Virus record (IMG/VR): IMGVR_UViG_2721755660_000011 | Reading direction: 5' to 3' (one strand) | DNA from: a virus | Lineage: Duplodnaviria > Heunggongvirae > Uroviricota > Caudoviricetes | DNA: 52,258 bases | Shown: positions 1 through 52,258 of the stretch, in pieces | How the letters are laid out: each line of letters opens with the position of its first letter | How positions within the stretch are numbered: position 1 is the first letter of the stretch | The notes under the pieces: model-generated | Databases searched by the model: none | What the model was told of the DNA's origin: nothing | Seen by the model: the letters and a program-made list of their open reading frames with translations, nothing else | Program-made: the position numbers and the translations under genes

Positions 1-11582: not shown

Positions 11583-12254
11583 TCAGCGACCAATCACCAC
11601 AACCTGACCACCGTCCCCCTCGTCTGCCGTGCTGATCTCCTGAGAAGCCACCCGCGACCCCACGCGCATTTCACCGTACAGAACAGGCAGAACATTGCCC
11701 TGGGCAACCATGTTATCCAGTGAGGAGAAATAGGTGTTCTGCTTACCGTTATCCGTTGTCTGTGTACGGGGAGTTCTGGCTTTCGGTGCCAGCATCTGCG
11801 CCACACCACCAAGTACCATACTGGCACCGAGAGAAAACAGGATACCGGTCATACCACCGGCCCCAATGGCTGCCCCCCATGCTGCAAGGGTGGCTCCGGC
11901 AGTAAAGAATGATCCGGCAATGGCGGCAGCCCCCAGGACAATCTGGAATACGCCACCTGACTTGGCCCCGGCGACTCTGGGAACAATATGAATCACAGCG
12001 CCGTCAGGCAGAACCTCATGTAACTGCGCCGTCAATCCGGACGTGCTGACGTCCCGCCCGGAAATCCGTACCTGATACCAGCCGTCGCTCAGTTTCTGAC
12101 GAAACGCCGGGAGCTGTGTGGCCAGCGCCCGGATGGCTTCGGCCCCCGTTTTCACACGCAGATCGATGCGGCGGCCAAATCGTTGTAAATCCCCGTAAAG
12201 GCAGATGCGTGCCATGCCTGGTGACGCCAGAGGGAGTGTGTGCGTCGCTGCCAT
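11583..12254 (-). CDS. I: Tail assembly protein I
   Basis: 223 aa; matches lambda gpI (MAATHTLPLASPGMARICLYGDLQRFG...). Confidence 0.9.
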   Translation of the reverse strand: MAATHTLPLASPGMARICLYGDLQRFGRRIDLRVKTGAEAIRALATQLPAFRQKLSDGWYQVRISGRDVSTSGLTAQLHEVLPDGAVIHIVPRVAGAKSGGVFQIVLGAAAIAGSFFTAGATLAAWGAAIGAGGMTGILFSLGASMVLGGVAQMLAPKARTPRTQTTDNGKQNTYFSSLDNMVAQGNVLPVLYGEMRVGSRVASQEISTADEGDGGQVVVIGR

Positions 12255-12895
12255 TTGTCGGTATACCTCTCTCGTTTGCTCAGTTGTTCAGGAATATGGT
12301 GCAGCAGCTCGCCGTCACCACAGTAAATGGCGGCATGATTCGGCACCGATGAACCAAAGCAGCACAGCAGCACATCGCCCGGTTGTGCTGATGACAACGG
12401 CACCTGATACAGCCCTGTGGCCTCCAGATTATCCAGATAGAGATTCTGACCTGATTTCCACCAGTCATCATGTCGGTAAAAATCCGGCAAATCGATACCT
12501 GCAAGATGATAGGCATCGCGGAACAGCGTATAACAGTCTGTCACCCCGTGCTCAAAACGCCGCCCGGTGAGATGCGGCACACAGCGGAACTTATGAATCA
12601 CTCCCCGGCAGACCAGCCACCACGGCAAATCACTCTGCACCTGCAGCCGCCTGTCGGCCTCACTCAGCCAGGGCAGACCACCGGGGTGGCTGTGGACCAG
12701 CGCCACAATCTCACCCTGCATTTCTGCCTGCAGCCAGTCTTCCGGCGACATACGGAAATACGCCTCCGGCTCACCGGAAATATTCACGCAGGGAAAATAT
12801 CTTTCCCCCTCCGGCGCTCTCACCACGAAGCCGCACGACTCCGCTGGCGCACATCGCCGGGCGTGCGCCAGAATCGCTGATTCTGTCTGTGTCAT
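12152..12895 (-). CDS. K: Tail assembly protein K (NlpC/P60-like)
   Basis: 247 aa; MTQTESAILAHARRCAPAESCGFVV matches lambda gpK; overlaps I as in lambda. Confidence 0.9.
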   Translation of the reverse strand: MTQTESAILAHARRCAPAESCGFVVRAPEGERYFPCVNISGEPEAYFRMSPEDWLQAEMQGEIVALVHSHPGGLPWLSEADRRLQVQSDLPWWLVCRGVIHKFRCVPHLTGRRFEHGVTDCYTLFRDAYHLAGIDLPDFYRHDDWWKSGQNLYLDNLEATGLYQVPLSSAQPGDVLLCCFGSSVPNHAAIYCGDGELLHHIPEQLSKRERYTDKWQRRTHSLWRHQAWHASAFTGIYNDLAAASICV

Positions 12896-12900
12896 GGGAT

Positions 12901-13599
12901 TTACTGCGAAAGTTTGTTAATGGAAAGGAAGCCGCCAAAGTTGCCGACGTTATTGCGGAACTTACAACCGCTCAGGCATTTGCTGCATTTATCCTTCGTG
13001 ATATCGGACGTTGGCTGGTCATATTCATCCGCGACAGCCGGACCGCTATAACCGCACTCATCACCGCGATAGGTCCAGGTGCAGGTGTTGGCCAGCATGA
13101 TACGTCCCGGAAAAACAGCGCCGTCCGTTTCCGTCGGCGTGGACAGTACAAAGGAGGCACTCACCGCGCTCAGTTCGCTGCACTGCTCGATGCGCCAGCG
13201 GCTGATCACCTCCTGCTCCGGATCGGCGTCACTGTTTCCGTTGACGAAGTTCACCGCATCCAGAAAACGGGCGTAAACCTTACGCCGGACCACCGTTCCG
13301 CCGACCAGACTCTGCAGATCTTCCGCCATCCCGGTGACCATACCGTACAGGTTAGAAACCGTCAGCGTGGGGCGCGTACTGGTGCCTTTGCCATTCAGTT
13401 CAAAACCACTCCCCTGAATGGGATACGGCTGATACTGTCGCCCCTGCCAGGTGACCGGCTCACCTTTTTCGTTCTGCTCATTACAGAAAAAATAACGTTC
13501 TCCACCGACCTCTGTCAGGTCGATTTCCCAGAGCACCACGCTGGCCGACTGCTCCGCACGGGTGCATTCATTCAGTGTTTCCTGCCGGATATCCTGCAT
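12901..13599 (-). CDS. L: Minor tail protein L
   Basis: 232 aa, lambda gpL-like by sequence and position. Confidence 0.9.
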   Translation of the reverse strand: MQDIRQETLNECTRAEQSASVVLWEIDLTEVGGERYFFCNEQNEKGEPVTWQGRQYQPYPIQGSGFELNGKGTSTRPTLTVSNLYGMVTGMAEDLQSLVGGTVVRRKVYARFLDAVNFVNGNSDADPEQEVISRWRIEQCSELSAVSASFVLSTPTETDGAVFPGRIMLANTCTWTYRGDECGYSGPAVADEYDQPTSDITKDKCSKCLSGCKFRNNVGNFGGFLSINKLSQ

Positions 13600-13928
13600 C
13601 AGTTCACCACCTGTTCAAACTCTGCGCTGAACTCAACACGCAGCATACTGACCCGCGACGACCATTTTGCGCAGGTCACCTTTATCTGCCGCCACTCATA
13701 AGGCGGCGTCCACAGAAAGGCTTTCCAGCCCCCGTGCTCAGCCAGAAACGACTCCAGCGCCGTGGCCTCCTCACGGGAGACAGACAGCGTCACGCTGTAC
13801 GTTTTCAGGTCAGCGTTCAGCCCGGCAGGCGCTCGCTGGGAATAGCCATCACCAAAGCGCACTTTCCTGACGGAAGGGGCCGAAACCACATCCATACCGG
13901 GTTTCACTTTCCAGCGGAAGGTTTTCAT
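13599..13928 (-). CDS. M: Minor tail protein M
   Basis: 109 aa, lambda gpM-like by sequence and position. Confidence 0.9.
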   Translation of the reverse strand: MKTFRWKVKPGMDVVSAPSVRKVRFGDGYSQRAPAGLNADLKTYSVTLSVSREEATALESFLAEHGGWKAFLWTPPYEWRQIKVTCAKWSSRVSMLRVEFSAEFEQVVN

Positions 13929-16504
13929 CGTCCACCTCCGGAGAACAGGCCACCATCACGCATCTGTGTCTGAATTTCATCACGGGCACCCTTGCGGGCC
14001 ATGTCATACACTGCCTTCATCATCTGTGGACCTGGCAGACCATTCGTACCGTCGTTCTGAATCACCACGTGATTGTTCTGATTAAAATTAATGCCTTCAG
14101 CCCGCCGCATCTGCGCCGGACTTCCGGCACCGCCCACATAACCACCTTCCGCATAGCCCCGCATCAGGCGGTACAGGTTGCCGACACCAATCCGGCTGGT
14201 TGCCTCCTTCGTGAAGACAAATTCACCACGGTGAACAATCCCCGCTGGCTCATATTTGCCGCCGGTTCCTGTGAATCCTCCGGTTGCAAAATGGAATTTC
14301 GCCGCAGCGGCCTGAATGGCTGTACCGCCTGACGCGGATGCGCCACCACCAACAGCCCCGCCAATGGCGCTGCCGATACTCCCGACAATCCCCACCATTG
14401 CCTGCTTAAGCAGAATTTCTGTCATCATGGACAGCACGGAACGGGTGAAGCTGCGCCAGTTCTGCTCACTGCCGGTCAGCATCGCCGCCATATTCTGTGC
14501 AATACCATCAAAGGTCTGCGTGGCTGCACTTTTTACCTGCGACATACTGTCCGTGGCGCTCTCTTTCCACTCGCTCCAGCCGGACCTGAGGCCTGCCATC
14601 CAGCTCCCGCGAAGCTGGTCTTCAGCCGCCCAGGTCTTTTTCTGCTCTGACATGACGTTATTCAGCGCCAGAGGATTATCGCCATACTGTTCCTTCAGGC
14701 GCTGTTCCGTGGCTTCCCGTTCTGCCTGCCGGTCAGTCAGCCCCCGGCTTTTCGCATCAATGGCGGCCCGTTTTGCCCGTTGCTGCTGTGCGAATTTATC
14801 CGCCTGCTGCGCCAGCGCGTTCAGGCGCCCCTGATACGTAACCTTGTCGCCAAGTGCAGCCAGCTGGCGTTTGTACTCCAGCGTCTCATCTTTATGCGCC
14901 AGCAGGGATTTCTCCTGTGCAGACAGCTGGCGACGTTGCGCCGCCTCCTCCAGTACCGCGAACTGACTCTCCGCCTTCCACAAATCCCGGCGCTGCTGGC
15001 TGATTTTCTCATTTGCTCCGGCATGCTTCTCCAGCGTCCGGAGTTCTGCCTGAAGCGTCAGCAGGGCAGCATGAGCACTGTCTTCCTGACGATCGCCCGC
15101 AGACACCTTCACGCCGGACTGTTTCGGCTTTTTCAGCGTCGCTTCATAATCCTTTTTCGCCGCCGCCATCAGCGTGTTGTAATCCGCCTGCAGAATTTTC
15201 CCGTCTTTCAGTGCCTTATTCAGTTCTTCCTGACGGGCGGTATATTTCTCCAGTGGCGTCAGCAGGCGCTCATACGCCTTCTGCGCCTCTCCGGTATACT
15301 TCAGCTGTGACGCCTCACGCTCAGCCCGGTCCCTTGCCACCAGTTCACCGGCTTTTTCCATATCCGACTGCAGCGTGGCTGCCGCCAGCCCCAGACGGGC
15401 ATTTTCACGGTCATCCCATGCACCCTGAAGGTTGGCACGGAAAGAGGAGGTCTTTCCCCGGCGCTGACTCCGGCTCTGGTACCACTGCCATTTTTTATCC
15501 GCCTCATCAAATGCCTTCTGCGCACTGGCGAGCATATCCGCTGAGGATTCAGGACGACCGATATCCAGGATGGCATCCCACATCAATTTGAATGCCTTCC
15601 CGGTTTTATCCGCCCAGTTTTCCAGCGTCCCCATGTTTTCTTTCAGGCGACGGGTCTGCTCATCAAAGCCTTTTGTGGCGATATCGTTCGCCGCCTGTAA
15701 GGCCCCTGCCTCATCCCCCGAACGCTGCAGCTGCGCAACATACGCAATCTGCTCTGCCGTCACGTTACGGAACTGGCGCGCCATAGCCATCAGTCCCGAC
15801 GTCGGGTCGGTGGTCAGCTTTCCAAAAGCCTCTGCAACCTTGTCCACTTCCACACCGGATGCAGAAGCAAAACGCGCCACACTCTGGTTGATGGCATCAA
15901 ACTGTTCACCACCACGCACACCGGCATTCACCAGGGCTGCCAGTGACTCACTCGCCTGGTTAAACGTCAGCCCTGCTGCCTGTCCGGCTCTGGACAGGAC
16001 CAGCATGCGATCTGCCGTCAGACCCGACTGATTGCCGGAAAGGACCAGCGTTTTGTTGAAATCGGACAGGGTTGAGTTGCCCTGATACCAGGCATACGCC
16101 AGCGCACCGGTCGCCACCGCCAGCGAGGTGGCCCCGACCATCGGCAGGGTGATCGCACCGGCAAGCCCCCTGAACATGGGGATCATCCCGCCGAAGGAGT
16201 CCTTAACCTGACCACCCTGTTGCAGCAGGATCAGCCACGGACTTTGCCCGCCTGCAAGCTGCGTGGCCACGTCGGTGAACTGTGCAGGCAGCATACGCAT
16301 GGCGGCTTTATACTGCCCGACGGAAATCCCCGCTTTCTGTGCAGCCAGCGCCTGCCGGTTCATCGACTGTTCAACGACTGCCGCTGTTTTTTTCGCATCA
16401 CTTTCCGTACCGGAAAAATGACGCCTGACTCTGGCCATCTGCTCGTCAAATCTGGCCGCATCAAGACTTAAATCAACGACCAGATCGCCTACCGGTTCAG
16501 CCAT
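13925..16504 (-). CDS. H: Tail tape measure protein H
   Basis: 859 aa, Ala/Gln-rich coiled-coil tape-measure protein in the lambda H position. Confidence 0.9.
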   Translation of the reverse strand: MAEPVGDLVVDLSLDAARFDEQMARVRRHFSGTESDAKKTAAVVEQSMNRQALAAQKAGISVGQYKAAMRMLPAQFTDVATQLAGGQSPWLILLQQGGQVKDSFGGMIPMFRGLAGAITLPMVGATSLAVATGALAYAWYQGNSTLSDFNKTLVLSGNQSGLTADRMLVLSRAGQAAGLTFNQASESLAALVNAGVRGGEQFDAINQSVARFASASGVEVDKVAEAFGKLTTDPTSGLMAMARQFRNVTAEQIAYVAQLQRSGDEAGALQAANDIATKGFDEQTRRLKENMGTLENWADKTGKAFKLMWDAILDIGRPESSADMLASAQKAFDEADKKWQWYQSRSQRRGKTSSFRANLQGAWDDRENARLGLAAATLQSDMEKAGELVARDRAEREASQLKYTGEAQKAYERLLTPLEKYTARQEELNKALKDGKILQADYNTLMAAAKKDYEATLKKPKQSGVKVSAGDRQEDSAHAALLTLQAELRTLEKHAGANEKISQQRRDLWKAESQFAVLEEAAQRRQLSAQEKSLLAHKDETLEYKRQLAALGDKVTYQGRLNALAQQADKFAQQQRAKRAAIDAKSRGLTDRQAEREATEQRLKEQYGDNPLALNNVMSEQKKTWAAEDQLRGSWMAGLRSGWSEWKESATDSMSQVKSAATQTFDGIAQNMAAMLTGSEQNWRSFTRSVLSMMTEILLKQAMVGIVGSIGSAIGGAVGGGASASGGTAIQAAAAKFHFATGGFTGTGGKYEPAGIVHRGEFVFTKEATSRIGVGNLYRLMRGYAEGGYVGGAGSPAQMRRAEGINFNQNNHVVIQNDGTNGLPGPQMMKAVYDMARKGARDEIQTQMRDGGLFSGGGR

Positions 16505-16931
16505 ACCGGACTCCTCCTGCGATCCCTTCTGATACTGTCATCAGCATTACGTCATCCTCCGTCATGTCCGCCACATCCGGGGAAGCGGGGATAACTTCAT
16601 TCCCGTCCGGGCCAAAGCGGACGCCTCCGGCAAGCCCTGCCGCTTTCTGCATCAGCACATCATCTTCAGGCTCTTCGTCAGCCTCACGCCGGTTCAGCAG
16701 ACTGAAATCCAGCGGATGCATATCCGGATCGCTGAAAAACAGGCTGAGCACGGTGTACGTCAGCCCGGAAAAGTGCATATCCAGCAGAACATCATGAAAA
16801 TAATGGGTACTGTAAAAGCGGTGCCAGTCGGCATACTCCGTGGATGACATCCCGGCAAGCATGGCACGCCAGTCGGGTCGCCCCATCTCGCGCGCCAGTT
16901 TCAGGGCAAAACTCAGCTCACCGTCGAACAC
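16497..16931 (-). CDS. T: Tail assembly protein T reading frame (expressed as G-T fusion by -1 frameshift)
   Basis: ORF in -1 frame relative to G, overlapping the 3' end of G; matches lambda gpT. Confidence 0.8.
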   Translation of the reverse strand: MFDGELSFALKLAREMGRPDWRAMLAGMSSTEYADWHRFYSTHYFHDVLLDMHFSGLTYTVLSLFFSDPDMHPLDFSLLNRREADEEPEDDVLMQKAAGLAGGVRFGPDGNEVIPASPDVADMTEDDVMLMTVSEGIAGGVRYG

Positions 16932-17335
16932 TTTCCCGCAGAAACAGGCTCTGCAGGCCCGGCGTCCTCTGCCTGTTCAGGGGCATCATTCACCACAAAC
17001 TCATACATACCGGACAGCCGGTACACCACGTTTTCAGCATGAGAAATTGCCTCTGTGGGCCAGGTGGTAAGCACTTCCTGCTCAATCTGTTTAACGGCTT
17101 CATTCATGGAAGGCTGCTTTGTCTTCTGCGGATGGTTATGCCACAGGGACATAGCCACCACAAAAGCACCGGTTCTGATGGCGTCTTCCACTGTAAACTT
17201 CCGGTTGCTGTCTGACTCCGCCTGTTCTGCCTGCCGTTTCATCAGGGCGAGATGCTCAATGCGCTGCAGGGCTGACAGTTCAGAAAGCGTGACGGTCACA
17301 CCGTTATGTTCAAATGATTCGGTTTTCAGGAACAT
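16913..17335 (-). CDS. G: Tail assembly chaperone G
   Basis: 140 aa, lambda gpG-like; contains slippery site near 3' end. Confidence 0.9.
   Translation of the reverse strand: MFLKTESFEHNGVTVTLSELSALQRIEHLALMKRQAEQAESDSNRKFTVEDAIRTGAFVVAMSLWHNHPQKTKQPSMNEAVKQIEQEVLTTWPTEAISHAENVVYRLSGMYEFVVNDAPEQAEDAGPAEPVSAGKCSTVS
16929..16935 (-). other. Programmed -1 ribosomal frameshift slippery site G GGA AAG (G-T fusion)
   Basis: Minus-strand sequence GCGGGAAAGTG at the G/T overlap; identical heptamer to the lambda G-T slippery site. Confidence 0.8.
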
Positions 17336-17350
17336 CGCTGACTCTCCGGA

Positions 17351-18091
17351 TTAACTGGCGGTGACGGTAATTTCTGCAACCGCAGCAAACTCACCATTAC
17401 CGGATACAACCGGAATGTTGACCTTGCCTGCAGCAACGCCGTTCACGGTGATGGTCATACCACTGACCGACACGGTGGCTTTTGTTTTATCCGCAGACAC
17501 CGCACGAAAGCTCTTGTCGGTTACGCCCTCCGGCTGGAATGCCACGGTCAGCGTGGTGCTCTGCCCTTTCACCACCGAGGTGCTGGCAGGCGTCACGGTC
17601 ATGCCGGTTGCCGCTGTTACCGTGCTGCGATCTTCTGCCATCGACGGACGTCCCACATTGGTGACCTTCACCGTGCGGGTGATCACTTCCTTCGCCGTCA
17701 CCGCCTTACCGATACTGCTGACCCAGCCACGGAACACATCGACCGTGCCGTTCGGGAAGCGGATTTTATAGGCACGGGTATCGCCTTCATTAAACCACGC
17801 CAGCAGCGCCTGCTGCCCCTGCTCTCCGGGCATCCACGCCAGCGTGAAGCTGGTATCTCCGGCAGATTTCTGCCCCTGCCCGGTCGCAGTCCAGTCTGCA
17901 TCTTCATCATCGAGATAGCTGTCGTCATAGGACTCAGCGGTCAGTTCGCCGGGCGTCAGGTCTTTAACTTTTGCCAGACGCGACCAGTCAACGTCTGAAA
18001 GCGGGTTCGCATAAGGGTCGCCGCTCCCGTTATAAACCCACAGGGTGGTTCCGGCACCTTTCACCGGTATTGCTGGATTTGGTACAGGCAT
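17351..18091 (-). CDS. V: Major tail protein V
   Basis: Matches lambda gpV from MPVPNP...; start placed at internal ATG (codon 11 of the longer ORF 17351..18121) to give 246 aa. Confidence 0.9.
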
Positions 18092-18098
18092 ATCGTCC

Positions 18099-18494
18099 TC
18101 ACATTTCATAGGTAATGACATAAGTCAGATCGGCTGAACTCCACAGGCCCGCATCATCGTCGCGCCGGTAGTCATAGCCGCTGGCCACCATACTGGTGAT
18201 CAAATCTGACAGTGCCGGGATATCACTCATCACCGGATAAATCCGGGACTCCATCCACGCATCCAGCTCTGAATCCGGCACCTGAGCAGGCAGGAAAACT
18301 TCGATATGCAGCTCCGCCTGCCAGGTATCGCTGTCCAGCTCTTCGCCCGTGTATTCAGCGCCGGTGAGATAAACGGCAACTGCCGGAAAATCCGCCTCAT
18401 CAAAAACAGCGGGGCGACCATCAAAAAACGTCGCCCCGGTGTCATGCTTCTCCAGTGCATCCAGTACGGCTGCACGGAGTTCAGTATGTTTCAT
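18099..18494 (-). CDS. U: Tail terminator protein U
   Basis: 131 aa, [31 protein letters not shown] matches lambda gpU. Confidence 0.9.
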
Positions 18495-19069
18495 CGCTTT
18501 ATTACCATCCTCAGTTGATGCTGCAGCGCATAGCCCAGCTCTTTCGGAAGACGTTCACGCCGTATCCGCTCAATATTTTGTTTAAACGCCGTGGTCAGCG
18601 GCACCGCCATCGGGATTTTCACTACATCAATGGGGTAACGGTTTTTCCCGGCCACACGCTGCATGACATGCCAGCGGCCATTTTTCAGTTGCTGAATAAA
18701 CGCGCCGGGAATACGACGGTTTCCCACCACAAGCACGCTGCCGCCACCTTTCAGGGCTGAACGCTGCCCCTTTTTACGACGCCTGCGGCGCGAAAGGACA
18801 ACCCGCGCATTACCCAGCCTGATTACGGGCAAATCCCCCCGGTTAACTTTGATTCTGGCCTGCGGATTTTTGACCGTGGCCCTTTTCAGCCTGGCCCTTT
18901 CCTTTACCAGTTTCCGGCGTACCTTTGTCTCACGGGCAACCTGTGACGCCGACTGCGATATCGCGGATGAAGCAACGCGGTTAATGGCCATTGCGGCGGC
19001 ACCAGGCACCGCCGTTTTGCTGATACGGCTGAGGTTTTCAACGGCCTGCTCAAGACCTTTTATGGCCAT
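18491..19069 (-). CDS. Z: Tail completion protein Z
   Basis: 192 aa, lambda gpZ-like. Confidence 0.9.
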   Translation of the reverse strand: MAIKGLEQAVENLSRISKTAVPGAAAMAINRVASSAISQSASQVARETKVRRKLVKERARLKRATVKNPQARIKVNRGDLPVIRLGNARVVLSRRRRRKKGQRSALKGGGSVLVVGNRRIPGAFIQQLKNGRWHVMQRVAGKNRYPIDVVKIPMAVPLTTAFKQNIERIRRERLPKELGYALQHQLRMVIKR

Positions 19070-19080
19070 ACATCCCCCTT

Positions 19081-19434
19081 TCAGCGGCGACGGTTAACGG
19101 CAGGCGGTACGCCCCGCCCAAGCCAGAGATGACAGCTTCCACCATCATCCGGCGAAACCCGGTCTATCCAGAAGTTTTCCTCACCGATGGTCAGCGTGTC
19201 TCCACGCCGCAGTTGCCGCACCTCATCAGTCCGGACAAACAGGGACGGGCTGGAGCCTTCAACGCGCACGCCCTGTCCGGCATAGCTGATATTTTCAGGG
19301 TCATCAAAAACACCACGTATTACTGCGCCGGACTGCTCACCGGATGTCATGGTGGCTGACGTTCCCATGTACCTGCGTATCGTTTCATCGGCGCGGGCAA
19401 TGGCAGCATCGAACAGGTTATCGAAATCAGCCAC
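19081..19434 (-). CDS. FII: Head-tail joining protein FII
   Basis: 117 aa, MADFDNLFDAAIARADETIRRYMGTSA matches lambda gpFII. Confidence 0.9.
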   Translation of the reverse strand: MADFDNLFDAAIARADETIRRYMGTSATMTSGEQSGAVIRGVFDDPENISYAGQGVRVEGSSPSLFVRTDEVRQLRRGDTLTIGEENFWIDRVSPDDGGSCHLWLGRGVPPAVNRRR

Positions 19435-19445
19435 AGCGCCTCCCG

Positions 19446-19841
19446 TTATTGCATTCTGGCCAGGCCACGTTCTGTCATTTCGGCTGCCACACCGGCAGAG
19501 ACACGGAACGCCGTTCCCGGCAGCACAAATGCCACAGCCTCATCCCGCGTGGCGTGAAGTGCATCGGTATGCAGCGTCACCAGTGCCACAACCGTGACCA
19601 GAGCAGCCGTATCAGTCACGGTATCCGTCTGTGCTGATACCAACTCATTTTCATGTCCGGTCAGCGCATTTTCCGGGCTGACAGACGTGTCCTGACCGGC
19701 TGCGTCATCCGTGTCATCAAGCTCCTCTTCCAGCTCTGCCACACGGAGCGCCAGTTCTTCTTTCGTCCCCGTCAGGCTGACATCACGGTTCAGTTGCTCA
19801 CCCAGCGACCGGAGACGGGCAATCAGTTCATCTTTCGTCAT
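19446..19841 (-). CDS. FI: DNA packaging protein FI
   Basis: Matches lambda gpFI from MTKDELIARLRSLGEQLNRDVSLTG; start chosen at internal ATG of ORF 19446..19880. Confidence 0.85.
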   Translation of the reverse strand: MTKDELIARLRSLGEQLNRDVSLTGTKEELALRVAELEEELDDTDDAAGQDTSVSPENALTGHENELVSAQTDTVTDTAALVTVVALVTLHTDALHATRDEAVAFVLPGTAFRVSAGVAAEMTERGLARMQ

Positions 19842-19882
19842 GGACTCCTCCACAGAGAGAAAATGGCCCCGAAGGGCCATGA

Positions 19883-20908
19883 TTACGCCAGTTGTACGGA
19901 CACAAACGCATCAGGGTCAGCCAGCAGCATCAGCGGTGCTGACTGAATCATGGTGAACTCACGCGCCGGATCGCCGGTGGTCACCCAGTTTTTCGGGTAA
20001 CGGGCAGAGGCGTTAATGCCTTCGCGCTGTGCGTCCGCATCCTGAATGCAGCCATAGGTGCGCAGACCGCGTGCCTGAGTGTTCCCCAGCACCATCGTGT
20101 TGTCCGGCAGGAAGTTCTTTTTGACGCCGTTTTCCACGTACTGTCCGGAATACACGACGATGGCCACATCGCCATACATCCCCTTATAGGACACCGCTTC
20201 GCCCAGGTCTTTCACCGCTGTCTCCAGCTCGGAATTAGAGCCACGACGGGTATCCAGCTTCTCCCTGACGGCTTTGAAGGAACGGAACAGCGCCCAGCCT
20301 TTCGGATCGAACACGATGATATTCACCACACCGCTGGCGTTCAGCGCGTAGGCTTCGATATCGTCGGTCGGGTCATACGTGGACTTGTCACGCTTGCTCC
20401 ACTCCGTGCCGCCGGACTGCGTGATGTTATTCTCCTCACTGCGGCCCATATCCACCTCAACCGGATCGAAGGCTTCACCGGTCATGGTGTATTTGCCCTT
20501 AAGCACGGCAGAAACTGCCTGCATCTCTTCGACCTGAGCAATGGCCAGCTCTTCGTCACGCATGTTCTGCATGATGATGCGACGGCGGCGGTAAGCCGGG
20601 TCCGCCAGATTCTGCGGATCTTCATCCGGCAGGCGACGCAGGGTCATCTGCGGATTCACTTCATGCTTCGGCTTGACATATCCCGGCGTAAATTCAGAGG
20701 TGGAGCCGCCACGGGAACGGATAACCTCACCGGAAACAATCGGCGAAACGTACAGCGCCATGTTTACCAGTCCCGGAATTTGTGAGAGATAGACTTTCTC
20801 CGTGGTGAAGGGATAGCTCTCACGGAAAAAGAGACGCAGAAACAGCGGATCAAACTTAAATTTCTGCTCATTTGCCGCCAGCAGTTGGGCGGTTGTGTAC
20901 ATCGACAT
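19883..20908 (-). CDS. E: Major capsid protein E
   Basis: Matches lambda gpE from MSMYTTAQLLAANEQKFKFDPLFLRLFFRESYPF; 341 aa from internal start. Confidence 0.95.
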   Translation of the reverse strand: MSMYTTAQLLAANEQKFKFDPLFLRLFFRESYPFTTEKVYLSQIPGLVNMALYVSPIVSGEVIRSRGGSTSEFTPGYVKPKHEVNPQMTLRRLPDEDPQNLADPAYRRRRIIMQNMRDEELAIAQVEEMQAVSAVLKGKYTMTGEAFDPVEVDMGRSEENNITQSGGTEWSKRDKSTYDPTDDIEAYALNASGVVNIIVFDPKGWALFRSFKAVREKLDTRRGSNSELETAVKDLGEAVSYKGMYGDVAIVVYSGQYVENGVKKNFLPDNTMVLGNTQARGLRTYGCIQDADAQREGINASARYPKNWVTTGDPAREFTMIQSAPLMLLADPDAFVSVQLA

Positions 20909-20963
20909 AAAAAAATCCCGTAAAAAAAGCCGCACAGGCGGCCTTTAGTGATGAAGGGTAAAG

Positions 20964-21296
20964 TTAAACGATGCTGATTGCCGTTCCGGCAAACGCGGTC
21001 CGTTTTTTCGTCTCGTCGCTGGCAGCCTCCGGCCAGAGCACATCCTCATAACGGAACGTGCCGGACTTGTAGAACGTCAGCGTGGTGCTGGTCTGGTCAG
21101 CAGCAACCGCAAGAATGCCAACGGCAGCACCGTCGGTGGTGCCATCCCACGCAACCAGCTTACGGCTGGAGGTGTCCAGCATCAGCGGGGTCATTGCAGG
21201 CGCTTTCGCACTCAATCCGCCGGGCGCGGTTGCGGTATGAGCCGGGTCACTGTTGCCCTGCGGCTGGTAATGGGTAAAGGTTTCTTTGCTCGCCAT
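20964..21296 (-). CDS. D: Head decoration protein D
   Basis: Matches lambda gpD ([39 protein letters not shown]...). Confidence 0.9.
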
Positions 21297-21305
21297 AAAC
21301 ATCCC

Positions 21306-22605
21306 TTACACTGGTGTGTTCAGCAAATCGTTAACGGCATCAGATGCCGGGTTACCTGCAGCCAGCGGTGCCGGTGCCCCCTGCATCAGACGATCCAGCG
21401 CAGTGTCACTGCGCGCCTGTGCACTCTGTGGTGCTGCGGCCAGAATGCGGCGGGCCGTTTTCACGGTCATACCGGGGGTTTCTGCCAGCACGCGTGCCTG
21501 TTCTTCGCGTCCGTGAGCCTCCTCACAGTTGAGGATCCCCATAATGCGGCTGTTTTCTGCCGCAACCGCTGCGGTGATCTGCGCGTTCACGTCCGGCTGC
21601 GCCGCGCTGGCGTTCTCGCCCTCCGTCGCTGGCACCACGTCAGTAACGTCAGCCTGCGAAGCAGTGGCTGAAACAGTTGTTGATTGAGTCTCTTTGGTCA
21701 TTCGCCCTCCTGAGATACGGGATTTACGTGCATCCAGTGCATCACGCATGACGGTGATCGCATCGGTGCTGTTAACAAGTTCATCAGCCAGTCCGGCATC
21801 AATGGCCTCCTGACCGCTGTACACTGCAGCCTCGGTATCCAGCACAGCCTGCACGGACAGGCCGGTATATGCCGACACCTTCTGCGCAAACATCTGGCGG
21901 GTTGCGTCCATCCGGGACTGCAGTGTCTCCCGGACGTCATCCGGAAGATGGCTGTAAGGATTGCCATCCACCTTATGGCTGCCGCTGTAAATCAGCGTGA
22001 TTTCCACGCCCTGTTTCTCCAGGGCAGCACCGTAATTACTGTGAGCCATCATGACGCCGATGGAGCCTGTCCGGGCGGTCTGCGTGACCAGACGCCGGGA
22101 GGCGGCACTGGCAAGCAGCTGACCTGCACTGCAGTTCATGTCGTTGGCCAGCGCCCATACCGGTTTTATGTCACGCACACGGGCGATGATGTCAGCGCAG
22201 TCAAATGCCCCCGCCACCATTCCGCCTGGCGTGTCCATATCGAGCAGAATGCCGTCCACCATCGGGTCGCTGGCGGCCTGTTGCAGACGGGCGATAATGC
22301 CGTTGTAACCGGTCATCCCCGAGTACGGCTGCAGCGCCCGCGTCCGGCTGACCAGCGTGCCGGACACCGGCAGCACGGCGATGCCGTTCATGACCTGATA
22401 ACTGCGGGCCTGTCGTGGTCCGTCATCATCACCGGATAATGCCAGCGTCGCGAGTGCCTCCTGGGCAGTCAGGCTGTCGCCGGACACCGCATCCGTCAGG
22501 CGGCTGATCCCAAGCTGGCCTGCAAGCGCACAAAAGAAAACCCGCGCATAGGCGGGTTCAAGCATCAGCGGCTCATTAAAGGCCATGCTGGCAATATGCG
22601 GGAGA

Positions 22606-22625
<20 letters not shown>
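21306..22625 (-). CDS. C: Head maturation protease / scaffold C (with nested Nu3)
   Basis: Matches lambda gpC from (V)TAELRNLPHIASMAFNEPLMLEPAYARVFF; GTG start at 22625 gives 439 aa; ORF track extends further upstream to 22772. Confidence 0.85.
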
Positions 22626-26306
<3,681 letters not shown>

Positions 26307-26332
<26 letters not shown>

Positions 26333-26852
26333 TCAGCAACCCCGGTATCAGTTCATCCAGCGCGGCTGCTTTGTTCATGGCTTTGATGATATCCCGTTTC
26401 AGGAAATCAACATGTCGGTTTTCCAGTTCCGGAAAACGCCGCTGCACCGACAGGGGGATCCCGTCGAGAATACTGGCAATTTCACCTGCGATCCGCGACA
26501 GCACGAAAGTACAGAATGCGGTTTCCACCACTTCAGCGGAGTCTCTGGCATTTTTCAGCTCCTGTGCGTCGGCCTGTGCACGCGTAAGTCGATGGCGTTC
26601 GTACTCAATAGTCCCTGGCTGGAGATCTGTCTCGCTGGCCTGCCGCAGTTCTTCAACTTCCCGGCGCAGCTTTTCGTTCTCAATTTCAGCATCCCTTTCG
26701 GCATACCATTTTATGACGGCGGCAGAATCATAAAGCACCTCATTACCCTTGCCACCGCCTCGCAGAACGGGCATTCCCTGTTCCTGCCAGTTCTGAATGG
26801 TACGGATACTCGCACCGAAAATGTCAGCCAGCTGCTTTTTGTTGACTTCCAT
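26307..26852 (-). CDS. nu1: Terminase small subunit Nu1
   Basis: 181 aa, MEVNKKQLADIFGASIRTIQNWQEQGMPVLRGGGKGNEVLYDSAAVIKWY matches lambda gpNu1; sequence GAATGAACAATGGAAGTCAAC at the start matches the lambda Nu1 start region. Confidence 0.95.
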
Positions 26853-26891
26853 TGTTCATTCGTAAGCGGCTCGCCAGAACCGTATTGATAT

Positions 26892-28463
26892 TTACTGAGA
26901 GGTCAGATCAACTTTCCAGGGCAACAGATCGCGTACCCGGTTTGCCGGCCAGTCCTGGATATGCTCAATGACGTAACGCAGCCATTTTTCTGGTTCCACA
27001 TTGTTCAGACGGCATGTGCCGATCAGCGAGTACAACACCGCCGCATGTTCGCCACCGCTGTCGGAACCCGCGAAGAGCCAGTTTTTCCGGCCTACGGCCA
27101 CTCCCCGTAAGGCGTTCTCTGCGATGTTGTTGTCGATTTCCACCTGGCCATTACTGCAGTACACGTTCAGGCCATCCCACTGTTTCAGCAGGTATGCGAA
27201 CGCTTTTGCCGTATCCGAGTGACGCGACAGTGTTTTCATCTGAGTCTGTATCCAGTCATACAGTGACTGCATCAGTGGCGCAGCTCTGGCTTTTCTTGCC
27301 GCCAGACGCTGTTCTGCTGTACATCCCCGGACTTCTGCCTCTATGGCATACAGTTCACCGATACGCTGCAGGGCTTCCGTGGTGATGTCGGTGGGCACTC
27401 TTGCATGCACATCGTGGATTTTTCTCCGGGCATGAGCCATACACGCGGCTTCCGTTATTCTGCCGGATTCGTATAACACCCGGTAACCACCGTAAGCATC
27501 GGCCTGAAGCACACCGCTGTAACCGGCCAGATGATTCTGTGGATGGACGCCTTTCCGGTCCGGGCTGTACGCGAACCAGACCGCCGGAGGCATCTGTGAA
27601 CCGGCGTTACGGTCATCACGGACGTAGACCCACAGCCGGGCAGTCCTTGTTTTACCACTGCCCGGCTCCTGGACCGGGACGGGGATATCATCGGCATGGA
27701 CTTTACCGGGCATCAGCACATACTGGCGCAGGACGTCATACAGCGGCTCCAGCAGTTCAGCAACGGCACCTGTCCAGCGCCCCAGCGTGGCGCGGCTCAG
27801 CTCCACGCCCTGGCGACGGTATATTTCTGACTGGCGGTATAACGGCAGATGGTCTGCATATTTCCCGGTGACAACATGGGCCAGAAGCCCCGCTCCGGCA
27901 TAACTGCGTGCAATGGGTTTTGAAGGTACTGGTGCCTGCACGATATGGTCGCACCGGCAACAGGCCAGTTTCGGACGTTGTGCTTCGATAACCTTAAAGG
28001 CGCTGCTGATAAGCTCCAGTTGCTCTGACACATCACATCCCAGAGAACTGAGTTCGCCACCACAGGCCGGGCAGCATTCCTCTTCCGGCCGGATAACCCG
28101 GGTTTCACGGGGAAGTGAGGTCGGTAACGGTTTACGGGCAGAAGACTGGCGCAGGGGGGATGGCAGTGCCGGGTCATATTGCTCACCCAGCGTTTCTGCC
28201 ATTTCTTCCTGAAGTGCGCTGATTCGCTCCTGTGCTTCCTGTATCTGCCGTTCGGTTTTTGCACGAAGTTTTTCTGAGCTTTTACCGAACTGCATACGCT
28301 GCAGTTTCGCAACCAGCGCCTTCAGCCGGTTGATTTCGGAAGCATAAGCCGCCACCCGCTGTGAGAGCAGGCGGTTGTATTCAGCCATCTGGCGGATGGT
28401 GTCCTGTTGTGTCTGCAACAGTGCCCGCAGGCGGGCATTCTCATGAGCAAGTGAGGTGTCCAT
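26892..28463 (-). CDS. IS66-family transposase TnpC
   Basis: 523 aa; N-terminal coiled-coil region then CxxC...CxxC zinc-binding and DDE domain typical of IS66 TnpC. Confidence 0.85.
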
Positions 28464-28482
28464 ATCCTCACTTTACATCGGG

Positions 28483-28830
28483 TTATATGCGGATTCCAGC
28501 GCGTTCCGTTCGTTTCGGGTGCTTCCAGTTGATGCCCTCAAGAAGCATGGACAACTGAGCCGGAGTAAGGTGAACCTTTCCATCGCGGGTGACCGGCCAG
28601 ACGAAGCGGCCCCGCTCCAGGCGTTTGGTGAAGAGGCACAGTCCGTCGCTGTCAGCCCACAACACTTTTATCTGGTCACCCCGGCGTCCGCGGAAGATGA
28701 ACAGATGCCCGGAGAACGGGTCATCCTTCAGGACGTTCTGAACTTTTGATGCCAGGCCGTTAAAACCATTTCGCATGTCGGTGATACCGGCAACCAGCCA
28801 GATACGTGAACCGGCAGGGAGAGATATCAT
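28483..28830 (-). CDS. IS66-family accessory protein TnpB
   Basis: 115 aa, MISLPAGSRIWLVAGITDMRNGFNGL... typical IS66 orfB product. Confidence 0.85.
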   Translation of the reverse strand: MISLPAGSRIWLVAGITDMRNGFNGLASKVQNVLKDDPFSGHLFIFRGRRGDQIKVLWADSDGLCLFTKRLERGRFVWPVTRDGKVHLTPAQLSMLLEGINWKHPKRTERAGIRI

Positions 28831-29480
28831 CAGTGGCTGCTCCCTTTCATTTCGCGGATAAGTGTCTGTAATAACGCCGGTGTCAGTTCACCTTTCAGCC
28901 TGAGAGTTCCGGCCGGCAGAACCAGCTCGCAGCACAGACTGTCTGGCAGTGTATTTATCTGTTCAGGTATCTGCACTGGTGCCGGGATTTTATTATCCGG
29001 CTCCGGAGTTAACGTCACGGGAAGTAGCGATGTTTCATGTTCGCCGGGCGGCTGCAGGCCGCCGTTACGCCAGAGATGCCGCCAGTTAAAGAGCAGGTTA
29101 TCGTTGATTCCGTTCTCACGAGCTATTTGTGCGACACAGGCACCGGGTAAAAGAGTCCGCTGAACAAGTCTCCATTTAAACTCCGGTGAAAATCGGTTCC
29201 GGCGGGGTTTCTCTGCTTTCACAGGCTGAGTCACGGTCGGGGTTGAAGGATATCGCCCCGGGAAAAGAGCCCGGGCCAGTTGCCCGCAGGAATATTCACC
29301 GGAAAGGGGCCAGTCAGTGAATACCTGGTGAAATCGCCTCACCAGAGAAAAAATGGCGGTTTTGCTGACACCAGTCTGCGCAGAAATGCGCGGGTACGAC
29401 AGTGACTCGTCAAATCTCAGCTGTAGCACACGCAGGATCAATTCCGGATTATCTGCCAATACCGCCTTTCGTGCATTCAT
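28830..29480 (-). CDS. IS66-family accessory protein TnpA
   Basis: 216 aa, HTH-containing IS66 orfA-like protein; start-overlaps tnpB stop. Confidence 0.75.
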   Translation of the reverse strand: MNARKAVLADNPELILRVLQLRFDESLSYPRISAQTGVSKTAIFSLVRRFHQVFTDWPLSGEYSCGQLARALFPGRYPSTPTVTQPVKAEKPRRNRFSPEFKWRLVQRTLLPGACVAQIARENGINDNLLFNWRHLWRNGGLQPPGEHETSLLPVTLTPEPDNKIPAPVQIPEQINTLPDSLCCELVLPAGTLRLKGELTPALLQTLIREMKGSSH

Positions 29481-30253
29481 CTTAAATGTCCTTTTACTGC
29501 GAAAATGGACATTAGTATCGGAAACAGGAAAGGGAGGCGAAAGACGGTTTAAATGATGCGCTTACACAATAATAATCTTCTACCCTTATCAGTACCTTTA
29601 CTGCTGTGCTCCAACACAGCAGTTTTTTTGATTATGCTCACATATTTTTCATCCCCACCGCACTGCACATTATAACTGTTGCTTTTCAATTCAGGCTTTG
29701 TGCAGGTATGTCTGAATCTCCTCCGGGAGAGGTCTTCATCGTTATCAGCCCCAAAACACACCAGCGACACTGACAAAGAGCCTGCGAGTGCAGTTGCCCC
29801 GTTTTCGTTTTATGATGTATTCACCCAGTCAAATAATGAGCAAATTCAATCCATGTCAGACGGCAGAGAATCATAAAATTTAACCATCGTGCTTACATAA
29901 ACAATCCGATAAAGACTTAACATACTTAAAATCGCATATTGCATAAGAATAAATAATAAGTCATCAAAAAACATCGGGCAAAACTACCGCAACTCCAGTT
30001 AAAAAGACAATATATTAATCCAGCGACCTCATTTATTATTCAGAAATGCTTAATAATAAGATATTTCCTGTTATTCCTTTATGGAGATCGGGTAACGGCT
30101 CCATGCCAGTCTTGTTGAATGGCTCAAAAAATAAGAGAATAATTCATAACATATATTGTAATTCAGGCTCGGTTATTTCGAATTGAATACTTGCATTAAA
30201 ATCTGATAAAAAATTCGTCATAACAACAACATTCTCTTCTGCATGTGCCATAA

Positions 30254-30283
30254 CCTGCCGTAACAACCCGGCAGGTTTTTTTA
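30254..30283 (+). terminator. Rho-independent terminator in AT-rich spacer between IS66 element and Rz
   Basis: 7 bp GC-rich stem cctgccg / cggcagg with 8 nt loop followed by seven T (30276..30282) on plus strand. Confidence 0.55.
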
Positions 30284-30482
30284 TTGAATAAATTTCCGGT
30301 TTCTTCCACCATCGCACCGGCCAGGCGACTATGAGGGGACAACGCCGCGCTCCGTTAACGCAGTAAACCCCGGTGTGTATCGTTTTTGATTATCCCCGCA
30401 CACTCGCGCAGAGGAGTCTCCCCGTAGGGCTGCGGTCTCTGTTAATGCGGAAATACGGCGACGATACAACGCATTGAAAAAA

Positions 30483-30965
30483 CTATTTCAGGCACTGAGT
30501 ACGGATATATTCCTGAAGCGTTCTCAATGCTGCCTGGTCGCTGATGATTCCGTCTCTGATACCGAGAACGTTTCGTCCAGCAACTGGAGAGAGTTCGACG
30601 CTGGCATCATTGCCCACGCGGGCGGTGGCGGTGGCTTCACGCACGGAGCCTGGACAGGTGGCGTTGATCCGCAGGCGCTTACGACCAGCGGTAACATCAG
30701 CACGCAGAGTTTCATTTTCAGCTCTCGCATCGGCTAATTCCCTCGAGTATTTTGCATCGAGCGCAGCAACATCGTGCTGGCGCTGCTGCATGTCAGCGAT
30801 GGTGGCGGTCGCCTGCTTCAGCTCACTGACTTTTTTATCACGCTGTTCTTTGTAGGCGATGGCGTTATCACGGTAATGATTGACCGCCCACGACAGGCAG
30901 ACGATGATGCAGATAACCAGAGCATAAATAATCGCGGCGACTCTGCTCACTGATCTATCCCCCAA
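30483..30965 (-). CDS. Rz: Spanin inner membrane subunit Rz
   Basis: 160 aa ORF; matches lambda Rz / DLP12 RzpD ([26 protein letters not shown]...); true start may be the GTG at codon 6. Confidence 0.85.
30524..30730 (-). CDS. Rz1: Spanin outer membrane lipoprotein Rz1 (embedded in Rz, +1 frame)
   Basis: 68 aa; lipobox LVVSAC; proline-rich (PPPPPAW) like lambda Rz1; wholly inside Rz in another frame. Confidence 0.75.
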
Positions 30966-31480
30966 CAGGCTAATGCGCTTTCCTGGTCACGACGAATAAC
31001 CTGTCCATAGCAGTTATTTGAACGTATGCGGCAATCGCGCCCACCATCTTTTATCCACCAGCGAATCGCCTCGCATGCACCCTTACGATCACCGGCATTC
31101 AGCCGCTTATAAAACGTCGACGGGAAACACTTACCGGGGCCAATGTTATAGGGACAAAATGACGCTATACCCGCTTTCTGTGGTTCGGTCAGTGGTACTT
31201 TAATATTGCGTTCCACCCATGCCAGCGCCTTATCACGTTCAATAGCGTTAACCTGGTCGCATTTTTCCTTCGACAGCTTCATTCCCGGTATGACGGGCTT
31301 ACCATCCACCATTGTGGCACCACGACAGATGGTCCATATACCGGAACCATCGCGGTATGCCGTAGTGTGGTTACCCTCTTTTTCATCCAGAAACTGGTCA
31401 AGTATTTGAGGAGCAGACGCGCCTGCAGCAATCAGCGCCAGAACGGCAGCCGACAGGCCGTATCTGATTTTTGCGTTCAT
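30947..31480 (-). CDS. R: Endolysin (lysozyme, signal-anchor-release type)
   Basis: 177 aa; matches my recollection of DLP12 RrrD lysozyme ([43 protein letters not shown]...); N-terminal hydrophobic SAR-like segment. Confidence 0.85.
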
Positions 31481-31543
31481 GGATATTTATCAGGATTTAT
31501 CGGTTTCTGCCCACGGACAGGTTTATCTGTTCCGGTCAGTGGC

Positions 31544-31894
31544 TTAAGGTTGTGATTCCGGAGGAGTCTTCAGAGAACCAGTAATTCTTCCTGGTAGCTC
31601 TCCTTTGTAGGTTATCCACACATTCTGCGCCTCTAAAATTACGGGGCGCTTTTCCGGCGACTGCTCATCCCCTTCACATAACCCGGCAGCAACATCCAGG
31701 AAGACCTGTCTGATGCGCCTTCTGGCTGCTGCTTCATAAAACTCCAGCGCGGCACCTTCAACACGGTCCAGCGAGATGTCCAGGTCAAAAATTTCACCGT
31801 CAAAGCGTTTTTTGTCCCGTAACGCTAAAGTTACCGTAACTTTATTCTCAAAATTGCGGATCCCTTTCACAATCAGTTCATAGTTTTGAGTCAT
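31544..31894 (-). CDS. Hypothetical protein between holin and endolysin (YdfR-like position)
   Basis: 116 aa ORF between S and R, a position occupied by ydfR in the K-12 Qin prophage lysis cassette; family assignment is by position and size only. Confidence 0.4.
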   Translation of the reverse strand: MTQNYELIVKGIRNFENKVTVTLALRDKKRFDGEIFDLDISLDRVEGAALEFYEAAARRRIRQVFLDVAAGLCEGDEQSPEKRPVILEAQNVWITYKGELPGRITGSLKTPPESQP

Positions 31895-31898
31895 TGAA

Positions 31899-32114
31899 TT
31901 ACTCTCCCCGTGCAGCCTTACGCTTGTCTTCTCTGATTTTGAAGTACAGATTTGTCAGATAAGTCAGGAAGCCCAGAACCAGACTCCCCAGTACACCAAT
32001 CGCAGCCCACTGTGACGGACTGACCTGATCAAGCCACTGTAAAAACCAGTAGCCAGCACTGCCTGCGGAGGTGCCGTAGGCAATGCCCGTTGAAATTTTG
32101 TCCATGGATTTCAT
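31899..32114 (-). CDS. S: Holin (phage 21 S / DLP12 EssD-like) with dual-start motif
   Basis: [71 protein letters not shown] matches phage 21 S holin; Met1/Met4 dual start typical of antiholin/holin. The longer ORF to 32192 probably overcalls the start. Confidence 0.85.
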
Positions 32115-32225
32115 AACCCCCACCTCGCAGATGCGGGCGTTGTGTAATGGAAACAAAAAAGGCCACCAGCGGCCCGTAAAAACAACACCCAATCAAAGGC
32201 ACCCGCAGATGCCTTTTGCGTGGTG

Positions 32226-32378
32226 TTATTCAGATTTGCGCAGTAAAGGCCGGAGCACGACCAGCACCATCACCACCAGCACACCATCTGCCAGTACCGA
32301 CATCAGCCGTCCGGTAAAATCCACCACCACTACCAGAAACAGCAGGATGGCAGCCAGCACAAGGCGCGCACTTTTCAC
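32226..32378 (-). CDS. Putative small hydrophobic membrane peptide (50 aa, GTG start)
   Basis: Hand translation on minus strand: VKSARLVLAAILLFLVVVVDFTGRLMSVLADGVLVVMVLVVLRPLLRKSE; GTG start overlaps the stop of the upstream 141 aa ORF in a GTGA arrangement. Not in the ORF track (under 60 aa). Confidence 0.3.
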   Translation of the reverse strand: MKSARLVLAAILLFLVVVVDFTGRLMSVLADGVLVVMVLVVLRPLLRKSE

Positions 32379-32800
32379 AGGTACTGCTCCAGTGGTAGCT
32401 GCAGCGCCTGAGCAATTTTCTTCAGTTGCGCTTCTTCATCCGGGCCAATGCCGTCCTGGTCAGCGATATCCAGACACAGGCACAGCACATTAACTGCGTC
32501 ATCAGTACCGGCAACATCAGCCAGCTGACGAAGGGCTTCAGCATTGGCAGAGCGCGGCGACGCTTCATAACGGGCGCGGATATTTGCACTCATTTGTGCA
32601 ATCTCACCGGAGAACGGCGCAAAGGCAGGAAGTGCTGCAATGGTTTTCTCCAGTACCGCGATTTCTTTCGCGTCACAGGTGTCGTCAGCGTATGCAATGG
32701 AATACGCACCCCAGACGGTCGCCTCCACTGCGTCGCGGTTCTCCATCTTCTTCACTTCGGTAATGGCCTTGCGAGTTTTCTTTTTGAAAATACCAAACAT
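32375..32800 (-). CDS. Hypothetical acidic alpha-helical protein (cargo at stx-equivalent position)
   Basis: 141 aa ORF downstream of the phage tRNA cluster and upstream of the holin; composition Ala/Glu/Asp-rich; possible TerB-like fold is a guess only. Confidence 0.5.
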   Translation of the reverse strand: MFGIFKKKTRKAITEVKKMENRDAVEATVWGAYSIAYADDTCDAKEIAVLEKTIAALPAFAPFSGEIAQMSANIRARYEASPRSANAEALRQLADVAGTDDAVNVLCLCLDIADQDGIGPDEEAQLKKIAQALQLPLEQYL

Positions 32801-32974
32801 CGTGACTTTTCCTTTTAGTGGGTGAGCCTGCGCCCGGGGGTGACCAGCCCACAGAGAAAGTCACACTGACCATCCCGTAAGCTCACCCCTGAAAGGCTCT
32901 GTGGTTTTTGATATGCGCCGGGCGTGGCGCGGATACAAAAAAGGCCCGCCAAAGCGAGCCGGGAAAAATAAGTC

Positions 32975-33051
32975 TGGCGCGTTGTACTGGATTCGAACCA
33001 GTGACCGATTGCTTAGAAGGCAATTGCTCTGTCCGACTGAGCTAACAACGC
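32975..33051 (-). tRNA. tRNA-Arg (anticodon UCU), phage-encoded (argO/argN-like)
   Basis: Reverse complement GCGTTGTTAGCTCAGTCGGACAGAGCAATTGCCTTCTAAGCAATCGGTCACTGGTTCGAATCCAGTACAACGCGCCA folds as canonical cloverleaf; anticodon loop CTTCTAA. Confidence 0.8.
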
Positions 33052-33064
33052 ATGATGCAGATAA

Positions 33065-33145
33065 TGGACCGCCATCGAGGACTCGAACCCCGCACCAACA
33101 ACCCTGTTATCGTGTCGTCTGCTCTTCCTGATGAGCTAATGGCGG
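33065..33145 (-). tRNA. tRNA-like gene with noncanonical anticodon arm (possible argN-like or pseudo-tRNA)
   Basis: Reverse complement has a good acceptor stem (CCGCCAT / ATGGCGG), D-arm (GCTC...GAGC), T-arm (CGGGG TTCGAGT CCTCG) and CCA, but I could not fold a standard 5 bp / 7 nt anticodon arm by hand; 81 nt. Confidence 0.4.
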
Positions 33146-33152
33146 TATGTTA

Positions 33153-33228
33153 TGGTGGCCCTTGCTGGATTTGAACCAGCGACCTGGCGATTATGAGTCG
33201 CTCGCTCTCACCACTGAGCTAAAGGGCC
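33153..33228 (-). tRNA. tRNA-Ile2-like (anticodon CAU), phage-encoded (ileZ-like)
   Basis: Reverse complement GGCCCTTTAGCTCAGTGGTGAGAGCGAGCGACTCATAATCGCCAGGTCGCTGGTTCAAATCCAGCAAGGGCCACCA closely resembles E. coli ileX-type tRNA; anticodon loop CTCATAA. Confidence 0.8.
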
Positions 33229-33268
33229 GGGCGCAGGATAATAACGGTACATAACTAATTCTGCAATA

Positions 33269-34327
33269 TCATCCGTTCTGACTGACTAAATCCTGAACTT
33301 CCTTGACCGTCTGCTCAAAACGCTCAGTCTCCAGCTCAACGCCAATTGCACGACGTCCCAGCGCCATCGCTGCTTTGACCGTCGAACCCGACCCCATGAA
33401 AAAATCTGCAACCAGATCTCCCGGACGACTGCTTGCGCTGATTATCTGCTGCAACATTTCTGCCGGTTTTTCGCACGGATGTTTCCCGGGATAGTACTGC
33501 ACCGGTTTATGCATCCACACATCGGTGTACGGCACCTGCACAGTCACACCGAAATACCGCCGCAAATTTTTATATTCTCTCAGCAGTTCCGTATACTGCC
33601 GGTTCAGTTCACTGTATGTGCTGACCAGCTGGTGGTGTGGCTGCTCCAGTTCACCGCGCTGATGTTTTTCTGCTGCAACACGCGCAAACAACGCCTGCAA
33701 TTTGTTGTAATCAGCTTCGTTCGGTAACTGCCACTGACTGGTACCAAACCAGTGCGAAGCCATGTTTTTCTTTCCGGTGGCTTCCGCTATCTGTTTTGAC
33801 GTTATTCCCAGTTCGGCACGAGCATCCCTGAAATACGATATCAGCGGTGCCATTATGTGCTGTTTGAGTTCCCTTTCTTTTGCCGCATAGCCGTCACTTT
33901 TGCCGCGATATGGCCCCTGGTAATGTTCAGCAAACAGAACGCGCTCTGTGGCAGGAAAATATGCGCGCAGACTTTCTTTATTACACCCATTCCAACGTCC
34001 AGACGGCTTCGCCCAGATGATATGGTTAAGCACGTTGAAACGTTCACGCATCATGATCTCAATATCAGATGCCAGGCGATGCCCACAGAACAGGTAAAGG
34101 CTTCCGGCAGGTTTCAACACCCGCCAGAACTGGGCCAGACAGTGGTCCAGCCACTTAAGATAATCTTCGTCCCCTTTCCACTGATTGTCCCAACCGTTGG
34201 GTTTCACCTTGAAGTAAGGCGGATCGGTAACAATCAGGTCAATGGAATCATCAGGCAGGGACTGAATAAAATGCAGGCAATCAGCGTTGATTAAATCAAC
34301 ACTGTTTATTTTTACAGTATTTTTCAT
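33269..34327 (-). CDS. DNA methyltransferase (amino-MTase, likely N6-adenine or N4-cytosine), apparently orphan
   Basis: 352 aa; motif IV DPPY near N-terminus (LIVTDPPYF) and motif I FxGxG near C-terminus (DFFMGSGSTVKAA); no adjacent restriction endonuclease ORF. Confidence 0.8.
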   Translation of the reverse strand: MKNTVKINSVDLINADCLHFIQSLPDDSIDLIVTDPPYFKVKPNGWDNQWKGDEDYLKWLDHCLAQFWRVLKPAGSLYLFCGHRLASDIEIMMRERFNVLNHIIWAKPSGRWNGCNKESLRAYFPATERVLFAEHYQGPYRGKSDGYAAKERELKQHIMAPLISYFRDARAELGITSKQIAEATGKKNMASHWFGTSQWQLPNEADYNKLQALFARVAAEKHQRGELEQPHHQLVSTYSELNRQYTELLREYKNLRRYFGVTVQVPYTDVWMHKPVQYYPGKHPCEKPAEMLQQIISASSRPGDLVADFFMGSGSTVKAAMALGRRAIGVELETERFEQTVKEVQDLVSQNG

Positions 34328-34477
34328 GGATCAGTAAGCGTAACTCTGGTAGGCTCACTCTGCTTTTGCGCTAAAGCAGTGGGCCGTGGTTCGCTTGTGA
34401 CCAGTAAGCATGAGCGAATGGCTGGCAGGTGCTACCAACACCCACCAGCCGCCCATTTTCACAGCAGGAAACCGCCA

Positions 34478-34765
34478 TTACTGGCAGCGTCTGAATTTAT
34501 TCCCGTACCCGCCGTTATCCTTCGCCAGACCCGCCAGAACTAACTGAGTCAGTATTAACTGGCACCGGACTTCGCTTACTCCGGTAGTTCTCGTCATCAT
34601 GCGTGGCGTTACCCACTTGTCAGCAGGTAAGAAATGAAGGACTGCGGCGGCGGTTTCTGTCATATCTTGCTGTTTTAGCATGTTTTTTCCCTTCTGGTTA
34701 ACATGACATACCAATAACTCTTGTCTAAAAAGCCAGCAAGATAAAAAGTCAGTATTCACGACCAC
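34478..34765 (-). CDS. Hypothetical protein, first ORF downstream of putative late terminator
   Basis: 95 aa ORF; real start may be the internal Met at about 34681 (MLKQQDMTETAAAV...). Confidence 0.35.
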   Translation of the reverse strand: MVVNTDFLSCWLFRQELLVCHVNQKGKNMLKQQDMTETAAAVLHFLPADKWVTPRMMTRTTGVSEVRCQLILTQLVLAGLAKDNGGYGNKFRRCQ

Positions 34766-34801
34766 CAGCGTGTTTACTGTACTGCACCAAGTTTACAGGT
34801 A

Positions 34802-34820
34802 CAAAAAAACCGCTCAGCGG
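34802..34820 (-). terminator. Candidate tR'-like terminator (short GC hairpin followed by T-run on minus strand)
   Basis: Minus-strand sequence CCGCTGAGCGG followed by seven to eight T; located between Q region and the late genes, as tR' is in lambda. Stem is only 4 bp, so weak. Confidence 0.35.
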
Positions 34821-34950
34821 CGGGTTTAAGTTGTGTGGCGAAGTAACCACTCTTAACAGCATATTTGATTTTTTACGATTGTAAACGGTTGATTATTCAT
34901 CTCCAATAAAAATAATTGTGTAGGTATGCCCTTAACAATGGATAAGAAAC

Positions 34951-35397
34951 ATGAATAAAATGACTGTATTATTACTTAGCGCAACTATCATTTCAGGTTG
35001 TACTTCTTCCGTACCATTGATAAAGAAAACTCAATCAGGAAAACCTGAGGGGGTTTATCAAAATACGACAAAAGATAAAGTCAAAGATGCCCTTGTGAAT
35101 TACTGCAATAGTAGAGGGTTGATAATTTACAACGCGGATAACAGCAGTGTTATATGTGGTAAAGAACTGGAAGGCGGGTCTGCTGTTTTTGGACAAATGT
35201 TAATCGGCAATGCCTATTCAACAACCCCGGTATCAAAAGTCAGATTTACTATCGCTCAAGTTAATAACGATACAAAAGTGTGGGCCGATATGTGGATGGA
35301 AACTCAAATGGCAATGGGGCAAGTACAACAAATGGCTATAACAGACAACGCAAGCAAAAACACTATCCAACAACGTCTTGATGAATTAAAACCTTAA
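34951..35397 (+). CDS. Lipoprotein (moron), opposite strand to flanking phage genes
   Basis: 148 aa; signal peptide with lipobox IISGC (MNKMTVLLLSATIISGCTSS); AT-rich flanks; sits between Q and the late operon on the opposite strand. Confidence 0.6.
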   Translation: MNKMTVLLLSATIISGCTSSVPLIKKTQSGKPEGVYQNTTKDKVKDALVNYCNSRGLIIYNADNSSVICGKELEGGSAVFGQMLIGNAYSTTPVSKVRFTIAQVNNDTKVWADMWMETQMAMGQVQQMAITDNASKNTIQQRLDELKP

Positions 35398-35417
35398 GTA
35401 AATTAATTAAATAAAAT

Positions 35418-35440
35418 GGGGAGAAATAAATCGACTCCCC
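35418..35440. terminator. Hairpin between convergent lipoprotein gene and Q (likely terminator for minus-strand early transcript)
   Basis: ggggag ... ctcccc inverted repeat with 11 nt loop; T-rich on the minus-strand downstream side. Confidence 0.45.
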
Positions 35441-35482
35441 ACACATTAAACTGATTCAATTACCCCCTCAATAAGAGGTCTT

Positions 35483-35848
35483 CTAACGATCCATCTCTAG
35501 CTCAATTTCTAACATCATTAACATGCCATCAACTACACCTTCAGCCTTTTGCAATAAACGCCCAACCCAGCAATCAGAACGCCCATGTTTACGGGCAAGC
35601 GCCATAAACGTCATACCACCTACATAATAATCCACTAATAAATCGTGCAAATCGCTGTTGTTCTTTTTCAGGCGAGCCATGCACCCACAAATGATCATCG
35701 CGTCATCGTCACAACATTGCGGGCGGGATTTTACTTTTGAAGGGATTAGTCCTTTAAATCCTGCAGCAATAGACGACCAGGTGACATCCTCGTGATTATT
35801 TGCCACCCATGCCCCCCAACGTTCAAGAACCATTTGAATATCACGCAT
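35483..35848 (-). CDS. Q: Late gene antiterminator Q (QuuD-like)
   Basis: [74 protein letters not shown] matches my recollection of DLP12 QuuD; start placed at internal Met of ORF 35483..35863. Confidence 0.8.
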
Positions 35849-35865
35849 CAACTTTCTCCACAAAA

Positions 35866-36855
35866 TCAGGCCAGAACGCCAATTGCCAGCGCACGATCGA
35901 TAAAACGAAATATCAGCTCCAGCTGGGAGCCATACTTCTCTTCAAATGCCACGGTATCCGCATGCAGCTCGTCGTGATGCTTTCTGCACAAAGGCAACAC
36001 AAAAAGGTCATGCGCTTTTGTTCCCATTCCACCCTGACCGTGACCTATCAGGTGGTGGGGATCATCAGCAGGCTTTCCACAACATGCACACGGCTGTGTC
36101 TTAACCCAGCGCGTGTACTTTTCATTAACCCAGCGGCGACGTTTGGGGCGTAACATAAAAGACTCCGGCGACTCCGGATCCACTTTCAGCGCCAGCACCT
36201 TTTTCGCTTTATCCTGGATGATGCTGGTGGCAGGAACCGAAGGCACAAGGTCACACTCCCGGGTGACAGACGGCACAACAGGCGTCGGTAATCTCAGTGC
36301 CTTACGGGCTGCACTTTCCGGTAAGGCATCCGCCAGGTCATTACGAGCCAGCCACCAGCATAGTTCCGGCATTGTCACAACGTGACTGTCATCAAAACCG
36401 AGATCCCGACGCACGACAGATAACACCCACCGGGCACAGTTATCCGTTGCCATTGATTCCAGCCGTTCCGTGAACTGATCGCGCAGCTGGTTATCGCAGT
36501 GCCAGCACAGACGGATTGCGCCCGGAGCGTGTCGCATTGTGGTCATATTCTCGCTGTGCCAGTCGGAATGAGGCCACTGGCAGCCTTTTTCACGAAGTAA
36601 CCAGCGTTCAAGACATTCCACGCCACCAGCACGACGGATTACCGCCTCATTGCGGAACATAGCCCGAACGGCAGGATCATCCGCCAGCGGTTGTGATGCC
36701 GCCGGAACGGCACCACTGGCAAAAGATGAATAACGTTCCGGCTCAGGCTCCAGCAGGACACGCCCCTGCATAAACAGGGGCATCAGTTCTGAACCGGGTC
36801 TGAACAATACGATCCCCATACGTGGGGCAATTTCAGGGGTCAGTAGTGCTCTCAA
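35866..36855 (-). CDS. DUF968-like phage protein (YdfU-like), Cys/His-rich C-terminus
   Basis: 329 aa; adjacent to Q as ydfU is adjacent to quuQ in Qin; C-terminal C..CC and HH..H..GG motifs suggest metal-binding, possibly HNH-like. Confidence 0.5.
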
Positions 36856-36864
36856 CGTAGAACC

Positions 36865-37380
36865 TCACAGCACAATCTGTTTCAGTTTCTGTACCGCTTT
36901 CCCCATATCCGCCATAGCATCAACAAACTCATCAAATTTACGACTTGCCATTCCATACGCCTGGAGGATTTCCAGTTTCAGAGGATCCAGTTGCTTTTTA
37001 ATTTCCGCACGATCATTAAATTTCTTCTCTGCTTCTTCCGCAGCCCTGATCAGCTCCTCAGCATGCCTGCGTAATTCATCCGGAGTAACGGTCTTTTTAA
37101 TCACAACGGGTTCCTCTGTTTTTACTGGTATTTCACTATTTACTGCCTGATGTCCAAATTTAGGATGATGTAACGTTGTAGTTCTTCCATCATTCACAAC
37201 GACCAGAAGTCCACTGTCGCGGATAATGCCAATGAGTATCTCCTTATCCCTTTTATTCAGCAGACTGTACGCCTGCACTTTCTGTGATATCTGGGTCAGT
37301 GTTGCGCCTTCCGGCATTCGTTCAACAAAACGTTTAACCCTGGATAAAACTGGCTGCAGATGGGGTGGTGTAATTCTCAT
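36865..37380 (-). CDS. Hypothetical protein (N-terminal winged-helix-like, C-terminal coiled coil)
   Basis: 171 aa ORF in nin-like region; no confident family. Confidence 0.4.
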   Translation of the reverse strand: MRITPPHLQPVLSRVKRFVERMPEGATLTQISQKVQAYSLLNKRDKEILIGIIRDSGLLVVVNDGRTTTLHHPKFGHQAVNSEIPVKTEEPVVIKKTVTPDELRRHAEELIRAAEEAEKKFNDRAEIKKQLDPLKLEILQAYGMASRKFDEFVDAMADMGKAVQKLKQIVL

Positions 37381-37395
37381 GCTCCACGCCTCCCA

Positions 37396-38307
37396 TCAGT
37401 GAACGGTATCGAGCAGCTTTAACAGCTCAGGGAATCGGGATTCGAAGAAATGCGGCTGCGTCTCGCGCGGATTTGCAGGACTGGTGATGTTCTTGCCGAA
37501 CATGCAGCCTTTCGCCGTCAGCGACCAGAATTTTTTGATGTTGTTAATCGCGGTACGGCTGTATCGTTCGCGTTGTTCAACGATCCCCAGCTTCGCCATC
37601 TGGTGATATGCCTGATTAGCCGTCAGGCGGATACCATACTGCTTCAGCAGTGCACTCAGCGACAGCGTAGGGCGGCTTGAACCATCTGGCGCATCAGCAG
37701 GTGCATCAATGGCATAGATCGGCATAAGTTCAGGAAGACCTGCTACCTTTGATAATTTCTGGTATGCACCAAGTTTCGAGGAGTTTGACAGATTTAGAGT
37801 CTTTGCTGCTGATTCAAGCAGAATGACCCCGGATTTAATTTTGTCGGATGTGGTTTCTTCTGGTGATGAATTATGAAGCGCATCAAAAGTACGTATCACT
37901 TTTAAGCTGAATGCCGGGCTGATCCACATTGCATATGCATAGACCAGCTCTTTACAGACATACGTCCCACCATTGCGCCCCTGAATGGTGATGACAGGAA
38001 TACTACGGGAATCTCCCGTAGTTTCTTCTTCCAGTAATTCCACAAGAGCCTTCGTTTCAGGACGACGCATAAACTCGTGAACTTCCAGCGAACGGGAGGA
38101 GCGATTCTCACCAGCGGCAAGAAGAGCAGCTTTCTGAAGGTCGTTAAGACAGTAGTTAGATTCAAAGTACTGGCGCACAGAAACGCCATCAATTACAAGC
38201 AACTGATTCATTGGTTTCTCCACAAATTTCGGGACTGCACTCCCTTTTCGTTGATGCAAGATGAACTTACTGCGATTTTTAATAGTTATCAAGGATACAC
38301 TGTTCAT
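37396..38307 (-). CDS. KilA-N domain-containing protein (putative antirepressor-like)
   Basis: 303 aa; segment NQLLVIDGVSVRQYFESNYCLNDLQKAALLAAGE resembles KilA-N domains; start could be internal Met at about 38211. Confidence 0.5.
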   Translation of the reverse strand: MNSVSLITIKNRSKFILHQRKGSAVPKFVEKPMNQLLVIDGVSVRQYFESNYCLNDLQKAALLAAGENRSSRSLEVHEFMRRPETKALVELLEEETTGDSRSIPVITIQGRNGGTYVCKELVYAYAMWISPAFSLKVIRTFDALHNSSPEETTSDKIKSGVILLESAAKTLNLSNSSKLGAYQKLSKVAGLPELMPIYAIDAPADAPDGSSRPTLSLSALLKQYGIRLTANQAYHQMAKLGIVEQRERYSRTAINNIKKFWSLTAKGCMFGKNITSPANPRETQPHFFESRFPELLKLLDTVH

Positions 38308-38480
38308 AAATACAGTATCTTTAACGAGGTAATACCCAAATTTAGGGTGTTGCTCAATTCCGTTACCGAGTTGCTAATTTGCAACTCGCTTTTTCGTACT
38401 TACTGATAGTGATCTCGACCTTACCTTCCGGGATAACCGGTCCCCACTCCACCAGCATTCTTTTCACCTGTCTGTCGTCT

Positions 38481-38490
38481 TCCCACACCC
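38481..38490. repeat. IS186 target site duplication, left copy (tcccacaccc)
   Basis: Identical 10 bp tcccacaccc flanks both ends of the IS186 element. Confidence 0.75.
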
Positions 38491-39829
38491 CATAAGCGCT
38501 AACTTAAGGGTTGAACCATCTGAAGAATGCGACGCCTCGGTGCCTCGTTAAGACGATGCCTCGCGTTCTTCAATTGCGTTTTGTAGGCTGTCAGGGATAC
38601 TGTCCCACGAATGGCCACCTGTAAGCTCCAGATGACCATTTTTGTTATTCTCCACAACGAGTTAGTTCTTCTTTTCGGATCCGGCACTTCTGGGGGGGAA
38701 ATCCAGCGATGGCTGGATTATGTCGTCAATTAAAAATGCGGCGAGTAGATTAGCAAATATCCACGCTTTCGCGAGTTCAGGTTCCTTTGCACGCAAAGCA
38801 TCCAGGTGCAGCAAACTTTTGAGCCGCTTAAAAGCCAGTTCAATTTGCCATCGCAGACGGTAACAATCAGCCACTTGCTCTGCTGAATATTCATCTTCCG
38901 GTAATGATGTTAGCAATAGCACATGGCCCGCTGCTTCCAGCGTTTCCGCCTGAACTACTCGTCCTTTTCGACGATTCTCGCTGAGCAGTCGGGTTTTACT
39001 GATTAATGCTTTTTCGGGAGGAAGTGATACGGCAATGAGACGTGCCGGAAAGGGAGCTCCGGCTTTTTTATTACCTGAATTGCCTATCATTACAGTGGTT
39101 TCACCGTTCTTACCGCAATCCAGCCCGCGCAGAAAACCCATCATGTCAAAGCGCATTCCTTCTGCAGTTAACCAGCGCAATCCTCGCCAGTGAACCCGGA
39201 CGATATAATCAGCTTCTCCAAAAGCAAGTGAGCGGATACATTCGGGACGCGAACCGAATCCCCGGTCAGCAATGCGTATCTCGTCTGCCGTTTGCGCAAA
39301 TCGGTCCAGCCGTTCAGCGTCTCTGCTGTCGGTTAGCTCAAAATCAGTGAACTGACAGGTATGAGGATCATATCCCATATGTAGTCGCCATTCAGCGCTG
39401 CCGCCCCCGGGCGCACTGATTGCTGTTCCATCGACAAGACGCAATCTCTTTCCGCTTGTACAACCCGTAACTGCGGCGCGTACAGCAAGTGTTTGTGCGG
39501 CAAGTATGCCAAACCAGTCGGCGGCATTCCGCAGCCGCTTCAGGAGAGCCACGTCAGATAATGTTGCAACGTCATGGAGCTGAGCCCATGCAGTGACTTC
39601 ACGTAATGACATCCCCCCGGGGCCGTAAGCCAGCCCCAGACGTAGCAGAGTTGCAGCATCACGAATTTCGCGGCGGCGGGTTAGAGCCCCGGCATTACGT
39701 GCCGAAGTATCCAGTTCTTCGGGCTTACCAATATGGGCCAGAATTGCTGACCAGTTATCGTGAGAGTAATTCATCGGCACGTTAAATCATATCAGGCGTA
39801 ATACCACAACCCTTAAGTTAGCGCTTATG
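38491..39829 (-). mobile_element. IS186 insertion sequence
   Basis: Terminal inverted repeats cataagcgctaacttaagggttg (38491..38513) and its reverse complement (39808..39829); 1339 bp; single transposase ORF; flanked by 10 bp direct repeat. Confidence 0.9.
38662..39780 (-). CDS. IS186 (IS4-family) transposase
   Basis: 372 aa ORF (MNYSHDNWSAILAHIGKPEELDTSARNAGALTRRREIRDAATLLRLGLAYG...) matches my recollection of IS186 transposase. Confidence 0.9.
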   Translation of the reverse strand: MPMNYSHDNWSAILAHIGKPEELDTSARNAGALTRRREIRDAATLLRLGLAYGPGGMSLREVTAWAQLHDVATLSDVALLKRLRNAADWFGILAAQTLAVRAAVTGCTSGKRLRLVDGTAISAPGGGSAEWRLHMGYDPHTCQFTDFELTDSRDAERLDRFAQTADEIRIADRGFGSRPECIRSLAFGEADYIVRVHWRGLRWLTAEGMRFDMMGFLRGLDCGKNGETTVMIGNSGNKKAGAPFPARLIAVSLPPEKALISKTRLLSENRRKGRVVQAETLEAAGHVLLLTSLPEDEYSAEQVADCYRLRWQIELAFKRLKSLLHLDALRAKEPELAKAWIFANLLAAFLIDDIIQPSLDFPPRSAGSEKKN

Positions 39830-39839
39830 TCCCACACCC
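39830..39839. repeat. IS186 target site duplication, right copy (tcccacaccc)
   Basis: See left copy. Confidence 0.75.
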
Positions 39840-40103
39840 CCGCGTGGGTCAGGGCGTCAAACAGCGCCTTGTTATAGTTGTCCAGATCGCGGATCCGGTT
39901 ATCCGGAGGAAACAACACGATCTCCACTGAAGCAGGTGCCGACGTTGGTTTCGGCAGACGACGTAACTGCTCAACTATTGCTGCGCACGCCGCGCTCTGG
40001 AATTTTCGCCCCGCCGCGCTTATCAGGCTCTTACCAGCAAACGCCCCTTTGTTGGGGTGTCGCCAGTACGTGTTCACGCTGGGCGGGAAAGGCAGTATTA
40101 GCT

Positions 40104-40463
40104 TCATACTTTCAGGCCCCTCTCATGTAACCAGTGGGTTGCACGCAGCCTGGCGTTTTCCTCACCGGCAAGCAGTGAGCGGATAATCCCGACCGCCTCG
40201 CTGTCGTCGTCCTTCACCGCGGTATGAAGCGTTATCCCCCGGGCCACACCACGCTTTATCGTGATGACGCCTTTTTTCTCCAGTGCGCGAAGATGCTCCA
40301 CCGCTGCATTCACTGAACGGTATCCCAGCATGGTTGCCACCTCCTGATTGGTTGGCGGGAAGCCACGTTCTTTCTGGTAAGAAATCAGCATATCCAGCAC
40401 CTGCTGCTGGCATTGAGTTAACGTCGTCATTAAGCCCCCACGTAATTGCCTGACAGATACCAC
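40104..40463 (-). CDS. LexA-N-terminal-like winged-helix DNA-binding protein
   Basis: 119 aa; segment QQQVLDMLISYQKERGFPPTNQEVATMLGYRSVNAAVEHLRALEKKGVI resembles the LexA DNA-binding domain; no peptidase domain. Confidence 0.5.
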   Translation of the reverse strand: MVSVRQLRGGLMTTLTQCQQQVLDMLISYQKERGFPPTNQEVATMLGYRSVNAAVEHLRALEKKGVITIKRGVARGITLHTAVKDDDSEAVGIIRSLLAGEENARLRATHWLHERGLKV

Positions 40464-40918
40464 TCTTCACCCGATGCAGCGCGCTTGCTGCTTTTCCGTA
40501 AGCACCGCTCACGACGCGCCAGAAAATTGTTTCGTTCTGGCTTGGAGTGGCTTTCACGGAATGCCGCCATCCACACGGTTGCAGCACGACGAAATAAGCC
40601 CCTGGACTCCAGTTCTTCCGCCTGGCGGGTCAGGCACAAAATCACCCGTGGATCGTTAGTGCCGACATAGAAATTGCGCACAGGTCTGGTTTCACGAACT
40701 GGTTGTGGTTCCGGCTCCTGCGCTCTCTCAGTCAGGCGTGGGAAATGTCTGCGTGTATCTCCTTCACAACGGTGAGCCACACGCCCACTCTGACGTAACT
40801 TGCTTGCTGACTGCAGAACGCGCTGTCGTGAGTAACCAGCAAAAGCATCCGCAATGTCTCCTGAAGTACACCCCGGATGGGCTTCAATGAATTTCTGAAC
40901 TTCATTCAAAAGACTCAT
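40430..40918 (-). CDS. Hypothetical regulator with PerC-like C-terminal motif
   Basis: 162 aa; C-terminal segment AEELESRGLFRRAATVWMAAF resembles the conserved PerC/Pch-family motif as I recall it; N-terminal winged-helix-like region. Low-confidence family call. Confidence 0.35.
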   Translation of the reverse strand: MSLLNEVQKFIEAHPGCTSGDIADAFAGYSRQRVLQSASKLRQSGRVAHRCEGDTRRHFPRLTERAQEPEPQPVRETRPVRNFYVGTNDPRVILCLTRQAEELESRGLFRRAATVWMAAFRESHSKPERNNFLARRERCLRKSSKRAASGEEWYLSGNYVGA

Positions 40919-41739
40919 AATCCCCCCCTGAATCCTGCCGGGATCTGGCTGTAGTCCACGTTGTCGTAACTGGCTTTGAAGTACGGGTCCTCGCGTCTGG
41001 CTGCAGATACCGCAGGAACTTCCCAGGATTCTTCGAAATGACGATCCGGACCAAAGAACGTGACAGCCTGTTTCACAAATTGTGTGCCGCTGTTACCCAT
41101 CGCAGATACCCAGCCCGCGTAGCGTTTCACACCTTCCAGCATGGTTTCGGGGTTTACCCCCTCATTCAAACGGGCTTTCCAGGCTTTGAAGGCTGCAGAT
41201 TTTGAATTGCCACCAGCACGTTTGGGATAGGCCAGCCATGCCTGCTCAAACTCCGGAGAGTATTCCGGTCGGTTTGAACGAACTCGCACAGACTCATCAG
41301 CAGATGCACCAACAGCTATTGGTTCATTGACTGGTTCTTTGACTGGTTCAAAAGAGTGACTGGTTCTGGGTGAATCTCCTGCACTACCCCCTGGTGCAAC
41401 TCCTGCACTACCTGGTGAATTTGCTGCACCAGATAGTGAATTATTTGCACTACCCCCTAGTGAATCTCCTGCACCATCAAGATGAAGGAGATAGATATTA
41501 CTTGAGTTACCTTTTTCACCTTTCCGGGTGACTTTTTTTACCAGCCCAGACTCACAAAGGGCCGCAATATGATTCATCACAGAACGTTTGCTAATCTCGC
41601 ACTGGTCAGCAATATGCTGGTAGCTGGGCCAGCACTCCCCCTGATCGCTGGCATTATCAGCCAGCTTGATCAGAACCAGTTTTCGCAATGGATTACCCAC
41701 TCGAATTTTCATCGCTTTAACCATCAGCTCCATACTCAT
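40915..41739 (-). CDS. Replication initiator (O-like, HTH N-terminus, internal repeat array)
   Basis: 274 aa; N-terminal HTH; central Gly/Ser/Ala-rich linker encoded by DNA repeats; position downstream of cro/cII-like genes matches lambda O. Confidence 0.6.
   Translation of the reverse strand: MSMELMVKAMKIRVGNPLRKLVLIKLADNASDQGECWPSYQHIADQCEISKRSVMNHIAALCESGLVKKVTRKGEKGNSSNIYLLHLDGAGDSLGGSANNSLSGAANSPGSAGVAPGGSAGDSPRTSHSFEPVKEPVNEPIAVGASADESVRVRSNRPEYSPEFEQAWLAYPKRAGGNSKSAAFKAWKARLNEGVNPETMLEGVKRYAGWVSAMGNSGTQFVKQAVTFFGPDRHFEESWEVPAVSAARREDPYFKASYDNVDYSQIPAGFRGGL
41369..41476. repeat. Iteron-like direct repeats inside replication initiator gene (putative ori)
   Basis: Four to five copies of a roughly 20-24 bp motif (tgcactacc...gtgaat...) e.g. 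gtgaatctcctgcac at 41369 and 41459, ctgcactacc repeated three times. Confidence 0.55.
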
Positions 41740-41960
41740 GCTGCACCTCCGAGATGCTTCATGTTTTTTCCGGAGCGAAAGGCTATAAGCGGCATACTGA
41801 CGCGGTAATTACGGCCCAGCGGTTCACAAATCACCTTCTGACATTCACGGTCAACCAGGCTAACACGTAGAACATGCCCTGCTGGCGTGGTGTACCACTG
41901 ACCGGGGAGAGGACAACGGAAAGTCTGATTGGTAAATCGTTTGAAAATATTCCGGATCAT
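41736..41960 (-). CDS. Hypothetical small protein (74 aa)
   Basis: ORF with ATGA start/stop overlaps to both neighbours (translational coupling). Confidence 0.4.
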   Translation of the reverse strand: MIRNIFKRFTNQTFRCPLPGQWYTTPAGHVLRVSLVDRECQKVICEPLGRNYRVSMPLIAFRSGKNMKHLGGAA

Positions 41961-43120
41961 TTACGCCCCCTTACCTCTGAAGAGTTCAGCGACGAATGAA
42001 TAAGACGGGCAAGAAATGCCGCATCGTTAATTCGGTCATACAGACTTACAGCCAGCGGTGATTCAGCTTTTTCCAGCATGGGATAAAGCTGCTGCAACCA
42101 GACCTGATGAATTGATGAAATGTAGGAATAGAGTACGCTGGCGTTATGTGCAACGTCGCTCGGTACAGCGGGCTTTGAAAGCTGTTTCTCCATCTGGTTA
42201 AAGGCATTGATGTATGCCTCCTTGAACTGGGCTGCACGTTTGCCAGTGAAGCCCATTGCCAAGAACGCGAAGCCGTCGCGGGTGATGTGGTAGCAAGGAA
42301 GTTTGCGAGTACCGCCGTTGGGCTGGTGTACCAAAATTGATGTCTCCGCAAAATTGCGGGCACAAAACTCTGGAGAACAATCCAAAATGCGGATCTTTTT
42401 CAGAACATCGTCATGACGTTTAGAGAAGAAGTCAGCAACAGCCAAAGAAGATGTAACAGCCTGACCATCAACGATGGCAATTTCAGGTTGAGAGAGGGTT
42501 GGGAGAGTAGTCATGGTGACAGCCCCGGTAGTCAGTTTTTCAGAAAACTCACCACATGGGACGCCAATCACAGAGGTGGTGAGACGTACAGGGTTGGCGT
42601 TACCGGAGACTACCGAACCCGGCCCGACCGAAGTCGGCCCTGTACGCCCCACCATAATTTGGGCGTAGCAATGCTCATGACACGAAAAAACCGCATGAGC
42701 GCGGTTATGCTCAGTAATCAATTTCAGGACGCCAATCCCGGCACCCGTTTTATAAGGTGCCTGAACAGTGTAACGTCCCGGAATGGCAGAATCAATGTGC
42801 TGGTGGTCCTTCACACTCAACAAAATCACGCCTGAATTTCCACAAAGGACTAAAGCACTCATGCGGGTAGTCTTTGCGAAGATAGATAACGCGCTGTGTA
42901 TCTGGTTCCCAACGAATAACATGGACATAAAGCCCTCTTCCGTCACGAAACCAGCGGTTAAGTTCCTGCACAACTCGCCCCCCACAGTCAGGTAAAGTTC
43001 TCTGTGGTTACTTACAGCCAGGTGATTTGGTAATCTGCATTCATGCCGTAACAACAGGAGTTCAGCGACGCTGACCACCAGCTGTTGCGACAAACGGTTA
43101 TTTGCCGTTAAACTGTTCAT
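41957..43120 (-). CDS. Rha-family (ORF6N domain) phage regulatory protein with unusual ~200 aa N-terminal extension
   Basis: 387 aa; residues from about 205 (EIAIVDGQAVTSSLAVADFFSKRHDDVLKKIRILD...) resemble Rha domain; ATG at 43120 overlaps upstream stop as ATGA, supporting the long form. Confidence 0.5.
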   Translation of the reverse strand: MNSLTANNRLSQQLVVSVAELLLLRHECRLPNHLAVSNHRELYLTVGGELCRNLTAGFVTEEGFMSMLFVGNQIHSALSIFAKTTRMSALVLCGNSGVILLSVKDHQHIDSAIPGRYTVQAPYKTGAGIGVLKLITEHNRAHAVFSCHEHCYAQIMVGRTGPTSVGPGSVVSGNANPVRLTTSVIGVPCGEFSEKLTTGAVTMTTLPTLSQPEIAIVDGQAVTSSLAVADFFSKRHDDVLKKIRILDCSPEFCARNFAETSILVHQPNGGTRKLPCYHITRDGFAFLAMGFTGKRAAQFKEAYINAFNQMEKQLSKPAVPSDVAHNASVLYSYISSIHQVWLQQLYPMLEKAESPLAVSLYDRINDAAFLARLIHSSLNSSEVRGRK

Positions 43121-43746
43121 GCGTTAGTTTCTCCACAGACACAAAACGCCACGACGCCCGGAGCTGCACACTCGCGGGCGTCACTCTTTTCTGGAGCGCA
43201 AAAGATTTTGTAGACCAGTGCTGCATGCTCCTGGAGCTTCGAAATTGACAGATACAACTCATCATTAATTGCTGTCTGCTCGTGTGGCTCCACTACCCCA
43301 TCTTCGATTGCCGAACGAATCTGCTTTGAGTAACTCCCGATCTGTTCGATGACTTCCAGCAGGCGCTGGTTTATATCGGCGTTCTCTACTTCCTCAATTT
43401 CAGGAAGCGATACGAACACCCCACCAGCAGACTGTGCGACAGCATCCGCAATGTAGTGAGTGCCAGCTGCGCGCTGTAAAACCATTGCCCATCCCAGCGG
43501 GAAAATCTGATCGCCATCGGCACGAAGGCGGTTAAATAATGCGTTCTCTGTTACATCCAGCCAGTCAGCAGCTTCAGCGTAACCACCCGGCAACGCCGCG
43601 ATAGTTTTTCTGACAGCTTTCACGTACCACTCAGGCTGTTTTTCTACTTTCCAGTGATGCTTACCCACGGTTAACTCCTCGTTTCTGTGGTTACGTTTAC
43701 GCAACTGAACCGCTAACTTTTGAATAGCACTCTGGTAATCCATCAT
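43117..43746 (-). CDS. CII-position regulatory protein (possibly YdaT-family)
   Basis: ORF directly downstream of cro; start uncertain (ORF track gives 43779; internal Met at 43746); family call by position. Confidence 0.35.
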   Translation of the reverse strand: MMDYQSAIQKLAVQLRKRNHRNEELTVGKHHWKVEKQPEWYVKAVRKTIAALPGGYAEAADWLDVTENALFNRLRADGDQIFPLGWAMVLQRAAGTHYIADAVAQSAGGVFVSLPEIEEVENADINQRLLEVIEQIGSYSKQIRSAIEDGVVEPHEQTAINDELYLSISKLQEHAALVYKIFCAPEKSDARECAAPGVVAFCVCGETNA

Positions 43747-43960
43747 TTGGATTTGGATAAATATCAGGACGCAGCTCATGGGGGGTTACGGACCAGTTCC
43801 CCAGCTCACAAAGTTGTAAAACTCGTTCCGACGGGACTTGATTGTTAATTACCCAATTAGCGACAGATTGAGTAGATTTAAAACCAAAGCGACGAGCTAC
43901 TTCAGATAAAGACTTTCCCGCAGCCTTTACTGCTTTCTCGGTGTAGTTTTGAGATGACAT
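43697..43960 (-). CDS. cro: Cro-like repressor (HTH)
   Basis: 87 aa HTH protein divergent from cI across an operator-containing intergenic region. Confidence 0.7.
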   Translation of the reverse strand: MSSQNYTEKAVKAAGKSLSEVARRFGFKSTQSVANWVINNQVPSERVLQLCELGNWSVTPHELRPDIYPNPNDGLPECYSKVSGSVA

Positions 43961-43993
43961 ATCTTTCTCCTCTGAAATCCAGAGGGGATAATG

Positions 43994-52258: not shown

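Follow-up and report, generated by a model that had tools for sequence, protein, structure and literature searches.

The immI operon of phages P1 and P7 is ordered a1 b1 – c4 – a2 b2 – icd – ant. In the satellite phage P4, seqA, the CI RNA and seqC reportedly lie within the nested genes eta and kil (Forti et al. 1999, J Bacteriol 181:5225, as summarised in PMC10111431). The long ORF eta of P4 encloses the RNA immunity region, is reported to be translated and, when translated from upstream transcripts, overrides RNA immunity (PMC10111431). In Salmonella, Gifsy-1 carries an isrK – orf45 (STnc1160) – anrP locus (PMC4825925; further literature on the known counterparts in PMC3632133). Here we describe a 387-codon phage ORF that quite probably represents an eta/kil-type arrangement of nested genes around an antisense-RNA switch of the P4/P1/Gifsy-1 type, and not a two-domain protein.

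The DNA analysed (the window; 52,258 nt, IMG/VR record IMGVR_UViG_2721755660_000011), which has a cI-type repressor at 44011..44772, contains this ORF at 41957..43120 on the minus strand, where all features described below also lie. A preliminary description had reported it with the same length and position, and we confirm both, including the ATG start. The start codon overlaps the stop codon of ymfL, a CII-like gene (43117..43779; Phage_CP76, PF06892, E = 2e-14; PGAP name 'protein YmfL' in identical genomes), as ATGA at 43120. The same overlap is present at the four further junctions listed in the preliminary description (41960, 41739, 40918 and 40107), and the junction sequences additionally revealed a TAATG overlap at 40433. 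The genes coupled in this chain encode a 74-aa protein (41736..41960; ORF call and junction), an HTH_36/DnaD-like replication protein (40915..41739), PerC (40430..40918), a LexA-DBD protein (40104..40433) and the N-terminal part of RusA (39787..40107), the last four being assigned by Pfam, junction and PGAP.

The ORF is common, with a match in 1775 of 5426 complete E. coli genomes, and its whole 1164 nt are 80–95% identical at the DNA level in the 'Eru' Stx phages, 1720a-02, cdtI, mEp460 (gp41) and ST64B (Sb41). The records of these phages contain proteins only (287 to 387 aa) and leave the RNAs unannotated, whereas RNAs are called in the window. PGAP labels for the locus are inconsistent, giving either a 387-aa product, a 321-aa product with a DUF4222 fragment, or DUF4222 with an 'ash family protein'.

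The long ORF is in frame with a nested Rha-family gene (41957..42514; 185 aa from M203) and shares its end. This gene was delimited by Pfam and TIGR matches, codon periodicity and a Shine-Dalgarno sequence. A Rha (ORF6N) domain had previously been placed about 205 residues into the ORF. The position holds, at about 205–220, because Phage_pRha (PF09669) matches residues 223–312 (93.9 bits; cut-off 29.9) and TIGR02681 matches residues 214–316 (90.4 bits; cut-off 45.95); the family is Pfam Phage_pRha and not ORF6N. From M203 on, variable columns at codon positions 1/2/3 number 55/47/125, and all alleles have a Shine-Dalgarno sequence at the M203 start and the conserved N-terminus M(A/T)T.P. The Shine-Dalgarno sequence of ATG 42514 in the window is GGGG, weaker than the GGAGG of most alleles. 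Protein-type evolution begins at ATG 42514 and defines a 185-aa Rha protein. The gene sits in the antirepressor/kil slot of the module, with a start position matching those of Gifsy-1 anrP and P4 kil. By analogy, from this gene position and the PHROG labels, Rha is probably an antirepressor-like regulator. A BLASTP comparison of Rha with Gifsy-1 AnrP detected no homology (E = 0.76).

Codons ~110–202 of the long ORF overlie a putative promoter, an IsrK-like sRNA with its terminator and a C4-like RNA, both RNAs being encoded on the ORF strand. The IsrK / P4 seqA-like sRNA (42684..42760) was found with the Rfam covariance model RF01394, which matches over positions 1–77 of 77 with 60.1 bits (gathering score 50). 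It contains a b1 box (42735..42729) and an a1 box (42719..42709), both recognized by pairing and covariation with C4. A terminator scan identified its intrinsic terminator at 42706..42685, the hairpin AACCGCGCTCATGCGGTT with a T run behind it; the His/Cys segment EHNRAHAVFSCHEHCY of the ORF product is the translation of this hairpin and the spacer that comes next. A putative promoter can be read at 42767..42795, with TTGATT and TACACT separated by 17 nt and the IsrK 5' end following after another 6 nt. Agreeing with the consensus at only 8 of 12 positions, it was missed by the promoter scan. The Gifsy-1 promoter (TTGACA-17-TATATT-6) lies at the same position, and we infer an internal promoter upstream of the IsrK-like RNA. 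Translated, the element appears as the peptide motif 'IDS..GRYT'.

The second RNA (42572..42659) is of the C4 / P4 CI antisense type and matches the covariance model RF01695 over positions 1–87 of 87 with 82.3 bits (gathering score 45), all pairs being canonical. Its a' loop (42618..42608) and its b' single strand (42600..42594) were assigned by their pairing with the a and b boxes. Downstream of the RNA, pairing with C4 defines the target boxes b2 (42567..42561) and a2 (42533..42524), the latter including the Shine-Dalgarno sequence of ATG 42514. This ATG follows the end of the a2 box at a distance of 9 nt (8–10 nt in eight of nine alleles).

Covariation was tested on 10 alleles with 500 shuffles. 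The C4 helices were 100% paired, with 8 compensatory pairs in which both sides had changed, and intramolecular pairs were 93% paired compared with 38–47% when the partner was slid. Between C4 and the downstream boxes 93.5% of positions were paired and 11 of 17 pairs had changed on both sides; for the upstream boxes in the IsrK-like RNA the values were 93.3% and 13 of 18. In all three tests, none of the 500 shuffles matched the observed data in paired fraction or covariation score. The complementarity is allele-specific, extending over 10–12 nt within an allele and ~5–9 nt between alleles. The alleles show that the two recognition elements of the C4-like RNA pair, in an allele-specific manner, both with the boxes of the IsrK-like RNA and with those before ATG 42514, Shine-Dalgarno sequence included. 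The RNA has the features of the C4 family, namely a full-model score, compensated helices, complementarity upstream and downstream, and a downstream site at the ribosome-binding site. Both RNAs occur in 12 of 12 Ash-bearing loci tested and are absent from 4 of 4 loci without Ash.

Further upstream, codons 50–110 of the long ORF read an intact DUF4222 gene (42792..42971; 59 aa, GTG start, GGGGGG Shine-Dalgarno sequence) in its +1 frame. Its product matches PF13973 (E = 6e-14, 51.8 bits; cut-off 27) and phrog_1343 (positions 1–59 of 59, E = 3e-36), and PGAP annotates the gene in ET729 and Combat2C1. In the overlap, the ratio of synonymous to non-synonymous polymorphisms is 11:7 in the DUF4222 frame versus 3:15 in the long frame, with pN/pS values of 0.18–0.25 and 1.3–1.4, respectively, and about 20 nucleotide haplotypes encode a single DUF4222 protein. 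Purifying selection acts on the DUF4222 frame and not on the long frame over codons 50–110. A programmed -1 frameshift leading from the upstream codons into DUF4222 at G_GGG_GGC (42982 region) was considered and dropped because this heptamer, which in the present lineage is the DUF4222 Shine-Dalgarno sequence, is absent in e14 and Nissle.

Codons 1–49 (42972..43120), where the other frames hold no gene, form a ymfM-like leader; together with codons 50–110 they make up a ymfM-like bridge across the independently translated DUF4222 gene. In a by-eye alignment the leader is ~38% identical to the N-terminal parts of YmfM from other Enterobacteriaceae. In e14 of E. coli K-12, as in the window, the ymfM start and the ymfL stop share an ATGA overlap, the product begins with MNSLT... 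and the 3' half of the ORF runs in the +1 frame of the DUF4222 gene. However, e14 ymfM stops after 157 nt of DUF4222, with 9 nt left to the ATG of the next gene, whereas the window frame runs on; neither the window type nor Citrobacter L007 has the DUF4222-internal stop that gives YmfM its length of ~108–112 aa. Relative to e14 YmfM, 18 nt are deleted in frame from the window N-part, and conserved P, W and C residues are gone. The leader is weakly constrained, with a pN/pS of 0.74 against Citrobacter and polymorphisms distributed 7:11:10 on codon positions 1:2:3. It looks close to neutral here, so that the leader peptide itself could be decaying. As a coding test for codons 1–49 the value of 0.74 is indecisive because the 'Ash' region, for a different reason, shows 0.77. 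A terminator and promoter scan of the ymfL–DUF4222 spacer found neither.

From 43120 to the Rha gene, the long frame is kept in phase and free of stops. It is open in 78 of 80 IMG/VR relatives and in Citrobacter braakii. Across the RNA module, 25 class I alleles contain 0 stops in phase, the two remaining phases having 100 and 66; the module is 243 or 246 nt long, both multiples of three. All 24 distinct stop-bearing columns of the 10-allele alignment fall in the other two phases. Within the DUF4222 overlap, at-risk codons have T or C as their last base in 97 of 97 cases, compared with 31 of 62 for no-risk codons, and the chance of an open frame under synonymous recoding is ~0.07 per sequence while 27 of 27 were observed open; these stop-avoidance counts ignore kinship among the sequences. 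A further 28 alleles of the module (class II, Gifsy-1 included) lie in no in-phase long ORF, half of them (14) being interrupted by stops in every phase, so that read-through translation is not intrinsic to the RNA module.

These counts bear on the idea that the ORF is an annotation artefact, open by chance, with nothing upstream of ATG 42514 translated in this frame. Such an artefact could arise since stop triplets are few in GC-rich structured RNA, and the class II alleles illustrate a module that does without an ORF. The P4 record, too, still carries a 137-aa 'cI protein' ORF over its CI RNA, which is obsolete, the P4 immunity factor being the CI RNA. Against chance stand the confinement of stops to the other two phases, the module lengths, the stop avoidance in the overlap and a conserved Shine-Dalgarno sequence with ATG at the Ash-start position in other contexts. 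The reported translation of P4 eta (PMC10111431) argues in the same direction. We therefore consider an artefact unlikely, and the long frame is probably not accidental. The ATGA coupling had been taken to argue that the long form is real: this stands for the frame, which is coupled, stop-free and has a precedent in P4 eta, but not for a two-domain protein.

The N-terminal half, previously thought to belong to no known family, does have matches: Phage_ASH (PF10554) covers residues 117–212 (E = 1e-10, 42.5 bits; cut-off 26), and the PHROG families phrog_821 and phrog_995 cover residues 61–387 and 106–384. Following the PGAP and PHROG models, the real product could be an Ash-Rha protein of ~285–323 aa starting at M65/M67, M87, V98 or V103, with Ash as a true domain that, for example, binds a repressor. 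The end-to-end matches of phrog_821 (324 aa) and phrog_995 (307 aa), the Pfam score above its cut-off and a good Shine-Dalgarno sequence at M65 (GAAGAGGG, 5-nt spacer) speak for such a protein. So does the position of V103, where other contexts have a Shine-Dalgarno sequence and an ATG; in the window context it is a GTG without a Shine-Dalgarno sequence. Yet the region does not evolve as a protein-coding domain. From the IsrK 5' end to ATG 42514 the variable columns number 50/52/46 at the three codon positions, without codon periodicity, and pN/pS in the Ash region is 0.77. Residues 103–212 are conserved because two Rfam RNAs and covarying RNA–RNA pairing boxes lie beneath them. PF10554 also matches the 137-aa ORF of P4, while another family, PF25738, holds the epsilon derepression protein of that phage, and Gifsy-1 reads the same conserved Ash nucleotides in a different frame. 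Residues 65–102, moreover, frequently carry radical polymorphisms, S66F occurring in 19 haplotypes. Pfam Ash mainly reflects RNA conservation, and an Ash-Rha protein as the actual product appears improbable.

A protein search with the full ORF returned matches that, among the best 120, were all 95–100% identical, and in the variability profile derived from them the N-terminal 110 residues vary most. AlphaFold2, run on the single sequence since the alignment candidates were near-identical homologues only, gave a mean pLDDT of 33 (22–35 in the N-terminal half, 38–48 in the C-terminal half), values too low to be informative. That a genuine 387-aa protein is made, with its first 200 residues forming a new sensor or effector fold fused to Rha as the preliminary description proposed, is very improbable and largely refuted: the ORF is long, ATGA-coupled and conserved open, and PGAP and several phage records annotate products of 383–387 aa, but residues 50–110 are DUF4222 read in the wrong frame (pN/pS 1.3 versus 0.18), residues 121–202 lack codon periodicity and owe their conservation to RNA covariation, homologues of residues 1–100 are limited to a few enterobacterial ORFs while most of the distant 'Ash' relatives begin at about residue 103, and a PDB sequence search with the ORF product found no relative. 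The preliminary description had itself allowed for upstream 600 bp that are noncoding or hold a gene in another frame, with Rha starting at about 42514. This is essentially what we find, as these 600 bp contain the DUF4222 gene in another frame and non-coding RNA genes, and Rha has a conserved Shine-Dalgarno start at 42514 that C4 is predicted to target.

For the eta/kil-type arrangement, a mode of action can be proposed by analogy with P4 eta/kil and Gifsy-1. The putative internal promoter would give rise to both RNAs, and the C4-like RNA would block translation of Rha; via the ATGA-coupled chain and polarity, this block would also silence the replication genes further down. The upstream start of the long frame would be present on transcripts from the early rightward promoter. 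On these, ribosomes passed on from ymfL would read across the terminator and the C4 region and override the RNA block, producing an N-terminally extended Rha together with the downstream gene products. Tentatively, the frame may thus be a selected 'translational conduit' in which ATGA-coupled ribosomes from ymfL are carried across DUF4222 (in its +1 frame), the terminator and the antisense RNA into rha and the replication genes, so that early transcripts escape an RNA-based second immunity; we regard this as possible rather than probable.

If the conduit exists, it would extend the P4 eta mechanism to lambdoid early operons and explain why the ymfM frame is stop-free without amino-acid constraint. 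Pfam 'Ash' and the NCBI 'ash family protein' would then largely be shadows of RNA genes. YmfM of e14 (b1148) is annotated as a cell division inhibitor (bioRxiv 10.1101/2020.11.19.390815), and under the same premise the assignment of filamentation to K-12 YmfM may have to be revised, since the clone includes 53 of the 59 DUF4222 codons as well. As a methodological warning, conserved RNA genes can drive a protein-family HMM, as with PF10554. At this locus, thousands of E. coli and Salmonella prophage and Stx-phage genomes carry the annotation of a single protein of 181 to 387 aa under the names 'Rha family', 'peptidase', 'antirepressor' or 'ash family protein', omitting the DUF4222 gene and both RNAs. 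An antisense-RNA switch with allele-specific boxes before antirepressor-like and replication genes would offer a new view of lysis-lysogeny and replication control. The phages affected include the 'Eru' Stx phages, whose Rha/Ash proteins are listed beside cI with unknown function (PMC8951638).

Among the described systems, P1/P7 immI shares with the window a C4-family RNA (RF01695) and a cargo gene in the antirepressor slot. In both, the two recognition elements of C4 match boxes upstream (in the window with a weak c4–a1b1 match) and downstream over the ribosome-binding site. Unlike in immI, no icd gene separates C4 from the cargo gene in the window.

Gifsy-1 and the window agree in order and spacing, with an IsrK RNA of 77 nt, a gap of ~25 nt, a C4 RNA of 84–88 nt and 54–57 nt to the cargo ATG. 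They also agree in that the C4 loop is complementary to the Shine-Dalgarno sequence of the cargo gene. The orf45 AUG at the C4 5' edge of Gifsy-1 is conserved in the window as an ATG at 42655 (codon 156). However, in Gifsy-1 the orf45 stop forms an ATGA with the anrP start, and three stops close the long in-phase frame, whereas in the window ATG 42655 is in frame with Rha without an intervening stop, so that the frame is fused and no separate orf45 ends on the cargo start. The cargo proteins AnrP and Rha are not homologous, and the Gifsy-1 module follows antQ while the window module lies in the early operon.

P4 provides the counterpart of the long frame itself. When we re-derived its layout, the ATG start of eta overlapped the stop of the upstream gene, as does that of the window ORF, and isrK/seqA and C4/CI matches lay inside. 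The kil gene of P4 starts 54 nt past C4, behind GGAGGctgccatc, and Gifsy-1 agrees with it in this spacing and in the Shine-Dalgarno sequence; in both P4 and the window the long ORF is in frame with a short gene 54–57 nt after C4 that has GGAGG-N8-ATG spacing. PF10554 matches the ORFs of both. The two short products both begin with MAT... or MTT.., the rest of the window protein being a Rha domain without homology to Kil. The systems differ in the nested gene (a 185-aa Rha-family protein versus the 65-aa Kil), in the distance from the long ORF start to the sRNA (360 nt versus 75 nt) and in that the window ORF, unlike eta, runs through an entire DUF4222 gene out of its frame. They also differ in host: the window belongs to a lambdoid/e14-like prophage whose module is flanked by a cII-like gene and the replication genes, and P4 is a satellite phage. 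The window nevertheless has what characterizes eta/kil: a long ORF that starts upstream of a putative internal promoter, overlaps a stop codon, encloses seqA and CI matches, contains an in-frame short gene with its own Shine-Dalgarno sequence and ATG, and stays stop-free and in phase across diverged alleles. The arrangement has already been described in the satellite phage P4, and the window is of this known type.

The long open reading frame that ends as the Rha gene is real: ORF calling places it at 41957..43120 on the minus strand, with 387 codons and an ATG start, and the junction sequences confirm ATGA start/stop overlaps at 43120, 41960, 41739, 40918, and 40107, with an additional TAATG overlap in the coupled chain at 40433. 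The ORF lies in the part of a lambdoid, e14-like E. coli prophage that holds its immunity and replication genes. In order of transcription, the region comprises a cI-type repressor (44011..44772, plus strand), a cro-like gene, the CII-like ymfL, the long ORF, a 74-aa gene, and an HTH_36/DnaD-like replication gene, followed in the coupled chain and on the minus strand by a PerC-family regulator (40430..40918), a LexA DNA-binding domain-only protein of 108-119 aa without an S24 peptidase domain (40104..40433), and the ATGA-coupled N-terminal part of RusA (39787..40107). rusA is interrupted by IS421, whose IS4-like transposase occupies 38662..39780; in the genome OkiPb01715, which is identical, a C-terminal RusA fragment is annotated on the far side of the element. 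Elsewhere the window contains an Rfam IS009 match at 3971..4168 (minus strand, 120.6 bits against a gathering score of 117) and three tRNA genes, of which two are adjacent (32978..33051, 33156..33228, and, on the minus strand, 50818..50890).

The Rha domain lies at residues 223-312 of the long ORF by Pfam and 214-316 by TIGR02681. The preliminary description had correctly observed the long N-terminal half, but its interpretation as a possible novel sensor or effector domain fails, and its statement that this half belongs to no family is wrong: Pfam Phage_ASH covers residues 117-212, and PHROG families cover 61-387 and 106-384. We reject a novel domain. The locus is an antisense-RNA switch of the P4/P1/Gifsy-1 type in which a short gene is nested within a long one.

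Two full-length RNA genes were detected on the minus strand inside the "Ash" region, namely the P4 seqA-type sRNA IsrK (42760..42684; Rfam 60.1 bits, gathering score 50) and the P4 CI-type antisense RNA C4 (42659..42572; 82.3 bits, gathering score 45). Of the loci tested, the 12 that bear Ash all have both RNAs, and the four that lack Ash have neither. The conserved peptide HNRAHAVF, previously described as a His/Cys segment, is the translated IsrK terminator hairpin and T run, the peptide IMVGR includes the AUG at the C4 5' edge, and IDS..GRYT coincides with a putative promoter (TTGATT-17-TACACT) positioned relative to the RNA 5' end as the Gifsy-1 promoter is.

Covariation was assessed in an alignment of 10 alleles (A3). 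In the C4 helices, pairing is complete (100%) and eight pairs are compensatory. The C4 recognition elements, i.e., the a' hairpin loop and the b' 3' single strand, are 93.3% paired with boxes in the IsrK-like RNA (13 of 18 pairs changed on both sides) and 93.5% paired with the repeated downstream boxes (11 of 17); for both sets the observed values were reached by 0 of 500 shuffles, and pairing was 34-45% in slid controls. Complementarity is specific to the allele: it extends over 10-12 nt when both partners come from one allele and over about 5-9 nt when they come from different alleles. The aligned alleles display at least seven a' types and at least three b' types. The downstream a2 box includes the Shine-Dalgarno sequence of the ATG equivalent to M203 and ends 8-10 nt 5' of it. 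This ATG, at 42514, opens a 185-aa Rha-family protein whose N-terminus, M(A/T)T.P, is common to all alleles. Between alleles, variable columns are distributed 50/52/46 over the three phases from the IsrK 5' end to the M203 ATG, showing no codon periodicity, and 55/47/125 from M203 on, showing strong codon periodicity. A protein domain at codons about 110-202 is rejected in view of the two Rfam RNAs, the covarying boxes, and the lack of codon periodicity.

Codons 1-110 are a bridge ORF that crosses, in another frame, a full-length 59-aa DUF4222/phrog_1343 protein (42792..42971, minus strand) with a GTG start and a GGGGGG Shine-Dalgarno sequence 5' of it. DUF4222 is a separate PGAP gene in the near-identical prophages ET729 and Combat2C1, and likewise in Nissle 1917, whose copy is followed by no Ash/Rha gene. 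Over the first 361 nt of the long ORF, for which 42 haplotypes were compared, the 18 polymorphisms within DUF4222 comprise 11 synonymous and 7 conservative non-synonymous changes in the DUF4222 frame; the same 18 comprise 3 synonymous and 15 non-synonymous changes in the long frame, including the common G63D and S66F. Against Citrobacter braakii, pN/pS is 0.18 for the DUF4222 frame, 1.32 for the long frame, and 0.05 for the ymfL control. DUF4222 is the frame under purifying selection, both at 42792..42971 and in K-12 e14. Codons 1-49, which share ~38% identity with the N-part of other YmfM proteins and carry an in-frame 18-nt deletion, are nearly unconstrained (pN/pS 0.74; polymorphisms 7:11:10 at codon positions 1:2:3).

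The long frame over DUF4222 corresponds to e14 ymfM. In K-12 and 24 of 25 species-level loci, an ORF ATGA-coupled to ymfL reads into DUF4222 in the +1 frame and, after 157 nt of it, meets a stop 9 nt 5' of the next gene's ATG; the window lineage lacks this stop, and the frame continues. Where it overlaps DUF4222, the +1 frame is free of constraint at the amino-acid level (pN/pS 1.43). It is nonetheless stop-free in 27 of 27 sequences (the DUF4222 genes of loci L005, L007-L031, and the window), with an expectation under synonymous recoding of ~0.07 open per sequence. Third positions are T or C at 97 of 97 codons where A or G would make a stop, and at 31 of 62 comparable risk-free codons. Open but unconstrained, the frame looks as though selection has favoured the passage of ribosomes, not the peptide. 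K-12 ymfM (b1148) carries the annotation of a cell division inhibitor. Within it lies an unannotated 59-aa DUF4222 ORF in the other frame, with a TTG start and a GGAG Shine-Dalgarno sequence, at 4002..4181 of the e14 locus L006 (NC_000913.3 about 1204001..1204180), equivalent to 42792..42971 of the window. The published pBAD24 clone of the full ymfM ORF includes DUF4222 codons 1-53, and the overlap goes unmentioned in that paper (bioRxiv 10.1101/2020.11.19.390815).

An ORF-agnostic IMG/VR scan with a C4 5' pattern yielded 53 distinct IsrK-C4-cargo alleles. In class I (25 alleles, the window type among them), the phase of the cargo ATG contains 0 stops, compared with 100 and 66 in the remaining two, and the module measures 243 or 246 nt; class I alleles without DUF4222 have a Shine-Dalgarno sequence and ATG at the position of the window's V103, ~297-303 nt upstream. 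The 28 class II alleles, whose cargo is AnrP-like or of other types, are interrupted by stops in that phase, and half of them (14) have stops in all three; the RNA module therefore requires no ORF. In the window's lineage, this distribution points to maintenance of the long frame by selection, as in P4 eta. The frame of 387 codons probably serves as a conduit that is translated when transcription starts at the early promoter, which would yield an N-terminally extended Rha; codons 1-202 of the frame encode no conserved domain.

Rha cargo behind the cassette measures about 181-187 aa (A3; loci L033-L109, L114, L117-L236). Other alleles carry a 77-aa protein (MATVPALTRLNDEDL...), a 120-aa protein (..SPFLKIEVV), AnrP-like proteins, or others. 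Two to three tandem cassettes occur on contigs L136, L137, and L152, and in proteins P0137 and P0153 Ash-Rha is duplicated in tandem. Odd N-terminal extensions of 90-220 aa on the database "Ash-Rha" proteins P0127, P0130, P0139, P0140, P0145, P0155, P0168, and P0205 resemble read-through in a wrong frame or on the antisense strand, or reading across insertions; run-on ORFs upstream of the cassette thus seem to trouble gene calling repeatedly.

What PF10554 "Phage_ASH" and the NCBI product name "ash family protein" match is the conceptually translated RNA region of seqA/IsrK and CI/C4, at 8168..8584 and 8420..8507 in P4 (L112) and 42480..42790 in the window. The matches include P4's obsolete 137-aa "cI protein" ORF, which lies over the CI RNA; the P4 derepression protein epsilon, equated with Ash in one paper (PMC8628076), belongs to a different family, PF25738. 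To a large extent, the Ash HMM thus reflects conservation of the RNAs.

Phages 1720a-02, cdtI, mEp460, ST64B, and several Stx phages share the DNA of this locus, which is annotated there as protein only. Rha/Ash proteins of Stx phages have been listed with function unknown (PMC8951638), and IsrK-C4 homologues in lambdoid prophages were already noted (PMC3632133). As in the window, Gifsy-1 has isrK, a ~25-nt gap, C4, 54 nt, and the GGAGG-N8-ATG of anrP (PMC4825925); its orf45 starts at the AUG at the C4 5' edge and ends as ATGA on the anrP start. Protein comparison found no homology between AnrP and the window Rha behind this shared architecture; the RNA cassette is thus portable from one cargo gene to another. 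The P4 eta ORF, re-derived here at 197-199 codons, has ATGs that overlap the ORF88 stop upstream, contains the isrK/seqA and C4/CI matches, and ends as kil (65 codons), whose start lies behind acaGGAGGctgccatcATG. In the summary of Forti et al. (1999) given in PMC10111431, the immunity RNAs and terminated transcripts come from an eta-internal promoter, Kil is translated only upon read-through, full-length Eta is translated only from an upstream promoter, coupled to the upstream gene, and Eta translation prevents termination. Compared with these known P4/P1/Gifsy-1-type switches, the one described here differs in its lambdoid early operon, its Rha cargo, and the extension of the long ORF over the DUF4222 gene.
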